From the sequence record PZ452581.1: a DNA stretch of 64,000 bases; one strand, written 5' to 3'. The number at the start of each line of letters is the position of its first letter. Within the stretch, counting starts at the first letter, position 1. Positions 1-64,000 of this stretch are shown here, in pieces. The position numbers and the translations under genes are program-made. The notes beneath the pieces are model-generated. The model made no database searches. It was not told the origin of the DNA and worked only from the letters and a program-made list of their open reading frames with translations. This DNA is from a phage.

Positions 1-1
1 T

Positions 2-622
2 AATTCTTATAATAAAGATACATTAATAAACTGGATAAAAGCACAAGGGTCCACGCCTGTTGTTATTACTATTACAGGAAATATTGTTTCTCAATCTACT
101 GGTGTTCCATGCTTAGATTTTCCTAGCTCATTAACTAATGCATACGTGACACTTAATATCAATTCAGGCGTGCATGTTTGGGGCCGTGGCGGGAATGGCG
201 GAAATAACTCTGCCGGTGGAGCAGGAGGAACTGCAATAAATAATGGAATTGGAACTAGATTGCGTATTAACAACAATGGTGTTATCGCAGGAGGCGGTGG
301 CGGCGGTGGAGGTGGATATTATTCTCCTTTTTCACAAATGAAATTGACTTTTGGCGGTGGCGGCGGTCGTCCATTTGGTGCTGCTGGCGGGTCTGCTAAT
401 ATGGAACAGGGCGCTACTGCTGGTACTATTTCTGCACCTGGTAAAGGGTCTGTCAATGGTATCTATAATGGCGGGAATGGCGGTGATGCTGGTGCCGCAG
501 GTGGTAAATGTAATATTCGTGGGCAAGGATCAGAATATAACGGCGGTGCGGCTGGTAAAGCTGTTACTGGTAATGCTCCAACTTGGACTAAAGTTGGTAC
601 AATATACGGTTCAAGAGTATAA
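2..622 (+). CDS. 38: Receptor-recognising adhesin gp38, T2/T6 type; 5'-truncated by window start
   Basis: Frame open from base 2 to stop at 620-622. Translation has glycine-rich motifs (WGRGGNGGNN, GGGGGGGGGYY, GGGGGRPFGAAGG) separated by variable segments. Sits directly upstream of holin t. Confidence 0.75.
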   Translation, partial: NSYNKDTLINWIKAQGSTPVVITITGNIVSQSTGVPCLDFPSSLTNAYVTLNINSGVHVWGRGGNGGNNSAGGAGGTAINNGIGTRLRINNNGVIAGGGGGGGGGYYSPFSQMKLTFGGGGGRPFGAAGGSANMEQGATAGTISAPGKGSVNGIYNGGNGGDAGAAGGKCNIRGQGSEYNGGAAGKAVTGNAPTWTKVGTIYGSRV

Positions 623-653
623 TTTTGAATAAATATCCTTAAAAGGAGGGTCT

Positions 654-1310
654 ATGGCAGCACCTAGAATATCATTTTCGCCCTCTGATATTCTATTTGG
701 TGTTCTAGATCGCTTGTTCAAAGATAATGCTACCGGGAAGGTTCTTGCTTCCCGAGTAGCTGTCGTAATTCTTTTGTTTATGATGGCGATTGTTTGGTAT
801 AGGGGAGATAGTTTCTTTGAGTACTATAAGCAATCAAAGTATGAAACATACAGTGAAATTATTGAAAAGGAAAGAAATGCACGCTTTGAATCTGTCGCCC
901 TGGAACAACTCCAGATAGTTCATATATCATCTGAGGCAGACTTTAGTGCGGTGTATTCTTTCCGCCCTAAAAACTTAAACTATTTTGTTGATATTATAGC
1001 ATACGAAGGAAGATTACCTTCAACAATAACTGAAAAATCACTTGGAGGATATCCTGTTGATAAAACTATGGATGAATATACAGTTCATTTAAATGGACGT
1101 CATTATTATTCCAACTCAAAATTTGCTTTTTTACCAACTAAAAAGCCTACTCCCGAAATAAACTACATGTACAGTTGTCCATATTTTAATTTGGATAATA
1201 TCTATGCTGGAACGATAACCATGTACTGGTATAGAAATGATCATATAAGTAATGACCGCCTTGAATCAATATGTGCTCAGGCGGCCAGAATATTAGGAAG
1301 GGCTAAATAA
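654..1310 (+). CDS. t: Holin T
   Basis: 218 aa, N-terminal MAAPRISFSPSDILFGVLDRLFKDNATGKVLASRVAVVILLF matches T4 holin as recalled. AAGGAGG Shine-Dalgarno 5 nt upstream. Confidence 0.95.
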   Translation: MAAPRISFSPSDILFGVLDRLFKDNATGKVLASRVAVVILLFMMAIVWYRGDSFFEYYKQSKYETYSEIIEKERNARFESVALEQLQIVHISSEADFSAVYSFRPKNLNYFVDIIAYEGRLPSTITEKSLGGYPVDKTMDEYTVHLNGRHYYSNSKFAFLPTKKPTPEINYMYSCPYFNLDNIYAGTITMYWYRNDHISNDRLESICAQAARILGRAK

Positions 1311-1583
1311 TTATTTGTTTGTATACATCTCTAGATATCGATATACACTCTCAAAACCCTCATTGAATTCGTCGATGAGGGTTTTCTTATCTTCTTGAGT
1401 TAATTCAGAAACAATTTTACGGAATGAATTCTGATTTAATTTTCTACCTTCATGCGTTACTCCAATCTCATTCAGAAATGCAATAAAATTAGCACGATTC
1501 TCAACAATATCTTCTCTGGAAAATTTAATCAAAATAGACGCAACAGTAATAATTTCACGAACTGTATCAATATTTTTATTCAT
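1311..1583 (-). CDS. asiA: Anti-sigma70 factor AsiA
   Basis: 90 aa, MNKNIDTVREIITVASILIKFSREDIVENRANFIAFLNEIGVTHEG matches T4 AsiA; conserved position after t. Confidence 0.92.
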   Translation of the reverse strand: MNKNIDTVREIITVASILIKFSREDIVENRANFIAFLNEIGVTHEGRKLNQNSFRKIVSELTQEDKKTLIDEFNEGFESVYRYLEMYTNK

Positions 1584-1595
1584 TAACTATACCAC

Positions 1596-1748
1596 TCAAT
1601 TAGTTGACTTTGTTATAATATCATCAGACGCTTGATTTGTAAACCGGTCTGTGTTATTTTCTTCAAAAATTTTTTCTACGAATTCCTTGAACGACTCACG
1701 TTCCTGAGCTACATTATGCTCGATTACCTTTTCAAGATTATGACTCAT
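1596..1748 (-). CDS. Small hypothetical protein (asiA.1-like, 50 aa)
   Basis: Hand-translated ORF below the 60-aa track cutoff; ATGA start/stop overlap with arn. Confidence 0.4.
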   Translation of the reverse strand: MSHNLEKVIEHNVAQERESFKEFVEKIFEENNTDRFTNQASDDIITKSTN

Positions 1749-2023
1749 TCGAAATAATCTTCAATTTCATAATCATGGACATAAATCATTATAGTTTTTA
1801 ATACATCATCAATACTTTTTCCTGGAGCTGGAATTACGTAAAAATATCCTGCTTTTGAGAGGTCTTTATAAGTTCCAATCAAGAAATCATTATTCTCAAG
1901 ATGTAGTTCTTCAACTAATTCATTAACAATTGAGTGGTATAAATTTGGTAGAAACTTATATAGCTTTTCTAGAATATCAATTTTGATTGTATATTGAACC
2001 ACGGACTGAGAATCAATAATCAT
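1745..2023 (-). CDS. arn: Anti-restriction nuclease Arn (McrBC inhibitor)
   Basis: 92 aa acidic protein at the T4 arn position between asiA and motA. Confidence 0.8.
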   Translation of the reverse strand: MIIDSQSVVQYTIKIDILEKLYKFLPNLYHSIVNELVEELHLENNDFLIGTYKDLSKAGYFYVIPAPGKSIDDVLKTIMIYVHDYEIEDYFE

Positions 2024-2106
2024 AGACCTTCCCCTTATGTTTCTGTTTGCGATTAGATTCTTTAAACGCTTTCTTCTTATCCTTATGAACAGAAGCTTTA
2101 TTAAAA

Positions 2107-2325
2107 TTATGTTTTGCGACTAAATTGTTCATAGTGCTGAATTACCTCTCTTAAACATTTGCATGTGAATGAAAACTTTTTAGCTACACCACATTCAAAT
2201 ATATGTTCTCTTAAATCGCGTGTATCGGTATATCCCATCTCAACAATAAAGTGCCTTATCAGATTTTTATCTTTATCATTGAGAGAATTAAAATAGTCAG
2301 ATTTTGAATTAATTTCCCTGGCCAA
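2107..2325 (-). CDS. Hypothetical protein (arn.1-like)
   Basis: 72-aa ORF in minus-strand early gene series. Confidence 0.5.
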   Translation of the reverse strand: MAREINSKSDYFNSLNDKDKNLIRHFIVEMGYTDTRDLREHIFECGVAKKFSFTCKCLREVIQHYEQFSRKT

Positions 2326-2605
2326 ATTGAATCACCTTCAGTTGACGTTTTAACTCTGTTATCATTTCTTCGTTCATCGCAATATAAAGATCGCGTAAAG
2401 CAGGTTTTAGCATGTCATTTATTATAGAACTAAATGGGCATACATATTCTTTTCCTACAAGCTTTTTGGTGAATTCCATATCACAGAACTTAAATCCCGG
2501 CTCATTGGTATAAATTCCCCAATTAGTTGACATCATTTTATTGGCATATTCTAGTGCCTGGATTTGATTCATAATTCCATCAATTTGAAACTTTTTAATA
2601 TTCAT
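2309..2605 (-). CDS. Hypothetical protein (arn.2-like)
   Basis: 98-aa ORF, short overlap with neighbours typical of T4 early operons. Confidence 0.5.
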   Translation of the reverse strand: MNIKKFQIDGIMNQIQALEYANKMMSTNWGIYTNEPGFKFCDMEFTKKLVGKEYVCPFSSIINDMLKPALRDLYIAMNEEMITELKRQLKVIQFGQGN

Positions 2606-3066
2606 TAGTAAAGGTCCTCAGAGTAAAGTTCTTTTTCACTACCACCACGTTCAATACGTACTTGTCCAGCGTAAGTTGCAATAATCATTGCTTCTTCGCG
2701 AGTCCAATAATTACTATATTGGTCAATAAATCCTTGGTCATCATCACAAACTTGTTGAGTAACTAATTGAGGTTTAACTACATCTAAAACTTCTGCCATA
2801 TCTTTAGAATAATGACGAGCACCTGGAATAATAAGAGTTCGTCCATCTTTTAATTTAAAACGATTAGCTGCGCAAACAATTCGTCGTTGATACTTTTGGT
2901 TTTCATCCCAATACGCAGTCTGCCAACAGATTTCAGGAACTTCATCTAAAACATTTTGTTCTGTATATTCACCACCGTAAGAAGCTAATTTAGCAGCCAG
3001 ACTTTCCGGAGTCTCACGAGATAAAGCTTTATCTAACAGAGCTAAACGTTCTTTAAAAGTTTTCAT
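2605..3066 (-). CDS. Hypothetical protein (arn.3-like)
   Basis: 153-aa ORF; stop/start overlap with flanking ORFs. Confidence 0.5.
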
Positions 3067-3392
3067 TTAAACCATCCTTTAATACGTTGCCACAAAGTTT
3101 TCTGCTGAGCTCTGTTAACACCAATTGAACGAATAACCGGTTGAGATTCCTGGAATTCTTTATAATCAGCAAGGTAAATTTCGTAAGCTGCATCCGTAAA
3201 TGAACTTATCGCTGCCATAAAATTATTACGAATACCTACTGGAGCATCTTTACTTTCACGAATAATCATGTATTTACCAGTCTTAATCTTTACGATAGTT
3301 CCAAGATAAGCTCCATGATACCAGATGTCCCACCCCTCTTGAGTGGGTTCTGCGCAACGACGAAGTTCATTGACAATTTCTAACTTGTTCAT
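3063..3392 (-). CDS. Hypothetical protein (arn.4-like)
   Basis: 109-aa ORF immediately downstream of motA. Confidence 0.5.
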
Positions 3393-3402
3393 TATTTATT
3401 CC

Positions 3403-4038
3403 TCACAGTTCAGATGCTACAGTGATTACAGCTTCAATGTTTTCTGCCGAGCGTTTAATGTCAAGATACACATTACCGTTTTTAGCGATTTTACAAGACA
3501 TTCCGATATCAGTAAATTTCTGAATATGATGTTCCATCATTTTGTATCCAAAAATTCGCATGTTTCCATTGTTGTTAATTTCAAAATTGCGAATTCCGTG
3601 AGTGCGTTTTTCTAAAATAGCAAGATAATTACTACGATAAGTTTCAACCTTTTTAAGAACAAATCCATTTTCATCTAAAAGTTTTAACATGAAGTCTTTA
3701 TCTTCTTCCATATCAGAAGTAATCTCACGAGCTTTACGAGTAGCACGTTTTTTCAGCAGTTCCGGAGCGTTTTCCTGTGCGTATAAAGTTGCTGCGTTTG
3801 AAATAATATCTTGCGCTTCGCCTGTGATGATTAATCCATCACCTGATTTCTCTACCAGGCCTTTTTTAATCAATACCCCAATATTACTATTAACTACTGC
3901 GTTACCTAAATCTGGATGCACCTCACGAACTTCTGCAGCTGTAATGAAATCTTTCTTAGCAATGGTAATTAAAATCGCAGCAGTTTTTTCATTCAGAACA
4001 TCGTTAGAAGCTTTGATGATGTAAGTTACTTTAGACAT
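3403..4038 (-). CDS. motA: Middle-transcription activator MotA
   Basis: 211 aa, MSKVTYIIKASNDVLNEKTAAILITIAKKDFITAAEVREVHPDLGNAVVNSNIGVLIKKGLVEKSGDGLIITGEAQD matches T4 MotA. Confidence 0.95.
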   Translation of the reverse strand: MSKVTYIIKASNDVLNEKTAAILITIAKKDFITAAEVREVHPDLGNAVVNSNIGVLIKKGLVEKSGDGLIITGEAQDIISNAATLYAQENAPELLKKRATRKAREITSDMEEDKDFMLKLLDENGFVLKKVETYRSNYLAILEKRTHGIRNFEINNNGNMRIFGYKMMEHHIQKFTDIGMSCKIAKNGNVYLDIKRSAENIEAVITVASEL

Positions 4039-4075
4039 TTTCTAATCTCCGTAATTCTGTATCAGTAGTTGATAG

Positions 4076-4110
4076 TTGTATAGTACCACAGTATGCTTTG
4101 GTTGTAAACC
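4076..4110 (-). promoter_or_regulatory. T4-early-type sigma70 promoter upstream of motA
   Basis: On minus strand GTTTACA (-35) then ~17 nt then TGGTACTATA (-10-like), followed by the conserved leader caactatcaactactgatacag and SD before motA ATG. Confidence 0.55.
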
Positions 4111-4134
4111 GTTTTGTGAAAAAAATTTTTGAAA

Positions 4135-4165
4135 TAAAAAAGGGAGAGCCGAGGCTCTCCCTAAA
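4135..4165 (-). terminator. Rho-independent-type hairpin between motA.1 and the motA promoter
   Basis: GGGAGAGC-loop-GCTCTCCC stem followed on the minus strand by a T-run. Confidence 0.55.
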
Positions 4166-4167
4166 AA

Positions 4168-4317
4168 TTACTGCATGACTGTGATAACTGTCATGATAAC
4201 ACGTTGAATTCCGAACGCAAGAAGACCTCCTGCTACGGCTGGAACAACACCTAAACCCGCCAGTAAAATGCTACCGGATACTAATGCAGCGCTTGTAATA
4301 CCTATGAATGGACTCAT
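4168..4317 (-). CDS. Small membrane protein (motA.1-like, 49 aa)
   Basis: Hand-translated hydrophobic ORF MSPFIGITSAALVSGSILLAGLGVVPAVAGG...; ATGA overlap with gene 52 stop. Confidence 0.45.
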   Translation of the reverse strand: MSPFIGITSAALVSGSILLAGLGVVPAVAGGLLAFGIQRVIMTVITVMQ

Positions 4318-5642
4318 TTGATTTCCTCTAAATCTTTAGTGTATTCGGTAACTACATCAGTAGTTTTCCAATATTCGTTTTCTTCTTTCTTAGCTTTAGC
4401 TTCTTCAGCAAGTTTCTTTGCTTCGTCGGAAGTCATATGAAAAATATTCATTCCGACTAGTTTATCAACATAAGAAGAATACATCTCAATTTTAGAAAGT
4501 TCTTCGGTCAGTTCTTTACGAGTTTTACCTTGAACAACAATTTCACCTGAAATTACTTTCTTAATGAAATGTGCCTTGGCAAAGGCTAAACGAAAAGCTG
4601 ACTCAGTTTCTTTGATTTTGTTATCAATTCGTTTTTGGACATAAGTTTTACGAACTTCAACAAAGTCTTTAATTAAATCAACTACGTTATCGTAAACTTG
4701 CAGTTTTCCTTTCTCATTAATGACGGTAATATTCTGAGAACGACGCTCAATCAACCCGAAGTCTTTCATAATTTTTGCATGGCGTTCTTCTTCATTATCG
4801 CTCAAAGAATATTCTTTACGGAATTTAACTTTGAATCCAAAACCATGCTCACCACAAGCATCATCCCATGTAATGAAGCCTTTATCTTCAAGTGGGTCTA
4901 AGATTTTACTCACATAAGTTTCACGATCATACTTATACGGAATCTCAGTGATATGCATTTGAGTTCGTGAAGTAAACTTATATGTTCCACGAATTTCATA
5001 TTGCCCATCAATTTCAACGACTTCACCACGAAATTCTGGGAATTCTACCTTCGGTTTAGTTACTTTCTTTCCTTGAAGAGCTTGCAGTACAGCTTTCTTA
5101 ACAGAAGAAACACTATGAGGAAGAATGTAAGTTGCATAACCAGTTGCAATACCGGAAACGCCATTAAGAAGAACAGTAGGAATAATAGGCAAATAGAAAG
5201 CAGGCGGAATGTGTTCTTTATCTTGATGTACCGGAGCATATTCAGTATCTTTATATACGTTATAGAAATTTTTACTTACACGAGCAAAAATATAACGACT
5301 TGCTGCTGCTTTTTGGACGGTACGAGAACCAAAGTTTCCTTGACCATCTAACAGAGGAAAGTTATTATTCCAAGTGTTAGCCATCAAAGCACCTGCGTCT
5401 TGCGCAGAGTTTTCACCATGATGATATCCAAGGTCCGCTACACCACCTGCAATAGAAGCAAGTTTGTGAAACTTATCTTTATTTCCTCGTGCCAAATCAA
5501 GAGCTCGAGCAATAACAAATCGTTGGACTGGCTTAAATCCGTCAATCATATTTGGGATAGCACGATTTTCAACCGTGTACATAGCATAAGCCAATGCTTC
5601 ATTATCAATGATACTTTTTAAATCGCGATTATTCAGTTGCAT
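4314..5642 (-). CDS. 52: DNA topoisomerase II medium subunit gp52 (GyrA-like)
   Basis: 442 aa; cleavage-religation domain motifs (PVQRFVIARALDL..., GQGNFGS); same length as T4 gp52. Confidence 0.95.
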   Translation of the reverse strand: MQLNNRDLKSIIDNEALAYAMYTVENRAIPNMIDGFKPVQRFVIARALDLARGNKDKFHKLASIAGGVADLGYHHGENSAQDAGALMANTWNNNFPLLDGQGNFGSRTVQKAAASRYIFARVSKNFYNVYKDTEYAPVHQDKEHIPPAFYLPIIPTVLLNGVSGIATGYATYILPHSVSSVKKAVLQALQGKKVTKPKVEFPEFRGEVVEIDGQYEIRGTYKFTSRTQMHITEIPYKYDRETYVSKILDPLEDKGFITWDDACGEHGFGFKVKFRKEYSLSDNEEERHAKIMKDFGLIERRSQNITVINEKGKLQVYDNVVDLIKDFVEVRKTYVQKRIDNKIKETESAFRLAFAKAHFIKKVISGEIVVQGKTRKELTEELSKIEMYSSYVDKLVGMNIFHMTSDEAKKLAEEAKAKKEENEYWKTTDVVTEYTKDLEEIK

Positions 5643-5646
5643 AAAT

Positions 5647-5787
5647 TTACCATACTAGTGAATGTAGTGCCATAATAACATCAGAAATGAAAAGCACGAC
5701 TTGAATTAATCCGAACATTACTCCATAATATAGTGCTACCAATAAAGTAGCAAGGGCTAGTGAATAGCCCAAGATTTTCTTAATCAT
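5647..5787 (-). CDS. Small membrane protein (52.1-like, 46 aa)
   Basis: Hand-translated hydrophobic ORF; start overlaps ac stop (ATGATTAA). Confidence 0.45.
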   Translation of the reverse strand: MIKKILGYSLALATLLVALYYGVMFGLIQVVLFISDVIMALHSLVW

Positions 5788-5938
5788 TAGTAGATAACAA
5801 CACAAATGTTAAATATGCACACATACCCTGGGCTAAAGCTTGTGAAAACACACTGCTAGCATCGATACAGATAGTTAAAACACATGCTACTATCCAACAA
5901 ATAAATGAAATAACTCCTAATAATTTTGCGATATTCAT
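5780..5938 (-). CDS. ac: Acridine-sensitivity membrane protein Ac (52 aa)
   Basis: Hand-translated 52-aa hydrophobic ORF at the T4 ac position between 52 and stp. Confidence 0.55.
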   Translation of the reverse strand: MNIAKLLGVISFICWIVACVLTICIDASSVFSQALAQGMCAYLTFVLLSTND

Positions 5939-5945
5939 ATTTTCC

Positions 5946-6026
5946 TCACTGGCGTCCGAAGACGCCTTTAGTTTTAAGATTGTTACGATAAAACTGCATC
6001 ACATGTTCGTTGTGGAAATTACTCAT
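5946..6026 (-). CDS. stp: Stp peptide (26 aa)
   Basis: Hand translation [26 protein letters not shown] matches T4 Stp as recalled; TAATG overlap with ndd stop. Confidence 0.8.
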
Positions 6027-6484
6027 TAATATGCCTGCAAAACGAATTTAAAGTTATCAGCCAACATACGGTTCATTTCTTCAAGTGTTTGATACTCAGA
6101 ATGATGATTACGAGTAAACGCCAAAGCTAACTGACCTTTACCAAATCCTGTCGTCAGAGGTTTCATCTTAGAAGCAGGCAGATAAAATACTGTGTATGGA
6201 ACATTGTTATTTGCAATAGTACGCGCAAGTTGAGACCGGCGTTGACGAATATGACTTAGAACTGCGCTGAATCCTTGCTTAGAACGCTGATTACCTACAT
6301 AAAATCGTGCAGACACACATGGATTACTAAATGGACGACCATCTAATTTACTCACTAAAAAGTAAAATCCAGGTTTAGATAAAATATCTTTATGCGGAGT
6401 TCCTAAAAACCATTCACCACCCTTAATTGTACCAATAACAGTAGCGCCTGCGTTGTTCAGATCGGTAACAGTCATATATTTCAT
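6026..6484 (-). CDS. ndd: Nucleoid disruption protein Ndd
   Basis: Track ORF 6026-6532 trimmed to internal Met ([28 protein letters not shown]...) preceded by GAGG SD; matches T4 Ndd N-terminus and ~151-aa length. Confidence 0.88.
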
Positions 6485-6544
6485 ATTAATTTCCTCTAAA
6501 TTATTTTCTACTCCAAGGCCGTATGAATACACACGGCCATTAAA

Positions 6545-6760
6545 TTAATCGTCGCAGTCGACGCTCAATTCCCAAAACTCTTCTACAGTATAAGTTTCAG
6601 TATCATTTTCAATACAGAAACGTTCATTACTATTATTTGCTAAAGTAGCATTAACTGTCGGTTTCTCGCTAGTGCTCTTAAGAGGTGAAATACGAATTAA
6701 CTGATCACCATTATCTAAACAGAAAATTTCACCAACTTTTACATCTTTAAAACTTTTCAT
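6545..6760 (-). CDS. Hypothetical protein (ndd.1-like)
   Basis: 71-aa ORF. Confidence 0.5.
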   Translation of the reverse strand: MKSFKDVKVGEIFCLDNGDQLIRISPLKSTSEKPTVNATLANNSNERFCIENDTETYTVEEFWELSVDCDD

Positions 6761-6875
6761 AATTCACCTCAAGGAGTATAAAATCCAAATGCAGTTGTTG
6801 ACCATCCCATCCAATATGGGAAATTTGCGCCAATGTAAAACATAAGAATATAAAACCAAATGTTTAGTAAATTCA

Positions 6876-7094
6876 TCATTTTACACCATTCCAAATTGTT
6901 TCAACTACGGATTTTAAACCATTTTGATGAATATCCATTCCGACTACCGCCATCAAATAGATTCCAACTACAACTGAACCTAAGGCAAAAATCAGCATGA
7001 AAATGAATAAAGCCGGAAAAATATTATCGAAAAACCATTCAATAAATGTAAAAGCACTACGTTTACGCTTCATATTTTCCTCACATAAATTCAA
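6876..7094 (-). CDS. Small membrane protein
   Basis: 72-aa ORF with hydrophobic core. Confidence 0.45.
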   Translation of the reverse strand: MNLCEENMKRKRSAFTFIEWFFDNIFPALFIFMLIFALGSVVVGIYLMAVVGMDIHQNGLKSVVETIWNGVK

Positions 7095-7194
7095 AGTAAG
7101 CGTTTAATACATCAATCATTAAAACGATTGGGAATATACTCAAAACTATTAGTATTATAACTACATTCCATATAGCTTTAATAATCTTTTTCAT
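7081..7194 (-). CDS. Small membrane peptide (about 37 aa)
   Basis: Track ORF 7081-7290 reads through the promoter; internal Met MKKIIKAIWNVVIILIVLSIF with GGAGG SD is the likely start. Confidence 0.4.
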   Translation of the reverse strand: MKKIIKAIWNVVIILIVLSIFPIVLMIDVLNAYFEFM

Positions 7195-7214
7195 TTTTGT
7201 TCCTCCGTAGTTGA

Positions 7215-7252
7215 TAGTTGTATAGTACCACGGAAGAACAGTCTTGTAAACA
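7215..7252 (-). promoter_or_regulatory. T4-early-type promoter
   Basis: Minus-strand GTTTACAAGACTGTTCTTCCGTGGTACTATA with conserved leader and GGAGG SD. Confidence 0.55.
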
Positions 7253-7436
7253 ACTTTTTTAAAAATATTCGTAATAAATGTGAATACCAACTACTACCGC
7301 TGAAACCTGTGCAACCCACCACGCACAAGCAATAAGTACAGAATTCAAAATTTTCATAATAACCTCATTACAAAAGTAAATGTTAAACAAATTACTGGAA
7401 TACTAATTAACCAAACAAAACACCACCACAGTGAAC

Positions 7437-7700
7437 TCATAACTCAATCTCAGCGATTTTCATTTCATTACTATTAATAGCCGCTTTAAGACTATCTGAA
7501 AGAATTACATCCCAGTGGTCATTCATATGACCATTAATTAAGCGTGTAATTTCTTCGGGAGTTGAAAAATAAGGCGTATCAGACTCCCAATGCGATAATC
7601 CTAAGCGAGTATAAATCATACCTTCATCATCGCTAGAATATTCAACTGACACAAACTCATCAGTTATTTTATGTTTAGCGTAATAAAATTTAAATTTCAT
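7437..7700 (-). CDS. Hypothetical protein (about 87 aa)
   Basis: Track ORF 7437-7802 trimmed to internal Met MKFKFYYAKHK preceded by GGAG SD; upstream part is read-through of promoter sequence. Confidence 0.5.
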   Translation of the reverse strand: MKFKFYYAKHKITDEFVSVEYSSDDEGMIYTRLGLSHWESDTPYFSTPEEITRLINGHMNDHWDVILSDSLKAAINSNEMKIAEIEL

Positions 7701-7729
7701 TTTCCGCTCCAAATCCGTATCAGTTGATA

Positions 7730-7765
7730 GTTGTATAGTACCACGGTCCTTGTGGTATGTAAACT
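7730..7765 (-). promoter_or_regulatory. T4-early-type promoter
   Basis: Minus-strand GTTTACATACCACAAGGACCGTGGTACTATA with conserved leader caactatcaactgatacgg. Confidence 0.55.
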
Positions 7766-7783
7766 GTTTTGTGAAATTTTTTT

Positions 7784-8341
7784 TTAAATGGAAAGATACC
7801 ATCCGTTGTAGTTGCTTTTTCTTACAACCTTACGAAGGTCTTCTCTGTCACCGATGAACTTCGGAGTGTACTGGATGACACCTGGATGAATTTCTTTAGT
7901 GTTGAATATAATTATACAGTCAGCGACTTGATGATTTAGAATGGGCCCTAAATTTATTCCAGAACCATATGGATACTCTCCGCTGCATCCCGTTGTTACC
8001 GAAATCCAACGCGAGTCAGTTTGATGTGTCTTAACTTCTACACGAAGCCCACAGTATTTTGGATGTGCTAAAACATCCCATGCATATGTGTACGGATCAT
8101 CGACATCTTCTTGGCCTTTATTGACATATCCGCTTAGCCAATCTGCCACAAAAAACTCTGCGTACACAGCGATACGGCATCTTTCGATAACTTCTGCCTT
8201 ATCCTGATTTGGATTTTGTTTTAAAGAGTATCTTGCTGTATCAGCAATTTTGACCTTCATTTCACTAGTCAAGTCACTGTTCGATAGGGTAAATGTCGGA
8301 ATCTGAAATAGTCTCTGTAAACCCGGATTCGTTTTCTGCAT
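7784..8341 (-). CDS. denB: Endonuclease IV DenB (dC-specific)
   Basis: 185-aa ORF at the T4 denB position between ndd cluster and rIIB; length matches T4 DenB. Confidence 0.75.
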   Translation of the reverse strand: MQKTNPGLQRLFQIPTFTLSNSDLTSEMKVKIADTARYSLKQNPNQDKAEVIERCRIAVYAEFFVADWLSGYVNKGQEDVDDPYTYAWDVLAHPKYCGLRVEVKTHQTDSRWISVTTGCSGEYPYGSGINLGPILNHQVADCIIIFNTKEIHPGVIQYTPKFIGDREDLRKVVRKSNYNGWYLSI

Positions 8342-8427
8342 TAAACTTTCCTTTTACGTCGGAATCACTGATATTCATACAATAAATCATAGTTTCCCTT
8401 AAAACAAAAGGGCCGAAGCCCCTTATT

Positions 8428-8622
8428 TTATTTGAATTGTGCAATTCTTTTCTCTAGACACTCAGCATAAGATTTCATTGAGATGAACTGTGAAAGCAGC
8501 AGTTCTTGCTCAACTGCACTAACCGTTAGAAACTTTGTGCTTTCTAAAAATTTGCTCAGTGCATTAATTTTGAGCATTAATTGATCGTATTCTTCTTTTA
8601 CTCGTGCTTGATAACCTAACAT
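8428..8622 (-). CDS. Hypothetical protein (denB.1-like)
   Basis: 64-aa ORF flanked by UUCG-tetraloop hairpins. Confidence 0.5.
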   Translation of the reverse strand: MLGYQARVKEEYDQLMLKINALSKFLESTKFLTVSAVEQELLLSQFISMKSYAECLEKRIAQFK

Positions 8623-8654
8623 AATTTTCCTTAATATGATAAGGGCCGAAGCCC

Positions 8655-9593
8655 TTATTTAAATTGTTCAGTAACGTCTTCAACTACTTCGTATTGGCAG
8701 GTACGCATTTTAGCATCGTTGTAATCAATCGGAATTGATACTACATCACGTGGATGTACTTTAACTTTTACAACTCGGCTGGTTGAACTGCCAAAGTGAC
8801 GAATATAAGATTTAGAACACACATGCAGACCACGAGAACAAGTTTGTGTATCATCGTCATTCACACGAGTACGCGGCATTTTAACTACTTTACCAGGACT
8901 GTTATCAAAGGTGTTTGAGTGACAGTCAAAGTAGTTGTCACGAACTACTTTCCAAGCATAGAAGTAACCATCTTCTGTAATTTCAATATCGTTTGCTACC
9001 AAGAAATCAAAGAGTCGAGATACCGCTTTCTGGCTTGGGTTTTCCAGCAGATTTTCCAAGAACGGAAAATAAAATTCAAAGTTTTCACCTTTTTCCATCG
9101 AATCGAGAATACGATCAACTAAACCAGACCGTAATTCGATATTTTGATAGAACAAGCTTCCGCCTTCAATTCGAACATCGCCGGAAATATATTTTTCAAC
9201 AGCGCGACGAACATTAATTTTTTGTGCCGCTTCTTCCAACTTATCTGCTACAAGCAGATTAAGAATTTCCTGGAAGTTTGAATGAGTATTAGGAGTTGCG
9301 TTATAAGTTACACCGTCAACAGTAATTGAAATGAATTTTTTAGATGCATTCCAAATAATGTCAGATTTAGCAACTGGAGCAATAACTGCATCGCTATTAA
9401 CTTTAACTGTAATATCACCGCTAATAGTAACTTTAGAGCGTTTAGCTTCTTCAGCATTTTTCAAAACACGACGGATTGTGTCAACCGATACACCTTGCCA
9501 ATCAGCTAATTCCTGTTGGGTGTAATTACCACTTGAATACAATTTAACAATTTCAGCTTGTTCGTTTTTGGTCAGGCATTTAATATTGTACAT
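8655..9593 (-). CDS. rIIB: rIIB protein
   Basis: 312 aa, MYNIKCLTKNEQAEIVKLYSSGNYTQQELADWQGVSVDTIRRVLKN matches T4 rIIB. Confidence 0.95.
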   Translation of the reverse strand: MYNIKCLTKNEQAEIVKLYSSGNYTQQELADWQGVSVDTIRRVLKNAEEAKRSKVTISGDITVKVNSDAVIAPVAKSDIIWNASKKFISITVDGVTYNATPNTHSNFQEILNLLVADKLEEAAQKINVRRAVEKYISGDVRIEGGSLFYQNIELRSGLVDRILDSMEKGENFEFYFPFLENLLENPSQKAVSRLFDFLVANDIEITEDGYFYAWKVVRDNYFDCHSNTFDNSPGKVVKMPRTRVNDDDTQTCSRGLHVCSKSYIRHFGSSTSRVVKVKVHPRDVVSIPIDYNDAKMRTCQYEVVEDVTEQFK

Positions 9594-9604
9594 AATTTTC
9601 CTTA

Positions 9605-11782
9605 TTAGGCCGCAAGGGCCTTCATAGTTTTAGCGATTTGGGAAACTTCATCATCGCTTAAAGAATTGCGATAACCGATGAAGTCGGAAACAATACGGAA
9701 TTTCTTGGTAAACTCAGCAACCATTTTATCACTATTTTTTGAAGCATTACGTGATAATTCATCAAAGAGATTAGTTACTGTCCAGATATCATGACCGATG
9801 GTATCTTTTCCACCATTGAAATACACACCGCGTAATGAACTAACCATATTACCAAGTCGTGTATATTCTTCAGAAACTTCATCTGTACTGAAGTACTTCA
9901 TCATAAAATCTAGTTCAGGATACTTGATAATTTTATCAATATATCGTTGAGCTGAACTTGAATAACCTACATACTTATCATAATCTACATCATCAAAAGC
10001 ATCTACATATAAATCACGCAAAGCTTCAAAAATACATTGGCACTGACCGAGTTCTTTTACCTTTTTCTGTAAAAGCGGACGAATAACATAAAATTCATTA
10101 ATGCCAATAAGATTAGCCATACGAATCAAAATATTCATAGATGGATGACAAAGTGATGTAGTACCATCCATAGAGAAAATATCAGAACGATGCATATACG
10201 CTACATAACCAGTAATTTCATCTGCTTCTGACGTAAGTGTAAATAATTCCTCTTTTTCCCAACGCCCATCTTTAATTTCAAACTTAAATGCTGTAGCAGC
10301 TTTAGGACGAGGAGCTTTACTTTTAACTACCTTTGGAATATAGCTTTTAACTAAAGCTTCAATTTCTGACAAATAATGAATGTTAACTTCATCACTTTCA
10401 AACATTGCCATAATATCAGGTAGTAAATCAATCTGCGATTCTACTTCCGGATTAATAAACAGAAGACGCTCATTGTGATGAATATTTAAAGTGTTATTAA
10501 ATTCACTATCATCTAGCGCATGTGCTAATCCACGGACAATATTAACACGATTTTTAATATTATCAATAACGATATTAATTTTTGTTGTATTAATACCAAA
10601 CAGACGATAACTTGACGCAACGGCTGATGTTTCATGACTTTGCTTAATGCGCTTCAGTCGAGGGTCAAGATTTACTTCATATACAACTCCTGCATTACAT
10701 AACTTACTGTCAGGTTCAAACATGCTCTGCATTTTCTTATATGACAGATTTTTAGTCGTGAATTTGACTGAATTACTAATCATATAATCTCGAGCAGAAT
10801 ACCCCATCTTCATCAATTCACGATATGTGTGACGAGGAGATGTAGATTCTTTAAATCGTTTTACATCTTCATTAAATGCTTTCTCACTAAGCTCTTTAAC
10901 TCGTTCAATAATATTTTTACGAGTGCGATCATCTAATGAAAGAGCTTCACGTGATGGAGCAATATCAAGTGAACCCATTGGAAATTTAATGTAATTCACT
11001 TCATTACGAATGCTTAGCCAGTTACGGTCTCTAATAACACCATCGATAGGATAAACAATACCACCATAGATAGCATATAATCCACCACGATCAGGCCAGT
11101 ATCTTTCTGGATTTACACCGTAATAGTCATCAAAATCCGGAAAATAATCAATTTCGCGGTCAAGACCATTAATGATAGCCAAATCTTTGAACGGTCGCAT
11201 GATATAAGAAACTTCATAAGCAAAGTTTCTAAAGTCTTTTTCTTCAACTGGAACTACGATTTCAATACCAGTTTTATCATCTGGACCCATTTCTTTCACG
11301 AATGTAGGTTTAATTTGTGGACCATCGCCATCCATGTAAGCTACATAACCACGAATTTCACCTTTATGATACGAAGTAATACTAAATGTATCAGTATAAC
11401 TAAACGGAGATTTAGAACCTAAACCAAATCCGCCAATGAAATCGTTAGATTCAGCCTTAGATGAACTGAAGTATGAATTATACAAACCAGGAGAATTATC
11501 ATCACCCTGAATATCAAAATCACTCATACCCGGACCAAAATCTCGGCAAACAAATCGTGGATCTAAACGTCCAGGAACTTGAATGATAAATTTTTCAGGA
11601 TTTCCATTGAGAGCATGGGCATCAATCATGTTGGTAATCAATTCACGGACTACTGCGCGAATTTTGTTTGTATACAAATCAGATGACAGAATTTTAAATA
11701 CTTTAGGAGATGCTGTGATGCTAAATGCTTTTGATTTAGAACCATTACCAAGAATTGTTTCTTTTTCAGTGGTGATAATCAT
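9605..11782 (-). CDS. rIIA: rIIA protein
   Basis: 725 aa, N-terminus [56 protein letters not shown] matches T4 rIIA. Confidence 0.96.
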
Positions 11783-11792
11783 AATTTCCTCA

Positions 11793-11996
11793 TTAATTCA
11801 TATTACGCTTAATAACTTCAGCAACTTCTAGTAGTTCATCTTTAGTTGCAGTGTCGGATTGAATTTTATCTCTAATATCTTTAAAGCGGTTTTTAAATTC
11901 TTCGGCTTCTCCCATATCGAAAAAGCGTTGAATGATTCTATATTCTCGATGAACTGCTTTATCAAAAAGTTCTAAATTTACTCTATATGATTTCAT
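11793..11996 (-). CDS. Hypothetical protein (rIIA.1-like)
   Basis: 67-aa ORF directly upstream of rIIA. Confidence 0.55.
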
Positions 11997-12019
11997 TTCA
12001 ATATCCTCATTTGCCCAAT

Positions 12020-12052
12020 TAATTATACCACATCCTTGTGGTAAAGTAAACT
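12020..12052 (-). promoter_or_regulatory. T4-early-type promoter upstream of rIIA.1/rIIA
   Basis: Minus-strand GTTTAC, 17-nt spacer, TGGTATAAT. Confidence 0.6.
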
Positions 12053-13871
12053 ACTGGCTCATCCATTCTTTACGAAGGTCAGCATTATCTCCCATGAGCA
12101 TTTCAAAAAGCTCTTTCCAGTTCTCAGGAAGTTTAACAACATCATATACTGGATTTTGAATCATCTCACGATATTCAGATTTTTCCAAAGAGCCAAGTCC
12201 TTTAATATAACGGATGCTATGTTTAGGTAGAGCATCTTTGGCACTCTCATATTCAGCGACTGTATAAAACCATTCTTGTTTTTTACCGACCTGAGCGATG
12301 ATTACAGGAGTTTTGACAAAGCGAATTCGTCCTTGCTCAAACAGTTCTGGCCAATTACTAAAAAATCCAAGAAGAGAAGGATAAATGCTTCCTAGACCAT
12401 CATGGTCAGCATCAGTCATAATAGCAATATTATGATAATTCAAGTTTTCAGCCTTTTCACCAAGAACTAATCCAGTGATTGCGCAAATGTCAAACAGTTC
12501 TTTGTTTTTAAGCATATCGGCATATGACATACCCCAGCTATTAAGAACTTTACCACGTAATGGATAACCGCCATGAAGTTCTTTATCACGAACATCAATA
12601 AGATATCCGATAGCAGAATCACCCTCAGTCAAGAAAAGAGTAGTGTCAGCGTCTTTACCGCAAAGATTCGCTTTAATGTGTTTATGAACCTTAGCTTTAG
12701 AAGCCTTTTTAGCTGCTTTAGTTTCTGCTGCTTTTTCTGCCGCCAATTTACGAGCCAAGGCAGCTTCAATAATTGGCATTAAAATTGCTTCATTGTTTAA
12801 AATAGCGCGTGAAATCTTTTTAGCATCAAGCTGAATATGACTACGAATTTCACCAAATGGAGAAGTCAAACGCTCTTTAGTCTGAGAATCAAATCGCATG
12901 TTTTTCATATCACGAACGAACATAACGATAGTCAAACATTCTTTAACGCGTGCTTTAGTTACATCAATTTTGAACTTACGTTTGATTTGTGGAATAAGGT
13001 CTTCACAAATATCATCCATAACACAGTCAATGTGATGGCCACCATTCTTAGTGTGAATGTTATTCACATAAGTTAATTGGCGAAATCCATCCGGTGAACG
13101 ACCAACCGCAATAGAACAATTTTCTTGTTCTTGAACAATAGCATGTTCATCATACTGTCGTGCATATTTCTTAAAATTGCCCTGAACCTTTTTACCATTA
13201 AAGGTAAATTGAATATCAGGATAAACAACAGCAAGTGTCTGGAGACGATCTAGTGTAATGTCAAGATAAACTTGGGACAGCTCATTAGTTTCAAATGACA
13301 TAAAATCTGGAATGAAAGTAACACGAGTTCCTTTCCATTTTCCAGGAATAGTTTCCCAGGATTTATTTTCCATGCCATTTGAACAACGAACTACAATATT
13401 ATTTTGACCATCGCCAGTTTCACCGACAAACATCACAGAAAAAATGTTAGTTAAACTAGAACCAACACCGTTCATACCGCCAGTGACGCGTTCTTTATCA
13501 TCACCGAAGTTACCACCTGCTTTTGGAATAGTCCAAGCAGCAACAGGACCAGGAATTTCTTCACCAGTAGGTGTTTTAACCATCGCTTGTGGAATACCGC
13601 GACCGTTATCTTCAACTGTTACTTGATTGTTTTTAATAGTAACATTAATTTTATTTGCGAATTTAAACTTAGTACGAATACCTTCATCTACTGAGTTATC
13701 GATAATTTCATCAATAAGCTTAACAAGACCAGGTACATACTGAACACTTTCCCATTTACCAAACAGAAAGCGCTCATGCATTTCATTAGCAGAAGAACCA
13801 ATGTACATGCCGCTACGCTTTTTGATATGTTCAATATCGCTCAGAATTTTAATTTCATTCTTAATCATCAC
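12051..13871 (-). CDS. 39: DNA topoisomerase II large subunit gp39, uninterrupted (GyrB-like ATPase plus the part T4 encodes as gp60)
   Basis: 606 aa. N-terminal GHKL ATPase motifs (IDNSVDEG, GRGIP, GGMNGVG); C-terminus ...NIAIMTDADHDGLGSIYPSLLGFFSNWPELFEQGRIRFVKTP... matches what I recall of T4 gp60. Confidence 0.9.
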   Translation of the reverse strand: MMIKNEIKILSDIEHIKKRSGMYIGSSANEMHERFLFGKWESVQYVPGLVKLIDEIIDNSVDEGIRTKFKFANKINVTIKNNQVTVEDNGRGIPQAMVKTPTGEEIPGPVAAWTIPKAGGNFGDDKERVTGGMNGVGSSLTNIFSVMFVGETGDGQNNIVVRCSNGMENKSWETIPGKWKGTRVTFIPDFMSFETNELSQVYLDITLDRLQTLAVVYPDIQFTFNGKKVQGNFKKYARQYDEHAIVQEQENCSIAVGRSPDGFRQLTYVNNIHTKNGGHHIDCVMDDICEDLIPQIKRKFKIDVTKARVKECLTIVMFVRDMKNMRFDSQTKERLTSPFGEIRSHIQLDAKKISRAILNNEAILMPIIEAALARKLAAEKAAETKAAKKASKAKVHKHIKANLCGKDADTTLFLTEGDSAIGYLIDVRDKELHGGYPLRGKVLNSWGMSYADMLKNKELFDICAITGLVLGEKAENLNYHNIAIMTDADHDGLGSIYPSLLGFFSNWPELFEQGRIRFVKTPVIIAQVGKKQEWFYTVAEYESAKDALPKHSIRYIKGLGSLEKSEYREMIQNPVYDVVKLPENWKELFEMLMGDNADLRKEWMSQ

Positions 13872-13937
13872 TTATCCTCGTTTGGTTTCGGGAATATTAT
13901 ACTCCGGTAATCATAAAGCTAAAGGCCCGAAGGCCTT

Positions 13938-14210
13938 TTATTTAAAACGGATAGTCGAATCCTTGAAGAATAGACCAGAACATACTGTTCCTTCTACTTT
14001 CTGCCCGGTAGGTCCAATAGCACGAAATCCAGTATGTTGGAAATCATTTTCAGAGCAACCGAACCAATTATATCCAGTGATTTCAATATTAGTAAAACCG
14101 CTTGAAGACAAAATTTTGGTTGCATTATCAGCATCAGTACATCCTACTAAAGATACTGCTAATACTAATGCTGCGATAGAACGATTAACATATTTCATAA
14201 TTTCACTCAA
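13938..14210 (-). CDS. Putative lipoprotein
   Basis: 90 aa with signal peptide and lipobox LVGC. Confidence 0.5.
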   Translation of the reverse strand: MSEIMKYVNRSIAALVLAVSLVGCTDADNATKILSSSGFTNIEITGYNWFGCSENDFQHTGFRAIGPTGQKVEGTVCSGLFFKDSTIRFK

Positions 14211-14574
14211 ATTTAATGGCTTGAAGAAGACTAATAATTCTCAAGCGACTTCTTTCATCTTTAACTGTAAAAGAAAGAGGGTCACCAGATTTCATAGTGA
14301 TGGTGCATCCAAAATCAAAATCTTCTGTAACTTCTTCGAAGAAGTCAAATTCTTCATCATAAATTAGAACATTACTCTGAAAGCTGTGAAGAATTTTTCC
14401 ATCATTTCCAGATGCTGTACTAATCATTGTAACATTATGACCTTTCATATCTTCAACGATAAATTCGCTTGTAGATATTACTGCATTAATAGAACCGTTC
14501 CTATGAATAGCAGAAAATAGATATTTCTTTTCTTCACCTTCGCGAACACGATATTTCTTACCGATTTTAAACAT
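14203..14574 (-). CDS. Hypothetical protein
   Basis: 123-aa ORF. Confidence 0.5.
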   Translation of the reverse strand: MFKIGKKYRVREGEEKKYLFSAIHRNGSINAVISTSEFIVEDMKGHNVTMISTASGNDGKILHSFQSNVLIYDEEFDFFEEVTEDFDFGCTITMKSGDPLSFTVKDERSRLRIISLLQAIKFE

Positions 14575-14576
14575 AA

Positions 14577-14753
14577 TTACCCTTTAAGTAAGTCGTAAAA
14601 TCCACCATTCACATGCTTAGGAGCAGAAGGCCGACGAGTAGACAAACGATGACATTTAGGGCAAACATCATTTTCTCGTTCAGAAATCTTTTTAATTTTT
14701 TCATATTCATGCCCGCAATCTTCGGATTGGCATTTATAATCATACATTGGCAT
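14577..14753 (-). CDS. Small zinc-ribbon protein (58 aa, two CxxC pairs)
   Basis: Hand-translated MPMYDYKCQSEDCGHEYE...CPKCHRLS...; AAGGA SD upstream; not in ORF track because shorter than 60 aa. Confidence 0.45.
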   Translation of the reverse strand: MPMYDYKCQSEDCGHEYEKIKKISERENDVCPKCHRLSTRRPSAPKHVNGGFYDLLKG

Positions 14754-14755
14754 AA

Positions 14756-15175
14756 TTATTCCTTAAAGTGTGCTTTCAACATCTGATACAAGGACCATGC
14801 CTGTTCATTATTTTCAATAGTAACTTTCATGACAGGAAATTCTGTGAAATCTTCTATTTGTTCTTGCTCTTCCTGCTCTTGCTCTTCAGATGCCTGATAT
14901 GGATTTTCAACTTCATCGAAGAACTCAGCTTCGTTAGTAGAAAGCCAGATAAAGTTTTCATCAAGGATATCACCATGTTTTGCATATCCAATTGTGCCAG
15001 TAGATGACATAATTTTAGTAGGACGCCCAAGATAATCAGCATCTAAAATTTTAAAAGGTTCCATACCTAAACGGCGCGCATAGATTCCGTTATCAGTATG
15101 GTCTTTAATAAAATTTTCTTGAGCTTGTTTATTTTTAAATTGATACCATTTATTAACTTCAAATCTAATAGCCAT
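14756..15175 (-). CDS. Hypothetical acidic protein (T4 goF position)
   Basis: 139 aa with [10 protein letters not shown] acidic tract; assignment by position and length only. Confidence 0.35.
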
Positions 15176-15390
15176 TAATAAATTTCCTTCCAGTAAGTTG
15201 TACCGTCTTCAGTGATTTCACGGAATACACCATAAATCGGTTGTTTATCACCAACCTTTTCATACACATAAACCGAAGTCAAGTGAGTAAACTTAACGGT
15301 ATGTTCCTTTTGAACTACTACCAAATCTGGATCGAATAATACATCTTCAAATTCATCATTAGTGCAATTCTGAACAATTTTACGTTTCAT
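15175..15390 (-). CDS. Hypothetical protein (T4 cef position, 71 aa)
   Basis: 71-aa ORF, same length as T4 Cef; position-based. Confidence 0.35.
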
Positions 15391-15403
15391 TACAATTTCC
15401 TCA

Positions 15404-15685
15404 TTAATTGAACAGTGGAGCGATGCGTTTCAGAAGAGTAGCAGCACCTTTAGCGAATTTTACATCATGAAAAACAGTTTCTTCTTCTGTAACAACTCGA
15501 ACTTTAATATTTTCGCAATCCCAATTTTTGCGAACAATCTTCAAAAGCTGCAGTAAATCTTTACATTCAGCAATATCGATAACACATCCACGAGAATCTT
15601 CCATTATCGCACGATAACCGTAAGCCATACCATAATCATTAAAAGATTGCTCGATGATAATTAAGTTTTCCATTTTATTCTCCAA
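15404..15685 (-). CDS. Hypothetical protein
   Basis: 93-aa ORF. Confidence 0.5.
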   Translation of the reverse strand: MENKMENLIIIEQSFNDYGMAYGYRAIMEDSRGCVIDIAECKDLLQLLKIVRKNWDCENIKVRVVTEEETVFHDVKFAKGAATLLKRIAPLFN

Positions 15686-15770
15686 GTTGTTTTCTGTATC
15701 AGTAGTTGATATTGATATAGTACCATAATCAACTACTGATGTATATAGTTTTATGAAAAAATTTTAAACT

Positions 15771-16262
15771 TTATGCATAGCGAGCTTTGCTGTAGTGTTT
15801 AATCCAACTTTCAGGAATGACTTTGTATGTTCCTAAAAATACCGCGTTGTATAACTTAACGCCATCTTCTACCCATTGATCAGTAATGTATGCACACATA
15901 GCGCGAGTACGGTTAACAACACCTTCCTCACCTTCAGTAAATTCAAACTCATAAGGAGCAACGAACTTGATAGCTTGACCGAGTTTCCACTTAAAGTCTA
16001 CACCTACATGCGAAGTATCAATCGTTTCAATTCCTTTAGCGGGAACAGCTTTCAAAAACGCAGGCTCAAGAAATTTCCATCGAACATAACCAAACTGAGG
16101 TTTAGACATTCCATCTTTAGGAATGATACGCACTTTTACTTCAGAATCTTCATCTTTAACACCATGTTTAAGCTGAATGCTTACGACTTCAACCAATTTT
16201 CCTGCTGCCTTAGAACGGGATTTATCAGATACACGAGCAATTTCACCGATATTAATATTCAT
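15771..16262 (-). CDS. Hypothetical protein, MotB-like by position (163 aa)
   Basis: Length close to T4 MotB (162 aa); shares a C-terminal domain with the adjacent 145-aa ORF. Confidence 0.4.
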   Translation of the reverse strand: MNINIGEIARVSDKSRSKAAGKLVEVVSIQLKHGVKDEDSEVKVRIIPKDGMSKPQFGYVRWKFLEPAFLKAVPAKGIETIDTSHVGVDFKWKLGQAIKFVAPYEFEFTEGEEGVVNRTRAMCAYITDQWVEDGVKLYNAVFLGTYKVIPESWIKHYSKARYA

Positions 16263-16335
16263 AATTATCTCTCACTTGTTAAAAAGATTTTATACTCCAC
16301 AGGACCATTATACTCTGGTCCCAAGAGTTTGTAAA

Positions 16336-16773
16336 CTAGCTTACACGAACATTAATCACTGCGCTACGAGGAACTACAGAGTATTCTCCAGCATGAACTA
16401 CGTTCAGAAGTTCAACACCATCTTCAATCCACTGATCAGTCACCCATCCACCCACAGGATTCGCGAATGGACGACGAATATAAACTGCCTTACACAGCAG
16501 ATCAGTTGGATCTTCAGGTTTTTCAATTTCTGTCAATAGACTAAAATCTTTTTCATAAATAATAAGCGGTGATACCATTCCATAATAGTTTCTAATTTCA
16601 ATATACATCATACCGATAAGAATTCCGCTATTAACACTAATAACAGTAAAAGGATATCCGCCAGTTAAACCAAGAAGTTCACAAAACTTATTATGAGCTG
16701 TATTAGACAGTACCGAAAAATTCTTAATTTCATCAAATTTTTTCAATTGATAAACAGCATTATTTTTAATCAT
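16336..16773 (-). CDS. Hypothetical protein, paralogue of 15771-16262 C-terminal domain
   Basis: Motif VTDQWIEDGVELLNVVHAGEYSVVPRS parallels ITDQWVEDGVKLYNAVFLGTYKVIPES in neighbour. Confidence 0.5.
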   Translation of the reverse strand: MIKNNAVYQLKKFDEIKNFSVLSNTAHNKFCELLGLTGGYPFTVISVNSGILIGMMYIEIRNYYGMVSPLIIYEKDFSLLTEIEKPEDPTDLLCKAVYIRRPFANPVGGWVTDQWIEDGVELLNVVHAGEYSVVPRSAVINVRVS

Positions 16774-16783
16774 GATTTTCTCT

Positions 16784-17287
16784 TTAATTTAAAGTAATAA
16801 AGCCTTTTAATTCGGCATGTGATTTGCGGAACATTACTTGGTGCCCGCCAATGATAACTTGATCATCTGGAACTTCGTATACAGCGAGATAAAATCCTTT
16901 AGAAGATAATTCTTCACGCTCTTCTCGTGTGAACCATCTCATCATATCATATTCGCTAGCGAAAGCAAAATGATAAAGAGCTATAAACCATCCTGGAATA
17001 TAGTGATCTACGCCTACATATTCTTCTTTCTCAAAATTAGTATTAATTGCTATATTAGCATTTTTAACTAATAATTTGTCTTCGTGTGGAAGAGGAATTC
17101 TTTTATTATCATTACTATGATGCATAAAATTAGGTCTGTCATAACCTACGTGTAATAACCACTCTTCGCTCCATGAATCTATTATACTCCTGTATGGCGT
17201 TATTTGAACACAAAGATCTCGACGTATTGTTATAGCATCTTCATAATTAAGAATACTAAACGATGATTCAACACGATAAATTTTCAT
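16784..17287 (-). CDS. Hypothetical protein
   Basis: Track ORF 16784-17326 trimmed to internal Met MKIYRVESSF downstream of a promoter-like element. Confidence 0.45.
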   Translation of the reverse strand: MKIYRVESSFSILNYEDAITIRRDLCVQITPYRSIIDSWSEEWLLHVGYDRPNFMHHSNDNKRIPLPHEDKLLVKNANIAINTNFEKEEYVGVDHYIPGWFIALYHFAFASEYDMMRWFTREEREELSSKGFYLAVYEVPDDQVIIGGHQVMFRKSHAELKGFITLN

Positions 17288-17350
17288 TTTATTATCCTCA
17301 GTAGCTATGGTGTTATAGTACCACAACTAACCGAGGAAGTAAACAACTTT

Positions 17351-18034
17351 TTATCGTTTTGTTGGAAGAGATAGAGGATCGCAATCTTCCTCTGATGGAG
17401 CATCTTCAAGACCCATAGCATATCGCAAAGCGTACTTCATCATCAGGATGTCTTTCGCACAGTCATGAATAGAATCATGTGCAACGAATCCATCTAAAGT
17501 TCCCTTTGGAAGAGGACATGTGGTCATATCACGAACAAGCAGAAGTGCTTCAATTCTGGTACGAATATCACGCTGATTCCAGAATTTACATGGTTCTAAC
17601 TTAAATGTGTCAAGCTCATTCTCAGATACACCATTAAGGCGTTGAATATCACGAATGAGATCGACTAAAATTGGAAAATCAAACGACATTCCACGGCACC
17701 AGCCTTGAGATTTCCAAGGATCGATATTATGTGCATTGATGTAATCATTAAATTTCGCAATACCGTCGATAGTGCTTACATCTTCATCGGACGGTGCAAT
17801 ATTTTTTCGAGCTTCAGGAGATTGATTCTTCCACCATTCGATAGTACTTTTAGTAAAAAGACGATGTCCTTTTTGGCTTTTTAAATCAAATTTGATTTTA
17901 ATGCCACGTGAAACTAATTCATCGAATGTTTCAACCACTTCTGGATTAGGGTCAAAAGCAATTACAGCTAAATCAATAACCGCTGCTTTTTCACCACTTC
18001 CCATTGTTTCAAAATCTATAATAAAATCAAACAT
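17351..18034 (-). CDS. dexA: Exonuclease A DexA (DEDDh 3'-5' exonuclease)
   Basis: 227 aa, MFDFIIDFETMGSGEKAAVIDLAVIAF... exonuclease motifs; length equals T4 DexA. Confidence 0.88.
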   Translation of the reverse strand: MFDFIIDFETMGSGEKAAVIDLAVIAFDPNPEVVETFDELVSRGIKIKFDLKSQKGHRLFTKSTIEWWKNQSPEARKNIAPSDEDVSTIDGIAKFNDYINAHNIDPWKSQGWCRGMSFDFPILVDLIRDIQRLNGVSENELDTFKLEPCKFWNQRDIRTRIEALLLVRDMTTCPLPKGTLDGFVAHDSIHDCAKDILMMKYALRYAMGLEDAPSEEDCDPLSLPTKR

Positions 18035-18291
18035 TAAATTTTCCTTGCTAAATCGCGAATTTGACCTACAGTATAGTCTTGAATATAAACTTTATTAATA
18101 GGCTCATCAATAAATTTTGCCATAGATTCAATATCTTTTTGTATCTCTTTAAGACTGTATACTATCTTTGAAGCTTTTTCGCGAATAGTAATATTTTCAG
18201 GACCTGGATTTTCTTCAATGACAGCTTTAACATTTGTCATAAGAGATTTAAACTGGTACCAACTCAACTCAATCATTAATAATCGCCTCAT
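18034..18291 (-). CDS. Hypothetical small protein
   Basis: 85-aa ORF; similar to the next ORF. Confidence 0.5.
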   Translation of the reverse strand: MRRLLMIELSWYQFKSLMTNVKAVIEENPGPENITIREKASKIVYSLKEIQKDIESMAKFIDEPINKVYIQDYTVGQIRDLARKI

Positions 18292-18529
18292 AAAGATAGC
18301 TAATTTCGCCTAAAACGTAATCATTGATTGTAACAGTTTTCACTTCACCACAAAAGAATTCTAACGCAATTAAATCTCGTTCAATTTCTTCTAATTGAAG
18401 CATCAACTTACTAGATTCAATTTTTACAGTTTCACGATTTTTACCATGAGCAATTTCATAAATTTCGCTAACTTTATCCTGAAGAAGATAAAACTGATCT
18501 TTAGTTATTTCCACGAATAGCTTCCTCAA
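18269..18529 (-). CDS. Hypothetical small protein
   Basis: 86-aa ORF, paralogue-like to 18034-18291. Confidence 0.5.
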   Translation of the reverse strand: MRKLFVEITKDQFYLLQDKVSEIYEIAHGKNRETVKIESSKLMLQLEEIERDLIALEFFCGEVKTVTINDYVLGEISYLYEAIIND

Positions 18530-18761
18530 ATTTAATTAGTAATTTACAGACACTTTCATCTAGTGTAATTACCGTATCTGTATTACTGTGATATGATTGT
18601 TTTTCAATTCGTTTAATTGCTAATATAGTATCACTTATAAGATAAAGCTTATGAAGGAGCTCAGCTCCTGTTATCATAACATTAAGATTATCTTGCTTAT
18701 TAGTATGCTTCCTTATACCATCTATTAGACGATTTAAATATTTTGAATTGATGTTAATCAT
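18501..18761 (-). CDS. Hypothetical small protein
   Basis: 86-aa ORF. Confidence 0.5.
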   Translation of the reverse strand: MININSKYLNRLIDGIRKHTNKQDNLNVMITGAELLHKLYLISDTILAIKRIEKQSYHSNTDTVITLDESVCKLLIKFEEAIRGNN

Positions 18762-18767
18762 ATATCC

Positions 18768-20087
18768 TCACACATAAAATACGTCATAACGACCACGGGT
18801 AACACCAACATAAAGAAGTTGTTGAGCCAATTCAGCATCTGCATAATGAATACAAGGCGTATAAATGAAAGCACGGTCTACAGACATACCCTGAGCTTTA
18901 TGGAATGTTGATGCAGGAAGTGCTTTCACTTTACTAAACTGTGATTTAGCATCCCAAAAATCACTCCACGGAGCTTTTCCGCCTTTGTTCCAATTTTTAT
19001 AAGTTTCTGCCGTTTTACCTAAAAATAGGTTAAACTTATATAGCTCTTCATCAGATGAAATTATTTTAATCTTTTCACGATAATATTCATCATCGCCGTA
19101 AGTTTCTACTGTTAAATCCCAATGACGAATTAAGTATTCTCCAGGAACACCACGAGCTTTAACAAACGTCGATGTATACTCTGCTTCTATAATACGAACT
19201 AATTGTCCATTATTAAAAATAATTTCTGACACAGGCTTTCCATCAATTTTATATGTTTTAATTAATGGTTCCTGCATTACAATAATTTCACCGACAATAA
19301 AATCTTTATCAGTTTCAAAAATCTTTTTACGAATAATGCTATTTAACTTGTCAACAGATTTATTCGTAAATGCCATTACGCGATTTTCAAACAAATCATC
19401 TAATGATTTTACGATTGAAAAATAATTTACCATAAAATCGCGTAAAGCGGTATCACCAGTAAATCCACGTACTCCATGCCCGTCAACAACTTTATCATAA
19501 ATCCACTTACCGTTACGAACATCAGTAGCTACATCAATAATAGGAGCATTACTGCGTTTAACTTCAGTAAGTTCACACTGATAAAAATCTTTGTGTGTAA
19601 AGAATGGACTGATATAAGCAGTATTTTCTCCTGGGTCAACAGGTCTAATTTGCTTATTATCACCTATTCCAATTATAGTACACCAAGGTGGAATAGTTGA
19701 AAGCAAAATTTTAAATAGCTTTCTATCATACATTGACACTTCGTCGCAGATTAATACCTTGCATTTAGCTAAATCTGGTACTTCCTTCTGTTCAAAAAGA
19801 ACGTTTTCTTCATACGTAACTGGGTTAATTTTAAGAATACTGTGAATAGTACTCGCTTCTTTCCCCGACAGTTTTGAAAGAATCTTTTTAGCTGCATGAG
19901 TAGGAGCTGCTAAAATAATACCAGTTTCACCCGTAGATATTAAAGCTTCAATGATGAACTTAGTAAGAGTAGTCTTACCAGTACCAGCAGGTCCATTAAT
20001 AGTTACATGATGTTTCTTTTCTTTAATAGCCCTCATAACGATGTTAAAGGCATTTTTCTGGCCTTCTGTCAAATCATCAAATGTCAT
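18768..20087 (-). CDS. dda: DNA helicase Dda (SF1B)
   Basis: 439 aa, MTFDDLTEGQKNAFNIVM...INGPAGTGKTTLTKFII Walker A; matches T4 Dda. Confidence 0.95.
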   Translation of the reverse strand: MTFDDLTEGQKNAFNIVMRAIKEKKHHVTINGPAGTGKTTLTKFIIEALISTGETGIILAAPTHAAKKILSKLSGKEASTIHSILKINPVTYEENVLFEQKEVPDLAKCKVLICDEVSMYDRKLFKILLSTIPPWCTIIGIGDNKQIRPVDPGENTAYISPFFTHKDFYQCELTEVKRSNAPIIDVATDVRNGKWIYDKVVDGHGVRGFTGDTALRDFMVNYFSIVKSLDDLFENRVMAFTNKSVDKLNSIIRKKIFETDKDFIVGEIIVMQEPLIKTYKIDGKPVSEIIFNNGQLVRIIEAEYTSTFVKARGVPGEYLIRHWDLTVETYGDDEYYREKIKIISSDEELYKFNLFLGKTAETYKNWNKGGKAPWSDFWDAKSQFSKVKALPASTFHKAQGMSVDRAFIYTPCIHYADAELAQQLLYVGVTRGRYDVFYV

Positions 20088-20395
20088 CGGAAAGTCCCTG
20101 CAATTGGAATACTAACAATACGCCCAGTATCTAGAATTCGTTGATATAATCTTTGTGTATCTACATCAGGCTTAACATGTTTAACTTCTATTTTATTAAA
20201 CCAAAACTTGCGTGGAGTCTCAACTAGTCTTGGAATTCCCATACCTAAAGCTAGTTTATATTGGTCTTTGAGAGTAGTAAAAACTCTATCAGCAATCTCT
20301 CTTTCAAAAAACACAGCAGGACGATGTTCATCAAGTGGAACTGGCGCCGTAAATCCGTCTTTGTCTCGGTAAACTATCGCATATACATAAACCAT
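20084..20395 (-). CDS. Hypothetical protein (dda.1-like)
   Basis: 103-aa ORF. Confidence 0.5.
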   Translation of the reverse strand: MVYVYAIVYRDKDGFTAPVPLDEHRPAVFFEREIADRVFTTLKDQYKLALGMGIPRLVETPRKFWFNKIEVKHVKPDVDTQRLYQRILDTGRIVSIPIAGTFR

Positions 20396-20396
20396 A

Positions 20397-21143
20397 TTAT
20401 CCTCGGATAAGTTTAAAAATTGAACAATTTAGCGGGTATCCTCTTTTCAGTTTAAGTTTATCAATAAAAGACAAGTTTTGATACCGCTCTACACCTTGAA
20501 TAATTTTATCACACATGTCATATTGCATTTCTGCTTCTGACAACTTTTTCACAATTTTCCAATCCGAGCCTTTAAGAAGAACGTTCAGTTTAACAACTTC
20601 AGCGCCTTCTGCTATGCGAGAACCATCAATACGAGCTTTAAGTGCTATAATCCTTAGCTTAATGTCAGAGGTCTGTTTTGATTTAGAAAGCTGAGAAATG
20701 TGTTCAATTCGATTTTCACGCTTTTTCTGTATAGCTTTAATTTGATTATAAGTCTTTTTGATTTTAGCCCATTTCTTTTCATCTAAATTTAGTTTATGAA
20801 CTTTTTTCGCAGATGAACGACCAATTCGCAAAGCAAATAAATCACGCTTTTCAATCAACTCTTCTAAAGTATAATCAGAACGAAATGTATTATACTTTTT
20901 CTTTACTGCAATAACGTTCCCTTTAATGTATCCAATGTTATTATCAAAACGTTCTAATGATAATTTCTCTCCTTCAATACGATTATCAAAAGGTTCTCCC
21001 GAGTAAGCGCAAACTTTCTGATCTAAAATGTTCTTAATGTAATTGAAGTCTAAGTTAAAATCTTTAGAACGTCTTTTAGCAGATGCCTGAGTGTGCTCTA
21101 AACGACGTTTAATTTTACGAATTTGATTATTAGACAGTTTCAT
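20397..21143 (-). CDS. Hypothetical basic protein at T4 srd position, with a degenerate HNH-like motif
   Basis: 248 aa, length close to what I recall for T4 Srd. Segment CAYSGEPF...LSLERFDNNIGYIKGNVIAV resembles an HNH core with the catalytic D-H replaced. Confidence 0.4.
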   Translation of the reverse strand: MKLSNNQIRKIKRRLEHTQASAKRRSKDFNLDFNYIKNILDQKVCAYSGEPFDNRIEGEKLSLERFDNNIGYIKGNVIAVKKKYNTFRSDYTLEELIEKRDLFALRIGRSSAKKVHKLNLDEKKWAKIKKTYNQIKAIQKKRENRIEHISQLSKSKQTSDIKLRIIALKARIDGSRIAEGAEVVKLNVLLKGSDWKIVKKLSEAEMQYDMCDKIIQGVERYQNLSFIDKLKLKRGYPLNCSIFKLIRG

Positions 21144-21264
21144 ATTTTTCTCACATCTTACGGACGATTGACTACTATACTATAACATTTTTACCTTGGC
21201 TTGTAAACAATTTTATGAAAAATGCTTCAAAAATTTCATGGTATAATGAATCTAAGTCCTTCCA

Positions 21265-21867
21265 TTATAGATTAAATCCTTCAAAATCAAGAGTATAGAT
21301 AGTGTATGTTGAATACTTTTTATACTCATATCTATCTGCAATTCTAAATACACTTCCAGCTGGTATCATTACTTCTTGTTCATCTGAAACTAATTCCATA
21401 TTACGATAACGATGGCTATCCGGAAACTTAAAGTTTGGATTGTATTCTTTACAGCGTAGAGCTTTTATAGCATACTCCTGGAAATTGAATACCATAGGAG
21501 CTTTGAATTCAAAAATAACCTGTGTGTTATACTCTAAACCGGAAGCAAAATGTAGAGCTATATTTTTATCATATGAAGCTGATACGACTTTATCAAATGT
21601 AATAATATCAATTCCTTGATTTAACACCTGCTTAGTCTCGACTGGAACACCTCTCCAAAGAGGTTTATCGTTTGGAACCAAACGAGATTTGATTATTTCA
21701 TTTAACCAAGTATGGTCATCTGGCTTATTGGTAATACAATGAATTAAAAGTTCAATTTCAGATAAATTAAACCCTTCAGAAAGTAATTCTTCACGAATAG
21801 AAGCACGCACCGATGCATCCATTGATTTTATTTTAAAATCTTTTAGTTGCATTACTGAGTATTTCAT
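21265..21867 (-). CDS. modA: ADP-ribosyltransferase ModA
   Basis: 200 aa with R-S-E signature (LWRG, SAS, DEQEVMIP); length equals T4 ModA. Confidence 0.8.
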   Translation of the reverse strand: MKYSVMQLKDFKIKSMDASVRASIREELLSEGFNLSEIELLIHCITNKPDDHTWLNEIIKSRLVPNDKPLWRGVPVETKQVLNQGIDIITFDKVVSASYDKNIALHFASGLEYNTQVIFEFKAPMVFNFQEYAIKALRCKEYNPNFKFPDSHRYRNMELVSDEQEVMIPAGSVFRIADRYEYKKYSTYTIYTLDFEGFNL

Positions 21868-22487
21868 TCAACTACCTCAATATCATAAACTTTAAATGTT
21901 CCAAATGAATCGTGTAATTTTTCTTTTGAAATAGAAGTTATTCTATACTTTCCAATTGGAATCATCCATTCTTGTTCATGCACAATCATCATTAAGTTAT
22001 CAGTACGCTCTGAATCTAACCCATCAGTATCTTCATATGTATACTTAAACTCAGTATTAGGAGAAGAAAGTATAATATCGCTGATATGGTCAGAGTAATT
22101 AAAAGCTTTATCAGTTTTTAAACGAAGTATTGTTTCAGTGAAATATTCAGCATAAGAAAAAGAACACGCTGTATGCAAACTAGTAGTAAATGAATCTACC
22201 CTGTTCGTTGAAAACACTTCTCCAACTTGTAAATCTTTAATAAGTTCTTTTGTCGATTTTGATATACCACGATATAATTGATAAGGTGATTTAGTTAAAT
22301 GCTTTTTAACGATTTTATTCAACTGCCGATGAAGAGCTTCATTCTTTTTTGCTTCCATACATTGCCAAAGAACAGACTGCTCAAAATCAGTAAATTTTTC
22401 ACAGACCTTTTTATACATATCATATTGAAAATCAACGCTTTCAGCTTTTATAGATAACTGTTCAACATCTGCAGGATTAATAATCAT
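21864..22487 (-). CDS. modB: ADP-ribosyltransferase ModB
   Basis: 207 aa with R-S-E signature (LYRG, TTS, HEQEWMIP); length equals T4 ModB. Confidence 0.8.
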   Translation of the reverse strand: MIINPADVEQLSIKAESVDFQYDMYKKVCEKFTDFEQSVLWQCMEAKKNEALHRQLNKIVKKHLTKSPYQLYRGISKSTKELIKDLQVGEVFSTNRVDSFTTSLHTACSFSYAEYFTETILRLKTDKAFNYSDHISDIILSSPNTEFKYTYEDTDGLDSERTDNLMMIVHEQEWMIPIGKYRITSISKEKLHDSFGTFKVYDIEVVE

Positions 22488-22554
22488 GATAGCCTCCGTA
22501 TACTTCAGAAGCTATCATATCATCGTTAGAAAGGAAAGTAAACAACTTTTTGAA

Positions 22555-22737
22555 TTATTTTGCCCAGGGAGCCCAAGGCGGAGGGTCAAGATGGTATGAA
22601 GCTAGTTCTTCTAGAAGAGCATCTGGGGCTTCAATTCCATAATTCTGTAATACTATACGGTATTCTTTCTTATAATCACTAGAATCATTCTGGATATTCG
22701 TAGAATGATTATCTTCTAACATCTCAAATAAATCCAT
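22555..22737 (-). CDS. Hypothetical protein
   Basis: 60-aa ORF. Confidence 0.4.
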   Translation of the reverse strand: MDLFEMLEDNHSTNIQNDSSDYKKEYRIVLQNYGIEAPDALLEELASYHLDPPPWAPWAK

Positions 22738-22745
22738 ACTAATTC

Positions 22746-23216
22746 CTAGCGATAAAAACCAAATTGACGATTAGCTTCAATAATCTTTCTTTCTTCTTCG
22801 GACATTCTCCAGCGTAGTCCAACATCAAAATGAGCCCAGACCATCCTAACAAATGCATTTATATCTTTAATATCTTCAATAATGAATGTTTTACTTTTAG
22901 AAGGTTGACTCGCTAATTTAACTTTATCGTCTTCAAACATGTCAAAAAGACCATATTCATGAGCTCTTTTATAGCCTTTAATAGTTAAAGCTTCAGAAGA
23001 AGAAAATGGTGAATCTGTATTCTGCAAAATATCTTCAGTATGCTTTATAATTAGAATAACATTTTCTGGATATTTTCTTTCTTTTATATCTTTAATTAAA
23101 ATATCTGGATTTTCTGCTAAAGGAATAATTAATGAGCACTTTTTATCAAGTGTATTTACTGATTTACCTTCTTTAGACATAAATTCTATTGAATATAATT
23201 TTGCTACTTCAATCAT
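22746..23216 (-). CDS. Hypothetical protein
   Basis: 156-aa ORF. Confidence 0.5.
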
Positions 23217-23369
23217 GTGATTTCCTTTTGCCTACTAATGGACCGTCAGGAATTTTATTTTCCTGGATATACTTCTCATTTTCTTCCATCATTTTACTGC
23301 CAATTTTAAGAAGCAAATCCAATGCTTCATTTGCTTTAGCCTTTGCCTCTTCTAACGTCATATCTTTGG

Positions 23370-23573
23370 TCATGATTTATCACCATAGATGTCTCTCATC
23401 AATTTAAGCGCTGAGCGTTCTAATTTCTTTTCTTTCTCAGCACTAATCATTGATTTCATCCATTCTTCTGACTCGTTCTGTATTTCTTTATTTGCCTGTT
23501 CAACCCAACCATCATCAATATACATTGAGTTTGGTCTATTGAACCATTCAAGCATTTTCTTCAGAACTTTCAT
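23370..23573 (-). CDS. Hypothetical protein
   Basis: 67-aa ORF. Confidence 0.45.
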
Positions 23574-24045
23574 TTGTTTTACCTAAAACGATAGTATGGA
23601 CACCGTCAAATTCATGAATTTTTAGCAAATTTGGATTTAAATTATTCCATAAAGAGGTAATAAAATATGATAGCGCACTTTCGTCCGTAATTATAAATTT
23701 ATTTCCCTTATCAATTTTCCAGTCATATATTGAATCATATGAATAGAAGGATAACGGTTTATTATTATAGTATGCTTCAGCAACATCAATATAGTTAGAT
23801 TTAGTAAATGCTTGAATTGCCATAAATGGAGAATTTTGTACAGTTTCAATAATTCCGATCTTTTTAAGTTTTATTTCAACATCTTCTGGAACTGGCATTG
23901 AAATAAAATCTTCTACTAGATACATGTCATTGTCATATCTTTTATCAATCATTACTGCTACTGTAATTGGAACATCCTTGACAAACGCCATACTAATACT
24001 ATTGATAGACATTTCAAATAAAATCGCTTCCATAATTTTCCTCAA
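23548..24045 (-). CDS. Hypothetical protein (T4 mrh region)
   Basis: 165-aa ORF; position-based only. Confidence 0.45.
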
Positions 24046-24383
24046 TCACAAGATGTAGATGAACAACTAGAATCACAAGAACTTTCACATGAATCACCCG
24101 TCCACACATGAACAGGAACATTAGTATCATATGAATCAGAACTAGACTGTGTATTCTGCGTATTAGATGATGTAGTAGGTGTTGACCAGCGCCAAGGATT
24201 TTTATAATATTCCTGGGCTTCTTCATAAGTCATAGTAACTGCTTCTACTGTTCCATCTCCCATATAAACATATTCAACTACAGTTAAAGGGAGGTAGTCG
24301 TTTGAAATAGGAACTACACCTTCTCCGGGAGTTGTAGAGAAAAAATCCGTAAAGAAACTTTTAAACCAATTAAAGATAAACAT
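24042..24383 (-). CDS. Hypothetical protein with Ser/Cys-rich C-terminal tail
   Basis: 113 aa ending [19 protein letters not shown]. Confidence 0.5.
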
Positions 24384-24589
24384 TACAAAAAGCCTCTCTT
24401 GAATTCGACTTGCTTTTCGCCATAATCATATCGAATCTCTGCATTAAATTCGACAGAACCATCTGCGTACATCATAAATGAATGCACAACAACTTCTGTA
24501 GACCATGGCTGCAGTTCATATTTCTTCATTACATGCCGTGAAATGATAATATCTAAATCTTCATTTGGTTTAATCCAGCGATTTAACAT
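24383..24589 (-). CDS. Hypothetical protein
   Basis: 68-aa ORF. Confidence 0.45.
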   Translation of the reverse strand: MLNRWIKPNEDLDIIISRHVMKKYELQPWSTEVVVHSFMMYADGSVEFNAEIRYDYGEKQVEFKRGFL

Positions 24590-24654
24590 AGTGCTCTCCT
24601 CTATAAGATAATTCTATTATACCATACTCATTTTGATATGTAAACTGCAAAAAC

Positions 24655-24692
24655 GAAAAAAGGAACCCCGAAGGATTCCTTAAATTTTAACC
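24655..24692 (-). terminator. Hairpin terminator downstream of soc
   Basis: Minus-strand AAGGAAUCC-UUCG-GGGUUCCUU hairpin followed by a T-run. Confidence 0.6.
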
Positions 24693-24944
24693 ACCAATAC
24701 CTGGAGTTGGCGTAACAGTCCAAAGACCTTCATTAGCAGTGATCCATTCAGTACGCTGATTTTCTTCATATACTGTAGAATATGCTGCTTTTTCAGAAGG
24801 GAATGTCTGATAATGAGCACCAGAAATTTTGTGAACATCAGAATAAAGAGGGAAAGCTACAGAAATTTCTTTACCCTGAATTGTACCACCATCAACTGCT
24901 TGGTCAAATGTTTTGATATTAACATAACCGCGAGTACTAGCCAT
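24687..24944 (-). CDS. soc: Small outer capsid protein Soc
   Basis: 85 aa, MASTRGYVNIKTF...EISVAFPLYSDVHKISGAHYQTFPSEKAAYSTVYEENQRTEW matches T4 Soc. Confidence 0.9.
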   Translation of the reverse strand: MASTRGYVNIKTFDQAVDGGTIQGKEISVAFPLYSDVHKISGAHYQTFPSEKAAYSTVYEENQRTEWITANEGLWTVTPTPGIGG

Positions 24945-24960
24945 GTAATTCTCCTTTTAT

Positions 24961-25170
24961 TTAAATTACATGATTATTTATAATAAATTCTCGCGGAACG
25001 TTAAAATATCCGATTTTAGTTAATATAACAACATCACCATTAATAATTACCGGAGAATAATCTTCTGAAGCATTAAATTTCCAATGGGCTCTAATATTAT
25101 ATCCATCAGAACCAAATGCTCGACTAGCCGGTCTCCCGGCTTTTTGCCATGCATAAAAATCAAATTTCAT
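24961..25170 (-). CDS. Hypothetical protein
   Basis: 69-aa ORF between soc and 56, where T4 carries segF. Confidence 0.45.
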   Translation of the reverse strand: MKFDFYAWQKAGRPASRAFGSDGYNIRAHWKFNASEDYSPVIINGDVVILTKIGYFNVPREFIINNHVI

Positions 25171-25370
25171 TTTGAATGCTCTATAATTAATTTTAAGGCT
25201 TCTTCACGCACCAACTTGTCTAATGGTATATGCCCAGTTTTAATTGTGTAAGCTTTGTGGAGCTGATTAGATAAGAGCTCGTATGTGAGCTCTTTGTCAT
25301 AATCTTTAAATAGCTGGTCAATACGTTTCTTGCGGGCTTTCTTAAGCTGGCGTTTATTTAAACGAGCCAT
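25167..25370 (-). CDS. Hypothetical basic protein
   Basis: 67-aa lysine/arginine-rich ORF. Confidence 0.45.
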   Translation of the reverse strand: MARLNKRQLKKARKKRIDQLFKDYDKELTYELLSNQLHKAYTIKTGHIPLDKLVREEALKLIIEHSK

Positions 25371-25888
25371 TAATAGCCTCTGTCTTGACGAGCGAAGTTT
25401 TCAGCATTTTTCAGATAATAAAGTTTAAATATTTCTTCAGCTGACATTCCAAGAGCAATAAATTTATTCATGAAAAAGTGAAATTGGTCAATCAGTTCAA
25501 ATTTAATTTCAAGCTGATCTTCAGGAGATAAGTCTTGAATTTTCTTGGATTGCATTTCAGAATAACGTTTCTTCCAAGGTTTCCATACAGCAGAAGCTTC
25601 TTTTTCACCATTACTCATACCACCAAGAGAAGTATATAGCTCGCGAGTTTCGTCTGCGATATAATCGTCTTGGTTTCGCAGCCAAGCAAGAACTTCTCCT
25701 GCAGTTTCAAGTGAATCAGGATGACGATTTGTTTCTGGTTTATCATTAGCCAAACGAATCTGTAAATGCCGCTGCATGTCAAGCATAACCTGCAATGGGT
25801 CAATACTGTGCATAATATACTCAGCATATGCACGATTTGCTTTATCAACACCTTCGATCAAATGAGCACATTCATTAAAGTGAGCCAT
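25370..25888 (-). CDS. 56: dCTP pyrophosphatase (dCTPase) gp56
   Basis: Track ORF 25370-25981 trimmed to internal Met MAHFNECAHLIEGVDKANRAYAEYIMH matching T4 gp56 N-terminus; MazG-like. Confidence 0.88.
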   Translation of the reverse strand: MAHFNECAHLIEGVDKANRAYAEYIMHSIDPLQVMLDMQRHLQIRLANDKPETNRHPDSLETAGEVLAWLRNQDDYIADETRELYTSLGGMSNGEKEASAVWKPWKKRYSEMQSKKIQDLSPEDQLEIKFELIDQFHFFMNKFIALGMSAEEIFKLYYLKNAENFARQDRGY

Positions 25889-25959
25889 TATTTTTCCTTT
25901 CAATTCATGGGTTAGTAGATTAATTATACAATAAATATATAAAGCAATAAGGAGGACAT

Positions 25960-26160
25960 ATGGTACAAAAATTAATGGCACTTGTTAATGCCATAAAAGG
26001 TAATAAAAAACGTATAGCTTTTACTATTTCTGCTATGGTAGGAATTTTACTCTGGAACTTTATTTTATCACCAATTGCAATTGCGCATGGTGTTAATATT
26101 CCAGTAGTTACTCTTGATACATTCGTAGATCTAGCATTTGCTTTAGTTGGGTTAATTTAA
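25960..26160 (+). CDS. Small membrane protein on the plus strand
   Basis: 66-aa hydrophobic ORF with AAGGAGG SD 6 nt upstream; occupies the gap between 56 and 61. Confidence 0.45.
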   Translation: MVQKLMALVNAIKGNKKRIAFTISAMVGILLWNFILSPIAIAHGVNIPVVTLDTFVDLAFALVGLI

Positions 26161-27185
26161 ATCTTAGCATATTTAGATAGCCGCATTTTAGCCATCAACC
26201 CCTGGGCAATATTATTTTTCATATATTCCATAATTTGTTCAGGGGTTGCACCTTCCTTTCTAATCATATCATTGACATCTTTTGATTTCCAGGGAGATTT
26301 ATCCCAAAACATAACCCTTTCTCCTGCATCAACTAATTTAGTCATTCGCTTAATAGTGTCAGGATGACGAGGTTCATTATCTAAAACCCACACACGTCTA
26401 TCTTTAAATGGAACAACTTCTAGGTCTAATTGACCACCCGTAATAGCTATACCATTTTCAATAAAAAGTGAATCTATAGGTCCTTCTAGAACATATACAT
26501 CACCATCTTTAACTCGTTCGACTCCATAGATTTTTGTTGCTTCAGGATAAGCTTTGATGGTGATATATTTTTGGGGAGCATCTTTCTTTAATGCACGTCC
26601 TTGAAAAGACTCAGCTTTTCCATTAGCATTATAAATTGGAATAACAAGACGAGGCTCAGGTATTTCCTTTTTATATGTTCCCGGTGCTATGCTATTAACT
26701 AATTTAGGCCATTCAGTTGTAAACCAAAGATATTTCCATTTATCCTTTGGAATACAACGAGCTTTTACATATTTTATAATTGCATGGTCTTCCGCCAGTT
26801 TATCTAATCGAACACATGACGGAAGAGATTTAATTATTTTCTTCTCAGGTTGTTTAGGAAGTTCTTTAGGTTTTTCTACTGGACGACTTTTACCTTTTTC
26901 TTTTCTTATTTCAAAGATATACTCACGATATAAATCAGGTTCAAACTCCTTTAAATATATTCCGATTGGTGCATGATAGTTACAGTTATAACAATGAATA
27001 TTTCCTTCATTATTATCACCATAATACCATCCACGAGCTTTATTCTGGTCGGTTTTTGAATCTCCACAAACAGGACATCTAAACCGTAATTTAAAAGTTG
27101 AACTATTATTTACTTGTGTGAATTTAGGTAAATGAGCTAATGCACGGTATGCAAACTCATTATCAATCCAAGGTATTGATGACAT
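26157..27185 (-). CDS. 61: DNA primase gp61
   Basis: 342 aa; zinc ribbon CPVCGDS...CYNC and TOPRIM region; matches T4 gp61. Confidence 0.95.
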   Translation of the reverse strand: MSSIPWIDNEFAYRALAHLPKFTQVNNSSTFKLRFRCPVCGDSKTDQNKARGWYYGDNNEGNIHCYNCNYHAPIGIYLKEFEPDLYREYIFEIRKEKGKSRPVEKPKELPKQPEKKIIKSLPSCVRLDKLAEDHAIIKYVKARCIPKDKWKYLWFTTEWPKLVNSIAPGTYKKEIPEPRLVIPIYNANGKAESFQGRALKKDAPQKYITIKAYPEATKIYGVERVKDGDVYVLEGPIDSLFIENGIAITGGQLDLEVVPFKDRRVWVLDNEPRHPDTIKRMTKLVDAGERVMFWDKSPWKSKDVNDMIRKEGATPEQIMEYMKNNIAQGLMAKMRLSKYAKI

Positions 27186-27353
27186 TTTTACTCTTCTTTT
27201 TCTTTAGATTCCTCTTTTTTCTTTTTAGGAATCTGTTCAGGGCCTTTATTTACTACAGCGCCTGACGTTGTTCCAGTAGAGATATTTTCAGGATTACCAC
27301 CTGAATCTCCAGCGACCATATCTTCTTTGATAAATTCTTTATATGTTTTCATA

Positions 27354-27710
27354 TTAACCTCTATTCATAAAAGCATTAAAAATTTGGTCATCAATAGATG
27401 GAATAGCAACCTTTTCGGCATCATTTAGCAAATCATTAATTTCATCAGATAGCATAACACATGTGCCTTTATTTCCTGTAATTGTTACTGCACAATTACG
27501 AACGTTTTCTTTATCAAAATTTAGGTTAATATTTTCGTAGTGAAAATCCTTTAATGCCGAATATATCTTTAAAATGAAATTGTCTTTTACTACAATAAAC
27601 CCAACTTCACTATTAAAACGTGGTTCATGGAAACTATAATAAACCTTTTCATCTATAAAATCGTATGAAATTTTTTCCATTTTTAAATATGAAAATTCAG
27701 AACTATACAT
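27354..27710 (-). CDS. Hypothetical protein (61.1-like)
   Basis: 118 aa; C-terminus SIDDQIFNAFMNRG shared with next ORF. Confidence 0.5.
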   Translation of the reverse strand: MYSSEFSYLKMEKISYDFIDEKVYYSFHEPRFNSEVGFIVVKDNFILKIYSALKDFHYENINLNFDKENVRNCAVTITGNKGTCVMLSDEINDLLNDAEKVAIPSIDDQIFNAFMNRG

Positions 27711-27711
27711 A

Positions 27712-28338
27712 TTAACCTTTATTCATAAAAGCATTAAAAATTTGGTCATCAATAGAAACATTTACTTTAGACTGTTTTTCTGATGGTAATTCATATCCAC
27801 ATATTACAATTTTGTAATCAATATCAAAATACACAGAAGCAATATGATTAATGATGTTTTCAGTAAAGTCTAAATCAACGTCAATATCTTTTTGACCACA
27901 GCCCAAAGGATAAATAATGCGAGTAATTCGATTATCTTTAACAAATATTCCACCGACATACTCTGTGCTGCGTTTAAAGTCTACACGCCGACGAAATGAA
28001 AAATATTCAGGCTCTCTATGAGCTCGGCTCATAGGACACAACGAGTAACTAGAATAAGAGATGTCAAATCCTACGCCTTCGATATGAGCCATAGTGTCAT
28101 GATTAAACCAATTATAATCGTACGCCAAATCCATTAGATTATAATATGTAAAAGACACCGGATTAACATCATTAGTCACAAGCATGTAATTAGCAACTGC
28201 TATAATTTCATTGTTTTTAACGAATACAAACCGTGATTGATGCGAATGACCTGGACCCGCGTTTTCACGATTAATGATATAACACTGGGCACTTTTATAT
28301 TTGTATGTATCTTTGCACTTGTGCATTTGATAGAGCAT
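27712..28338 (-). CDS. Hypothetical protein at T4 gene 61.2 position (possibly the TifA anti-ToxIN factor)
   Basis: 208 aa at the 61.2 position upstream of sp and dmd. My recollection that T4 61.2 is 208 aa and is TifA is uncertain. Confidence 0.5.
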   Translation of the reverse strand: MLYQMHKCKDTYKYKSAQCYIINRENAGPGHSHQSRFVFVKNNEIIAVANYMLVTNDVNPVSFTYYNLMDLAYDYNWFNHDTMAHIEGVGFDISYSSYSLCPMSRAHREPEYFSFRRRVDFKRSTEYVGGIFVKDNRITRIIYPLGCGQKDIDVDLDFTENIINHIASVYFDIDYKIVICGYELPSEKQSKVNVSIDDQIFNAFMNKG

Positions 28339-28631
28339 TATTCACCTACCACTTCAGCGATGATATTTTTGTTATTAAAGTTTTTATCGCAATACAGAAC
28401 ATAATTATACTGCATTACACCACCAGACTTAAGCTGTTTTTGCACTTCAGCTTTCATTTCAGGACGATCGCGCTCAACAATATTCATAATATCCGCTTCA
28501 ATTTGAGTTTCAACCTCAGTCTGATTAGCAGTCATAGACCATTCGCACAAATCTTTATCATATCCTGCCATAGCAGGCTGAGCAGCACAAGAAGCCAAAG
28601 TAAAAATTGTAGCAAAAATAAATTTTTTCAT
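28338..28631 (-). CDS. sp: Spackle (periplasmic lysozyme inhibitor)
   Basis: 97 aa with signal peptide MKKFIFATIFTLASCAAQPAMA; length and position match T4 sp. Confidence 0.8.
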   Translation of the reverse strand: MKKFIFATIFTLASCAAQPAMAGYDKDLCEWSMTANQTEVETQIEADIMNIVERDRPEMKAEVQKQLKSGGVMQYNYVLYCDKNFNNKNIIAEVVGE

Positions 28632-28691
28632 GATAATCTCCTCAGTAGTTTATGTTTATATAGTATCTCAATTTCCAACAAAAGTAAACAG

Positions 28692-28991
28692 CTATTTTAA
28701 AACTTCTGCGTAATCACATGTTACAAACTGTTTCTCTAGCTTAACGATTTTACGAAAATACCTTTTATACTGACGAATCTGCCTCTTCGTAGGACGTACA
28801 GCAAACTTAATAAATTCCACTCGACCAAATGGAGGACTTTCTTCTGCTGGAATATCTAACACCAATTCCCACGTATCTGCAATAAGTGCTTTGAATTGAG
28901 TATTTTTCCTGACGTTATACGGAGTAGGTTTAAATAAAACAATATGCATATTATCCTCGGCAATCCACTTCGCACACTTTCTTGTCATCAA
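28692..28991 (-). CDS. Hypothetical protein (61.4-like)
   Basis: 99-aa ORF. Confidence 0.5.
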   Translation of the reverse strand: MMTRKCAKWIAEDNMHIVLFKPTPYNVRKNTQFKALIADTWELVLDIPAEESPPFGRVEFIKFAVRPTKRQIRQYKRYFRKIVKLEKQFVTCDYAEVLK

Positions 28992-29133
28992 TGAAAGCTT
29001 TAACTAATGCTTTATTAACTTCAGCATATTGAGTAGTAGCCCATTGAACGTCATCTTTCATCATTGTGATTTCTTTAGTAAACATGCTTTCATTCTTAAA
29101 CCACCCCATAAAAACTACCTTTACCAATTCCAT
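28951..29133 (-). CDS. dmd: Dmd antitoxin (inhibitor of RnlA/LsoA)
   Basis: 60 aa, MELVKVVFMGWFKNESMFTKEITMMKDD... at the position directly upstream of gene 41; matches T4 Dmd as recalled. Confidence 0.8.
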   Translation of the reverse strand: MELVKVVFMGWFKNESMFTKEITMMKDDVQWATTQYAEVNKALVKAFIDDKKVCEVDCRG

Positions 29134-29191
29134 AACAATCTCCTCATTTAACCAACAAGACTACTATACCATAGTCTTGTCAGTTTGTAAA

Positions 29192-30619
29192 CTAAAATTT
29201 TAATTCATTTGCCAAAGCATCTAACTGAGCTCGAGTGGATTCATTTCTTTGATAGCGATTCTGTTCAGCCTGAATCTGTTGTGAACCTGCTACTTCACTC
29301 ACTTCGGTTGGAGTAGAATCTTGTTCAATTTCTACCCATTTTTGATTTCCTTTTTGAACACCCATCAAAAACTTATTCCACTTATTCTTATCACCATATC
29401 GTGATTTGATTTGCTTAATAAGTTGTTGTTCAGCAGCTGCCAACTCCTCGGTTTCAATGACCGCAAGCATAAAATCAGCTGTTGCTGGAAGACCAGCAGA
29501 TTCTGCGATATCACTCATGTTAACATCGGAAGAGTCCCAAGCTTGTTTACCAACCTGTGCTGCAGTCCAAAGAACAGTTTCGGTTTCAACAGCCAGAGCA
29601 CGCAATTCCTCTGCGATAGCTTTAACAGTTGTGTAACTATTTTCTGAATAAACTCTAATGCGGCAAGATTTACAAATACCTAGATAGTCGACAATAATGA
29701 TTGTTGGAACAAAATTCTTTTTGAGCTTCAATTCATTCAAGAGAGACCTGAATGTATTAGCGTCTGCTCCACCAGTAGGATACTGTTTAACGATTAAACG
29801 ACCGAGAGTAGATTTCTCACGCCATTTTTCCATTTTTCCTTTATACTCGGCGTAAGAAATATGTCCATCATCAATATCGTCAAGAGAAACATCGAGCATA
29901 TTAGCATCAATACGTTTAGCGCAGACTTCTTCTGCCATTTCCATGGAGATATAAAGAACGTTATGACCAAGCTGCAAATAATCTGCTGCCAATGAACACA
30001 ATCCTAATGACTTACCAACGTTAACACCAGCCATTAAAACGTTCAGTGTTCCAGTTTCAGCTCCGCCTTTAGTAATTTTATTTAGAATTTTGAGTCTAAA
30101 TGGAACCTTACGAGCTTTATTCATATAAGATAGCCAACGTGCTTCGTAGTCATCCATCCAATCATGACCAACGTAACTATCAAATGAAATTGATAATGCT
30201 TGGCGCATGATGTCAGGAATAGCACCAACATCCGGCATTTTCTTATTTCGTTTTTCCGGAGGAAGCTCAGCATTAGTTTGAATTTCGATTATTTTAGATG
30301 TGGCGTTAAACATCGCCCTTTGCTGAACATATTTTTCTGTTTCTTTTATTAACCAACTATGGTCTTCTGGAGAATCAGCCAGTTTTGAAATAAGTGTTTT
30401 TACACCAGAATATTCTGTTTCAGTAAATGAACTATTTTCTAATGCAACATTTAACGCATTAATAGATGGAACGCTATGGTACTCGTTGACATGAGATTTA
30501 ATTAATTTGAATGTATTTTTAGCTGGACCACTTTCAAAATATTCTGAATCCATATATGGCCAAACTTTTGAAAAATAAGCTTGATCAAATATAAGATGAG
30601 AAAGAATAATTTCTACCAC
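29192..30619 (-). CDS. 41: Replicative DNA helicase gp41 (DnaB-like)
   Basis: 475 aa; Walker A GVNVGKS and RecA-like fold; matches T4 gp41. Confidence 0.95.
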   Translation of the reverse strand: MVEIILSHLIFDQAYFSKVWPYMDSEYFESGPAKNTFKLIKSHVNEYHSVPSINALNVALENSSFTETEYSGVKTLISKLADSPEDHSWLIKETEKYVQQRAMFNATSKIIEIQTNAELPPEKRNKKMPDVGAIPDIMRQALSISFDSYVGHDWMDDYEARWLSYMNKARKVPFRLKILNKITKGGAETGTLNVLMAGVNVGKSLGLCSLAADYLQLGHNVLYISMEMAEEVCAKRIDANMLDVSLDDIDDGHISYAEYKGKMEKWREKSTLGRLIVKQYPTGGADANTFRSLLNELKLKKNFVPTIIIVDYLGICKSCRIRVYSENSYTTVKAIAEELRALAVETETVLWTAAQVGKQAWDSSDVNMSDIAESAGLPATADFMLAVIETEELAAAEQQLIKQIKSRYGDKNKWNKFLMGVQKGNQKWVEIEQDSTPTEVSEVAGSQQIQAEQNRYQRNESTRAQLDALANELKF

Positions 30620-30628
30620 ACTTACTCC

Positions 30629-30991
30629 TTAAAAGAATTTAAACTTTTTCTTTGACCTTTTATTAAATGCATCTTGTAGTTGCATTGTAATACATTTTTC
30701 TACATGAGGAGCTAACTCAGCTTTTCTTTCTTGGTCAAGAACAGCAAAGTCCATTACAACCTTTCCATCAACCCAATCCAGTTTAGTTACATACACAATG
30801 TGTGTAGAACCATCTTCTAGTTTAATGACAATCTCCTGGATAACATTTTCCATGGCAGATTTAATTATCTTAAGAGATTCATTAAAAAGACGTTCTTTTC
30901 TTTCTTCTTCCCCCTCCGAAGAGGGGGATTCATCGATAATTTCTAGATCTAAGTCTAAATCATCTTTATTCATTAAATTCTTCCATATCAC
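30629..30991 (-). CDS. 40: gp40 head vertex assembly chaperone
   Basis: 120-aa ORF between 41 and uvsX. Confidence 0.6.
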   Translation of the reverse strand: MIWKNLMNKDDLDLDLEIIDESPSSEGEEERKERLFNESLKIIKSAMENVIQEIVIKLEDGSTHIVYVTKLDWVDGKVVMDFAVLDQERKAELAPHVEKCITMQLQDAFNKRSKKKFKFF

Positions 30992-32147
30992 TTAACTGTT
31001 CGAGGTCAGTTTCTAAATCAGCTGCTGATTTACTTTTACTTTCTGGGGATTTAAATTTTTCAACTTTTGAGTTAATTAATTCATCAACTTCAGCTTCAAC
31101 AATTTCATTACTATCAATAGCACCTAACTGATAAGCACGTTTAATAGCATCTCGGAATGGTTGATGCTTAAATAAAGGACCCCAGAATGTAGTGCAGTTA
31201 GTATCTTTTGCACGCCAAGATTTTTCTTCGCGAATCATCTCGCCGGTTTCTTCATCAAGAAATTCACGAGCATACCAACCATTTTTAGGTTTTACTACAA
31301 ATCCTAATTCAAGAGCCATATCTAACAATCCAGAATAAGGATCGATGCCACCGTCAAATTTAACATCAATAAAGAATTTACTTTTTTCTTTAACGGTACG
31401 AGATTTTTCTACATTTAGAACAAATTGATACCCCTGAAGATCAGAACCATCTTTAATCTGGCGCTTACCGATAATGAATACAGTATCAGCCGAATACATT
31501 ACGCCTGTACCACCTGTCATCACGGTTTTACTAAACATTTCAATTGTTTCAATTGTGTGGTTAACCGCAACACATGGAATGTTTTTAATACTAAAATAAG
31601 GAGTAACAATACGGAATAATGACTTCAGTGATTTAGCACGAGTCATATCTGCCACAGATTTTTCATTCAAGGCATCTTCCGTTTCTTTCTTAGAAGCCAT
31701 ATTACCAATTGAGTCGATGAATACAATAACCTTTTCACCACGCTCAATAGCTTCAAGCTGATTCACCATATCAATTTTCAGCTGTTCAACTGACTGGATT
31801 GGTGTATGAATTACACGTTCCGGATCAACTCCCATGGATCGCAAATAAGCTGGAGTAATACCAAATTCGCTATCATAGAATAAACAAACCGCATCAGGAT
31901 ATTTGTTCAAATACGCCGCAACCATAGTCAAAGACATATTTGATTTAAAGTGTTTAGAAGGACCTGCAAAAATGGTTAAACCAGACTGCATTCCACCATC
32001 AATCGCACCAGAAATAGCGATATTGAGCATTGGGATTTTTGTACGGATTACATCCTTTTCATTAAAGAATTTAGATGTAGTCAGTTCAGCAGTCATTTTA
32101 GAAGTGGAAGCTTTAATCAAACGGGATTTTAAATCTGCAATAGACAT
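30966..32147 (-). CDS. uvsX: Recombinase UvsX (RecA-like)
   Basis: 393 aa; Walker A GPSKHFKS; close to T4 UvsX with scattered substitutions. Confidence 0.95.
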   Translation of the reverse strand: MSIADLKSRLIKASTSKMTAELTTSKFFNEKDVIRTKIPMLNIAISGAIDGGMQSGLTIFAGPSKHFKSNMSLTMVAAYLNKYPDAVCLFYDSEFGITPAYLRSMGVDPERVIHTPIQSVEQLKIDMVNQLEAIERGEKVIVFIDSIGNMASKKETEDALNEKSVADMTRAKSLKSLFRIVTPYFSIKNIPCVAVNHTIETIEMFSKTVMTGGTGVMYSADTVFIIGKRQIKDGSDLQGYQFVLNVEKSRTVKEKSKFFIDVKFDGGIDPYSGLLDMALELGFVVKPKNGWYAREFLDEETGEMIREEKSWRAKDTNCTTFWGPLFKHQPFRDAIKRAYQLGAIDSNEIVEAEVDELINSKVEKFKSPESKSKSAADLETDLEQLSDMEEFNE

Positions 32148-32224
32148 TCATTTTTTCCATAGGCATCATTATATTTTCCTCACTGGTTAAAGATAGGGTA
32201 ATTATAACACAATAAATTTAGGCA

Positions 32225-33073
32225 TTAATCAACTACTATTGGATGAATAGCATTAAACTTATGAAACGCTTCTGATTTTTCTTTGCGCGAAACACACATG
32301 CGAAGAACCTTTAATGGCTCGTCTTCTTCACCCAACGATTTTCGTTTTTCAATATTAGAAGTTTTCCAACGAGCTTGCTCTGGAAACTCTTTATTGATTT
32401 GCTCAAGAGCTCTATTATGTTTTGAATTACTACGAATTGAACTACATCCGCCAGGAGCTTGTGCTTTTCCAGACACAACCAGATATTTGAACAAGGCCAA
32501 ATGCGGATAACCTTGATTAATTAAATTGAGAAATGCATACATATCTTCGCACAAATCAATTTTTCCATACCCAATTTGTTCTGTCGTAAGTTTTCCAAGG
32601 TCATACCATGTATTCGTGAATCCATATGAATTTTCACGATAATTACCCCAAGATGAAGTAATTTTAAAAATAGGTAGACGAGCATGACCGTGATAATACC
32701 CGCAATCCATGGCATCTTCCACGTATTGAATCAATTCATAGAACTGTTCACGAGTTAATTGATTAATTTTATCTACGCAGCGACGATCATCTTTCTTTCG
32801 CATTGAACTCATACGAATAGTAGTATCATCATCAATCATCCAGATTCGTTGACCTGCATACATATCAGTAATTGCTTTACGAGTACCAGCAATTCCATTA
32901 ACATCATCAGGAATAGTTATAATTTTAGCTCTAGACCCGTAAGCGTCATAATAAGCTTTTTCTTCGTGTTCACGTACTACAATATGAGGTTCATAATCAG
33001 ATGGAAACATATCAAGGGCAGAAACTGCCCCTACGCGTTGATAGCTTGGAATTACGAATTGAATCATTTCCAC
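32225..33073 (-). CDS. GT-A fold glycosyltransferase at the T4 beta-gt locus, putative beta-alpha-glucosyltransferase of T2/T6 type
   Basis: 282 aa with N-terminal VIPSYQR and DDD (DXD-type) motif; unlike T4 beta-gt (351 aa, GT-B) which starts MKIAIINMGNNV. Confidence 0.55.
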   Translation of the reverse strand: MEMIQFVIPSYQRVGAVSALDMFPSDYEPHIVVREHEEKAYYDAYGSRAKIITIPDDVNGIAGTRKAITDMYAGQRIWMIDDDTTIRMSSMRKKDDRRCVDKINQLTREQFYELIQYVEDAMDCGYYHGHARLPIFKITSSWGNYRENSYGFTNTWYDLGKLTTEQIGYGKIDLCEDMYAFLNLINQGYPHLALFKYLVVSGKAQAPGGCSSIRSNSKHNRALEQINKEFPEQARWKTSNIEKRKSLGEEDEPLKVLRMCVSRKEKSEAFHKFNAIHPIVVD

Positions 33074-33804
33074 TCACCGTTATAATCTTTTTTCGCAATA
33101 TGAGTTTCGCCAGTTTTCCACCAATGGTCAACCAAATAAAAATGACGGGAATACACATGAAGGCTCCCGACATTCCATATAATGGAACCTGCTTTATACT
33201 GACGAGTTGAATCACCTGCATTCAAATCAGATACTAATTTATCTAGTACATATTTTTGCCATGCATAATCATTACGGAATCCGAAGACCACGTCATTTGA
33301 ACGCATGTTAACCACTGCATTAATTTTCTTATCACGAATCAGGTACTGTACTGTATTAGTACACATGAAATCCGACATGCCATCTTTATTGTAGTCAAAC
33401 TGCATGGATGGACGAGTATAAATCATGATACCGCGTCGAGAATCAGGATTTTGACCAAGTTCAGCTAAACACATATCATACTGGGCATAGTTATCTTCTG
33501 ACCAGATGGCCCAACCATAATTCGAGTTAATTTCGCCTTTAGAAGATGCTACCTGCTGCCAAATCTTCGGCGTTTCACCTGGAATATCTTTAACAAACAG
33601 ACTTTGAGACTTATACCATTCAAGTTCACGCTGAATGTATTCATCATTAAGAGAGCCAAAAATAAAAGGTTCATCTGCTACAAATGATGCACCAATAATT
33701 TCAATAGTTTTAACCCCGGTTTTATCAATTACGAAATCTTTTTCCTTTAATGCAAGACCCAAATCAAGACGGATTTCTTCAACTGTCATATAATCGTTAA
33801 TCAT
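33064..33804 (-). CDS. 42: dCMP hydroxymethylase gp42
   Basis: 246 aa; matches T4 gp42 (…GIMIYTRPSMQFDYNKDGMSDFMCTNTVQYLIRD…). Confidence 0.95.
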   Translation of the reverse strand: MINDYMTVEEIRLDLGLALKEKDFVIDKTGVKTIEIIGASFVADEPFIFGSLNDEYIQRELEWYKSQSLFVKDIPGETPKIWQQVASSKGEINSNYGWAIWSEDNYAQYDMCLAELGQNPDSRRGIMIYTRPSMQFDYNKDGMSDFMCTNTVQYLIRDKKINAVVNMRSNDVVFGFRNDYAWQKYVLDKLVSDLNAGDSTRQYKAGSIIWNVGSLHVYSRHFYLVDHWWKTGETHIAKKDYNGEWK

Positions 33805-33957
33805 TTAAACCTCAATTGATGCATTCATATTTAATTTGTAACAGTAATAAACTCCAACCTATAATAAGTGGCGGAATCATAAGAGGAACTGTTACGCTAT
33901 AGTATATACTTATTATAATCATCAAGATTAAAAGCAATACTGCTAAAATTTTGCTTT

Positions 33958-34209
33958 TCATTCCTTCTCTCTGATGATAATTACTTGATTTTGCTGTACA
34001 GATTTTTTAGTTTCACCTGCAATTGACCAAATAAAAGTAATAAACCAACCAATGATTGACCAGTTAAACAGTAAAGATGTGAAAAAGATTCCTACTGTCG
34101 ATTTTGACCCACGCATCAAGGCGATGAACCATGGAAGCATGTATATAATAATAGCCAACACGCCTGAAACTAAAACCATAAAAATTGAACCTGCTACTAA
34201 AGTTTCCAT
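33958..34209 (-). CDS. imm: Superinfection immunity protein Imm
   Basis: 83-aa two-TM membrane protein at the T4 imm position. Confidence 0.8.
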   Translation of the reverse strand: METLVAGSIFMVLVSGVLAIIIYMLPWFIALMRGSKSTVGIFFTSLLFNWSIIGWFITFIWSIAGETKKSVQQNQVIIIREKE

Positions 34210-34216
34210 GTTTTCC

Positions 34217-34597
34217 TCACTTAGTCAAATTTTTTACACATGAATTATAAGAATTCACTACATACTCCATCGGAGCATTTTTACCTGTACGCCATTGGTA
34301 ATTATTAGCCCAATTGGCCCAAAGCTCAGCGCAGTAGTTTTCAATTTTTTCTTCGCGTGTAATTACATCTGAATTACGATATGCTTGAGCAGATTCATCT
34401 GGGCGAATAGCTTCGTCAAAATTCGCCTGCATCTGTTCTACTGTCTGTTTTGGAGCTTCTTTATAACACTTAACATTAGGATTATAAAATTTGCTTGAAC
34501 AGTTTACAATTTTTCCTACATCAGATTGATTTACTACCGGTCCTTGAGCTACACAGCCAGTAAGACCTAATGCAATAACCAAAATAGCGATTTTCAT
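34217..34597 (-). CDS. Putative lipoprotein (imm.1-like)
   Basis: 126 aa with lipobox LTGC. Confidence 0.55.
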   Translation of the reverse strand: MKIAILVIALGLTGCVAQGPVVNQSDVGKIVNCSSKFYNPNVKCYKEAPKQTVEQMQANFDEAIRPDESAQAYRNSDVITREEKIENYCAELWANWANNYQWRTGKNAPMEYVVNSYNSCVKNLTK

Positions 34598-34607
34598 AAT
34601 AATTTCC

Positions 34608-34844
34608 TCAAATACAAGTAGTAATTACTCCAGTAGTGCTTACACAGGTATTACCTAATTGAACACCCAACGTTCCATTAGTATTCATATGAAGATTATC
34701 ATCAATTTTTGTTGATACTTTACCATTCATGTGAATAATAGTATTAGATTCAATCACATTCTGAGTGTCATTTTCAATATCAATAAATGGAACAGTTGCT
34801 AATGCAACTAAACACACTGCTAAACAACCATAAACAATTTTCAT
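34608..34844 (-). CDS. Small secreted/membrane protein
   Basis: Track ORF 34608-35033 trimmed to internal Met MKIVYGCLAVCLVALATVPF (signal-peptide-like) downstream of an early promoter. Confidence 0.45.
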   Translation of the reverse strand: MKIVYGCLAVCLVALATVPFIDIENDTQNVIESNTIIHMNGKVSTKIDDNLHMNTNGTLGVQLGNTCVSTTGVITTCI

Positions 34845-34874
34845 TTTATTCTCCAAATCCGTATCAGTTGATAG

Positions 34875-34910
34875 TTGTATAGTACCATGGAAGAACGGGG
34901 ATGTAAACAG
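34875..34910 (-). promoter_or_regulatory. T4-early-type promoter
   Basis: Minus-strand GTTTACATCCCCGTTCTTCCATGGTACTATA with conserved leader. Confidence 0.55.
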
Positions 34911-34989
34911 TTTTGTGAAAAAATTTTTAATGAATTTACAGGACCTAGAATCATCTATTTTTCCTAAGTATAGATTTATATTACTTGTA

Positions 34990-35022
34990 TGAAAAAGGGA
35001 CCCGGAGGTCCCTAGATTTATT
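34990..35022 (-). terminator. Hairpin terminator downstream of gene 43
   Basis: Minus-strand GGGACC-UCCG-GGUCCC followed by a T-run, immediately after gp43 stop. Confidence 0.6.
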
Positions 35023-35025
35023 CTA

Positions 35026-37722
35026 TCAGCCAAACAGGAAGTCTAACGAAGCTTTTTCCTCATAGTCCATACCTGCCGATTCACACATGCCCGCAAGCGG
35101 TTTAACAAACGATTTTTGGAACAAAGTTGAGTAGTCAATCCAAGATAGTACGTCAGAACGAATTTCTTTTGGAAGTTCCGTACCCGATGGCCAAGCAATG
35201 CACTTGTCACCAAATGGATTTCCCTCACGTAACGGAAGAACCATTACCTTATTTCCATCCAAAATTGGAGCTACACCTAAACCGCTAACAGCTCGACGAT
35301 AAGTTAGCACCCCACGAATATGGAACGGGCATTTAAACCCTGGCCAACCTTTATCGTCATATTTCGCTATATCGTTCGCGGTTTTTACTTCAGCAATAAC
35401 TTTATAGTCAAGTTGACGGTATTCTTTCTCAAAGTTCTTATAGTATTCTTGGACAGACTCTTCGCCTTCCTGAAGAATACGACGAATACTTTCTTCGAGA
35501 GCTTCTTGTACTGCTTTTGGTGTTGAACTCTGCTGAGTTTCCATACCCATGATTTTTAGATGTGGTTCAGCAAATCGCTTATCTTCCATATCATAAACGT
35601 TCAGAGCATAACGTTTTTTCGCTTTCCAAAATCCACCAACACCCTTTGAACCAAGTGGAGGGCAAGAAATAGCTTCACGGTCCATATGCATCAGATGCTC
35701 GCGATTATTCATATAATCACATAACTCACGATATGCAACATCAATCATAGGTTCCATCTTTTTCTTACCAAACTGATTCATGAATTCAACTAAATCATTT
35801 TGTTCTTTAAAGCGGTCAAGACCTACTTTTTCAATTACTTTATCTACACAAACATATACCGAATCAGTATCACCCGCGGCGATGAAATCTTCACCATCAG
35901 TTCCACATACTTTATTTAGATATTCATTAATTTTACGAGCAATCCACTGAATACCAACTTGACCGAAAATTGTGATAGCAGTAGCATTTCGCAAATCATA
36001 GTAACGGAAATGAATATTACCAAGAGCACCATAAAGACTGTTAATAAGAATTTTACGGTTCAGCTGATTTGTGTTAGCAAGTGTAGCTGCTTTTTCACAT
36101 TCTTCGATCAGACTATTAAGAACAGATTCAGTGTAATTCGATAATTTGTTTAAGAAATCATCATTGAACTTAACATATCGTTCAACTTCTGGTTTAGTTG
36201 AACAAGACCCTGCACCTTTCATAATAATCTTTTTAATAGCTTCGGCATTCATTTCTTCAGCGAACATTTTCTTTTTCCAATCTTTACGCTGGAAAAATAC
36301 TTTAGCGATTTCCTTTGGAATGATACCTTCTTGATGCTTATCATACATCCATCCATTCGGAGAACAAGAATATTCATCACTTGGCTTAGGAGCTGTTCCT
36401 GCGATATATTCATGAATTGGATGAACTTTAAATTGTCCACGAATAGTTTCAGGACTAATGTTAACCTGACGAATAATGCTAGGATATAGAGACGTCAAGT
36501 CAAAACTCATAATATATCGACGAGCAATTGGTTTAGGTTCAAACACAAATGCACCCGGAAAACTCTGTTTAACGTGCGAACCTTGTTGAGGAATAACCTT
36601 GTGTTCACCTTTCAATGAGTTAAAAATAATAGCATCCCAAGTTTTAATAGGACTCATTACACCGGAAAAAGGCATTTTAGCATAATAAGACATACTTAAA
36701 ACTAGATCGATAAACCCGCGAATTTTATCAATTGCTTGAACTGATTCTACGTCAATGATGTTATAACTAATGTATCGTTGATGATTAGTCTCACGAAGTT
36801 TATTAATAGGACCATCATACGGTAATTTACCTTTTTTGGTTTCATGTTGAGCAACTGATTCCAAAGAGAATGACGGCAAATTAGTAAAAGCGAATTTCTT
36901 GTACAAATCTAAATAATCAAGAATAGATACGCCATCAATAGAATAAATTTCTTTGCTACCGTACATATTTTGAATTAGTTTAGATTTTACTCGACCGATT
37001 GGAGAGAAGCGTTTCATACTACGTTCACCGAGAACCATTTTAACGCGATTCATGATATACGGAACGTCAAATCCCTCAATATTCCAACCAGTAAAAATAG
37101 CAGGTCGTTTCTGTTCCCAGAGATTGATATATTCCATGAGCATATCACGCTCATTATCGAATGGCATATAAATTACTCGGTCAAGAATTTCTTGAGGAAC
37201 TTCATCACCACCTTCACAGTCAAGCTTAGCAGCTAACTTTGCATCCCATTTTGATACTGAACCGTACATTGAATTCAACAAATCAAAGACGTAAAAACGG
37301 TCGTCAATTGAATCATAATGAGTGATAGCATCAATTTCATATTCTGCTTTCATTGGGTCAGGAAATTTATCACCAGTAACCTCAATGTCACAGTTAGCTA
37401 CACGAACAAATTTTCGGTCATAAACAATTTCTGAACCATATGTATCACTGATATAAGCGAGTTTAAAATCGTTCATACCGAGAGCTTCGAGACCGATGTC
37501 TTCCATTCGCTTCATCCAGTCTCGTGCATCTTTCATTGATGGAAATTTTTGAGGAGCACAGTTTTTACCATAAATGTCTTTGTATTTTGACTCTTCCTTA
37601 CAATGCCTAAACATAGTCGGAAGATATTCTACTTCACGAGTACGTTCCTTTCCGTTTTCATCAATATAGCGCTCAACAATGTTATTTCCGACTGTTTCGA
37701 TAGAGATATAAAATTCTTTCAT
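35026..37722 (-). CDS. 43: DNA polymerase gp43 (family B)
   Basis: 898 aa; exonuclease and polymerase motifs (DIE, SLYPSII, YGDTDS); same length as T4 gp43. Confidence 0.97.
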   Translation of the reverse strand: MKEFYISIETVGNNIVERYIDENGKERTREVEYLPTMFRHCKEESKYKDIYGKNCAPQKFPSMKDARDWMKRMEDIGLEALGMNDFKLAYISDTYGSEIVYDRKFVRVANCDIEVTGDKFPDPMKAEYEIDAITHYDSIDDRFYVFDLLNSMYGSVSKWDAKLAAKLDCEGGDEVPQEILDRVIYMPFDNERDMLMEYINLWEQKRPAIFTGWNIEGFDVPYIMNRVKMVLGERSMKRFSPIGRVKSKLIQNMYGSKEIYSIDGVSILDYLDLYKKFAFTNLPSFSLESVAQHETKKGKLPYDGPINKLRETNHQRYISYNIIDVESVQAIDKIRGFIDLVLSMSYYAKMPFSGVMSPIKTWDAIIFNSLKGEHKVIPQQGSHVKQSFPGAFVFEPKPIARRYIMSFDLTSLYPSIIRQVNISPETIRGQFKVHPIHEYIAGTAPKPSDEYSCSPNGWMYDKHQEGIIPKEIAKVFFQRKDWKKKMFAEEMNAEAIKKIIMKGAGSCSTKPEVERYVKFNDDFLNKLSNYTESVLNSLIEECEKAATLANTNQLNRKILINSLYGALGNIHFRYYDLRNATAITIFGQVGIQWIARKINEYLNKVCGTDGEDFIAAGDTDSVYVCVDKVIEKVGLDRFKEQNDLVEFMNQFGKKKMEPMIDVAYRELCDYMNNREHLMHMDREAISCPPLGSKGVGGFWKAKKRYALNVYDMEDKRFAEPHLKIMGMETQQSSTPKAVQEALEESIRRILQEGEESVQEYYKNFEKEYRQLDYKVIAEVKTANDIAKYDDKGWPGFKCPFHIRGVLTYRRAVSGLGVAPILDGNKVMVLPLREGNPFGDKCIAWPSGTELPKEIRSDVLSWIDYSTLFQKSFVKPLAGMCESAGMDYEEKASLDFLFG

Positions 37723-37800
37723 AGATATTCCTTAGTTTATAGCCCGAGTTATTAGGCTCTTGATATATTATACTCCAAATAAGGGGCCGAAGCCCCTTGC

Positions 37801-38169
37801 TTAATTACCAATCGTATATTTAGGAACGAGTTTCCATTCGTGTTTTTGTTTAAAAGAAATAACTCGGAAGTTATTGGTTAAATCTTTCATAAAAGTTCTT
37901 TGACCAGGAACGATTTCAATCAGCCCCCAATCTTCTAACAGCCACGCAATCGAATCACGACGAACTTCATCTTCTTCTGTCATTTCAACCTGACGGCCAT
38001 CCATACGAAGCATTTCTTTAAAATGAACGATATAGTATAGTCCTTTTTTCTGAAGAATGTGGCAGGACTGATACAGAACTTTATCTTTATTATTAGCAAT
38101 TCCCATACGAGTCAAAGTTTCTTTTACTTTCAGAAAATCTTCAGGTTTTTTAAGAGTAATTTCAATCAT
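37801..38169 (-). CDS. regA: Translational repressor RegA
   Basis: 122 aa, MIEITLKKPEDFLKVKETLTRMGIANNKDKVLYQSCHILQKKGLYYIVHFKEM matches T4 RegA. Confidence 0.93.
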   Translation of the reverse strand: MIEITLKKPEDFLKVKETLTRMGIANNKDKVLYQSCHILQKKGLYYIVHFKEMLRMDGRQVEMTEEDEVRRDSIAWLLEDWGLIEIVPGQRTFMKDLTNNFRVISFKQKHEWKLVPKYTIGN

Positions 38170-38170
38170 T

Positions 38171-38734
38171 TTACCATTCCAATGCTAGTTTTTTGAGTTG
38201 TTTCTGTTCTTTTACATTCTTAGTCACTTCTTTTAAAAAATCATCCGTGACTAAACCTTTTAGTTCTTTTAATACTAAAGGAAGTTTTCCATTTTTAGTA
38301 AGAATTGATTTATAGTTAATTGCATCATTTGTATTAACTTGATACCGCTTAGCAAGTAACTTAATAATCAATACTTCAGTAGAATCTTCGACCAGTTTTG
38401 CCCATTTACCATATCTTTTACCCCGAGGAACAGCAGCCATCAGGTAATTAAAATGGGCTTCATCGCTTAAACCTGATCCAATTAAATTCATAGCATATAC
38501 AGCTGGCATGCATTCAGGAAATTGTGATAATGCATTCTCAACCATGTATTTTGAATAATCTTTTTGAGCAATAGAGCATTTAGTTTTATTATTAATAGCT
38601 CCAATTATTTCAAAAAACTCATTTTCAGCTTTTTCTTTAAAAGAATCAGCAGCAGATTGGACAGCTGTCCAATCTTTTGAATACCAAGCAACTTGATGCT
38701 CGTTTAATTGAATATCATCTTCAAATAAGCTCAT
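38171..38734 (-). CDS. 62: Clamp loader small subunit gp62
   Basis: 187 aa, position between regA and 44. Confidence 0.9.
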
Positions 38735-38735
38735 A

Positions 38736-39695
38736 TCACTTCCACTGCATTTCGCATGCCAATTGAATGAAAAGATATGCTAAATGTAATTCCGTATTAG
38801 CCGCAATTCCGTGATACTGGTTATTTTCACCAACAATTTCATACATACGAATAATACTTTGTGGAGTTACGCGTGTATAGATTTCTTCGGCAAGTTTACC
38901 AACGAACCACGAATAATCAGCCGCATATTTTGGTGCTAAAGCTCTGAGTTGTTTAACATCTTTATTTTTGAGAGACTCAAGAACATCATCAATAGCACCA
39001 CGATCGTTAGTAACCAGTGATAAAATACCAGCATCCAAAACACCTTTAGACGAATAACTATCGAGCTCGCCAATAGTTTTACGAAAATCAGGAAAATTCT
39101 TTTTAACCAAAGCTGCTACAACTTTCATATCAGCTATAGCAATTCCTTCATGCTTGCAGATTTCAGTCAATCGACGAATCATCTGCTTCATCATTTCAAT
39201 TTTATCTTCATCGGTCGGTTGACCGAATGTAATAACTCGGCAGCGTGACTGAAGCGGTTTAATAATACCATCAATATTGTTAGCAGTAATAATAATACTA
39301 CAGTTTGAACTATAAGCTTCCATAAAGGAACGAAGATGTCGCTGAGACTCTGCTAGCCCTGAGCGGTCAAATTCATCAATAACAATTACTTTTTGACGAC
39401 CATCAAATGAAGCTGCACTAGCAAAATTAGTCAAAGGACCGCGAACGAAATCAATTTTACAATCTGACCCATTCACAAACATCATATCAGCATTTACATC
39501 ATGACACAATGCTTTCGCTACGGTTGTTTTACCTGTTCCTGGAGAAGGAGAATGAAGAATAATATGTGGAATTTTACCTTTACTTGTAATAGATTTAAAG
39601 GTTTCTTTATCAAAGGCGGGAAGAATACATTCATCGATAGTAGATGGACGATATTTCTGTTCAAGAATGTGTTCTTTTTCATTTACAGTAATCAT
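38736..39695 (-). CDS. 44: Clamp loader ATPase gp44
   Basis: Track ORF trimmed to Met [17 protein letters not shown]; Walker A GTGKTT; matches T4 gp44 (319 aa). Confidence 0.94.
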
Positions 39696-39744
39696 AATTT
39701 CCTCATTCAAGTTTTAGTGTAAATTTAAGGGCCGAAGCCCTTTA

Positions 39745-40431
39745 TTAAAAATCGTGGGTAGAATCAGCTTCAAGAGCTACTACATAATTCGCGTGTTCAC
39801 CTTCAAATTTAGCAGCACCCTGTTTACCTTTTGCCCAAAGCAGAAGTTTGTAATTTCCTGGTTGCATTTTCATATTTGCCATATTGATAATGAAATTAAA
39901 TGTATTTTCACCATCATAATCACCAAGAGTCAAAGAATATTTAACGCGGGTCAAAGCAGAATCTTCTACTTTATTAAAACCGTTAATTACGATTTTACCT
40001 TCTTTTACTGTGATAGCAATTGTATCAATCTGCAGACCACGAGATACACGCAACAGTTGTTGAAGGTCTTCAGCTTTAATTTCGGTAACAACAGATGCTA
40101 CCGGGAATGGAATTGGTTTATTAGGAGCAACTACTGTACTCGGATCAGCTGCTGGCCAAAAAATTGTTGAACGGGCATCAGCAATTTTAATATTTCCATC
40201 TTCTGACTGGGAAATTTCTGCATCGTCATTAACTAGAGACAGAATACCGAGAAAACCGTTCAAATCGTAAATCGCTACATCAAAATCAATAGTGTCAGAA
40301 ATATTTGCTTCTGCATAAGTTGTACCATTAACCGCGCGAGTCATAATAAATTGACCGGATTTAAGCATAATACCAGAGTTAATAGTAGCGAAATTTTTGA
40401 GCAGAGCAGTGGTATCTTTAGACAGTTTCAT
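39745..40431 (-). CDS. 45: Sliding clamp gp45
   Basis: 228 aa, MKLSKDTTALLKNFATINSGIMLKSGQFIMTRAVNGTTYAEANISDTIDFDVAIYDLNGF matches T4 gp45. Confidence 0.95.
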   Translation of the reverse strand: MKLSKDTTALLKNFATINSGIMLKSGQFIMTRAVNGTTYAEANISDTIDFDVAIYDLNGFLGILSLVNDDAEISQSEDGNIKIADARSTIFWPAADPSTVVAPNKPIPFPVASVVTEIKAEDLQQLLRVSRGLQIDTIAITVKEGKIVINGFNKVEDSALTRVKYSLTLGDYDGENTFNFIINMANMKMQPGNYKLLLWAKGKQGAAKFEGEHANYVVALEADSTHDF

Positions 40432-40459
40432 GTAATTTCCTTCAATTCAAATGAGATTT

Positions 40460-40486
40460 AATTTTATAACTAATTTAATAAAGCAA
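40460..40486 (-). promoter_or_regulatory. Candidate MotA-dependent middle promoter upstream of gene 45
   Basis: Minus-strand TTGCTTTA (MotA-box-like) about 12 nt upstream of TATAAA. Confidence 0.4.
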
Positions 40487-40876
40487 TTAACGATTAAAAT
40501 CAGCAGCAATTGTTTCCGCAACAATTTGAGCAGCGACAATTAGGCGTTCATCTGCATTACCGCAATAATCATCTTCAAGGCGTTCACCGCATGAAGTCAT
40601 AATAAATTTAGCACCAGCATTTAGAGATTCTGCCGTATGTTTGCGCATTAGTTCAATCCATTTATCACTCACTTCACGATCAATAGCTTCATAATACGCA
40701 TGACGAGCAGGTGCAGATTTAATTTTGTTCTGAATAACTTCCATTGCGTTATCAGAAAGAGACAAAACCCATGCTCGACGAATTTTATTTTGGTTTTGTG
40801 GATTTGAATCAGAACGCACGTGTTTTGGCTGAATATCTTTTACATCAACAGTATAATTCACAGTAATTTTAGTCAT
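40487..40876 (-). CDS. rpbA: RNA polymerase binding protein RpbA
   Basis: 129-aa ORF at the T4 rpbA position between 45 and 46. Confidence 0.7.
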
Positions 40877-40885
40877 AATACACCT

Positions 40886-41074
40886 TTAGTCATAATAATC
40901 AGTAACAGTCCAAGCTTCATTTCTGTTGGACATTATTTTCGTATATTCTGATTTAAATGCATTCTTAAGCATAGATTCAGTAACTATATGCTCTTCATTA
41001 GAAAAATTATTTCTCAGAATATATCGTTTTATTTCAGGAATAGTTAATAGATGCTGTCCAGTTGAATATTCCAT
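40886..41074 (-). CDS. Hypothetical protein (45.2-like)
   Basis: 62-aa ORF. Confidence 0.5.
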   Translation of the reverse strand: MEYSTGQHLLTIPEIKRYILRNNFSNEEHIVTESMLKNAFKSEYTKIMSNRNEAWTVTDYYD

Positions 41075-41129
41075 GTTTTTCCTCCATAGAGATTATACTC
41101 TAATAAATTAAAGCATAATCTCTAATAAA

Positions 41130-42812
41130 TTAAACCATTACAGTAAACCGACCAACTTTCTTCATTTGAAGATGCTGACCATATGCTTGTGGGTCATGGT
41201 CTCTATGCGAAATAACAAAAACATTAGTATTTTTTAAACTATCTAAAATAGTTGAAATAGCTTTTACACCTTCAACATCAGTTGCTGAATCAAAAACTTC
41301 ATCGAGAATTAGTGTGTTTATTTTAACACCTGAAACTTTTTCAGCAATATCACGCCAAGTAAATAAAAGAGCAATATCAATTCGTGCTTTTTCACCTTGA
41401 CTAAATGAAGCATAACTAAAATCTTCACGACCACGGGATTTAATTGTCTCATTAAATTCTTCATCTAATGTAAACACATAATCCGCTTCCATTATTTTAA
41501 GATAATGGTTAATTTGCTTATTAAATAATGGAATGTACTTTTTAATAATAGCACCTTTAATACCAGAATCTTTGAGCATATCAGTCAAAATTCCTCTATG
41601 GTATTTTTCCATTACTAAATTAGTTTTTGTCTTAACAATTTTATCAAGTTCTTCTTGAAGCAGTGCTATTTCATCAGCATGGTCAATAAACTCGGATGAT
41701 GCTTTTTCTATAGCCGCTTTAACCTTTTTAGCTTTATCTACCGTTGTGATTAAGGATTGCTTTTTATTGCGAATATCATTCGCCAACGTCTGCTGGGTTT
41801 TAATATTATCTCGGTATTCATCAACAAGAACTTTTAAATTATCACGATGTGTTGAAAGCTGTTCAAACGAATGCGTGCATTCAGAAACTTTATCTTTAAT
41901 TTTAGAAACAACTTTATCACCGGAACTTAATTGTGACAAACAGGTTGGACATAATCCACCTTCGTGATACATATTAATGACTTTATTATACGAGTCAATT
42001 TTTGATTTAATCAAAACTGCTTCTTGACCGATTTTATTAAATGCATCAGTCGGGTCTTCATCCAAAACAATATTAACTAATCTTTCATTAGCTTCTTCTA
42101 TTTCCGATTTTAACGTTCTAGCTTCTTTTGCCAAATCATCATACATATTCTGCAGACGAGTAAGGTTATCACCGGTTAATTTTTTCTGGCGTTCAACGTT
42201 ATCATTATATATTTTAATTTGCTGGATAATACTATCTTTTTTAACATCAAGCACTTGGTTTTGTGAATTTAATTCACGTATTAGTGCTTTATTAAGCTTA
42301 TCCATTTCAGCTAATGTTCCTACCTCGAGCAGGTCTTCCACAAGCTTTCTTCGCGCAGGGGTCGACAAACCCATGAAAGGGGTATACCCTGCTGTACCAA
42401 GGACAACAATCTGCTTGAAACTGGCATATGACATTCCGATAAGCTGTTCAAATTCTGCTTGGAAATCTTTACTGCTGGCAGATTCATTAAGACGTGTACC
42501 GTTAACGGTGATTTCGAAAACGTTTGGTTTTTGTCCTCTTTTGATATAGTACTTTTTCTCATCATATTCCATCCACAGTTCAACTAAAAGTTCTTTCTTA
42601 TTTGTGCTGTTTATTAATTGACCTTTCTTTACATCACGAAATGGCTTGCCAAAAAGCCCAAATGTGATGGCTTCTAACATAGTAGACTTACCACCGCCAT
42701 TTCGTCCAGTAATAAGAGTTTTTTGAACCTTATCTAGTTGAATGTCAATAGGATTTCCACCTACTGACATTATATTTTGATACCTAACTCGGTTTAGTTT
42801 AAAATTCTTCAC
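41130..42812 (-). CDS. 46: Recombination endonuclease subunit gp46 (Rad50/SbcC-like)
   Basis: 560 aa; Walker A GRNGGGKST, central coiled coil with CPTC zinc hook, C-terminal Walker B LILDEVFD. Confidence 0.95.
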   Translation of the reverse strand: MKNFKLNRVRYQNIMSVGGNPIDIQLDKVQKTLITGRNGGGKSTMLEAITFGLFGKPFRDVKKGQLINSTNKKELLVELWMEYDEKKYYIKRGQKPNVFEITVNGTRLNESASSKDFQAEFEQLIGMSYASFKQIVVLGTAGYTPFMGLSTPARRKLVEDLLEVGTLAEMDKLNKALIRELNSQNQVLDVKKDSIIQQIKIYNDNVERQKKLTGDNLTRLQNMYDDLAKEARTLKSEIEEANERLVNIVLDEDPTDAFNKIGQEAVLIKSKIDSYNKVINMYHEGGLCPTCLSQLSSGDKVVSKIKDKVSECTHSFEQLSTHRDNLKVLVDEYRDNIKTQQTLANDIRNKKQSLITTVDKAKKVKAAIEKASSEFIDHADEIALLQEELDKIVKTKTNLVMEKYHRGILTDMLKDSGIKGAIIKKYIPLFNKQINHYLKIMEADYVFTLDEEFNETIKSRGREDFSYASFSQGEKARIDIALLFTWRDIAEKVSGVKINTLILDEVFDSATDVEGVKAISTILDSLKNTNVFVISHRDHDPQAYGQHLQMKKVGRFTVMV

Positions 42813-43072
42813 AAAAGATTCCTTTTAATGTATCTTTTAGACCATTCTATCATATCATCATAATCTAAAAAGTATTCATCAAATTCAGCCATGCAAACAA
42901 CACCTTGTGCTGCTTTTGATGTGATATAAATTATTCCAACATATCTAGAATCTTCTTCGGTGTAATCAATATTTGCTATGAATTCATCGTTAATGTCAAA
43001 TGTCGAAAACTTCACAGTATGCATCCTTAATACAAGATACAGCCATATCTTGTAATGATTTAGGTGTGTCAT
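42809..43072 (-). CDS. Hypothetical protein (46.1-like)
   Basis: 87-aa ORF; start uncertain, overlaps next ORF. Confidence 0.4.
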   Translation of the reverse strand: MTHLNHYKIWLYLVLRMHTVKFSTFDINDEFIANIDYTEEDSRYVGIIYITSKAAQGVVCMAEFDEYFLDYDDMIEWSKRYIKRNLL

Positions 43073-43259
43073 TATCTAAAATGTTGAAGTTAAAAGATAC
43101 AGCCCAGTCAGTGCAGACCGTGACCTTTTTAATACAATTATCTTCAACCTCTAGCGGTTCAAACCAATATTCAATAATTTCTTTATGCCCAATATCATCT
43201 TTTACTTCGCATTCAAAATGCTGACTCATCATAACATTTTTAAATTCATCAAAAGTCAT
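42996..43259 (-). CDS. Hypothetical protein (46.2-like)
   Basis: 87-aa ORF. Confidence 0.45.
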   Translation of the reverse strand: MTFDEFKNVMMSQHFECEVKDDIGHKEIIEYWFEPLEVEDNCIKKVTVCTDWAVSFNFNILDNDTPKSLQDMAVSCIKDAYCEVFDI

Positions 43260-44275
43260 TGTGTTGCCTCTACATATAACTGATTTGCATATTGAATAAG
43301 TGCTTCGCGGTCAGAATCAGTGATGTCTGGAATTGCATTAATGTATTCTTCCATCAACGTCTGAAGAGATTGAACTTCAACTTCTTCACTATCATCTGAC
43401 TCGACAGAGTTATCAATCTTTGACACAACTCGTAATGAATGCACAACTTTTTCTAGTTCAGATTCGAACTTCGTTAGATTTTTGTCTACTTCAGTTACTA
43501 TAACACGCACTGATAGATTTGTAAAATCTTTATAGTCAATTTTTCCCTTAAATGGATACTGAATTCGACGATGCCAGGTAGTGTTGTTTGGAATAAATTC
43601 CATTCGTTCTGTTTCTGTATCAAACATCCAGAACCCACGAGGGTCATTCTCGTCACCTGCAGTTAGTGTCCATGGTGTCCCAATATATCTGACGTTAGCA
43701 GCCTCAGAGATAGTATGGAAGTGACCAGACCACACCTCTTTATAAGTCTTAAGGAAATCAGGTTCAAGACCGTGAGATTTCATTCCTTTATAAAAATAAA
43801 ATCCATTCAGTTCCCAGTGACCAACACAAAAAGAAGCAGATGAAGTTTTTATGTGTTCAAGAATTTCGCCAGTATTTTCTTCACACATCCAAGGAATTAA
43901 ATCAATCAAACATCCGTCAAAATCTACTGTAGTAGGCTTATCATATACTTTAACATTAGGATATTTAGCCAAAAGCTCAGTAGAAGCATTTGGGGTTAAA
44001 GTATTTTTAAAGTGCATATCATGGTTTCCTACAACAGTATGTAGGGTAATACCAGCATCATCAAGCATTTGAACTATTTCACGGGCGAACTCCATAGTTT
44101 TATGCGTGATTGCTTTTCGCACATCAAAAATATCGCCGTATTGAATCCATGTAGTAATTCCATTTTTCTTAGAATATTCTATTGCTTGTTTAATTCCATC
44201 CAACTGAATGGATTGAACCCACTCATCATCGGCTTTAACACCTAAATGCCAATCACCTAAATTTAAAATTTTCAT
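43256..44275 (-). CDS. 47: Recombination endonuclease subunit gp47 (Mre11/SbcD-like)
   Basis: 339 aa; phosphoesterase motifs (GDWHLG, GDIFD, GNHD, GHWE/GHFH). Confidence 0.95.
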   Translation of the reverse strand: MKILNLGDWHLGVKADDEWVQSIQLDGIKQAIEYSKKNGITTWIQYGDIFDVRKAITHKTMEFAREIVQMLDDAGITLHTVVGNHDMHFKNTLTPNASTELLAKYPNVKVYDKPTTVDFDGCLIDLIPWMCEENTGEILEHIKTSSASFCVGHWELNGFYFYKGMKSHGLEPDFLKTYKEVWSGHFHTISEAANVRYIGTPWTLTAGDENDPRGFWMFDTETERMEFIPNNTTWHRRIQYPFKGKIDYKDFTNLSVRVIVTEVDKNLTKFESELEKVVHSLRVVSKIDNSVESDDSEEVEVQSLQTLMEEYINAIPDITDSDREALIQYANQLYVEATQ

Positions 44276-44451
44276 ATATCAAGAACCGTCATTGAAATGC
44301 AAAATAAAATTATTGAAATAAATCCATCTGGAGTGCTAAAGAACCCAATCCAACATGCTCTAGTGAATAGATAAAATGCGAGAAAAAGTATCACATATCC
44401 AAGAAATATCATTATATCAAACTCCGTATAAAGCTAAAGGGCCGAAGCCCT

Positions 44452-45654
44452 TTATTTTGTAATAATGTCAAACTGCTCTTTAAAGCAGAAGCTTGAATCT
44501 TGATGCTGATACAAAAATTCATAAGCTTTTTCACGTTCACGGTCATAAAGAGCTCGGTCAGATGACAGTTCTTTAATACGTTCAAATGTTGATTCCATGT
44601 CATTTTCATCAAACCAAACGATACCGCTATCATGAGAAATTAACGGAGTATTATCAACACGGAATTTTAAATTTTCGCCAGTAGATTTCCAAAATACTGG
44701 AATTGTTCCACATGCACCAAGCTCGAGATGAGTATATTCTAAAGAACGTTGTAGATATTTTTTATCTAATTTACTCAGCTGATAACCAAATCCGGATTTA
44801 CTCATGCGTTCAAGCATTTCGCTATTTACATAACGGTCAAGAATTTGCGTTGGCAAATTAGGAGCAATTTTAATTTGGTCTACTTGATGAAGACGATAAT
44901 ACTCGTATGGAATTCCTTTTTCTTTAATAGGAATGAACGCTGGAGAACGTTCCAGACCTTCCATAATAGTACTTAGTCCTGCAGGTTTAAGATGTTTTTC
45001 ATGAAAATCAAACATCTGATAAAAACCTTTCCATGTAGTAGTACGACCAATCCAACGGTTGATATTCATGTTAATTTCAGAAACATCTTTCCAGTAGGTT
45101 GATCGAACCTTCGCAATATCCATAGGAGGCTGAAAGTTGTATACGGTCGGTGCTTCTTCAACATCATCAAACAGTGAAACAGTTTCTGGATACCATTCTT
45201 TCATTAAAACTTTATTAAAATCACCATTATCAGAATGGCTAAAAATAACATCAGCTCGACGAACAGTTTCTTCTAATCCCAAATTTCGGCGCAAAGAAAG
45301 AGAAGAATGGTCATGTTGATAAACTACAACACGAACCGAAGGTTTAATGTTATCAATAATTTTTTTATAGTTATTAATAGTGTCTTCTTCGACTGAAGTA
45401 GCAGGAACTGAATTGATAATTAGAATATCACAATCATTTACCAGCTTAAGTGTTTTATCGTATTCTTTTGCCAATAAAACCGGAATTGAAAATGACTTAT
45501 AATCATGCGCGCAATTACGAGTAAATGATTTATCTTTAGCATAAACCAAAGTTACTTCATGACCATTTTTAATAAACCAATCACGTTGCTCAAGAGAAAA
45601 TTTAGTTACGCCACAACCTTCAAGACCTCGAGCCATAAAAATGCATACTTTCAT
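44452..45654 (-). CDS. agt: Alpha-glucosyltransferase (hmC DNA alpha-glucosylation)
   Basis: 400 aa, MKVCIFMARGLEGCGVTKFSLEQRDWFIKNGHEVTLVYAKDKSF matches T4 alpha-gt. Confidence 0.9.
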   Translation of the reverse strand: MKVCIFMARGLEGCGVTKFSLEQRDWFIKNGHEVTLVYAKDKSFTRNCAHDYKSFSIPVLLAKEYDKTLKLVNDCDILIINSVPATSVEEDTINNYKKIIDNIKPSVRVVVYQHDHSSLSLRRNLGLEETVRRADVIFSHSDNGDFNKVLMKEWYPETVSLFDDVEEAPTVYNFQPPMDIAKVRSTYWKDVSEINMNINRWIGRTTTWKGFYQMFDFHEKHLKPAGLSTIMEGLERSPAFIPIKEKGIPYEYYRLHQVDQIKIAPNLPTQILDRYVNSEMLERMSKSGFGYQLSKLDKKYLQRSLEYTHLELGACGTIPVFWKSTGENLKFRVDNTPLISHDSGIVWFDENDMESTFERIKELSSDRALYDREREKAYEFLYQHQDSSFCFKEQFDIITK

Positions 45655-45897
45655 TTAATATCCTCATTGTTTTGGTTTATTTTACCAAAAATTTATAAAG
45701 CAATATAGGAGCCGAAGCTCCTATCCGCATAATACACCATACAGAGGCTCATTAGAGCTTCTAAATTTTATACGCTTATATGTTATAGTTCCTTCTGCTT
45801 TAGCTTTATCATGAGATTCTTTAAAGCGTCTCATCATTTCTACTTTAGAGGAACGAATTTTATTATAATCTATTTCACAAGTCTGGGCGTTCATCTT

Positions 45898-46104
45898 TCA
45901 CAGCTGCCACCATTTTTTGACTTGATAGGAATCAACCCACACTTTCATATTAGGGTCTGCTCTTACAATAGGAGGATTAACTTCTTTAATTGAACTATCG
46001 TGGTATTCTTTTTCAGAAATTTTCACGCAAAGATGACCATTCAAAGATTCAGTAAATCCTGCATTAATTTTAAGACGCTTGAATTTTACGCGTGTAAGCA
46101 TCAA
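45898..46104 (-). CDS. Hypothetical protein
   Basis: 68-aa ORF. Confidence 0.45.
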   Translation of the reverse strand: MMLTRVKFKRLKINAGFTESLNGHLCVKISEKEYHDSSIKEVNPPIVRADPNMKVWVDSYQVKKWWQL

Positions 46105-46387
46105 TCATATCCTCAATCTGCGATCTAGTAGTCTTCCAAAGAATACTAATGAGTTCATCGTTATATGGCTGTTTTAGAATATCCCGACTTTTCTTGATAG
46201 CATATTCGTATTGAGCAAAATTATTGTTTTCAGCTGCAATCTGAGCGTGTTTATAAAGACGGTTCAGTTCGCGTTTATTTTTAGACAATAACTTATTTGC
46301 TTTTCTTTCTGCTTCAAGACGGTTCTTTTCTTCAATAGAAGAAATAAGCTTTTCCACTTCATCATTAATTTCGGGTTTATCAGTCAT
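46070..46387 (-). CDS. Hypothetical protein
   Basis: 105-aa ORF with coiled-coil-like sequence. Confidence 0.5.
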   Translation of the reverse strand: MTDKPEINDEVEKLISSIEEKNRLEAERKANKLLSKNKRELNRLYKHAQIAAENNNFAQYEYAIKKSRDILKQPYNDELISILWKTTRSQIEDMIDAYTRKIQAS

Positions 46388-46388
46388 A

Positions 46389-46607
46389 TTATTTCTCTAA
46401 TATAAAATAAAAATCATCATCTGTTAAATGATACCGATAGTTTAATTCTACACCATTAGATTTAAAAGCGGTATCATACGGATTTTCTGGATCAATATCA
46501 ATGTCAAGAGCTAAAACTTCCCTGAGATACATTTTAAGTAAATAGGGAATAGCTTCAACTTCAGGTATTTCTTCCAAGAATCCGGAGAGGTTAATCGTTA
46601 GCCTCAT
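46389..46607 (-). CDS. Hypothetical protein
   Basis: 72-aa ORF. Confidence 0.5.
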
Positions 46608-47148
46608 ATAAAAAATCCAAACTAGGAGAATCGTCTACAGCACTTTTCTTTTCAGCCCCCGGTGTTCTATAGGTTGATTCTTCGTAATGCGTCATTTTAT
46701 CGTAGATGTCTTGAATAAAAGTTTCATCTACTAACGCAACCATATCGTCGTCACGACTGTCATAGACATTGTGAACGAAGTAACTGTATTTCTTTGCAAC
46801 TTCCTTACGTTCTTTTTTAATACGTTGGACGAATGCATTAAAACAAGCTTGAGTTATATATGCATGCGGGTTTTTATATTTCGTTTCATCAAAATTATGA
46901 AGCCCTTTAATAGAAGCTTCTATACCATCTGCAATCATTTCTTGTTTCCAAGATTGGGTGTATCCTGAAAAGTTGAAACGTTTAGATAAGCCTTCTGCAA
47001 TAAGCATAATGGCCAATCCGATAGTATCATTCTGACGAACTACTTTATTTGGGTCTTTATTATTTGCTAATTCTGTTTTCCAATCAATAATAGCTTGTAA
47101 AAGCTCTTTATTGTTTACGTAATTATATTTAGGCTTAGTTTCTGACAT
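46591..47148 (-). CDS. 55: Late sigma factor gp55
   Basis: Track ORF trimmed to [34 protein letters not shown], matching T4 gp55 (185 aa). Confidence 0.95.
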
Positions 47149-47226
47149 TTTCACCTCTTAGCTCAATTCATAGATCTATTATATCATAATATTTGAAGAT
47201 CTATCTTAAAGCATAGAGGATATCAG

Positions 47227-47496
47227 TTATCTAAGTAAGCAGTATGCTTGGAACACTTTTTCCATCATCTTTTTAAATTCATGAATATCTATATAATGAC
47301 TAGTTAAATCAGCATGATATAAAAAGTCTAAAAACTTTTCATGTGTGCTAGCATATTCGCTTTCATTTAATTCAGAAACATGGCTTTCCCAATATCCAAC
47401 ACCAGTCTTATTTGGGAAAAATGAAATTTTCATGTATTGGTCAACATAGAAAATTCCATAATTTTCAATAGTAATAGAAATATTAATAAATTTCAT
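47227..47496 (-). CDS. Hypothetical protein
   Basis: 89-aa ORF. Confidence 0.5.
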   Translation of the reverse strand: MKFINISITIENYGIFYVDQYMKISFFPNKTGVGYWESHVSELNESEYASTHEKFLDFLYHADLTSHYIDIHEFKKMMEKVFQAYCLLR

Positions 47497-47714
47497 ACAT
47501 TCATCAACTTAGCCGCTTCGAGAGCTGCATCTAGTGAATCAAACTGGTCAACGTATTCAATCAATTCGCCATAATTAGCGTATAACCACCATTGGCTAAA
47601 TTCATACTCAAGGATGAATCCATTTCCTTCAATTTGAGTTAAACCAATGCCATTTGTATTTACTTCATATCCGGCAAGACGTAAATCGTTAATAAGAGCT
47701 TCGTTCATATTCAT
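47493..47714 (-). CDS. Hypothetical protein
   Basis: 73-aa ORF. Confidence 0.5.
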   Translation of the reverse strand: MNMNEALINDLRLAGYEVNTNGIGLTQIEGNGFILEYEFSQWWLYANYGELIEYVDQFDSLDAALEAAKLMNV

Positions 47715-48037
47715 ACCTTAGCAATTTTCAGGTCAGCAAATTTTTTCTTGCGTTGATTTTTCATACGACGAATAGTTTTATCGGAAATTTCATGTTTTTG
47801 ATAAGCTTTAGATTCTACACCAAAAGCTTTAACATCAAATTCTGACAAGATATATTGAACCAACAATTCACGGACAGTATTTCGTCCAATCTTCTGATCA
47901 TTCTGTTTCATCGTCTGATGAAGCTCTTTTTCCCATTTATCCAAAATTTGAGGAGTTACAATATCGCCTTTTTCTAGCAGAGAAACTACTTTATCATATG
48001 CATAAGAATTGATGGCGTTTTTAATTTGAATAGTCAT
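47711..48037 (-). CDS. Hypothetical protein
   Basis: 108-aa ORF. Confidence 0.5.
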   Translation of the reverse strand: MTIQIKNAINSYAYDKVVSLLEKGDIVTPQILDKWEKELHQTMKQNDQKIGRNTVRELLVQYILSEFDVKAFGVESKAYQKHEISDKTIRRMKNQRKKKFADLKIAKV

Positions 48038-48089
48038 ACATTATCCTCAATTGCGTTAAAATTTTATTATCCAAAAAGGGCCGAAGCCC

Positions 48090-48290
48090 TTAGCTAAACT
48101 GTTTGGCACCCTTCCAGCCTTCGTACATCATTGCGGCTGATATTAATATTGCTCCTGCGCATTTTGAATATTTGTGATTCCAAAACCAGTTCAGAAAAAC
48201 TTCGTCATCAATACCCTGGGCTATCATATTTTCAAAGAACTGGCGACGAGCTTCAGCAATTCGTTGCGATAATTTAGATTCAGGATTCAT
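48090..48290 (-). CDS. Hypothetical protein
   Basis: 66-aa ORF. Confidence 0.45.
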   Translation of the reverse strand: MNPESKLSQRIAEARRQFFENMIAQGIDDEVFLNWFWNHKYSKCAGAILISAAMMYEGWKGAKQFS

Positions 48291-48422
48291 TTAAATTTTC
48301 CAATTACCATTTTCATCAATAAATTTAATCCAGTCATTTACTGACCACTTGGTCGTATCGCCTTTTGGAGCAACATTTAAAGTATATAATCCCTGTTTAA
48401 AAAGCATGCGTTTGATATTCAT
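48291..48422 (-). CDS. Hypothetical small protein (about 43 aa)
   Basis: Track ORF 48291-48506 trimmed to internal Met MNIKRMLFKQGLY with GAGG SD. Confidence 0.4.
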   Translation of the reverse strand: MNIKRMLFKQGLYTLNVAPKGDTTKWSVNDWIKFIDENGNWKI

Positions 48423-48429
48423 ATTTTCC

Positions 48430-48723
48430 TCAGCTGTAACGATAGCACTCGTTTGATTTACGCTTAGCAACTCGTTGAGAAGTATTGTAATCAAAATCAT
48501 CGTCAATGTAAACTGATTTTTTCAACTTTCTTACTTCACCACGTAATTGACGATTTAACTCATCTTTAACTTCTGAATCAATGCCTTTCATTCTACGCCA
48601 TTTATCTGAGCGAAAAATGTTTTCAACCATATCTTTATGACTTACACCATCAGGAGCTTTACGCTTTCCGAAATAGTCATAATCACGTACTTTTAAATCT
48701 TTACGACGATACGTTTTACCCAT
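48430..48723 (-). CDS. Hypothetical basic protein (about 97 aa)
   Basis: Track ORF 48430-48762 trimmed to internal Met MGKTYRRKDLKVRDY. Confidence 0.45.
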   Translation of the reverse strand: MGKTYRRKDLKVRDYDYFGKRKAPDGVSHKDMVENIFRSDKWRRMKGIDSEVKDELNRQLRGEVRKLKKSVYIDDDFDYNTSQRVAKRKSNECYRYS

Positions 48724-49049
48724 GGAGTTTAATTTCCTTAGCAACTGAACTAAATACAGCACGATCGCAAATCATCTGTTTATTCCATTTAAGTACAGTA
48801 TAATGAACATCTAGATCATCTACTGCTGTAACAATAACAATATGTCCGTTAACACGATAATACTGATCCTTTTTAATCTCTTTATCAACCATATCAAATC
48901 CTCAAAGGCAATTCATATGTTAATAATACCACAGTTTGAACTTCTTGTAAACAACTTTGTGAAATTATTTTAGGGAACGATAAGAAGGGAACGATAGCTT
49001 AGAATGGTAATATACAGAATGCGAGAAAGAAAGGCCCAGAGGGCCCGTC

Positions 49050-49358
49050 TTAGTCTTCTATGATATCTCTATCATATCCAAGTGAAATGAGAGTTTCTTT
49101 GAAGTGTTTAATGTTCTTTTGTCTAGAATCATTGATGAAAATGACTGGATAACGAATGTTAAGAGATGTGAATCCAGCGCGTTTAGCAAGAGATACAATC
49201 AGTGGACGATCATACTCAATCTTACCATTATTTGTAAGAACTTTATAGAAAGTAAAAGGAGCATTGAGCTCCTTTAGAAGTTTTGTAACTGATTGACATC
49301 CAGGACAACGACCTACTTCATCTGGAATTCCATAGACTTCAATCTTGTTTTGTTTCAC
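49050..49358 (-). CDS. nrdH: Glutaredoxin-like protein NrdH
   Basis: 102 aa with CPGC redox motif; located upstream of nrdG/nrdD. Confidence 0.78.
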   Translation of the reverse strand: MKQNKIEVYGIPDEVGRCPGCQSVTKLLKELNAPFTFYKVLTNNGKIEYDRPLIVSLAKRAGFTSLNIRYPVIFINDSRQKNIKHFKETLISLGYDRDIIED

Positions 49359-49360
49359 AA

Positions 49361-49597
49361 CTATTCCTTACTAAGAGCAGCATTCAGCTTATTAGTAATT
49401 TTATCCAGACGCTCATTGAACTCACTAGAAGATAGTCCTTTTTCTGGAGAAATCAAACTAATCACGAAAAATATAGCAATAAAAGGAATAAGGAAAATAG
49501 CTCCAACTGCCATAAACAAAAAGAATGTTACGGTTGTAAGAAAATCAGCTAAACCTTTACGAAATTTATACATATTTACCCTTAATTGATTAACCAA
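49361..49597 (-). CDS. Small membrane protein
   Basis: 78-aa ORF with one long TM segment. Confidence 0.5.
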   Translation of the reverse strand: MVNQLRVNMYKFRKGLADFLTTVTFFLFMAVGAIFLIPFIAIFFVISLISPEKGLSSSEFNERLDKITNKLNAALSKE

Positions 49598-49687
49598 GCA
49601 TTGATAAGCACTAAACTATATTGCGAATAAAATTCTGGACCAAAATGAAAAATCATATCATTTATAGTGTCCATAATATAATTCAAT

Positions 49688-50158
49688 TTAATCATGTTTC
49701 CACACCCCATCGGTATTTGACCAAAGTCGCTGATTATCTGATCCTCGCCACAGCTTTTTGGTCGGAAGATTTTTCTCATACTTCCCATCAATAATAACAT
49801 CAACATATTTAAGCATTTCTAGTTGTTTAATATCTTCAAATTTATATCCTGTCCACAACCAAATGCTTTTATTGGGATAAAGATTTTTTACTGTTTGAAC
49901 AATGCAATGAACAACATCTCGGTTATCAGGATAGAGAGGGTCTCCTCCAGTTATAGTTAATCCTTCTATATAATCATTATTCAAACATTCAATTAATTGT
50001 TCTAGTGTTTCACCAGTGAATGGAACGCCATTTCTAGCGTTCCATGTTGATTTATTATAACACCCTTCACATTTATGCAAACAACCTGTAACGAAAAGAA
50101 CGACCCTGCATCCAGGGCCATTCACAAAATCGCAAGGATAAAATCTATCATAATTCAT
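49688..50158 (-). CDS. nrdG: Anaerobic ribonucleotide reductase activating protein NrdG (radical SAM)
   Basis: 156 aa with CxxxCxxC cluster GCLHKCEGC. Confidence 0.93.
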   Translation of the reverse strand: MNYDRFYPCDFVNGPGCRVVLFVTGCLHKCEGCYNKSTWNARNGVPFTGETLEQLIECLNNDYIEGLTITGGDPLYPDNRDVVHCIVQTVKNLYPNKSIWLWTGYKFEDIKQLEMLKYVDVIIDGKYEKNLPTKKLWRGSDNQRLWSNTDGVWKHD

Positions 50159-51972
50159 TGGTGTTTAACCCTATGCATGATTTCTTTATTTTTGCCGAGA
50201 TTAAATCCACGTTCGTTCGGATTTCCCAAATAACCACAAGTTCTTCTTATTGTGTTCATCTTTTTAGGATCAGTTTCTCCACAAATAGAACAAACAAACC
50301 CGTTTTCAGTAGGAGTCATTTCATGGGTACTTCCACACGTAAAACATTTATCTACTGGCATGTTAACACCAAAATAATCTAAATGTTGTGCAGCATAATC
50401 CCATACAGCCTCAAGACCTTTTAGGTTATTTTTCATATCAGGAAGTTCAACATAAGAAATGTGACCGCCTGTCGCAATGAAATGATATGGGGCTTCGCGA
50501 GAAATCTTTTCAAACGGAGTAATATTTTCTTCTACTGAAACGTGGAAACTGTTAGTGTACCAGCCTTTATCAGTAACATCCTTTACACTTCCATATTTCT
50601 CAGTATCAAGTTTACAGAAGCGATAACAAAGGTTTTCAGCAGGTGTAGAATACAAGCTAAAAGCAAAACCAGTTCTTTCAGTCCACTGCTTAAGACGAGC
50701 ATTCATTTTAGTTAAAATTTCCTGTCCAATATCACGACCGACAAGAATATTCAATTCGTGAATACCAATGTATCCTAAGGACACTGAACTTCTACCGTTT
50801 TTAAATAACTCAATTATATCATCATCGGGTTTAAGACGAACCCCGAATGCACCTTCTTGGTAAAGAATAGGAGCAACAGTAGCTTTAACTCCTTTTAATG
50901 AACTAATTCTACACATCAATGCTTCAAAACACAAATCCATTCGTTCATTGAACAATTCGGCAAATTTCTGTTCATTGAACTGTGTTCCAATATAAGAATC
51001 TAATGCAATACGAGGAAGATTCAGTGTTACAACGCCAAGATTATTACGTCCATCAAGAATTTCATTACCAGTCGAATCTTTCCATACGCTCAAGAAACTG
51101 CGGCAACCCATTGGAGAAACAGGAATAGATGAACCTGTGATAGCTTTATTGTTCTTAGCTGAAATAATATCAGGATACATTCTTTTGCTTGCACACTCTA
51201 GAGCAAGCTGCTTAATATCATAGTTCGGATCGTCTTTATAAAGATTAACACCTTCTTCAACGAACATAACAAGCTTAGGGAAAATAGGAGTTATCCCATC
51301 GCGACCAAGGCCTTTAATACGATTTTTCAGAATTGCTTTCTGAATCATTCGTTCAGTCCAGTCAGTTCCCGTGCCAAATGTAATTGTTACAAAAGGCGTT
51401 TGTCCATTTGAACTAAAGAGAGTATTTACTTCATATTCATAAGCTTGGAACGCATCGTATACGTCTTTTTCTGTTTTAGATTGGGCATAATTCAACGCAT
51501 CAGCGATTTGCCATTTTTCTGCATCCTCAATATGTTTTGCATAGGTGCGTTTAACATAAGGAGAAAGGACTTTGTCTACATTTGCAAAAGTCGTTCCACC
51601 GTATTGATGGGAAGCAACCTGTGCAGTAATTTGTGCCATAATTGCAGTAGCAACACCGATTGATTTAGGAGTTTCAATCTGTGCATTACCGAGCTTAAAT
51701 CCGTTCTCAAGCATTCCTTTTAAATCTACTAAACAGCAATTAGTAAATGGAAGAGCAGGGGAATAATCAATATCATGGAAATGAATAATTCCGCTTTCAT
51801 GCGCTTTCATAATAAAAGACGGGACCATATTTTTGGCAATGTGTTTAGACACAATACCAGCCATAAGGTCCCGTTGAGTTGGAAAAACACGAGAATCTTT
51901 ATTAGCATTCTCGTTCAAAAGGTCTTTATTAGTTTTATGAATCAATCCTTCAATTTCTTTTTCAATTGTCAT
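50155..51972 (-). CDS. nrdD: Anaerobic ribonucleoside-triphosphate reductase NrdD, uninterrupted
   Basis: 605 aa; C-terminal zinc ribbon CFTCGS...CSICG and glycyl-radical region RTCGYLG; contiguous reading frame. Confidence 0.95.
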   Translation of the reverse strand: MTIEKEIEGLIHKTNKDLLNENANKDSRVFPTQRDLMAGIVSKHIAKNMVPSFIMKAHESGIIHFHDIDYSPALPFTNCCLVDLKGMLENGFKLGNAQIETPKSIGVATAIMAQITAQVASHQYGGTTFANVDKVLSPYVKRTYAKHIEDAEKWQIADALNYAQSKTEKDVYDAFQAYEYEVNTLFSSNGQTPFVTITFGTGTDWTERMIQKAILKNRIKGLGRDGITPIFPKLVMFVEEGVNLYKDDPNYDIKQLALECASKRMYPDIISAKNNKAITGSSIPVSPMGCRSFLSVWKDSTGNEILDGRNNLGVVTLNLPRIALDSYIGTQFNEQKFAELFNERMDLCFEALMCRISSLKGVKATVAPILYQEGAFGVRLKPDDDIIELFKNGRSSVSLGYIGIHELNILVGRDIGQEILTKMNARLKQWTERTGFAFSLYSTPAENLCYRFCKLDTEKYGSVKDVTDKGWYTNSFHVSVEENITPFEKISREAPYHFIATGGHISYVELPDMKNNLKGLEAVWDYAAQHLDYFGVNMPVDKCFTCGSTHEMTPTENGFVCSICGETDPKKMNTIRRTCGYLGNPNERGFNLGKNKEIMHRVKHQ

Positions 51973-52442
51973 TTTAAACTCTTTCTAAGCTGCTTCTTAA
52001 ATGAAGCTATTAATTGTGTTTTAGTGTCAGATTCATTATATTCAAATCCTCTTTGAAGCATCTCAGCCATCATTTCCTCTTTTCCTAAACGAGAAAATTC
52101 CTTTGATTTATCTCCAACGAAGTTAGGGTGAATATTATTTTGGGTGTAATCGGATTTTAAATAAGTAAGTAAATTTTCTAACCATTCAAGATAATCAACG
52201 CCTTGTCCCTTTAAGCCGGAACGATTAAATTTGTGCTTCATTTGACCTTCCGCTGCATTGCAGAGATTACAGAGCAATCCACGTACCTTTCCTGCTTTTG
52301 GTCCATTTAATTCATGATCATGGTCAAGGTGATTAGCTTGAACATCAGGATTTAGTTCTCGTTGGCAAATTAAGCATTTACCGTTTTGTGCATTATAAAA
52401 TTTCTGTTTTTCTTCTTTATATAATTTGCCAGTCAATAACAT
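51969..52442 (-). CDS. 49: Endonuclease VII gp49 (Holliday junction resolvase)
   Basis: 157 aa with zinc-binding cysteines and HLDHDHE His-Me finger motif. Confidence 0.93.
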   Translation of the reverse strand: MLLTGKLYKEEKQKFYNAQNGKCLICQRELNPDVQANHLDHDHELNGPKAGKVRGLLCNLCNAAEGQMKHKFNRSGLKGQGVDYLEWLENLLTYLKSDYTQNNIHPNFVGDKSKEFSRLGKEEMMAEMLQRGFEYNESDTKTQLIASFKKQLRKSLK

Positions 52443-52484
52443 AATAAAACCCTTACCTTAAATAGATAAGGGTATTTATTATTT

Positions 52485-52661
52485 TCAAGTATTGTAAAAC
52501 ATTCGATGCAATCGCTTATATTGTCGAATCATCTTTTTAGTAGGACGAGAATAAGTTCCTATACAAGTGGTCATATTAGGGTCAGTAGGACTTCCTTTAA
52601 TAAAAAGTTTCCAAACCTTACCACCATTTAACTTTTCAGTATAAATTAATTCGGTTTTCAT
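52485..52661 (-). CDS. Small basic protein (58 aa)
   Basis: Hand-translated ORF MKTELIYTEKLNGGKVWKLF...; TAATG overlap with the upstream 154-aa ORF. Confidence 0.4.
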   Translation of the reverse strand: MKTELIYTEKLNGGKVWKLFIKGSPTDPNMTTCIGTYSRPTKKMIRQYKRLHRMFYNT

Positions 52662-53125
52662 TAAAACGCTCGGTCAGAAAAAGAAATTTGAGTTTCAAGC
52701 CATTCAATATATTCTGCCGCGGCTTGCATTAAATTTCCTTCGTAATCATCAATATCTTTTTTCAACGCCGATTTAGATAATGCATATGAAATGCGTTCAC
52801 CCTGAAATCCAGCTTTAGGTTTATGAATAACTTGATCAATTCGTTCTACGACTTCTTCAATTTCGCCATTTTCTGCGGATTCAGTATTCCACAAGCACCA
52901 ATATGTAATTGGCTTATCATAGATGTTAATAATCTTTCCATCAGAAAGTTCAATTTCAATAATTCCAGTATCAGGTTCTATATCATCTTCGCATTCTTTT
53001 GCAAGTTCACGAACTTTAAAGACAGTACCTGCACTAAGTTCCGGCCAGTAATTACACAGCCCTTTATCAGCACGATTAATTCTAAACCACTTATCTACTG
53101 CAATCATACCCCATCTCCATATCAA
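52661..53125 (-). CDS. Hypothetical protein (possible Pin-position protein)
   Basis: 154-aa acidic ORF next to gene 49; name not assigned from sequence. Confidence 0.4.
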   Translation of the reverse strand: MIWRWGMIAVDKWFRINRADKGLCNYWPELSAGTVFKVRELAKECEDDIEPDTGIIEIELSDGKIINIYDKPITYWCLWNTESAENGEIEEVVERIDQVIHKPKAGFQGERISYALSKSALKKDIDDYEGNLMQAAAEYIEWLETQISFSDRAF

Positions 53126-53230
53126 TTAAGTCATTTATCGTCGGTTCATTATATACTGTTTCTTCATCAGTGTAAACCGGTTCTTCCGGCTCTGGCTCTA
53201 CTGTTTCCCATCTAGCCGCCCACCAAGGTT

Positions 53231-53551
53231 TTATAGCGTAATCCATTCTCGTACTGTCTGAGTTACTACACGTTCACGGGGCTCGACTAGTTCAACAGTC
53301 GGAACTGCATAATACCAGTCAGAATGGTAAGAACCTGAGCGAGATTCATTTACAGACACATGAACGTTATGTTTTGGACTAAAATAAACACACTGACGAT
53401 ATTGGCATTTACCATCTTGCACCCAGTCTTCTATTTCGATAGGTTTAAGATAATCCGAAAAATCGAAATCATAATTTTCTGAAAATGCATCATGGTCTTC
53501 GATGATTTCGCTCAGAACTGCATCAACATCTAATTTATTTTCAATATTCAT
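53231..53551 (-). CDS. Hypothetical protein
   Basis: 106-aa acidic ORF. Confidence 0.5.
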   Translation of the reverse strand: MNIENKLDVDAVLSEIIEDHDAFSENYDFDFSDYLKPIEIEDWVQDGKCQYRQCVYFSPKHNVHVSVNESRSGSYHSDWYYAVPTVELVEPRERVVTQTVREWITL

Positions 53552-53561
53552 TTTTCACCAA

Positions 53562-53771
53562 TTAATTTCGCAATTTATTAAGTTCTTCATAATCAATCCA
53601 GGATTCTAGTCCTGATGGCAAATCAGATTCAATTTCCCAAAGAAGCTCTTCAATTTTCTGAAGACGATCTAATTCTTCGGCTGGAATAGTAACCATTGAC
53701 GGAGTTCTTGATACACTAATATCGTAAATCATATTTACCCCAGTTTGACCATGCAATCGCCATATTTCCAT
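53562..53771 (-). CDS. Hypothetical protein
   Basis: 69-aa ORF. Confidence 0.45.
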   Translation of the reverse strand: MEIWRLHGQTGVNMIYDISVSRTPSMVTIPAEELDRLQKIEELLWEIESDLPSGLESWIDYEELNKLRN

Positions 53772-53950
53772 TTAGAAATAGACTTTTCACCGTTAGAATA
53801 ATAAACTTCGAGTTTAGCACGATTATTTTTAATTTGAATAACCTTTGCTGTCATCAAAGTTCCATACCCGTAATAAACTGCAACCTCATCACCTACATAT
53901 ACCGCGCTTCCGCGGTAGTCATGGATATAATCAGTTCCTTCGAGCATCAT
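53735..53950 (-). CDS. Hypothetical protein
   Basis: 71-aa ORF. Confidence 0.45.
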   Translation of the reverse strand: MMLEGTDYIHDYRGSAVYVGDEVAVYYGYGTLMTAKVIQIKNNRAKLEVYYSNGEKSISKWKYGDCMVKLG

Positions 53951-54210
53951 TTAAAGTATTCCCGCAATTGGTCAAATCCACCAATATGACTTCCATCAGG
54001 AGCAAATACTTGAGGCATCGTCAGTCCAATTTGAGTATCACGACCTAGTTTCGTCAGAAGCTCAGCGATTTTCTCATCATCAAAAACACCTTTTTCCGGC
54101 ATAATGTTGATAAATTCAAATGGCTGTTTCTTCACGGTCAAAAGACGTTTTGCATTATCACAATACACACATTTATGGATGTTGCTATCATAACCATATA
54201 CTTTAAACAT
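53947..54210 (-). CDS. nrdC: Glutaredoxin/thioredoxin NrdC
   Basis: 87 aa, MFKVYGYDSNIHKCVYCDNAKRLL with CVYC active site; matches T4 NrdC. Confidence 0.92.
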   Translation of the reverse strand: MFKVYGYDSNIHKCVYCDNAKRLLTVKKQPFEFINIMPEKGVFDDEKIAELLTKLGRDTQIGLTMPQVFAPDGSHIGGFDQLREYFK

Positions 54211-54211
54211 A

Positions 54212-54454
54212 TTATTCCTTAATTCCTAGTACTTGTTTAAAAGTCTCGTCGTAATCAAGACTTTGGCCCGTTTGTTCTTTATGTTTGTATATAATATCAC
54301 TTACTTCTGATAGCATATTTTTATATGAACGAGTTAAAGCAGATTTAAGCACGCTGTATCTATCAGGAAATTTACCATGTTCATTATAATAAGCTATTGC
54401 TAATTCACGGACTGCCTTTTCAGCAGTCTCCATATATTCTTTACGCTTGGTCAT
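54212..54454 (-). CDS. Hypothetical protein (about 80 aa)
   Basis: Track ORF 54212-54613 trimmed to internal Met [15 protein letters not shown]. Confidence 0.4.
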
Positions 54455-54737
54455 TTTCTTCTCGGTCAAATCGGTGTTTACAATGGCGGCATTTATAACG
54501 AAGATTATTAGTCTGCCAATGGACCAATTGCACCTGTTCAGTTCCACATTCAGGGCAATTAGGAACGTTTTTAGAAGCCCTTTCGCGACGTTTAACCATA
54601 GCCATAATGGCATCCCATGCTGGAGGTTTAAAATCTAAATCGTCAGTAACTAGCAGTCCTTTATCAAACCCAACGCATGGAGTCCATTCAGGAAAATCTG
54701 AAGCTTCGGCAATATCTTCTAATAAACGCTTTTTCAT
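54441..54737 (-). CDS. Zinc-finger protein (CPECG...CRHC)
   Basis: 98 aa with two Cys pairs near the C-terminus. Confidence 0.5.
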
Positions 54738-55660
54738 TTCAGTACCTCAATAGCATTACGTAAACCATTTGCTTTGGCGGTTAAAGCCTTAAGAACTTTA
54801 GTATGCTCTTCAATCTGTTTTTCAACTTCAATCAAACGGGCACTGAGATATTCGCGTTCTTCTTTCATAGTATCATTCCCATGATTGGGCTTTGGCGTAG
54901 GTTTAAATTTATTAGGGTCCTTTAACTTAATAACAACTTTAGTTTCAAACAGTGAAAGACCATAATTCGTATTATCATCAAAGGATTCAACTACGTCCAT
55001 TTTAGACAATAACGTACGAAGATTATAAGTCAAAGAACGAATCGTTTTATTATGTTTATTAGCTTCACATGGTTTCATATATGGAAGATTTTTATATATT
55101 TCATGCGGAGCACAAACAATAATTGACAATTCAAATGGTCCATTCTGTGATGATGGAATGAATTTAGCCGTAACCCAATCTTTTACATTTACATTAATAG
55201 TACGATCATCGCCATGACAAAACAGTCTACGAGAATGCTTAAAAAGCATATTCACATTATTATTGAATTCGTGTGAAAATTCACTAGCAAATTTTTCTTT
55301 ACTATCTTTAGAAAACCATTCTTCTAAATAAGTTCTTTTCACGTCGTTAATAATATTAAATGTAACAACACTAGCATTTGATACATTAGTCTCAATGTAG
55401 CTTGGATACATAAATTTTTTAACATTATTAACAGCTATCACAGAAGATAGTAATCGGGAACGTTTGAACCACTCGAGCAAAGAACCAAGAGAATGTGAAT
55501 ACGCATTTTGTGTATCTTTACAAATATGGTTTTCCCATCCAATATAGTCTAAAAAATCACGAAGAATATTATTGATTACTGCTTTGTGTCCTATCTGATA
55601 ATTACGATGTTTAGTAATAAGACTATCAAAATAATCAATATAATGTTTACGAGTTTTCAT
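54734..55660 (-). CDS. Paralogue family member A (coiled-coil C-terminus)
   Basis: 308 aa; shares FK.SRLLS and LFK..R.L..GDD motifs with the next three ORFs. Confidence 0.6.
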   Translation of the reverse strand: MKTRKHYIDYFDSLITKHRNYQIGHKAVINNILRDFLDYIGWENHICKDTQNAYSHSLGSLLEWFKRSRLLSSVIAVNNVKKFMYPSYIETNVSNASVVTFNIINDVKRTYLEEWFSKDSKEKFASEFSHEFNNNVNMLFKHSRRLFCHGDDRTINVNVKDWVTAKFIPSSQNGPFELSIIVCAPHEIYKNLPYMKPCEANKHNKTIRSLTYNLRTLLSKMDVVESFDDNTNYGLSLFETKVVIKLKDPNKFKPTPKPNHGNDTMKEEREYLSARLIEVEKQIEEHTKVLKALTAKANGLRNAIEVLK

Positions 55661-55714
55661 GTTCTTCTCACTTGGTTAATGATTTATACTCCGAGCCATC
55701 CTTGGCTTTAAATT

Positions 55715-56716
55715 TTACTTAATTAACTGCAAAGCTTGTTCTAGACGATCAAGACGATTAACAGATTCTTCCCAAATCTTTTTAGCCTGCTCATATTCTT
55801 TCTGCGCTTTATTAGAAATTTCTAGAACTTCTTTATAAGCTTTTTCTAGTGCAATAACTTCTGGACGAATTTCTACCGGTTCAGGTGAATCATCAAGACA
55901 TTCCATTAGTTCCTCAAGGGTAGTTTCTTCTTTAGGAGTATTCACAATTTCATCACATTTTTGTTGGTAAATTTCTTTATCAGTCGGTGAGTACGCGCAC
56001 TTTACTTCACGAAGGCTAATTACGAGTTTATATCCTTCCCAACCGCATATATTTTTAAAAGGATATGTATGAATATTTTCTACTGTTTCCATACAAAGTA
56101 ATGCGGTCTCTAATTGACGAGTTATAGTGCTAGCAATTGAGAAAAATTTATTAATGTTCTTTTGGTTAGTTTCTGGTGTAAAAAATCCATAATTTACAAA
56201 AATAGCTACTTTATTTTTATCAAGTTCATATTCTTTTATGATAATCATATCAGAAGCCAAAGGATGAATTTGACGATAATCGCCATAACATAATTTAGAA
56301 GCTGATTTTAAAATTTGCTTCTTGAAAAGTCTGAAATTACTGATCCAACGACGAGTAAAAATATTCTCAGAGTCTTCTTTGACATTAAGATGATAAGAAT
56401 TAACATCACCGAACCAATTATATCCTACTACATCTTTGGTTCGTTTAATTTCTTTCCCAAAATTACCAAGAATATCCCGATTGACCAAATATGAAAGAAG
56501 ACGAGACTCTTTAAAGGTTTTCTTGATAACATCTTTATCTACACGGCTAGAAATTTTACGAATTTCATGAATAAATTTAGTAGAAGAAACAATACTTGCA
56601 TCAACACTATTGAGCCATTGATTGATAATAGAAAGAACGATATTTTGACCAAACATCGGTATAGCTTTATCATCAATAACGCTATTGAATGATTTGATAT
56701 ATTCGTTACGAGTCAT
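55715..56716 (-). CDS. Paralogue family member B
   Basis: Track ORF trimmed to Met MTRNEYIKSF with GAGGAG SD; about 333 aa; C-terminal coiled coil. Confidence 0.55.
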   Translation of the reverse strand: MTRNEYIKSFNSVIDDKAIPMFGQNIVLSIINQWLNSVDASIVSSTKFIHEIRKISSRVDKDVIKKTFKESRLLSYLVNRDILGNFGKEIKRTKDVVGYNWFGDVNSYHLNVKEDSENIFTRRWISNFRLFKKQILKSASKLCYGDYRQIHPLASDMIIIKEYELDKNKVAIFVNYGFFTPETNQKNINKFFSIASTITRQLETALLCMETVENIHTYPFKNICGWEGYKLVISLREVKCAYSPTDKEIYQQKCDEIVNTPKEETTLEELMECLDDSPEPVEIRPEVIALEKAYKEVLEISNKAQKEYEQAKKIWEESVNRLDRLEQALQLIK

Positions 56717-56744
56717 ATTAATCTCCTCAGTAGAAAGTAAGAAC

Positions 56745-56776
56745 ATTATACCACATCCTTGTGACGAAGTAAACTA
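56745..56776 (-). promoter_or_regulatory. T4-early-type promoter between family members C and B
   Basis: Minus-strand GTTTAC, 17-nt spacer, TGGTATAAT. Confidence 0.6.
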
Positions 56777-57799
56777 GTTTAGTGCATTTAGTGCATTGTT
56801 CAGTTTAGAACGCTGCTTTGTCAGATTTTGAACCCTTGACTGAGCTTGTTCTAACACCTTTTCAGCTTCTAGCACTTCATTGGTCGCTTTAACGAGTTCA
56901 TCATCTACTGCCTTAAGAGACTTCTCAATCGCGTCAGCGTGCCATTTTTCAACAGGTTTAAGACTCGGATTTTCAATAGGAAGAAAATTCACTTTATTGA
57001 ATTTCCATGCATCCTTATTACCTGAACTATACATCCAAAATTTAGGATCGTTTGATAAGTAATTGGATAAATTTAAATTTAAGTTATCTTGTACTTCTTG
57101 CTTTTTCTCTTGTGTAACTTCGTCCTTTCTCAAAAAATCATATTTAAATGAAACGATCATATCAAGTTCATATGATGTTGTATCTAACTTAAATCGTTCA
57201 AAACGAGGTAAAATCTTAGATTGAACAGCAGCAACAACATCCATATACTTAAATGCTTCTGTCAACTGTGATTTAAGGCATTCACAAATTGAAAGAGAAT
57301 TTTTAGTATTAGGCTTAAAGCTAATTCGTGCAGTTCTATTATTTTCTTTAGATGGTCTTACTTCCATTTGAAGAGTATAACCATCAAATTTCAGATTCTT
57401 TAAGTTAATATCAGAACCTTTTAATCGACTAGCAGTAGACAAAATTTGCTTTAATTGTTTACGGAATAGAGCAATAAATCTCCATTCAAGACGATAATGA
57501 TTTGGATTAAAAAATCCTGTTGATAAATCGACCTTACTCTGACCAACGCCTTGAACAAATAGAGGATTTTTATAATCAATAGTTTTACAGAAATCGGTGA
57601 GCTGCTCACGAGCAGTCATTTGAGTAATATACCCCGCTTTACTAAAATGACGTAACCATTCACTGCTATTCATATACTTAAAGTGAATATCACGATTAAC
57701 TTTATCAGGGTCTAAATTATTTTGGCACAAAAATGTCATAACATCACGAGTATAGCTGGCATTACGAACCATATCTTCAATTTGAGAACGAGTTTTCAT
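56774..57799 (-). CDS. Paralogue family member C
   Basis: 341 aa; motif ALFRKQLKQILSTASRLKGSD; C-terminal coiled coil. Confidence 0.6.
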   Translation of the reverse strand: MKTRSQIEDMVRNASYTRDVMTFLCQNNLDPDKVNRDIHFKYMNSSEWLRHFSKAGYITQMTAREQLTDFCKTIDYKNPLFVQGVGQSKVDLSTGFFNPNHYRLEWRFIALFRKQLKQILSTASRLKGSDINLKNLKFDGYTLQMEVRPSKENNRTARISFKPNTKNSLSICECLKSQLTEAFKYMDVVAAVQSKILPRFERFKLDTTSYELDMIVSFKYDFLRKDEVTQEKKQEVQDNLNLNLSNYLSNDPKFWMYSSGNKDAWKFNKVNFLPIENPSLKPVEKWHADAIEKSLKAVDDELVKATNEVLEAEKVLEQAQSRVQNLTKQRSKLNNALNALN

Positions 57800-57807
57800 G
57801 GTGTTCC

Positions 57808-58698
57808 TTAAGATTTAAGTAAATCAACAATTTTAATTAATTTTTCACGTTCAGATTTAGCTTTACTACTCAATCCAGATAGTCTGAAAATTTCATCGTC
57901 ATATTGTTGAATAGAAATATTCAGCTCTTCAATTTGCTTATTAAAATAATCAATTTGTTCAGAATGTTTTTCGTTACTACGAACTGGTGCAGGTTTTATA
58001 GGCAATTTAGTTGAACTGGATTCATCCGGGCGATAAATTAAAATACAACTTGAACCAATCGGACATTTAGCACCAGACACATATTCTAATGTTCCAGCTT
58101 CTTTTAAAATTTCAAAAGCTAAACAGAGATGATGACCCATATTGGCATAATCTGTAGAGTGAGCTCTGACGTAATAATCATCTCCACGAGTGCTAAATTT
58201 AAAGCATTTAAGGTCTTCTGTATTATTAGTTTTAAAAATCATTTGTTTATCTAGACCTTTAGCCAATCGAGCGCCTAATGCTAATAATCGTCGTTGATTT
58301 TCCCACAAATCTGCGATCATTTGGTCAAATGATAATTTCGGCATTAGTCGACCATAAAGGTCATATCCTTTATTATAATTGCGAAGGATTTCACTCGCAT
58401 TAATACGAGACAACGCTCCAATTTTATTAAGGGCTTTCATGATGCGATTAGATAAACTCATTCCAGATCCGTTTGTTCGCTGTAAATGTTTTTCTAATCC
58501 AAATCCAATATCAACTTTAAATTTATCTAAAATTTCAGCATGAACATCTCTGTCAATAACATTCAAATCCAAAGTTGGGTTAAATCTATGAAAAAATTTA
58601 TCTGGCTCTCCACGACGAAGTACAGTCCATTCATTCATCATTTTTTTATTAACTAAAGATTTAATTACTGCATTGACATTATTAATTACTACTGACAT
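57808..58698 (-). CDS. Paralogue family member D
   Basis: Track ORF trimmed to Met MSVVINNVNAV with GAGG SD; about 296 aa; C-terminal coiled coil. Confidence 0.55.
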   Translation of the reverse strand: MSVVINNVNAVIKSLVNKKMMNEWTVLRRGEPDKFFHRFNPTLDLNVIDRDVHAEILDKFKVDIGFGLEKHLQRTNGSGMSLSNRIMKALNKIGALSRINASEILRNYNKGYDLYGRLMPKLSFDQMIADLWENQRRLLALGARLAKGLDKQMIFKTNNTEDLKCFKFSTRGDDYYVRAHSTDYANMGHHLCLAFEILKEAGTLEYVSGAKCPIGSSCILIYRPDESSSTKLPIKPAPVRSNEKHSEQIDYFNKQIEELNISIQQYDDEIFRLSGLSSKAKSEREKLIKIVDLLKS

Positions 58699-58705
58699 AT
58701 TTTCC

Positions 58706-59113
58706 TCACTCAATTTCAATTTTACTAAATATACAGAATAAGATGGAACAGACTATATAAGCACCACACACAGATTGAACTAATACCATTCCAAAGAACC
58801 AAACAATATTATCAAACCATGTCTGTTTTACGTCGAAAGGACGTAAACTTACAGTAATATTATCACCTTTTTCTATTGAAGAATACATCTCTGGGGAAAT
58901 ATATTCACTAAATCTATAACCGTCTTTGAGTTCATATACAGCAATAAACGATAAACTAGACCCTTTTCCTTGTGTTCCTGTAATGGTATTAACTACAGTA
59001 ACATCATAATCTTTATAATGCATATAATCATTAATTGCGTAATAACCATATGCAACTACTACGCATAAACAACATATCAATAAATTCAATCTTTTAATTA
59101 TCAACCGTTTCAT
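58706..59113 (-). CDS. Membrane protein
   Basis: 135 aa with N- and C-terminal TM segments. Confidence 0.5.
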   Translation of the reverse strand: MKRLIIKRLNLLICCLCVVVAYGYYAINDYMHYKDYDVTVVNTITGTQGKGSSLSFIAVYELKDGYRFSEYISPEMYSSIEKGDNITVSLRPFDVKQTWFDNIVWFFGMVLVQSVCGAYIVCSILFCIFSKIEIE

Positions 59114-59168
59114 AATAATCTCAATTAAAAGGGCTTAGAACCATTATACCATCCTTGGTATAAAGCGG

Positions 59169-59696
59169 TTATGCGAGTACCGTCTTTAACCGTTCTTCAA
59201 ACTTCCGAAGAGTATTCTGGCGTTCAGCTCTTTGCTTTTTATAAGTTTCAATACGCTCTGAAATGAGAGTGTATCGTTCATTTACTGATTCTTTCATAAA
59301 ATCAGGAATTTCACGAGAAGCTTTAATCTCGTCAAATTTATCAATAACAGCTTGCTCTTCAGCAATTAAGTTATCATACATCAAAATATCTTTCTTGATG
59401 AACTCAATATCTTCTTGAGTTACACGAGATAATTTAGATGCTTTATCCTTTTTGTACTGTTCATTAGTATCACGAGACCAGTGTAATGTACGATTTTTAT
59501 TCGTATTTTTGTAAATTTCTACAATACCAATCTCATCGATAATAACGATCCAATTCCAACGAGATTTGTAAATTTGTCCTCCGTCAACCGTGATTTCACC
59601 TCCGATTGAGATGTCATTAAAGAACTTGCTTTGTGCTTCAGATTTAAATTTACCATCATTGTAGTTTACCAAGTTGAAAATATCTTTAGCATTCAT
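59169..59696 (-). CDS. Hypothetical protein (about 175 aa)
   Basis: Track ORF 59169-59756 trimmed to Met MNAKDIFNLV preceded by GGAGG SD. Confidence 0.5.
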   Translation of the reverse strand: MNAKDIFNLVNYNDGKFKSEAQSKFFNDISIGGEITVDGGQIYKSRWNWIVIIDEIGIVEIYKNTNKNRTLHWSRDTNEQYKKDKASKLSRVTQEDIEFIKKDILMYDNLIAEEQAVIDKFDEIKASREIPDFMKESVNERYTLISERIETYKKQRAERQNTLRKFEERLKTVLA

Positions 59697-59719
59697 TTTC
59701 TGTTCCTCCGTAGTTGATA

Positions 59720-59756
59720 GTTGTATAGTACCACAGAGGAACGGTCTTGTAAACAA
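59720..59756 (-). promoter_or_regulatory. T4-early-type promoter
   Basis: Minus-strand GTTTACAAGACCGTTCCTCTGTGGTACTATA plus conserved leader. Confidence 0.55.
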
Positions 59757-60071
59757 CTAAAAGAAACTTCTTTCACAATTTTTTCCACTGAACCAAGCGC
59801 TCACTGCTTTCTTAGTCTCAGGAGCAGTGTTATCCATAAACCATTCAAAAGCAGCCTTTTTATGATTCTGGAGGGCTTCTCGGGCTTTAATCTGCTCACG
59901 GTCTATTAACACTAACATATGAGCCTTTCTTGTCACCAAGGGCTTCTTATGATTTTTTGAATACTCCCAATCATTTGTCCATCGCATCGTTGTTGCGAAC
60001 TGAAATACTGCTTCTTTAATTTTAGTTTCGTAAATTTCACGAGCCTTTGAGTATAACATCATTACCTCCAT
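59757..60071 (-). CDS. Hypothetical protein
   Basis: 104-aa ORF. Confidence 0.45.
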   Translation of the reverse strand: MEVMMLYSKAREIYETKIKEAVFQFATTMRWTNDWEYSKNHKKPLVTRKAHMLVLIDREQIKAREALQNHKKAAFEWFMDNTAPETKKAVSAWFSGKNCERSFF

Positions 60072-60160
60072 TTACCAGTTTAATTCTAGTCATCTTTTTG
60101 ATGGCAGTCCATATAATCTATTTCTGAACTGCCTTTTTATCTTAGAAGGCCTCTTATGAA

Positions 60161-61129
60161 TTATTTCAGAAGAGTAACCTCAGCGATTTCTTCCCAACCG
60201 TTTTTGTCGGTCATAATAAAGTCAGCAAGATAAAGAGCAGTACGCAGTGAAACATTGCGTAAACGATTAACATTGACTTTCATCCATGATAATGCTTTAT
60301 AAGTTTCTTCATCAGAAAGACCGCGCTTTTGCATCATGTCAGTTGAAAGAATAACATCTTCAACCCTGACCATAATTTCTTCATTAGTGTGAACACCCAA
60401 ATCCAAATAAACTGAGCGGGACACTAATGCTTGTAAGTGTGGGGCAAGTTTAGTACCACGGTCTAATTCGCGGTCAATGTCAACGTTTGTGATAAAAACA
60501 ATCGTTCCTTTAAATTCAAACTCACGCTCAATGCCTTTTTCTTCTAAGTAAGAAGATGCAGTGCTCCAGCAGACTTTACGGGTCTCTCCAGTGTCCAGAG
60601 CAGCTTTTAGAAGATTAAGAATGTCCATATCAGAGAAAACATCCACATCATCAATCAAAAGGACAGAATTCTCTTCACGATTATTCCAAAGTTGTTCATA
60701 AAGACCGATACCGGAGATTTTACCGTTAATGCTTTTATATTCAATGTATCCAATATCATTTGCTTTATTTAAAGCTTTATCTAAAGAATACGTTTTACCA
60801 ATACCTGCTGCGCCAGAGATAATTAATGAACGAATGTTTCCGTTAATAATACCATTCGTCATCATTCCCATAACATTAAATCTTTTATTAATGCGGGTTT
60901 TCATATCTTCATATGATTCTTTAACTTCTTCAACTTTTACACCATCATATGAAATGTCTGATTTGTAAACCCAAACACCGCGACGTTTACCGTCAATTTC
61001 AACAAAAACTTTACCATCTCCTTGTGCATCTACCGGAGCATTGTCTGGGAACCATTCGCCTAAGAGCTCAAAAGTTCCAGAGATTTCTTTGCCAAAGTAG
61101 ATACCCTTATTGATAGTTACAGTTTTCAT
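60161..61129 (-). CDS. P-loop NTPase (AAA-like) of unknown function
   Basis: 322 aa; Walker A GAAGIGKT and Walker B VLLIDDVD after a ~95-aa N-terminal domain. Confidence 0.6.
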   Translation of the reverse strand: MKTVTINKGIYFGKEISGTFELLGEWFPDNAPVDAQGDGKVFVEIDGKRRGVWVYKSDISYDGVKVEEVKESYEDMKTRINKRFNVMGMMTNGIINGNIRSLIISGAAGIGKTYSLDKALNKANDIGYIEYKSINGKISGIGLYEQLWNNREENSVLLIDDVDVFSDMDILNLLKAALDTGETRKVCWSTASSYLEEKGIEREFEFKGTIVFITNVDIDRELDRGTKLAPHLQALVSRSVYLDLGVHTNEEIMVRVEDVILSTDMMQKRGLSDEETYKALSWMKVNVNRLRNVSLRTALYLADFIMTDKNGWEEIAEVTLLK

Positions 61130-61186
61130 TTTATTCTCCTTTGATTTGATAGGACTACTATAACATAGTCCTATCAGTTTGTATAC

Positions 61187-61387
61187 TTATTTTGACATTT
61201 CTTCGATGTCACGACGATACCCGTCACGAACTTCACGAAGAGCTTCAAGGCCACACATAGGCTCGATACCAGTAATGTGAACTTGATTAATCTGATACTC
61301 TACATCTTCTAACTGAGCGAAAACATAACGACGTTCAGCTGCACAACCAGATTTAGCTTTACCGAAACGTTTATTCAAAGTAGTCAT
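61187..61387 (-). CDS. Hypothetical protein
   Basis: 66-aa ORF. Confidence 0.45.
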   Translation of the reverse strand: MTTLNKRFGKAKSGCAAERRYVFAQLEDVEYQINQVHITGIEPMCGLEALREVRDGYRRDIEEMSK

Positions 61388-61420
61388 TTTGTATCTCCAA
61401 TTTACTCATTTGTTTTGATA

Positions 61421-61456
61421 GATCTATAGTATCAACAACTACAGACCATGTAAACC
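61421..61456 (-). promoter_or_regulatory. T4-early-type promoter
   Basis: Minus-strand GTTTACATGGTCTGTAGTTGTTGATACTATA, upstream AT-rich UP-like tract. Confidence 0.5.
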
Positions 61457-61480
61457 GTTTTATGAAAAATTTTTGAAATA

Positions 61481-61508
61481 AAAAAAGGGAGCCCGAAGGC
61501 TCCCTATC
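61481..61508 (-). terminator. Hairpin terminator downstream of 61507-62520 ORF
   Basis: Minus-strand GGGAGCC-UUCG-GGCUCCC followed by a T-run. Confidence 0.6.
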
Positions 61509-62520
61509 ATTTATAATAACTTCGGTGGTTTTCAAGATAGACCTTCTCAAGGAAGTCATCCCAGAAACTCATGTCTACTGTTTTAGGCATACCGTTCTTA
61601 GAAGCTTCAATAGATGCTGCTTCTACTTGATCGACCACATCTTCCAAAAACTCTTGAACCGTTTTAAATGGATGTTTACCCAACTTCACGTCGAGAATAA
61701 ATGGAGCATCTTGGAGTGGATAAACCAAGTCACCAGTTTTGTAAATTTCCAATAGTTGGAGTCCACCACGGCAAGCATGACTCAGAGCTTTCCAGTCAAT
61801 ACCTTCATTGGCTTCGGCCTTACGAGCACGTTCACCATATTCAGCATCTAATTTGTTCAGTGACTGCTTAAGCTCAATAAGAGAAAGCGTTGTCTGATAT
61901 TTACGACCCAACACAGTGTAGAACGTTTGTGGGCCTGTTTTCTCATGATTATGGAACACCCATTCACAGAATTCGTTTTCTGGAAGACGATGCTTAATAT
62001 CTTCAACTTTAGTGCGACGCTGCTTAATAGAACCATCTTCTTGGTAATCAATCCACTGCTCAGGGATTTGATTAACTACTTTCAATACATCACGTAATGC
62101 AGCCAAACGAGAACCCTTGACACCGTATTTAGAAGCTTGCTTGCGGACATATCCTAAATAGGATTTCATGTTAGTCGTATAAAAACGAGAACGGTTGTCT
62201 TGAATAAACTTCCACACATCAGGCAAATCAGATTTAACCACTAGTTCAGGTGGAGTGTGAAGCATATCCAATGCTACAGTTTCACCATCTGCTGCTAATT
62301 TAAAGAAATATTTAAGACTGTATAGTTCATGGTCAATATCATCTTTAGTGTTTTTAGATGATGTGTTGTTAGTGTTTTTACTCATGTGCTCTTTGACATT
62401 TCCGATAAGAATATCACGAGCAGGAGGAACAAAAATTTCTTTAAAATCTACATCAGATTCTGGGGTAGAAGTTCCATAAAGATGACTACCAAAATAGCTT
62501 TTCATTACTGTTTTCATCAT
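61507..62520 (-). CDS. Nucleotidyltransferase-fold protein (Pol-beta superfamily)
   Basis: 337 aa; N-terminal GSHLYGTSTPESDVDF fits the G[GS]x(9-13)DxD nucleotidyltransferase signature. Confidence 0.55.
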   Translation of the reverse strand: MMKTVMKSYFGSHLYGTSTPESDVDFKEIFVPPARDILIGNVKEHMSKNTNNTSSKNTKDDIDHELYSLKYFFKLAADGETVALDMLHTPPELVVKSDLPDVWKFIQDNRSRFYTTNMKSYLGYVRKQASKYGVKGSRLAALRDVLKVVNQIPEQWIDYQEDGSIKQRRTKVEDIKHRLPENEFCEWVFHNHEKTGPQTFYTVLGRKYQTTLSLIELKQSLNKLDAEYGERARKAEANEGIDWKALSHACRGGLQLLEIYKTGDLVYPLQDAPFILDVKLGKHPFKTVQEFLEDVVDQVEAASIEASKNGMPKTVDMSFWDDFLEKVYLENHRSYYK

Positions 62521-62978
62521 TCAGCCTTATATTCAATAACAGGACATACTTTAGCTTTACGAGCTTTTAAAAATTCAACGATAATCGATTTCTTGGGTTG
62601 AATAGGAGGTAAACCTTTATACGCCCTATCAATATTTTCTATGTGTAAAGCATAATCCTTTTTCCATTTATAATCTTTATATTTTTCATGTAAATGTGCA
62701 GGAATAACAAATGAACCGATAATAAGTAAAACAACCAAAAGCGCAAGTATAAATGCTGATGGAATAAGAGTCCATAAACTACCAAAAATAAGCCATTTCT
62801 GCATGATTTCTGCGCAGATAATAGTTAGACCTGCGAGTATAGTACATCCGAAAAAAGAAACGAAAAATGTAGGAATAACAACAGACCAAAAATATGCACA
62901 CAGTGTCTTAGGTCGTTTCCATTCATCATTAAACATTTTGAATAATTTATAGTGCCAAGAGTTTTCATTAATAATCAT
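62517..62978 (-). CDS. Membrane protein
   Basis: 153 aa with two or three TM segments. Confidence 0.5.
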   Translation of the reverse strand: MIINENSWHYKLFKMFNDEWKRPKTLCAYFWSVVIPTFFVSFFGCTILAGLTIICAEIMQKWLIFGSLWTLIPSAFILALLVVLLIIGSFVIPAHLHEKYKDYKWKKDYALHIENIDRAYKGLPPIQPKKSIIVEFLKARKAKVCPVIEYKAE

Positions 62979-62980
62979 AA

Positions 62981-63502
62981 TTATCCTTTCATTGAAGGTG
63001 TAACAGTTGTTAAATACTTAATCATAGCTTCAGCTTCTGATTTTGATAATGAAATTTCTCCATTGTTTTGACGAATAGAAATAAAATCCGGATGACGGTC
63101 ACCACCAGCTTTTAAAATACACATATAAGTATCAGTTTCATCTTCAATATCTGAAATGATTGAAGCAGTTCCGCATGAATGTGGTTTTTGATAAATCAAT
63201 GCAGCTTTTCTTCCACCGTTTGACTGTTCATAAACTTTTAACACATCAAACAAATCACTTCTTTTATCAATAGCTAAGATGTTGTTTTCATCTTCAATGT
63301 TAAATCCTTCGGATACTTCATAAAGTGTCACCCATAAATCACCGATGTCAATAACAGCATTTCCTTTTCCACGACTTTCAAGAATATGACAAATTTTCTT
63401 GATTTCGTCATAACTCATTTTAATAATATCATCTCCTTGAATAAGGAAGATGTCATTTTTAAATTTAACGCGAATTAAACCACTTCCACTTGAAATAAAC
63501 AT
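62981..63502 (-). CDS. Hypothetical protein
   Basis: 173 aa; C-terminal motif shared with next ORF. Confidence 0.5.
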   Translation of the reverse strand: MFISSGSGLIRVKFKNDIFLIQGDDIIKMSYDEIKKICHILESRGKGNAVIDIGDLWVTLYEVSEGFNIEDENNILAIDKRSDLFDVLKVYEQSNGGRKAALIYQKPHSCGTASIISDIEDETDTYMCILKAGGDRHPDFISIRQNNGEISLSKSEAEAMIKYLTTVTPSMKG

Positions 63503-63508
63503 ATTTCC

Positions 63509-64000
63509 TCACTTTGAAATCATAGTTGGAATGACAGAATCAAGATAAGTCTTTAGCGCAATGGCTTCGTCTTTGGTAAATGTGACAATATGTGATCGAA
63601 AATCGTCAATTTGGCGAATAGTTAAGACATCTCCCTCTTCATAACATTTTGATACATTTAAAAGAGTTTCATCATTCTGATTGCAATCGTTAGTAATAAT
63701 AGCATTGCAATTTTTGAGCCATTTTAAACTATGTTTTCTTTCATTAGAATAATAAAAATATTTAATCTTAGCTATAAAACTATCCCAATGAATAACTGAT
63801 AAACACATTGACTCACTTTTAATATTAAATCCTGGGCATGAAGAATAAAAATGAATTTTGTGCTCATCATTGATGCTTACTATTTTATCAGTATAAGGAT
63901 ATTCAATTTGGGTTAAATGAATGATTTCACTAGGCGTAAAATACAGCATATCGTCTTCTTGCGTCAAACGATACATGTTATTTACTTTTTCTATAGCCAA
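63509..64000 (-). CDS. Hypothetical protein, probably 5'-truncated by window end
   Basis: Frame open to the window edge; codon at the edge is not ATG; C-terminus ...EAIALKTYLDSVIPTM similar to 62981-63502. Confidence 0.45.
   Translation of the reverse strand: MAIEKVNNMYRLTQEDDMLYFTPSEIIHLTQIEYPYTDKIVSINDEHKIHFYSSCPGFNIKSESMCLSVIHWDSFIAKIKYFYYSNERKHSLKWLKNCNAIITNDCNQNDETLLNVSKCYEEGDVLTIRQIDDFRSHIVTFTKDEAIALKTYLDSVIPTMISK

Follow-up and report, generated by a model that had tools for sequence, protein, structure and literature searches.

A conserved plus-strand micro-gene, absent from the curated T4 and T2 reference annotations, at the compact gene 56-gene 61 junction of a T4-like phage

In phage T4, the genes from soc to the primase gene 61 are arranged in the order soc-segF-56-(oriA)-dam-61; the T4 record bears out the map that the original prediction had given for this region. 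[quoted passage not shown] It has also been described that T4 early and middle transcripts are of one polarity and that late transcripts can be of either, and A occupies position -13 in 9 of the 50 late promoters listed for T4 (PMC2988020). In T2, the locus reads soc-T2_028-T2_029-56-dam-T2_032-61. A third, dam-less arrangement is seen in RB18, RB32 and SA20RB, in which soc is followed by two small ORFs, gene 56, a short ORF on the opposite strand (hereafter the micro-gene) and gene 61.

The DNA analyzed here (the window, i.e., the whole 64-kb stretch of sequence record PZ452581.1) is a Tequatrovirus (T4-like) segment, and its junction has the same gene order and spacing as that of RB18, RB32 and SA20RB (Table 1). 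Across positions 25300-27300, at least 80% of which is covered by 459 phage records, the best match is RB18, with 99.1% identity over these 2 kb. RB18 is collinear with the window and 95-96% identical to it across its length. Over stretches of 25 kb, no record exceeds ~96% identity, which indicates that the window represents another member of the genus and a mosaic different from RB18. Genes 56 and 61 had been predicted to lie about 270 bp apart, with the gap holding a 66-aa ORF on the opposite strand behind a strong Shine-Dalgarno sequence; both statements are accurate, the measured gap being 268 bp. Read from left to right, the locus would consist of gene 56 leaving to the left and the micro-gene leaving to the right from a shared block of putative middle and late promoters, with the micro-gene then converging on gene 61. 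An Rfam scan of positions 25300-26700 gave only sub-threshold chance matches to eukaryotic snoRNA and miRNA models.

Table 1. Features of the soc-61 region, in positions of the 64-kb window
Feature	Position	Strand	Remarks
soc (small outer capsid protein)	24687-24944	-	87% identity to T4 Soc (tblastn)
69-aa ORF at the place of T4 segF, T2_028 orthologue	24961-25170	-	PHROG 5773, E=1.9e-41
67-aa ORF, soc.2-like, T2_029 orthologue	25167-25370	-	PHROG 5782, E=2.1e-37
gene 56 (dCTPase/dUTPase), T2-type allele	25370-25888	-	172 aa; PHROG 173, E=2.7e-44
gene 56 start codon	25888-25886	-	read from the sequence
56-61 interval	25889-26156		268 bp; read from the sequence
putative MotA-type middle promoter of gene 56	25923-25948	-	sequence match only
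-10 element TATAAT	25928-25923	-	part of the putative gene 56 middle promoter
late-promoter-like motif AATAAATA	25930-25937	+	TATAAATA with A at -13; ends 22 nt before the micro-gene ATG
MotA box ATTGCTTTA	25948-25940	-	followed by a 13-nt spacer
Shine-Dalgarno sequence AAGGAGGA	25949-25956	+	3 nt before the micro-gene ATG; kept in orthologues
66-aa micro-gene	25960-26160	+	ATG start; PHROG 2024, E=1.5e-31
terminator-like hairpin ATGGCATTAACAAGTGCCAT (25994-25975), then TAATTTTTGT	25965-25994	-	pattern scan
gene 61 stop codon	26157-26159	-	read from the sequence
TTAA, overlap of the convergent micro-gene (TAA) and gene 61 stops	26157-26160	.	sequence
gene 61 (DNA primase)	26157-27185	-	98.8% identity to T4 gp61

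The plus-strand ORF, which had been regarded as an oddity in an otherwise minus-strand region, is annotated in relatives as RB69ORF029w and RB32ORF030w, and further as VR7ORF033w and S16 gp16.1, all belonging to PHROG 2024. The window protein matches the profile of this family over its full length (residues 2-66 against positions 1-65 of 65). It shares with these four named members the length class, the position, the ribosome-binding site and the motif, and nothing substantive differs. A tblastn search with the micro-protein retrieved 868 phage records, ~503 of them at 90% identity or more and ~365 below 60%, and several deposited phages encode a protein 100% identical to that of the window. 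In the loci of the below-60% class that were examined (VR7, JK45, pEC-M719, Mineola and Kosakonia phage 305), the gene adjoins primase. At least six other Tevenvirinae genera have orthologues of 57-69 aa and 27-55% identity between genes 56 and 61, again on the strand opposite to these two genes. We found the gene so placed in Gaprivervirus VR7, Jiaodavirus Mineola, Kanagawavirus Kosakonia phage 305 and Gelderlandvirus S16, in the unclassified phage pEC-M719, and in JK45, whose taxonomy line reads Tequatrovirus but whose protein is only ~55% identical; orthologues on the opposite strand are also present in metagenomic T4-like contigs. The matches in Dhakavirus and in Enterobacter phage Entb_45 are either unannotated or labeled hypothetical, and Gapriverviruses carry a second, tandem copy of the gene, itself unannotated.

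Conservation at the protein level is concentrated in a core motif, W-N-[FY]-x3-P ... G-x2-[LIV]-P ... [DE], which is present both in the window protein and in distant members. In an alignment of 7 sequences, W32, N33, P38, G44, P48 and G64 are invariant. When 23 sequences are aligned, the invariant set is K4, W32, N33, P38 and G64, with G44 and P48 at 90% conservation or more. Searched exhaustively with the family profile, 1.8 billion representative proteins yielded only 19 clusters, nearly all of 45-99 aa, with one weak match of 363 aa; the retrieved sequences carry the core W-N-[FY]xxxP...GxxLP...[DE].

The same gene is present in the two reference phages. In T4, an intact ORF of 66 aa occupies positions 17738-17938, flanked by dam (16846-17625) and gene 61 (17935-18963); it differs from the window micro-protein at 2 residues (97% identity) and ends in the same TTAA stop overlap. 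In T2, the ORF is likewise intact and located between dam and gene 61. It is unannotated in three T4 records (AF158101.6, NC_000866.4 and MT984581.1) and in the T2 record LC348380.1, and it is absent from the features of the 1984 T4 entry X01416; an automatically annotated genome of a T4 mutant, by contrast, has it called as PHROG 2024. Thus, a conserved micro-gene that is annotated in relatives is absent from the curated T4 and T2 reference annotations. The junction itself is ordinary and already catalogued, and the micro-gene is listed as a hypothetical protein in hundreds of genomes.

On the soc side of gene 56, the window resembles T2. As the original prediction had counted, soc and gene 56 are separated by exactly two small ORFs, encoding 69 and 67 aa. 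The first is nearly identical to T2_028, and the RB18 counterpart of the second is annotated "similar to T6; soc.2". The gp56 of the window is 98.3% identical to that of T2 versus 69.8% to that of T4. No match to T4 SegF was obtained by tblastn in the 64-kb window, and no GIY-YIG ORF is found between soc and gene 56. The soc-56 spacer and the gene 56 allele are of the T2 type, the known segF-less state. With presence of dam and segF scored in this order, T4 is +/+, T2 is +/-, VR7 is -/+ and the window is -/-. All four combinations exist, so that the two cassettes are independent of each other, and the absence of either is a known and common polymorphism.

For dam, tblastn with the T4, RB43, SmallBear and T4_ev240 proteins gave no credible match in the 64-kb window. 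A Dam-like match at 55047-55187 (E=0.022) was discarded as chance: it runs antisense within a 308-aa minus-strand ORF and is repeated in RB18 nrdC.3. The complete RB18 genome contains no homologue of the four phage Dam types and no SegF. Since the window comprises 64 kb and ~100 kb of the phage genome lie outside it, it is by analogy with RB18 that we consider this phage to encode, probably, no Dam at all. The suggestion that the phage may lack both Dam and SegF therefore holds at the locus and throughout the 64-kb window, and for Dam it extends to the whole genome by this analogy only.

The absence of dam does not make the junction unusual. Among 522 matching phage records, ~335 contain the whole compact junction and the rest match from the ribosome-binding site onward, like T4; moreover, the same layout is found in Gaprivervirus, Jiaodavirus, Kanagawavirus, Gelderlandvirus and further Tevenvirinae. 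About 182 records carry a Dam of the T4 type (at least 90% identity to T4 Dam), a number that agrees with the compact count. Taken with the synteny of the orthologues across genera and with the presence of the ORF in T4 and T2, this makes the compact junction the majority state, at about two-thirds of Tequatrovirus records. We consider it highly likely that the junction of the window is simply the ordinary, majority arrangement of the Tevenvirinae rather than a remodeled T4 locus.

Comparison with the dam-bearing phages locates the difference precisely. The T4 locus is collinear with the window, with soc, gene 56, its middle promoter, the micro-ORF and gene 61 all present. It differs in having segF (675 bp) where the window has the two small ORFs, in its divergent allele of gene 56, and in an extra ~880 bp between the gene 56 promoter and the micro-ORF, consisting of dam (780 bp) and remodeled flanks. 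Homology between T4 and the window covers the 5' end of gene 56 as well as its promoter, is then interrupted by dam with its own flanks, and resumes at the ribosome-binding site of the micro-gene; in a blastn search with the 291-bp interval, T4 matches from this site onward with 96% identity. T2 has the same two small ORFs as the window and an intact micro-ORF but differs by dam and an additional 181-aa ORF, both inserted between gene 56 and the micro-ORF. In metagenomic relatives, the same spacer holds a 115-aa ORF, or a 54-aa and a 109-aa ORF. Other genera carry dam at unrelated loci, in one case near denB/ndd and in another next to nrdC, and in a few Tequatroviruses another, different Dam-like gene is found between nrdA and nrdB. 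In T4 and T2, dam is optional cargo at an insertion hotspot between the gene 56 promoter and the micro-gene.

The compact layout of gene 56, micro-gene and gene 61 is probably the ancestral state, and insertion into a dam-less junction is the direction of the dam indel that we infer. The opposite history, in which the ancestor of this lineage was a Tequatrovirus with dam and the gene was later deleted or removed by recombination with a relative lacking it, is in our judgment possible but rather unlikely. It would suit the mosaic nature of Tequatrovirus genomes, evident here in the ~96% ceiling over 25 kb, and the occurrence of the dam and segF states in every combination. However, dam is missing from this site in every genus examined other than Tequatrovirus, where other genera do have dam it is elsewhere, and the dam-less junction, with its tightly interleaved promoters, bears no obvious scar.

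The micro-gene lies on the strand opposite to all neighboring early and middle genes, and a late-promoter-like motif precedes it. The core NATAAATA is found 12-33 nt upstream of the orthologous ATG in 22 of 22 other loci examined, and it is kept although the flanking sequence is otherwise unalignable. S16, which was read separately from this set, has ATTAAATA in its place. The motif is GATAAATA in T4 and T2 and CATAAATA in VR7, and the full TATAAATA is present upstream of the micro-gene only in Kosakonia phage 305. In the 64-kb window, ATAAATA occurs 8 times on both strands, and the canonical TATAAATA a single time, at 24975-24982 (minus strand), just upstream of the late gene soc; from these frequencies, placement by chance can be estimated at ~1e-3 per locus. 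The late-promoter motif and a strand unused early both point to late expression, and on this reading of the sequence the micro-gene is most likely transcribed from a variant gp55 late promoter. Transcription would be expected to start at ~25943, giving a leader of ~17 nt with a strong ribosome-binding site, and the late transcript would then continue antisense into the 3' end of gene 61.

The late-promoter motif falls between the MotA box and the -10 element of gene 56, on the other strand, so that the putative middle and late promoters are interleaved back-to-back. The middle promoter was recognized as (a/t)(a/t)TGCTT(t/c)A placed ~12-13 nt upstream of a sigma-70 -10, which is the configuration found here, and the homologous element is a middle promoter in the SA20RB annotation and in T4 X01416. 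It would be the counterpart of P(M)16.53, a promoter associated in T4 with oriA priming. A review has placed oriA outside regions of transcriptional divergence (PMC3016281); if the arrangement proposed here is true, oriA would be a site of temporally separated divergent transcription. A further minus-strand element, the terminator-like hairpin, lies within the micro-gene, at codons 6-12. In SA20RB this element carries a terminator annotation, and in the window it is probably the terminator of gene 61 transcripts. We considered whether this terminator could be a conserved dual-use element, and rejected the idea for the family at large: it is absent in JK45 and not in the same place in VR7.

Given the convergent orientation, the main product of the locus might be a late antisense RNA running into the 3' end of gene 61 and contributing to primase shut-off late in infection, with the ORF serving to load ribosomes or to protect the RNA. 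A 4-nt overlap of the micro-gene stop with that of the convergent downstream gene occurs in many lineages (besides the window and T4, in JK45, Kosakonia phage 305, S16 and two metagenomic phages), and the 1.1 kb downstream of the micro-gene yielded no plus-strand terminator; both points favor such a role. Yet antisense read-through is not universal, since the ORF is separated from gene 61 by a hairpin in Mineola and by a spacer of ~120 bp in pEC-M719; in VR7, the unannotated tandem paralogue fills a gap of ~200 bp. In one metagenomic locus, moreover, the convergent downstream gene is not gene 61, and conservation at the protein level demands a protein function. An RNA as the main product thus seems improbable to us, although antisense transcription is compatible with the explanation we prefer, a late gene acting through its protein, and does not exclude it.

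Length alone would not establish the ORF as a gene. The ORF list contains several plus-strand ORFs of 55-95 aa that run antisense to nearby genes and are spurious, and 66 aa is not beyond chance. The micro-gene is judged real on other grounds, namely its ribosome-binding site, the late-promoter motif ahead of it and its conservation across genera, and it is very probably a genuine gene. Its pairwise dN/dS values are 0.1-0.5, with dS saturated between genera. Within Tequatrovirus, where only 8 distinct sequences contribute to the signal, variable sites are distributed over the three codon positions as 9/2/11, with the second position depleted, and the frame of the ORF has the most synonymous changes among all six frames. 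The micro-gene is under purifying selection.

It could still be argued that the ORF is untranslated and that its conservation reflects overlapping minus-strand cis-elements, such as the terminator or 3' UTR of gene 61 and the promoters of gene 56 and dam. The terminator-like hairpin and the gene 56 middle promoter do overlap the ORF and its upstream region, spurious ORFs of similar length are common in DNA as AT-rich as this, and searches for transcript, ribosome-profiling or proteomic evidence of the micro-gene found none. Literature searches on the ORF names, on T4 ribosome profiling and on unannotated T4 genes returned nothing relevant; for T4, 150 phage start sites, of which 22 are antisense, have been reported from dRNA-seq (bioRxiv 10.1101/2024.04.04.588121). 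Nevertheless, we regard this explanation as very improbable: a protein motif is kept at 27-55% identity despite saturated synonymous sites, and the frame, the length (57-69 aa) and the strong ribosome-binding site are maintained across genera without a conserved terminator. The tandem paralogue of Gapriverviruses and the coherent family of small proteins returned by the profile search likewise speak for a translated gene.

The protein encoded by this gene is predicted to be a single-pass inner-membrane protein in N-in/C-out orientation. An AlphaFold model built on the 23-sequence alignment has helices at residues 2-12, 16-42 and 52-63 and is of moderate confidence (mean pLDDT 75.7, pTM 0.43). 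The first 18 residues include five K/R and no acidic residue, whereas the last 24 include two Asp and no K/R, so that five K/R precede the transmembrane helix and none follow it. In this model, a basic N-terminal amphipathic helix would be cytoplasmic, one transmembrane helix would carry the W-N-[FY]...P motif, and ~24 residues outside the membrane would hold the conserved G-x-x-L/I-P...[DE] motif and a short, amphipathic and hydrophobic helix. The invariant Asn-Trp pair and the Pro inside the transmembrane helix suggest helix-helix association.

Scans of Pfam, NCBIfam and PADLOC with the micro-protein and the 23 family members gave no match. Foldseek returned only the family itself from BFVD and nothing from PDB, and no structural or family match pointing to a function emerged from the searches run. 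A late-acting role in the envelope or membrane is our best guess, held with low confidence. The orthologue of phage OE5505 is labeled "Holin", a name that we consider automatic and unsupported. Like holins and antiholins, the micro-protein is small, has one hydrophobic transmembrane helix and is probably late. In contrast to holins, it has a hydrophobic, acidic C terminus instead of a basic, hydrophilic one, its 23 family members match no holin family of Pfam or NCBIfam, and its gene is flanked by those for a dCTPase and a primase, not by lysis genes; in RB18, the annotated holin is t, at a different locus. For want of a family match and of a basic C terminus, and given its place outside the lysis cassette, we refuse the holin label.

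The proposal that dam was lost in this phage and replaced by a newly acquired plus-strand micro-gene, as a lineage-specific remodeling, accords with the shorter gap (268 bp here versus 1149 bp in T4) and the missing dam, but it is refuted by T4 and T2, which carry dam beside an ORF of identical length. It is also opposed by the many genera without dam whose orthologues are found at this position, and by homology between the window and T4 that resumes at the ribosome-binding site of the ORF. We lean toward a genuine late gene of T4 and T2 that their reference annotations have missed, encoding a membrane micro-protein conserved across Tevenvirinae with a specific late role in the envelope and driven by a promoter placed back-to-back with the oriA-linked MotA promoter.

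For this particular phage, the junction has little significance: its layout is the one most often found in Tequatrovirus, and both dam and segF are already known as optional cassettes. More generally, the T4 map misleads as a template for its relatives, because accessory cargo is inserted at a hotspot that separates the gene 56 promoter from the micro-gene. T4 transcriptomic, ribosome-profiling and proteomic data that are mapped to the reference annotation will miss the micro-gene, which offers an easy knockout target in the best-studied phage. The residual interest of the locus lies in this gene, a conserved, probably late membrane micro-gene situated back-to-back with an oriA-linked promoter.

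Gene 56 and the 66-aa micro-gene are separated by a spacer that is an insertion hotspot; its minus-strand cargo differs between phages (coordinates in the table). In T4 the cargo is dam, whereas T2 carries dam and a 181-aa ORF; one metagenomic phage has a 115-aa ORF there and another has ORFs of 54 and 109 aa. On the other side of the micro-gene, an additional 124-aa ORF separates it from the primase gene in the metagenomic contig L017. A few Tequatroviruses (T4_ev240, ECO07P2 and CF-SP2) encode a distinct Dam-like methyltransferase (33% identity with T4 Dam) in the nrdA-nrdB interval, where T4 carries mobE. Finding no dam between 56 and 61 is therefore not enough to show that a phage is Dam-less.

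The micro-gene is also present in T4 and T2, between dam and 61. This conserved ORF is not annotated in the curated T4 records AF158101.6, NC_000866.4 and MT984581.1, nor in the T2 record LC348380.1; the automatic annotation of a T4 mutant (OZ209023.1) does call it, as PHROG 2024. A second, tandem copy of the micro-gene was observed in Gapriverviruses (VR7, and also the comparison loci L026, L027 and L030). In VR7 this paralogue begins directly after the micro-gene orthologue ORF033w, is not annotated and looks frameshifted at its C-terminus, and in VR25 and VR26 its stop codon overlaps that of gene 61 by the same 4 nt.

Other small features were observed. Between 61.1 and 61.2, the window has an additional 118-aa ORF (PHROG 4122), a partial paralogue of gp61.2 that matches its C-terminal half (E=7.5e-07). 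This ORF is the same as RB32ORF033c in RB18 and has no counterpart in T4. A second late-promoter-like motif, GATAAATA, lies antisense within gene 61.2, with no obvious ORF downstream of it. Only five ATAAATA motifs, including this one, occur on the window's plus strand. RB18 has an annotated 28-aa plus-strand ORF ('similar to ADJ39790 from T4T') between 55.6 and nrdH, in an early region otherwise on the minus strand.

Coordinates of the features discussed
Feature	Source	Position	Strand	Remark
Gene 56	window	25370-25888	-	
118-aa ORF	window	27354-27710	-	
Late-promoter-like motif	window	27909-27916	+	
66-aa ORF	T4, AF158101.6	17738-17938 (= L001 3514-3714)	+	
66-aa ORF	T2, L033	2612-2812	+	
Tandem paralogue	VR7, L004	about 2700-2900	+	MGTLFYQIWKL...WNLLVVPIAATQGVHLPQVT...
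Spacer cargo	L017	3454-3937	-	
Spacer cargo	L019	3622-3969	-	
Spacer cargo	T2, L033	1183-2521	-	
Dam-like methyltransferase	T4_ev240, L012	1992-2783		also in ECO07P2, CF-SP2
28-aa ORF	RB18, L013	39604-39690	+	
Split gene 56	Kosakonia phage 305, L008	979-2442		

The gp56 of the window is 98.3% identical to that of T2 and only 69.8% identical to that of T4, although the neighboring proteins are 95-100% identical to T4, with the exception of Soc (87%). T4 gp56 is closer to its counterpart in VR7, which bears segF (76%). This pattern of divergence resembles the trace that SegF-driven co-conversion and marker exclusion of gene 56 would leave. In Kosakonia phage 305, a homing-endonuclease gene splits the gene 56 annotation into two pyrophosphohydrolase CDSs; this is an endonuclease invasion distinct from SegF, with the same target gene.

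Follow-up and report, generated by a model that had tools for sequence, protein, structure and literature searches.

A near-identical 49-bp module at the 3' ends of adfA and of a probable half-size paralogue contains the middle promoter P61 in a Tequatrovirus genome

Two adjacent genes of a T4-like phage, located between the primase gene and dmd, end in almost the same DNA sequence. This raises the question of what the shared 3' end represents and what keeps it nearly identical. The window analysed is the whole 64-kb stretch (64,000 nt of sequence record PZ452581.1). It is a Tequatrovirus sequence, and many genomes of this genus, e.g., PinkRuby, RB18 and Kha5h, are 98% identical to it in the region of the repeat. 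A repeat search of the window shows a direct repeat of 2 x 49 nt, with 48/49 identical positions (98%) and a start-to-start spacing of 358 bp. The two copies, A and B, differ by a single C/T mismatch at position 12, which leaves uninterrupted identical runs of 11 nt and 37 nt. With three or fewer mismatches allowed, the pattern occurs at exactly two sites in the window, and no 49-nt repeat site was found at the same tolerance in 100 dinucleotide-preserving shuffles. The pair has the highest identity of all repeats of at least 40 nt in the window and is the sole near-perfect one of such length among the repeats of at least 28 nt. A preliminary description of the locus had reported a shared end of about 45 bp; the repeat is slightly longer than this. 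The range given for the second copy (27702-27748) is about 8 nt off (27708-27756).

All genes of the repeat region are encoded by the minus strand. By comparison with the annotated T4 genome, their order is gene 41, dmd, 61.4 (tifA), sp, 61.2, an extra 118-aa ORF, 61.1 and the primase gene 61 (Table 1). Each repeat copy, read on the minus (coding) strand, comprises the final 13 codons and the stop of one ORF together with the ATG of the following ORF, i.e., ...TCT ATT GAT GAC CAA ATT TTT AAT GCT TTT ATG AAT A(G/A)A GGT TAA T ATG. DNA identity ends abruptly at the repeat edges. The 118-aa and 208-aa proteins share the C-terminus SIDDQIFNAFMN(R/K)G, and here the preliminary description was correct, as it was in placing the locus between primase and dmd. 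Its gene names need revision: it spoke of 61.1/61.2-like genes, while 61.1 is the 54-aa ORF, the 208-aa ORF is 61.2 and the 118-aa ORF is without a T4 counterpart. It also took 61.2 for an anti-ToxIN factor. The product of T4 61.2 is AdfA, which inhibits the DarT1 toxin (PMC11825919); TifA, which counteracts ToxIN, is encoded by 61.4, and dmd-tifA is the unit for which amplification has been published (PMC9391042). A likely annotation trap is thereby corrected. The T-even region between gene 41 and primase is an anti-TA island with dmd, tifA and adfA. As a separate point of annotation, the mechanical ORF list gives a 99-aa ORF with a TTG start at 28692-28991 that overlaps dmd; from the annotation of T4 and the alignment with it, the true tifA is the 85-aa ORF with an ATG start.

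Table 1. Positions of genes, repeat copies and promoter elements in the window
Feature	Position	Strand	Evidence and remarks
Gene 41	29192-30619	-	T4 record comparison
dmd (61.5)	28951-29133	-	T4 comparison; co-amplified with tifA in a published T4 evolution experiment (PMC9391042)
tifA (61.4), 85 aa, anti-ToxIN factor	28692-28949	-	T4 comparison; outside the repeat
sp	28338-28631	-	T4 record comparison
adfA (T4 61.2), 208 aa, anti-DarT factor A	27712-28338	-	Pfam PF23813, T4 alignment
118-aa ORF, PHROG 4122	27354-27710	-	Without T4 counterpart
61.1, 54 aa	27188-27352	-	Start ATG within repeat copy A; T4 comparison
Gene 61, DNA primase, served by P61	26157-27185	-	T4 comparison; PMC2988021 Table 1
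Repeat copy A	27350-27398	-	Last 13 codons of 118-aa ORF (SIDDQIFNAFMNRG), stop, 61.1 ATG; identical to the single copy of T4
Repeat copy B	27708-27756	-	Last 13 codons of adfA (SIDDQIFNAFMNKG), stop, ATG of 118-aa ORF; 48/49 identical to copy A
MotA box TAATGCTTTT, copy A	27369-27378	-	9/10 matches to wwwTGCTTtA
-10 TAATAT, copy A	27351-27356	-	Across the 118-aa ORF stop and first bases of the 61.1 ATG; predicted start 27344
MotA box TAATGCTTTT, copy B	27727-27736	-	Sequence pattern
-10 TAATAT, copy B	27709-27714	-	Predicted start about 27702, within codon 3 of the 118-aa ORF

The T4 middle-promoter consensus has a MotA box (wwwTGCTTtA), a spacer of 12 +/- 1 bp and a -10 element TAnnnT (PMC2988021). 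On the coding strand both repeat copies have TAATGCTTTT, a 12-nt spacer and TAATAT, in agreement with this consensus. In T4 the TAATAT of the single repeat copy is at 19134-19129, with TAATGCTTTT 12 nt upstream of the -10 hexamer. The start site of the identified middle promoter P61 is 19122 (PMC2988021 Table 1, after Marshall, Sharma and Hinton 1999), which is exactly 7 nt downstream of the hexamer. The repeat therefore contains P61, the primase middle promoter, a feature that the preliminary description had missed. The promoter in copy A is identical to the T4 P61 sequence and copy B differs by one spacer base, the coding-strand G to A change that is also in the R/K codon. Both copies are of the P61 type, which gives the window two such sequences at a distance of 358 bp (the second a putative promoter), where T4 has one. 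The GenBank record of phage Lutter independently has a 27-nt promoter annotated at both homologous positions. The pattern TGCTT-N13-15-TANNNT has 32 matches in the window vs 14.4 expected, mostly on the minus strand, and both copies are among them. A sigma-70 promoter scan, a tool whose scope lies outside the MotA class, shows no site in either copy on the coding strand, and a terminator scan of the region found none. The putative copy B promoter may be active; since P61 starts inside codon 3 of 61.1, copy B would not allow the 118-aa ORF to be expressed from its own ATG. Eight of the 13 tail codons overlap the MotA box, spacer and -10 element. No mention was found in the literature cited that P61 lies within codons for the conserved C-terminus of an AdfA-family protein.

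The 208-aa ORF is, by sequence comparison, a full-length AdfA orthologue. It matches the Pfam family AdfA (PF23813) over the full length with an E value of 7e-133 and 440.9 bits (curated cut-off 27 bits), is 95% identical to T4 gp61.2 and has the same position, between sp and 61.1. The window AdfA has His165 in the motif NIIN-H-IAS, and an RB69-like homologue has Arg at that site. The R164H change in RB69 AdfA activates the protein, and the His is needed for DarT1 neutralisation (PMC11825919). A PDB sequence search with AdfA gave no match, and Foldseek of AdfA against viral models gave no informative fold outside the AdfA family. Alleles of adfA fall into two classes, a T4-like one of 208 aa and an RB68-like one of 210 aa. 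These are strongly different over the first approximately 55 residues and about 90% identical after that, which suggests a mosaic gene.

The 118-aa ORF is probably a half-size paralogue of AdfA, with a single domain that corresponds to the AdfA C-terminal half. Its score with the AdfA profile is 34.7 bits on model positions 113-211 (cut-off 27), and BLASTP of the protein against AdfA residues 109-208 gives an E value of 2e-8 over 106 aa. Foldseek of the AdfA model has a match to a 118-aa viral protein with an E value of 7e-4 and a TM-score of 0.53 (by target). The Pfam score is mostly from the tail; with the 14-residue tail removed there is no Pfam match at E values up to 1. An hhalign comparison of the tail-less 118-aa protein and AdfA gives P values of 6e-4 over 39 columns and 1.4e-3 over 55 colinear columns. 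Without the tail, the evidence that the 118-aa body is homologous to AdfA is no more than suggestive. With AdfA (T4 gp61.2, PF23813) the whole protein has in common a match to the C-terminal half above the cut-off and an identical tail. Unlike AdfA, the 118-aa protein is half the size, has Cys73 aligned with the critical His, so that this His feature is absent, and is in a separate PHROG (4122 vs 3781 for AdfA). The AlphaFold2 model is poor (pLDDT 55). The family is narrow, with 5 clusters in one database search and, in a search of 1.84 billion representatives, only three clusters at 50% identity.

These data bear on the origin of the repeat. The preliminary description proposed recent duplication or gene conversion, and of the two only exchange between the copies is plausible. 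Under a recent tandem duplication the 118-aa gene would be a partial adfA copy of young age, and the repeat a remnant that has yet to diverge. Such an event would leave neighbouring genes in the same orientation, a 118-aa protein colinear with the AdfA C-terminal half and near-identical 3' ends, as is observed. However, the bodies are only about 22-26% identical outside the identical tail, and DNA identity does not extend past the repeat. The gene types are also separate in other genera: orthologues of the 118-aa protein occur in other T4-like genera at 41-49% identity, and the paralogues are therefore old. In addition, T2-type phages have the 118-aa gene without adfA. A recent duplication is accordingly very improbable.

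The tail peptide is found beyond Tequatrovirus. In other T4-like genera, with primases about 60% identical, several proteins at the locus end in S(I/V)DDQIFNAFM(N/K)R(G/D) followed by a GGTTAATATG-type junction. The tail-bearing proteins are AdfA, orthologues of the 118-aa protein (47-50% identical) and a 145-aa family (PHROG 8539). Outside the tail the 145-aa family shows no significant similarity to AdfA; a comparison with the AdfA N-terminal half gives an E value of 0.14 and an hhalign P value of 0.12, which are not significant. The tail codons in these genera differ synonymously (GAC, CAG, GCC, TTC, CGA) and the MotA box is degraded (TGCC...). Since the codons change and the peptide is kept, the peptide is under selection in its own right, and with the MotA box degraded the promoter does not account for conservation in these genera. 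AlphaFold2 predicts AdfA residues 196-205 as a helix with low confidence (pLDDT in the 50s). Loci L011 and L013 (approximately 1734-2592) provide an independent second case of tail repetition. Here adjacent ORFs of different families, a PHROG 8539-like ORF of 157-167 aa and a 118-aa orthologue of 117-119 aa, both end in DDQIFNAFMKR(D/G). Loci L010-L017 of other T4-like genera have a 73-aa ORF (approximately 2597-2818), 34-41% identical to TifA, between the tail-bearing ORF and 61.1. These phages also have a tifA-like gene upstream, i.e., there seem to be two tifA paralogues at the locus.

Constraint of this kind could be the whole explanation, with purifying selection for both peptide and promoter-junction plus codon bias, and no gene conversion or rearrangement role for the repeat. 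Conservation of the peptide across genera despite synonymous changes is consistent with this, as is the overlap of 8 of the 13 codons with elements of a mapped promoter. The genome is AT-rich with a strong codon bias, and codon bias together with the promoter constraint could explain much of the tail identity. Two observations argue against constraint acting by itself. The first is the distribution of codon choices: tail codons group by genome and genus, not by gene family, and in Tequatrovirus GAT/GAC variants, which are upstream of the MotA box, are present in both paralogues. Common codon choices in the paralogue tails suggest exchange between the copies, as read from few informative sites within 13 codons. 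The second is the T4 sequence, which lacks exactly one repeat unit of the window and has its junction within the repeat. Constraint only is thus considered unlikely.

The comparison with T4 61.1/61.2, a check proposed in the preliminary description, provides the details of this difference. T4 aligns with the window on both flanks; exactly the 358-bp unit is missing and one repeat copy is left. This, with the grouping of tail codons by genome or genus, is what makes exchange plausible. Recombination between the two copies would yield an arrangement of the T4 type. The arrangement was followed in 50,697 phage records by counting single contiguous alignments across each junction with E values of at most 1e-48. 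The strict E value is needed, as default settings merge half-matches 358 bp apart into one place. Three combinations of adfA and the 118-aa gene are found and are roughly equally common. The T4 type, with adfA adjoining 61.1, is present in 167 records; both genes, with adfA adjoining the 118-aa gene, are present in 158; and the T2 type, with sp adjoining the 118-aa gene and without adfA, is present in 141. The 118-aa body is thus found in 299 phage records (158 + 141), including T2, RB32, RB18 and RB68, and is absent in T4. RB68 and Sf21 have both genes. The total for the three types is close to the 471 repeat-bearing records. The sp/118 junction of T2 keeps AGAGGTTAGTATG, a relic of the 3' end of the repeat. 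Together with arrangements of two cassettes in other genera, this relic favors a two-gene ancestral state, a direction of change that we infer. An IMG/VR contig of the T2 type (L007, 1682-2337) has a different tifA C-terminus (93 aa) and about 370 extra bases between tifA and sp, which may represent another indel in the island.

The preliminary description further suggested that the repeat could drive segmental amplification of an anti-ToxIN gene. T4 amplifies anti-defence loci by recombination at short homologies (PMC9391042; PMC13096335), and unequal crossing-over between 49-bp repeats is mechanistically possible. However, tifA is not flanked by the repeat. The copies flank only positions 27399-27707, i.e., the 118-aa ORF and not adfA or tifA, and the repeat would be able to amplify only the 118-aa cassette. 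In addition, no clean natural duplication is found. Among about 470 phage records, a tandem cassette duplication junction is present only in Yersinia phage phiD1, where the sequence has ambiguous bases. Adaptive amplification of an anti-ToxIN gene is therefore a highly improbable role for the repeat. The phiD1 locus (NC_027353.1, 2198-3156) has four 49-nt copies and two 100%-identical 118-aa cassettes, with a 194-nt partial unit with many Ns between them. It may be either a real heterogeneous duplication or a mis-assembly, and with Ns in the duplicated stretch it was not accepted as a natural tandem duplication. Amplification of dmd-tifA in T4 with ToxIN as the selective agent (Srikant et al. 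2022, PMC9391042; SegB dependence, 2026, PMC13096335) is similar to the situation proposed for the repeat in that it concerns the same anti-TA island and the same general process, where recombination at short homology changes gene copy number. It differs in the gene pair (61.5-61.4), in the homologies of 2-10 bp compared with the 49-bp repeat, and in being experimentally selected.

The reading that best accommodates the data, with a probability of roughly 0.7, is that of a 3' module common to two old AdfA-family paralogues, which would have three roles and in addition serve as a recombination site. The 49-bp module is the common 3' end of two adjacent early genes, adfA and its probable paralogue. 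It encodes the conserved C-terminal peptide SIDDQIFNAFMN(R/K)G with its predicted helix, provides a stop and a closely spaced next start (GGT TAA T ATG), and carries the MotA-dependent middle promoter P61 of the primase gene. The module would be kept near-identical by selection for the peptide and for the promoter-junction, plus occasional exchange between copies by putative gene conversion, while the bodies diverged to approximately 25% identity. Because the module includes both the stop and the next start, homologous recombination from copy to copy would remove or add a whole gene cleanly. T4 is the one-copy form, with adfA only, and the window the two-copy form, in which the promoter sequence is duplicated 358 bp upstream of the original.

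A more speculative and doubtful extension is that the tail is a portable plug. The helix, combined with the stop/start junction and the middle promoter, might dock several small proteins that are unrelated or highly divergent (PHROGs 3781, 4122 and 8539) to a common partner. ORFs with the tail would be gained, exchanged or lost in the island through homologous recombination with primase expression undisturbed, and the 118-aa protein would be a new anti-defence factor with a target other than DarT1. Functions of the tail and of the 118-aa protein are putative here. The common-module reading, taken without this extension, implies that one short sequence may be under overlapping constraints as peptide, promoter, gene junction and recombination site. 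The cassette boundary in the island is a 49-bp module that doubles as the primase promoter P61 and a conserved protein tail. About 300 sequenced phages, including T2, carry an uncharacterised half-size AdfA-like gene in the island, and its 118-aa product is a concrete candidate for a counter-defence protein. The parts are known; the duplicated promoter-in-tail arrangement, the 118-aa paralogue and a tail common to several families are new and of moderate interest.

The cassette structure is reminiscent of PeSLs, the mobile cassettes with regulatory function of T4-type phages (Arbiol et al. 2010, PMC2839356; Comeau et al. 2014, PMC4122927). These are intergenic and pair a strong sigma-70-like early promoter with a terminator stem-loop. 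As in PeSL cassettes, the dispensable ORF of a variable region here lies between copies of a short regulatory repeat, and these copies delimit the segment that one close relative has and another lacks. Unlike PeSLs, the window module is coding, has a MotA middle promoter, and shows no stem-loop and no Rfam match. RNA folding of the two copies gives z-scores of -0.5 and +1.5, no better than shuffles, and an Rfam search of positions 26000-30700 with E values up to 1 shows no match. An RNA element or PeSL-type stem-loop at the repeat was rejected, as folding is not above that of the shuffles.

Other repeat families in the window resemble early-promoter and terminator-hairpin motifs. A 62-nt repeat family with six members (GTTGATAGTTGTATAGTACCAC...TGTAAAC) resembles T4 early promoters read on the opposite strand and is located at positions 4052-4129, 7194-7255, 7707-7784, 15689-15766, 34851-34928 and 59697-59758. 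GC-rich hairpin repeats, AAGGGCCGAAGCCCTT followed by T-runs, are terminator-like elements and are present at positions 8393-8432, 8626-8665, 13907-13946, 37767-37806, 39712-39751, 44422-44461 and 48076-48103.

Follow-up and report, generated by a model that had tools for sequence, protein, structure and literature searches.

A T2/T6-type beta-glucosyl-HMC-alpha-glucosyltransferase gene between uvsX and gene 42 of a Tequatrovirus

The beta-glucosyltransferase (beta-gt) of phage T4 and the beta-glucosyl-HMC-alpha-glucosyltransferase (ba-gt) of phages T2 and T6 both make beta linkages, and the T4 enzyme uses UDP-glucose as its donor (PMC6024577, PMC13216743). The TAGT gene, as ba-gt is also called, is syntenic with T4 beta-gt (PMC13390438), and the T6 TAGT has a GT-A fold and groups as a sister to GT2 (PMC13216743). 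When T6 lacks ba-gt, its DNA carries alpha-glucosyl-hmC only (PMC11078745). For gentiobiosyl-hmC, the published shares of hmC are 5% for T2 and 72% for T6 (PMC6024577), and about 40% for the Durham phages (PMC13390438). In wild Tequatrovirus phages that have alpha-GT and TAGT but lack beta-GT, LC-MS detected hmC, alpha-glucosyl-hmC and alpha-gentiobiosyl-hmC in a ratio of about 1:2:2, and no beta-glucosyl-hmC (PMC13390438).

We analyzed a 64,000-nucleotide stretch of a phage genome of about 167 kb (sequence record PZ452581.1), referred to here as the window, with positions counted from its first letter. A 25-kb stretch of the window is ~96-97% identical to phages such as ESh33, Sf22, and PinkRuby, identifying it as an ordinary Tequatrovirus. 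The gene order is uvsX, ba-gt, 42, a 49-aa ORF, and imm. We observe the same order in T2, T6, PP01, and PinkRuby, apart from the 49-aa ORF, which is annotated in PinkRuby only. The features of the locus are:

30966..32147, minus strand: uvsX recombinase, flanking ba-gt on its downstream side and fixing the locus by synteny; PHROG 97 (UvsX-like), 7.4e-110
32225..33067, minus strand: ba-gt (ggt, TAGT) CDS, beta-glucosyl-HMC-alpha-glucosyltransferase, 280 aa from ATG
33064..33067, minus strand: ATGA, the ba-gt start codon overlapping the gene 42 TGA, read directly from the sequence
33068..33073, minus strand: GTG GAA, two extra codons of the mechanical ORF, probably untranslated; in annotated homologues the CDS begins two codons later, at the ATG
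33064..33804, minus strand: gene 42, dCMP hydroxymethylase making hm-dCMP; PHROG 160 (thymidylate-synthase-like), 4.2e-66; syntenic with the annotated gp42 of T2, T4, T6, and PP01

The mechanical ORF (32225..33073, minus strand) runs for 282 aa from a GTG, with the N-terminus MEMIQFVIPSYQR and a DDD further in. An 843-nt CDS from the equivalent ATG is annotated in T2, PP01, and PinkRuby, as is its 4-nt overlap with gene 42. Because the ATG overlaps the gene 42 TGA and the homologues are annotated from it, we rejected the GTG at 33073 in favor of the ATG at 33067, making 280 aa likelier than 282. The original prediction had placed a 282-aa protein between uvsX and gene 42; its location is borne out by the PHROG matches of the neighbors, and its length gives way to the shorter product. 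Judging by the ATGA overlap, ba-gt and gene 42 probably share a transcript, and their translation is probably coupled. Scanning positions 32000-34300 for promoters and terminators was uninformative: promoter-like sites numbered 10, with 9.7 expected, and the single terminator-like site equals the expectation of 1.0. The coding sequence includes a hairpin at 33013-33033 that is in no excess over chance.

Several further observations concern the surrounding sequence. The spacer from uvsX to ba-gt (window 32148-32224, 77 nt) contains TGTTATAAT, an extended -10-like element read only by eye; about 12 nt upstream of it, ATGCCTAA resembles a T4 middle-promoter MotA box, also by eye and with the generic scan at chance. 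On the other side, a strongly hydrophobic 49-codon ORF (window 33812-33961, minus strand, MKSKILAVLLLILMIIISIYY...) occupies the interval that separates gene 42 from imm, with a 4-nt overlap between its start and the stop of imm. Its reading frame is also uninterrupted in T4, T2, T6, and PP01, where the substitutions are conservative and the ORF is unannotated; in PinkRuby it is a hypothetical. Upstream of imm.1, a mechanical 141-aa TTG ORF occupies window 34608-35033 on the minus strand, where the hypothetical genes of relatives (PP01, T2, PinkRuby) encode 78-85 aa. Gene content between imm.1 and gene 43 varies among T2, T6, PP01, and PinkRuby.

Over 280 aa, the window protein has an identity of 98% with T2 ba-gt, 97% with T6 ba-gt, and 99% with the PP01 protein. 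It matches PHROG 842, 'beta-glucosyl-HMC-alpha-glucosyltransferase', at 2.3e-89 across profile positions 3-269 of 270. It also matches Pfam PF20691 (TAGT) at 38.8 bits against a gathering threshold of 27.5, with residues 5-209 on profile positions 2-205 of 205. A Pfam RNA_binding match at residues 218-273 was disregarded as under the cut-off (E = 0.16). The original prediction had proposed alignment with both the T2/T6 enzyme and T4 beta-gt, and the second comparison finds the window protein unrelated to the 351-aa T4 protein: the best BLASTP match has E = 3.3 over 8 residues, and PF09198, the T4 beta-gt family, was not matched in the Pfam scan. At the codon level, synonymous and non-synonymous differences number 31 and 7 against T2, 32 and 9 against T6, and 15 and 2 against PP01. 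Since most of these differences are synonymous, the ORF is a maintained coding sequence under purifying selection and not a chance ORF.

Two rounds of homologue search yielded 50 relatives, nearly all with PF20691. In a 47-sequence alignment with identity down to 13%, the invariant columns are R11, R63, D79, D80, and D81, all of which are found in the window protein. Two motifs hold four of these residues:

33035..33052, minus strand: IPSYQR motif, residues 6-11, after strand beta1 (E3-7 in the model); I6 and P7 are nearly invariant
32825..32833, minus strand: DDD, residues 79-81, DXD-type, directly after strand E74-78 in the model

Both motifs had been named in the original prediction as typical of a GT-A fold, and R11 and D79-D81 within them prove to be invariant across the family. 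An AlphaFold2 model built on that alignment (mean pLDDT 93.1, pTM 0.91) is a one-domain alpha/beta/alpha structure of the Rossmann type and can be superposed on solved GT-A enzymes. Its best structural matches in the PDB are all GT-A enzymes and none are GT-B, confirming the predicted fold. Foldseek against viral models placed the ba-gt of Klebsiella phage PKO111 on top (TM 0.95) and TAGT proteins after it; the TAGT matches in BFVD have TM scores of 0.66-0.76. Searching PDB sequences for a solved relative gave a sole match at chance level (E = 0.93). The position of the DDD in the model is the one at which GT-A enzymes carry their DXD and, as the fold suggests, this motif would bind the metal and the UDP-sugar. 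From general knowledge of GT-A enzymes, R11 would contact the UDP part of the donor. The modeled fold fits an inverting GT-A enzyme with the known chemistry, in which UDP-alpha-glucose would give a beta linkage.

Two T6 GenBank records have apparent inactivating lesions in ba-gt, which raises the question of whether the window ORF could itself be a decayed or inactive remnant. We consider this extremely improbable: the ORF is full length, retains 5 of 5 invariant residues, and differs at only ~1% of positions from the representative of a 485-member cluster. The T6 lesions are of separate kinds. In MH550421 (minus strand, extracted-segment 3951-3953), codon 10 of ba-gt is an amber TAG seen in that record only. 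In AP018814 (also NC_054907; minus strand, extracted-segment 3735-3740), one GAT is lost in frame, changing DDD to DD, a lesion common to phage HP3.2 (OP978391). With apparent null lesions of two kinds in the T6 records, ba-gt may be lost in propagated stocks.

The genes that would make the acceptor for this enzyme are also in the window, all with strong PHROG and DNA matches. In addition to gene 42, these are:

44452..45654, minus strand: alpha-glucosyltransferase (a-gt), predicted to make the alpha-glucosyl-hmC acceptor for ba-gt; 400-aa ORF; PHROG 2888, 7e-222
25370..25888, minus strand: gene 56-type dCTPase / NTP pyrophosphohydrolase, predicted to keep dCTP out of phage DNA; PHROG 173, 2.7e-44

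The a-gt gene has 99.8% nucleotide identity to the PinkRuby alpha-glucosyltransferase, and the PinkRuby homologue of the gene 56-type ORF is annotated as NTP pyrophosphohydrolase. All three partners had been assigned in the original prediction, and the PHROG matches agree. A tblastn search of the 64-kb window for T4 beta-gt and for the T4 homing endonuclease segA found no homologue of either better than E = 1.4. As to a beta-gt in the part of the genome beyond the window, Shigella phages are absent from the 29 records with a T4-type beta-gt, whereas the closest relatives over the 25-kb stretch include two of them, ESh33 and Sf22.

In the pathway expected from these genes, gp56 and gp42 would replace dC with hydroxymethyl-dC, and alpha-gt would put alpha-glucose on ~75% of hmC residues. 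Using UDP-glucose, ba-gt would then attach another glucose to the alpha-glucose through a beta-1,6 linkage, yielding gentiobiosyl-hmC. The virion DNA would thus contain bare hmC, alpha-glucosyl-hmC, and gentiobiosyl-hmC, with no beta-glucosyl-hmC. The identity of the gene, its locus, its fold, its intact invariant residues, and the presence of its partner genes are established in this analysis; donor, acceptor, and linkage would follow the literature on near-identical enzymes. The best explanation overall, which we hold to be nearly certain, is a T2/T6-type ba-gt, an inverting GT-A enzyme, in a phage whose DNA has hmC, alpha-glucosyl-hmC, and gentiobiosyl-hmC and lacks beta-glucosyl-hmC. A second glucosylation of the T2/T6 type, instead of T4-type beta-glucosylation, had been anticipated in the original prediction, and the 97-98% identity to published, near-identical enzymes supports it.

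We also considered a role as a primary DNA glycosyltransferase, in which the window protein would modify 5hmC itself and give mono-glycosyl-hmC. The protein does belong to Pfam TAGT, and other members of this family are reported to act directly on 5hmC. A solitary TAGT, with neither alpha- nor beta-GT, is found in 288 of 753 phage genomes (PMC13216743), so some TAGT members must use another acceptor. However, the window protein shares 98% of its residues with the T2 enzyme and 97% with that of T6, where deletion of the gene leaves alpha-glucosyl-hmC only (PMC11078745), and LC-MS of similar phages detected no beta-glucosyl-hmC (PMC13390438). Additionally, T2 and T6 keep ~25% bare hmC despite having ba-gt (bioRxiv 10.64898/2026.02.25.707755). 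With 97-98% identity to enzymes of known deletion phenotype, direct glycosylation of bare hmC is very unlikely.

How far a T2/T6-type ba-gt diglucosylates the DNA is a separate matter. Enzymes that are 97-98% identical span 5% to 72% gentiobiosyl-hmC, making the amount unpredictable from sequence. One difference between the T2 enzyme and the window protein falls on an invariant residue: both T2 records examined in full (LC348380, AP018813) have His at ba-gt residue 11. This codon in LC348380 (minus strand, extracted-segment 4105-4107) corresponds to window 33035-33037. In a seed-centered GenBank search, the T2 His allele (CAT) was found only in 7 T2 records and in SV76, whose length equals that of T2, and the Arg allele of the window in at least 187 other phage records; these 55-nt allele searches give lower bounds, as nearby polymorphisms also break the 28-nt seed, and the search would miss His encoded as CAC. 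A degenerate pattern scan of IMG/VR (CAY, which includes CAC) found 0 His and 5 Arg alleles. R11H therefore correlates with the low gentiobiosyl-hmC of T2 (~5% vs 72% in T6), and by sequence T2 ba-gt may be a hypomorph through R11H. Our limited literature search found no paper linking R11H to the low T2 level.

These data bear on two readings of the activity of the window enzyme. It could contribute little, as in T2, leaving alpha-glucosyl-hmC and bare hmC with a few percent gentiobiosyl-hmC; T2 itself, with a 98% identical gene, reaches only ~5% (PMC6024577, PMC13390438). We regard this as unlikely, given that wild isolates with an equal gene set have ~40% gentiobiosyl-hmC (PMC13390438) and that purifying selection acts on an intact ORF. 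Moreover, the T2-like low-activity state is not favored because the window keeps R11, with H at this position only in the T2 lineage among the records examined. The opposite reading is that the window enzyme is the fully active wild-type allele, that the gap between T2 and T6 comes from R11H in the T2 lineage, that the phage is heavily diglucosylated like T6 and the Durham phages, and that substantial gentiobiosylation is the default in wild Tequatrovirus. This could be so, but taken together we lean somewhat against it.

The T2/T6-type arrangement is common. The ba-gt DNA was found in 475 phage records at ≥90% identity, of 480 with any match, and the annotated copies are mostly named beta-glucosyl-HMC-alpha-glucosyltransferase. 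By comparison, alpha-gt was found in 545 records and T4-type beta-gt in 29, mostly stocks of T4 itself and phages closely related to it (RB55 and RB59, for example). Likewise, a T4-like pair of alpha-GT and beta-GT occurs in 6 of 753 phage genomes (PMC13216743). A ba-gt between uvsX and gene 42 is therefore the norm of the genus, and T4 is the exception. It follows that the wording of the original prediction, a gene in place of T4 beta-gt, is apt as a description of synteny only and does not mark a peculiarity of the present phage. We also observed that RB55 (KM607002) and RB59 (KM607003) carry a gene 100% identical to T4 beta-gt that is mislabelled 'beta-glucosyl-HMC-alpha-glucosyl-transferase', a label that could mislead name-based surveys.

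The identity of ba-gt predicts the cytosine modifications of the phage DNA, hence how it encounters modification-dependent defenses. T6 without ba-gt is more sensitive to the glycosylase Brig1, and T6 DNA resists Brig1 in vitro (PMC11078745), which supports the original suggestion of altered sensitivity to glucose-dependent restriction. The deglucosylase BapA is unable to remove glucose from gentiobiosyl-hmC, and the ~25% bare hmC of T2 and T6 is a substrate of the 5hmC glycosylase Brig3 (bioRxiv 10.64898/2026.02.25.707755). All three glucosylated forms, alpha-glucosyl-, beta-glucosyl-, and gentiobiosyl-hmC, are targets of GmrSD (PMC13216743). Each element of this picture was already published, the prevalence of the gene included; papers of 2024-2026 cover the synteny, the GT-A fold, gentiobiosyl-hmC by LC-MS in similar phages, and effects on defenses of the Brig1, BapA, and GmrSD type. 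The present analysis thus adds no new biology, and its use lies in annotation and in the choice of therapeutic phages.

Among known systems, the window gene is closest to T2/T6 ba-gt, with which it shares 97-98% identity, the slot between uvsX and gene 42, and the partners a-gt, 42, and 56; the ATGA overlap with gene 42 is common to T2 and the window. Relative to the window, T2 ba-gt has the substitutions R11H, S23T, K92R, I101V, K226R, P251S, and V278A. The T6 GenBank records differ by the amber codon 10 or the DDD-to-DD change, neither of which is in the window gene. With the wider PF20691 TAGT family, the window protein shares IPSYxR, R63, DDD, and the predicted GT-A fold, but it is only 13-30% identical to most TAGTs. 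The family takes its name from a genomic association with TET/JBP dioxygenase, which is not a membership criterion. In the window, hmC would be made as a nucleotide by gp42, not by a TET/JBP dioxygenase on DNA, and by analogy with the T2/T6 enzymes the acceptor would be the alpha-glucose on hmC, not the hmC hydroxyl. T4 beta-gt (PF09198) resembles the window gene in its syntenic slot next to gene 42 and in acting on hmC-containing phage DNA. However, it has a GT-B fold (PMC13216743), in contrast to GT-A here, and its acceptor is bare hmC, whereas that of ba-gt would be the glucose of alpha-glucosyl-hmC; T4 also has segA between uvsX and beta-gt, and the window does not. Finally, the cellular GT-A enzymes, mostly GT2 (WrtF 9omh, TarP 6h1j, and the catalytic domains of cellulose and hyaluronan synthases), are 7-15% identical to the window enzyme, which differs from them in having no membrane or polymerizing domains and in its expected substrate, modified DNA.

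Follow-up and report, generated by a model that had tools for sequence, protein, structure and literature searches.

nrdC.3 to nrdC.6 of a T4-like phage are divergent tandem copies of one gene and include the anti-Dsr1 gene nrdC.5

Four consecutive minus-strand genes in sequence record PZ452581.1 raise the question whether they are copies of a single gene, and what such a row of genes could do for the phage. A first-pass annotation of the window, by which we mean the whole stretch of 64,000 nucleotides that was analysed, had read them as a tandem array of fast-diverging paralogues, each with its own early promoter, as expected of host-takeover or counter-defence factors. The source of the window is a T4-like Tequatrovirus; its DNA is 96.9% identical to that of T4, and the genes annotated beneath this match are nrdC.3, nrdC.4, nrdC.5 and nrdC.6 (copies A, B, C and D). 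NrdC.3 of the window is 96.8% identical in amino acid sequence to T4 NrdC.3, and NrdC.5 is 96.2% identical to T4 NrdC.5, its orthologue. The four open reading frames lie where they had been placed (Table 1), and the supposed Shine-Dalgarno sites were borne out: a ribosome-binding site is present upstream of every gene. The true start of nrdC.4 is the ATG at 56716, as given by the geometry of its promoter and a GAGGAG ribosome-binding site. A longer nrdC.4 frame of 343 aa was rejected because it would begin within the promoter -10 element.

Table 1. Features of the nrdC.3 to nrdC.6 locus, in positions of the window.
Feature	Position	Strand	Residues	Remarks
nrdC.3 (copy A)	54734..55660	-	308 aa	ORF
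nrdC.4 (copy B)	55715..56716	-	333 aa	ORF
nrdC.5 (copy C)	56774..57799	-	341 aa	ORF; Pfam DUF7235
nrdC.6 (copy D)	57808..58698	-	296 aa	ORF; most divergent of the four
Early-type promoter before nrdC.4	56745..56774	-		GTTTACT-N17-TGgTATAAT, 29 nt upstream of ATG
Early-type promoter before nrdC.8	59725..59754	-		GTTTACA-N17-TGgTACTAT, 29 nt upstream of nrdC.8
Late-promoter-like TATAAAT	55682..55688	-		22 nt before nrdC.3 start; putative
Motif 1, nrdC.3	55205..55249	-	aa 138-152	MLFKHSRRLFCHGDD; helix, then G-D turn
Motif 1, nrdC.4	56276..56332	-	aa 129-147	Helix 132-142 and invariant G145 turn in model
Motif 1, nrdC.5	57410..57472	-	aa 110-130	
Motif 1, nrdC.6	58249..58308	-	aa 131-150	Helix 135-145 and invariant G148, D150 in model
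Motif 2, nrdC.3	55412..55471	-	aa 64-83	WFKRSRLLSSVIAVNNVKKF
Motif 2, nrdC.4	56453..56518	-	aa 67-88	TFKESRLLSYLVNRDILGNFGK
Motif 2, nrdC.5	57584..57649	-	aa 51-72	HFSKAGYITQMTAREQLTDFCK
Motif 2, nrdC.6	58369..58434	-	aa 89-110	ALNKIGALSRINASEILRNYNK
Heptad (coiled-coil) segment, nrdC.3	54737..54883	-	last 49 aa	a/d occupancy 0.79, shuffle p = 0.001
Heptad (coiled-coil) segment, nrdC.4	55718..55864	-	last 49 aa	a/d occupancy 0.71, p = 0.006
Heptad (coiled-coil) segment, nrdC.5	56777..56923	-	last 49 aa	a/d occupancy 0.93, p < 0.0005
Heptad (coiled-coil) segment, nrdC.6	57811..57957	-	last 49 aa	a/d occupancy 0.71, p = 0.016

The genes do not each have their own early promoter. The nrdC.7 stop is followed after 7 nt by the nrdC.6 start, and the nrdC.6 stop after 8 nt by the nrdC.5 start; thus there is no room for a promoter at nrdC.5 or nrdC.6. 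The gap between nrdC.4 and nrdC.3 measures 54 nt and holds a short hairpin and the putative late-promoter-like TATAAAT, which is all that nrdC.3 has. The block relies on only two early-type promoters. The one before nrdC.4 is the internal promoter that had already been noticed; it is a good T4 early-type site and is kept in all six Tequatrovirus loci checked (L005, L008 from T4, and L023-L026). The other lies before nrdC.8. Overall, sigma-70-like matches are not enriched (34 versus 30 +/- 5.5 in shuffled sequence). Judged from the gene arrangement, the promoter before nrdC.8 likely drives the tightly packed nrdC.8-.7-.6-.5 unit, and the promoter before nrdC.4 heads a unit of nrdC.4 and nrdC.3 (and downstream genes), making the array two early units.

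The motif strings reported earlier (motif 1) were found in all four proteins. Motif 1 is the most conserved segment within each of the four families and contains nearly invariant polar residues (NQRRL...G.DKQ in NrdC.6, RW...GD.RT in NrdC.4); taken alone, it does not reach statistical significance for NrdC.6. A second motif, closer to the N-terminus, had been missed. The predicted C-terminal coiled coils were recovered as significant heptad periodicity in all four proteins (a/d occupancy 0.71-0.93, shuffle p <= 0.016) and also appear as long terminal helices in the AlphaFold2 models of NrdC.4 (one helix, 285-332) and NrdC.6 (helices 242-272 and 277-295). The C-terminal module of NrdC.5 is also found in P0231, there fused to an unrelated N-terminus. 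All four proteins appear to follow one plan, in which an N-terminal helical domain bearing the two motifs is followed by a beta-beta-alpha-beta-beta module, and a flexible linker then leads to the coiled coil at the C-terminus. What had been described from the sequence thus stands for the reading frames, the motif, the coiled coils, the internal promoter and the ribosome-binding sites, and falls for a promoter per gene.

Pairwise alignment gives a marginal answer to the question of common descent. In raw BLAST comparisons nrdC.3 matches nrdC.4 with an E-value of 5e-4 and nrdC.5 with 0.008, and all remaining pairs among the four are not significant; pairwise identity of the paralogues is 25% or less. 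Profile comparison with hhalign matches the NrdC.3 and NrdC.4 families directly (98.4%, E 4e-15), nrdC.4 being the closest paralogue, and a NrdC.3/4 profile run against 54 ORFs of the window has NrdC.5 as its best non-member. Linking nrdC.5 and nrdC.6 needs intermediate families from other Straboviridae, which were merged into super-profiles. The NrdC.3/4 super-profile then matches those of NrdC.5 (96.3%, E 1.5e-9) and NrdC.6 (94.5%, E 8e-8), the latter two match each other (96.2%, E 2e-9), and NrdC.3/4 and NrdC.5 combined match the NrdC.6 super-profile with 97.7% (E 1e-12). Such merging can propagate errors, and the NrdC.6 link depends on the intermediate families: without merging, the profiles of the NrdC.3/4 and NrdC.6 families fail to match (probability 1.6-15%), the unmerged comparison of NrdC.5 with NrdC.6 is not significant, and a mixed leave-one-out HMM yields E-values of 0.099 for NrdC.6 and 3.2 for NrdC.5. 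The combined NrdC.3/4 and NrdC.5 super-profile does match the unmerged NrdC.6 family (94.6%, E 7e-8) over 122 co-linear columns of the non-coiled-coil N-terminal half, and both motifs are in register. Reversed-sequence controls for the profile comparisons all gave 0.5% or less.

The structural comparison covers the models of NrdC.4 (pLDDT 81, pTM 0.67) and NrdC.6 (pLDDT 78, pTM 0.66). Their secondary-structure elements come in the same order, with motif 1 at the same structural position, and alignment of the element strings gives z = 4.2 against element-shuffled controls. In a Foldseek search of BFVD the two models do not match each other's family models directly. Both match six uncharacterised Straboviridae proteins of 304-335 aa (probability 1.00, E 1e-7 to 5e-4, TM 0.31-0.48, 300-370 aligned columns), so that the fold link between NrdC.4 and NrdC.6 runs through third-party neighbours at a moderate TM of about 0.45. 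By profile-profile comparison through intermediate families together with the structure models, the tandem-paralogue claim holds: nrdC.3 to nrdC.6 are homologous, very divergent copies of one gene, and form one superfamily.

In databases the four proteins are spread over three or four function-unknown families that are treated as unrelated, and uniting these families into one superfamily appears to be new. NrdC.5 matches Pfam DUF7235 (PF23882) over its full length (404.6 bits, E 4e-121). NrdC.3 reaches 13.4 bits with its C-terminus only, below the gathering score of 30 bits, and the Pfam search returned no match of NrdC.4 or NrdC.6 to PF23882. NrdC.4 and NrdC.3 both belong to phrog_1435 (E 4.5e-167 and 6.3e-102) and NrdC.6 to phrog_2257 (E 3.4e-150); in precomputed annotation all NrdC.4 homologues carry PF26897 and 105 of 105 NrdC.6 homologues carry PF26899. 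Searches of Pfam, NCBIfam, PADLOC and PDB did not place the four in a structural or housekeeping family and gave no sequence match beyond the function-unknown families. The PADLOC hit of NrdC.4 to BrxC (E 0.0045, 13 bits) is a match at the level of the coiled coil; NrdC.4 is not a known defence component, and the same search returned nothing for NrdC.3, NrdC.5 and NrdC.6. Many GenBank records label the four as thioredoxin or glutaredoxin. This label was rejected, since both a CxxC and a thioredoxin Pfam match are absent in all four, and it is a carry-over from the 'nrdC.x' gene names. A thioredoxin fold would also be at odds with the predicted architecture of helical domain, beta-beta-alpha-beta-beta module and coiled coil.

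The array is not equally developed in all relatives. Among 45 Straboviridae loci, the arrangement D-C-AB(-AB) was found in 12, a single copy in 24 and two copies in 2, and in 7 none was detected. Three or four copies are confined to the coliphage genera Tequatrovirus, Dhakavirus and Gaprivervirus; in the other genera a single copy, or in rare cases two, occupies the corresponding site between nrdC.10 and nrdC. The restriction of the expansion to a coliphage clade appears to be a new observation. Losses occur in nature, by deletion in ACG-C40, by fusion in P0225 and in Mosigvirus, which has two copies only. As these deletions and fusions and an evolved T4 clone without nrdC.5 (PMC9391042) show, the array genes are dispensable in the laboratory.

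That the family is fast-diverging, as had been stated, is an overstatement. Comparison of closely related phages gives a dN/dS of 0.08-0.35 for nrdC.3 to nrdC.6, compared with 0.00-0.07 for the neighbours endoVII, nrdC and nrdC.8-10. Purifying selection acts on the four genes, though 5-10 times less strictly than on their neighbours, and with dN/dS below 1 a gene-wide arms-race signal is absent. Tequatroviruses have three allelic classes of nrdC.3 (92-99%, 60-63% and 55-57% identity); these large differences are old alleles swapped by recombination (dS about 1.1) and not rapid local change. Within Tequatrovirus the motif core and the coiled coil are nearly invariant, and residues ~21-60 and ~180-280 are variable.

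For one member the function is known from experiment. When T4 nrdC.5, called an early gene, is expressed, a T4 deletion clone regains the ability to plate on E. coli with the dsr1 gene of ECOR17 (Srikant, Guegler, Laub 2022, PMC9391042). Dsr1 itself is a NADase of the SIR2 type, and the phage major capsid protein triggers it through a TPR sensor (PMC12803255). The anti-Dsr1 experiment did not address mechanism, and we found no published mechanism for NrdC.5 in the literature searched. NrdC.3, NrdC.4 and NrdC.6 resemble T4 NrdC.5 in their apparent domain plan, the two motifs, the coiled-coil end and locus; they differ in falling below the PF23882 threshold and in being filed under PF26897, PF26899, phrog_1435 and phrog_2257. 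Since nrdC.5 disables Dsr1, nrdC.3, nrdC.4 and nrdC.6 make good candidates for genes that inhibit further defence systems of bacteria. The counter-defence proposal of the first-pass annotation is thus supported experimentally for nrdC.5, in its T4 copy, and its interpretation is upheld in the paralogy as well, though not in the separate promoters or the fast divergence.

How could such proteins act? The four early genes of the array go back to ancient duplications within one superfamily; as to their products, we lean, without great assurance, towards oligomeric binders that block defence proteins, with targets specific to each paralogue. Each protein would be made early, ahead of the capsid protein, would oligomerise via its coiled coil, and the oligomer would bind a host defence protein directly and hold it inactive. 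The conserved motif core may serve as a scaffold, with the target determined by the variable surfaces of the N-terminus and of the region before the linker; each of the four paralogues would have become specialised on a target or target variant of its own, NrdC.5 on Dsr1. Of this scheme we infer the direct binding, the oligomerisation and the distinct target of each paralogue. The best precedent would be DSAD1 of SPbeta, which inhibits DSR2 by binding it (PMC10981675, PMC11087589). Like the proteins proposed here, it is encoded by a phage and disables a sirtuin of bacterial defence that senses a late structural protein, and by analogy the bound sensor could not be activated by its structural trigger. 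Neither sequence nor fold similarity between DSAD1 and NrdC.3-6 was found.

Counter-defence could instead be confined to nrdC.5, the three homologues having unrelated early roles (host takeover, regulation) or being redundant, near-neutral copies. Experimental testing covers nrdC.5 alone, the low identity leaves scope for a change of function, and parts of the array have been lost in ACG-C40, P0225 and Mosigvirus. However, purifying selection maintains all four genes in hundreds of Tequatroviruses, so that they are not neutral, the apparently common domain plan, the motifs and the coiled coil suggest a shared mode of action, and deep allelic replacement as in nrdC.3 is typical of host-interaction genes; we consider this reading somewhat unlikely. 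It is distinctly unlikely that the proteins act as enzymes and not by stoichiometric binding, with motif 1 as an active site that modifies or cleaves a defence protein or activating signal, or acts on NAD+-related metabolites. The nearly invariant, R/K/D/Q/N-rich motif 1 would fit a catalytic or ligand-binding site too, two neighbours look like enzymes, nrdC.10 (P-loop) and nrdC.11 (nucleotidyltransferase), and a preprint mentions NARP pathways by which other phages beat NAD+-depleting systems, including DSR1, enzymatically.

A more radical objection would be that the four are not homologous, the motif and coiled coils being due to chance or convergence and the profile links to merged chimeric families. 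Raw BLAST is indeed at noise level for NrdC.6, the leave-one-out HMM and the unmerged NrdC.3/4 comparison with NrdC.6 fail as given above, and chimeras occur naturally at the locus (P0225, P0231). Yet unmerged NrdC.6 still matches the combined super-profile, the reversed controls are silent, the independent models agree in element order, motif position and Foldseek neighbours, and the genes are of one length class at one locus; the objection is already disfavoured and very improbable. Scarcely credible is a structural or assembly role for the four as relatives of the tail-terminator or tail-completion proteins (lambda gpU-like fold): fold scores are low and a sequence relationship is absent, and NrdC.3-6 are 2-3 times the size of such proteins, have additional helical and coiled-coil domains and are expressed early. 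Membership of that group, for which a protein would have to match the fold strongly, be expressed late and occur in the virion, was rejected.

The preferred reading, oligomeric binders with paralogue-specific targets, can be carried further, to a form that is unlikely in full: the superfamily would consist of modular oligomeric blockers of sensors that detect phage structural proteins, each paralogue acting against a different TPR capsid-sensor protein of the Avs7/Dsr1 type (with NADases, nucleases or kinases as effectors). If so, the growth of the array in coliphages, from one copy to four, would mirror the diversity of such sensors in E. coli. The scaffold could be re-targeted quickly, because coiled-coil modules swap (P0231) and whole nrdC.3 alleles are exchanged. 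The weak tail-terminator-like core might even serve as a decoy of a structural protein. T4 has another accessory anti-defence cluster, the dmd-tifA-adfA 'anti-TA island' (PMC9391042). Its genes, too, are early, non-essential and clustered, widen host range by disabling specific defences, and are lost or amplified by recombination; according to PMC9391042 that island contains separate inhibitors side by side, whereas the nrdC.3-6 cluster is an expansion of one ancestral gene.

The stretch at 54734-58719 holds four neighbouring minus-strand genes, nrdC.3, nrdC.4, nrdC.5 and nrdC.6 (A, B, C and D in the following). Taking sequence, predicted structure and locus together, we consider it highly probable that the four proteins are true paralogues. 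This agrees with the first-pass annotation, which had described a tandem array of four divergent paralogues, and ORF calls returned all four genes at its coordinates. By its sequence the window belongs to a T4-like phage: the stretch is 96.9% identical to phage T4 DNA, the matched genes being nrdC.3 to nrdC.6, and the flanking genes are those expected for T4 (downstream endonuclease VII, pin, the nrdC glutaredoxin, nrdC.1 and nrdC.2; upstream nrdC.7 to nrdC.11). The array block is present in more than 500 phage records. The genes as such are not new: their annotation goes back decades, and for one of them a role in counter-defence has been published. Three points appear to be novel. The four T4 genes belong with the single-copy genes at the same locus of other Straboviridae to one superfamily, which databases now split; only the coliphage clade shows the expansion; and three specific anti-defence candidates follow from the superfamily.

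Features of the array and its surroundings in the window, with the position of the core motif (motif 1) and the sequence of a second, upstream motif (motif 2)
Feature	Position	Strand	Description	Motif 1 (aa)	Motif 2
nrdC.3 (A)	54734-55660	-	ORF, 308 aa	138-152	WFKRSRLLSSVIAVNNVKKF
nrdC.4 (B)	55715-56716	-	ORF, 333 aa	129-147	TFKESRLLSYLVNRDILGNFGK
nrdC.5 (C)	56774-57799	-	ORF, 341 aa	110-130	HFSKAGYITQMTAREQLTDFCK
nrdC.6 (D)	57808-58698	-	ORF, 296 aa	131-150	ALNKIGALSRINASEILRNYNK
GTTTACT-N17-TGgTATAAT	56774-56745	-	early-type promoter, 29 nt before nrdC.4 start
GTTTACA-N17-TGgTACTAT	59754-59725	-	early-type promoter, 29 nt before nrdC.8
nrdC.8	59169-59756		ends in charged helical segment, ...ERIETYKKQRAERQNTLRKFEERLKTVLA
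nrdC.10 and nrdC.11	60161-62520
nrdC.2 and nrdC.3	54441-55660		putative recombination cassette
pin and 49.1-49.3 region	52661-53125		small ORFs at 52485-53950

From the raw sequences the case for homology is weak. In pairwise BLASTP, A matched B with an E-value of 5e-4 (24% identity over 271 aa) and C with 0.008, and D had no match among the four proteins. PHROGs assigns A and B to phrog_1435, C to phrog_2351 and D to phrog_2257; the Pfam entries are PF26897 (NrdC.4), PF23882/DUF7235 (NrdC.5) and PF26899 (NrdC.6). Before family profiles were compared, the homologue P0225 was excluded from the alignment of C, because this natural nrdC.5::nrdC.3 fusion would link two families falsely. With the unmerged families, hhalign connected A and B well (98.4%, E 4e-15) and, more weakly though co-linearly over 130-280 columns, C with both A and B (65-78%, E about 2e-5 to 6e-5); D remained unlinked to A, B or C. 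Two calibrations came out as expected. When the A/B profile was compared with 54 real-sized ORFs of the window, C was the top non-member match, and profile scores were 12-20 for reversed profiles, 42 for A/B against C and 100 for A against B. When mixed HMMs, each with one family left out, were run against all 255 window ORFs, A and B came back strongly, D ranked first with an E-value of 0.099 and C was lost (E 3.2). Since mixing diverged families dilutes a profile, we counted this neither for nor against homology.

D was connected through intermediate families. Single sequences from distant genera (phages Acj61, Klebsiella 311F, Enterobacter KMB19 and Citrobacter Moon) gave two weak links only, and a scan of viral contigs with the bridge proteins returned close relatives only. 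A bridging set was instead assembled from 46 Straboviridae loci, found in viral contigs via the conserved neighbour NrdC.10, and four annotated loci. From the stretch downstream of nrdC.10, all ORFs of 200-460 aa were taken and grouped with the four families into 33 clusters, and all cluster profiles were compared pairwise. This yielded a chain that includes all four proteins, and merged super-profiles gave the values in the lower part of the following table. All reversed controls for the super-profile comparisons remained at or below 0.5%. The merged A/B and C profile also matched the unmerged NrdC.6 family (94.6%, E 7e-8) over 122 columns of its N-terminal half, which is not coiled coil; this argues against an artefact from chimeric intermediates.

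Profile links between the array families and intermediate Straboviridae clusters
Comparison	Probability (%)	E-value	Columns
D - cluster 6	94.7	6e-8
cluster 6 - cluster 15	85	6e-6
cluster 15 - A/B	94.4	9e-8
A/B - C	85	6e-6	239
C - cluster 23	94.6	7e-8
cluster 23 - cluster 15	82	1e-5
super-profiles A/B - C	96.3	1.5e-9
super-profiles A/B - D	94.5	8e-8
super-profiles C - D	96.2	2e-9
super-profiles (A/B+C) - D	97.7	1e-12	227, co-linear

The core motif that the first-pass annotation had read in all four copies was found in each protein, and the alignment of the merged A/B and C profile with D sets it in register. It is the best-conserved segment within each gene's own family; in the NrdC.6 family NQRRLLALGARLAxGxDKQMxFKT is nearly invariant. 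The alignment with the NrdC.6 profile exposed motif 2 as a second shared segment upstream. The predicted C-terminal coiled coils were borne out as well: heptad periodicity was significant in all four proteins (71-93% L/I/V/M/A at a/d positions, shuffle p <=0.016), the C-terminal window was the best one each time, and AlphaFold2 placed a single 48-residue terminal helix in B and two terminal helices in D. The protein P0231 (173 aa) joins an N-terminal domain foreign to NrdC.5 to a near-identical NrdC.5 C-terminal coiled coil (QQDAIEKSIKAVDDELVKATNEVLEAEK...LNNALNALN), which points to exchange of the coiled-coil module among proteins.

The AlphaFold2 models of B (pLDDT 81, pTM 0.67) and D (pLDDT 78, pTM 0.66) have a common order of elements: about six N-terminal helices; three short strands; a helix-helix-short-helix unit that bears motif 1, with a G-D turn at 145-146 in B and 148-150 in D; a beta-beta-alpha-beta-beta module; a low-confidence linker; and the terminal coiled coil. 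Compared as secondary-structure strings, the two have the same state at 253 of 296 positions (z = 4.2 against element-shuffled controls). In the BFVD library of viral structures both models matched the same six uncharacterised proteins of 304-335 aa, from Pectobacterium PM2, Enterobacter IME523, Acinetobacter Acj9 and Acj61, Klebsiella Mineola and Yersinia fHe-Yen9-01 (probability 1.00, E 1e-7 to 5e-4, 300-370 aligned columns, TM 0.31-0.48). Neither model matched the other's family models there directly, and a PDB sequence search found no relative with a solved structure. The fold evidence, coming from two predicted models, is thus supportive of homology rather than conclusive. Matches to designed helical repeats, BrxC, SEC10/PgrA and similar proteins were dismissed as helical or coiled-coil noise.

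In GenBank records the label 'thioredoxin' is widespread for nrdC.3 to nrdC.10. For nrdC.3 to nrdC.6 we rejected it: there is no CxxC motif, no thioredoxin Pfam match and, in the B and D models, no thioredoxin-like topology. The label appears to be an artefact carried over from the 'nrdC.x' gene names. NrdC.10, labelled 'thioredoxin' in many records, is elsewhere called a P-loop NTPase.

Among 45 loci, 12 carry the order D-C-AB or D-C-AB-AB, 24 a single superfamily member and two two members; in the remaining seven none was detected. The D-C-AB and D-C-AB-AB arrays are those of the Tequatrovirus, Dhakavirus and Gaprivervirus clade, so the tandem expansion is specific to this coliphage clade. 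The B and D families are restricted to T4-like phages, and the distribution of the NrdC.5 family is extremely narrow: an exhaustive HMMER search of 1.84 billion proteins with its profile gave 13 representative clusters at E <=1e-3 and no new diversity. In non-coliphage genera, among them Jiaodavirus and Karamvirus, a conserved cluster 2 gene (256-284 aa) lies directly upstream of the single superfamily member (10227-11045 in locus L010, 10683-11456 in locus L011, and 18 more loci). It has no profile link to the superfamily. Between the two named genera the cluster 2 genes are 72% identical, yet the superfamily gene downstream resembles B in one genus and D in the other.

The first-pass annotation had also given each gene its own early promoter. 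Of this, one internal early-type site holds, the one before nrdC.4, which is kept in T4 and five other Tequatrovirus loci; separate promoters do not, as only 7 nt separate the nrdC.7 stop from the nrdC.6 start and 8 nt the nrdC.6 stop from the nrdC.5 start. The site before nrdC.8 is the most plausible promoter for a single unit of nrdC.8, nrdC.7, nrdC.6 and nrdC.5. With early-type sites before nrdC.8 and nrdC.4 and such short gaps before nrdC.6 and nrdC.5, the block is predicted to be two early transcription units rather than four. Upstream of nrdC.3 there is a late-like TATAAAT alone, 22 nt before the start, and the block yielded no MotA-box middle promoter. Sigma-70-like matches, taken as a class, were no commoner than in shuffled sequence. 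The start of nrdC.4 is taken to be ATG 56716, preceded by a GAGGAG ribosome-binding site, because the longer 343-aa ORF begins within the promoter's -10 element.

For nrdC.5 a function has been published. Srikant, Guegler and Laub (eLife 2022, PMC9391042) evolved T4 on toxIN-carrying cells, and one evolved clone with compensatory deletions lost plating on E. coli ECOR17. Once dsr1, which encodes a SIR2 NADase defence protein, was deleted from ECOR17, the clone plated again, and MG1655 carrying cloned dsr1 was protected from it; NrdC.5 disables Dsr1-mediated defence, and its loss alone narrowed the host range of T4 (PMC9391042). According to a 2026 preprint, the TPR sensor of Dsr1 is triggered by the phage major capsid protein and is common to Avs7 and many proteins with other effectors (PMC12803255). 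The first-pass guess of host-takeover or counter-defence factors was therefore right in kind for nrdC.5, while nrdC.3, nrdC.4 and nrdC.6 are candidates.

A possible interpretation is that the array proteins are synthesised ahead of the late capsid protein, form oligomers by way of the coiled coil and bind a defence protein directly, thereby blocking its activation. The same mode is known from DSAD1, which binds DSR2 and blocks its activation. The conserved motif core would serve as scaffold and the variable surfaces would confer specificity, and the paralogues may each have specialised on other defence proteins or variants of them. We are confident of an anti-defence role for at least NrdC.5; the chances that it extends to NrdC.3, NrdC.4 and NrdC.6 seem to us even, and direct binding is a tentative choice of mechanism. 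As a whole, four homologous early genes encoding oligomeric, directly binding defence blockers with diverged targets is the reading we somewhat favour.

The strongest competitor, though itself rather unlikely, is that the four genes are homologous and NrdC.5 alone acts against defence. The published experiments concern NrdC.5; our literature search found no paper on its mechanism, on the function of nrdC.3, nrdC.4 or nrdC.6 or on their kinship to nrdC.5, and the text of the EVADES anti-defence compendium does not mention nrdC. Enzymatic action through the polar motif is improbable. Searches of Pfam, NCBIfam, PADLOC and PDB sequences gave nothing informative and matched no enzyme or defence-system family. 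That the four genes are not homologous would fit the BLASTP result for D and is very improbable given the profile chain. A structural role is likewise very improbable.

To our knowledge, most of the about 130 non-essential early genes of T4, the best-studied phage, are without known function. If NrdC.3, NrdC.4 and NrdC.6 are kin to the anti-Dsr1 protein, they are three specific candidates for new anti-defence proteins. The growth of a single ancestral gene, kept as one copy in most Straboviridae, into an array only in the coliphage clade would be a concrete case of counter-defence diversification by duplication. The superfamily merges three or four database families of unknown function and flags the widespread 'thioredoxin' annotation as an error; this result is useful and directly testable, although unsurprising to a specialist. 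Because loss of nrdC.5 alone narrowed the host range of T4, the array is relevant to host-range prediction for therapeutic T4-like phages.

Compared with T4 or vB_VIPECOOM02, the four array genes have dN/dS values of 0.08-0.35, and endoVII, nrdC, nrdC.8, nrdC.9 and nrdC.10 values of 0.00-0.07. The array genes are thus under purifying selection that is relaxed relative to their neighbours, and gene-wide positive selection was rejected. Among Tequatrovirus orthologues of NrdC.5 there is almost no variation in the motif core (about aa 60-180) or the coiled coil, and the segments at about 21-60 and 180-280 vary; B and D show a similar pattern. In otherwise near-identical Tequatroviruses nrdC.3 falls into three allelic classes (92-99%, 60-63% and 55-57% aa identity) with a between-class dS of about 1.1; these are old alleles swapped by recombination. 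Its neighbour nrdC.2 is about 75% identical to the T4 and vB_VIPECOOM02 counterparts, and the adjacent nrdC 98-100%. Together nrdC.2 and nrdC.3 look like a recombination cassette.

Judged from phage ACG-C40, P0225 and P0231, the locus is recombinationally active. In ACG-C40 (L007 4302-5027, equivalent to about 54734-57799 of the window) a natural deletion spans from the N-terminal part of nrdC.5 to the C-terminal part of nrdC.3; a 71-aa N-terminal ORF of nrdC.5 and roughly the last 22% of nrdC.3 remain, nrdC.4 is gone and nrdC.6 is the sole intact array gene. In P0225 (299 aa), residues 1-129 are 95% identical to NrdC.5 145-273 and residues 124-299 are 58% identical to NrdC.3 134-308, with nrdC.4 deleted. 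As its junction is out of register, it looks like an illegitimate deletion, not recombination between paralogues.

T4 RefSeq (L008 6067-6894) calls nrdC.6 as 275 aa from an internal Met. A truncated T4 gene was rejected; this is an annotation choice, and the 296-aa ORF with its GAGGA ribosome-binding site is intact in T4. The Shigella phage Sf25 protein P0001, called as 378 aa, is nrdC.6 plus upstream sequence. The relationship of nrdC.8 to the NrdC.3-6 family was not significant. NrdC.10 is extremely conserved: in 483 records the aa identity is 99% or higher, and distant copies occur in Vibrio, Aeromonas and jumbo phages. The annotation of nrdC.11 is nucleotidyltransferase. The pin and 49.1-49.3 region has an ORF content unlike T4; one of its small ORFs is annotated in related phages as 'antitoxin from a toxin-antitoxin system' (6414-6623 in locus L005, 5712-5939 in ACG-C40, L007).
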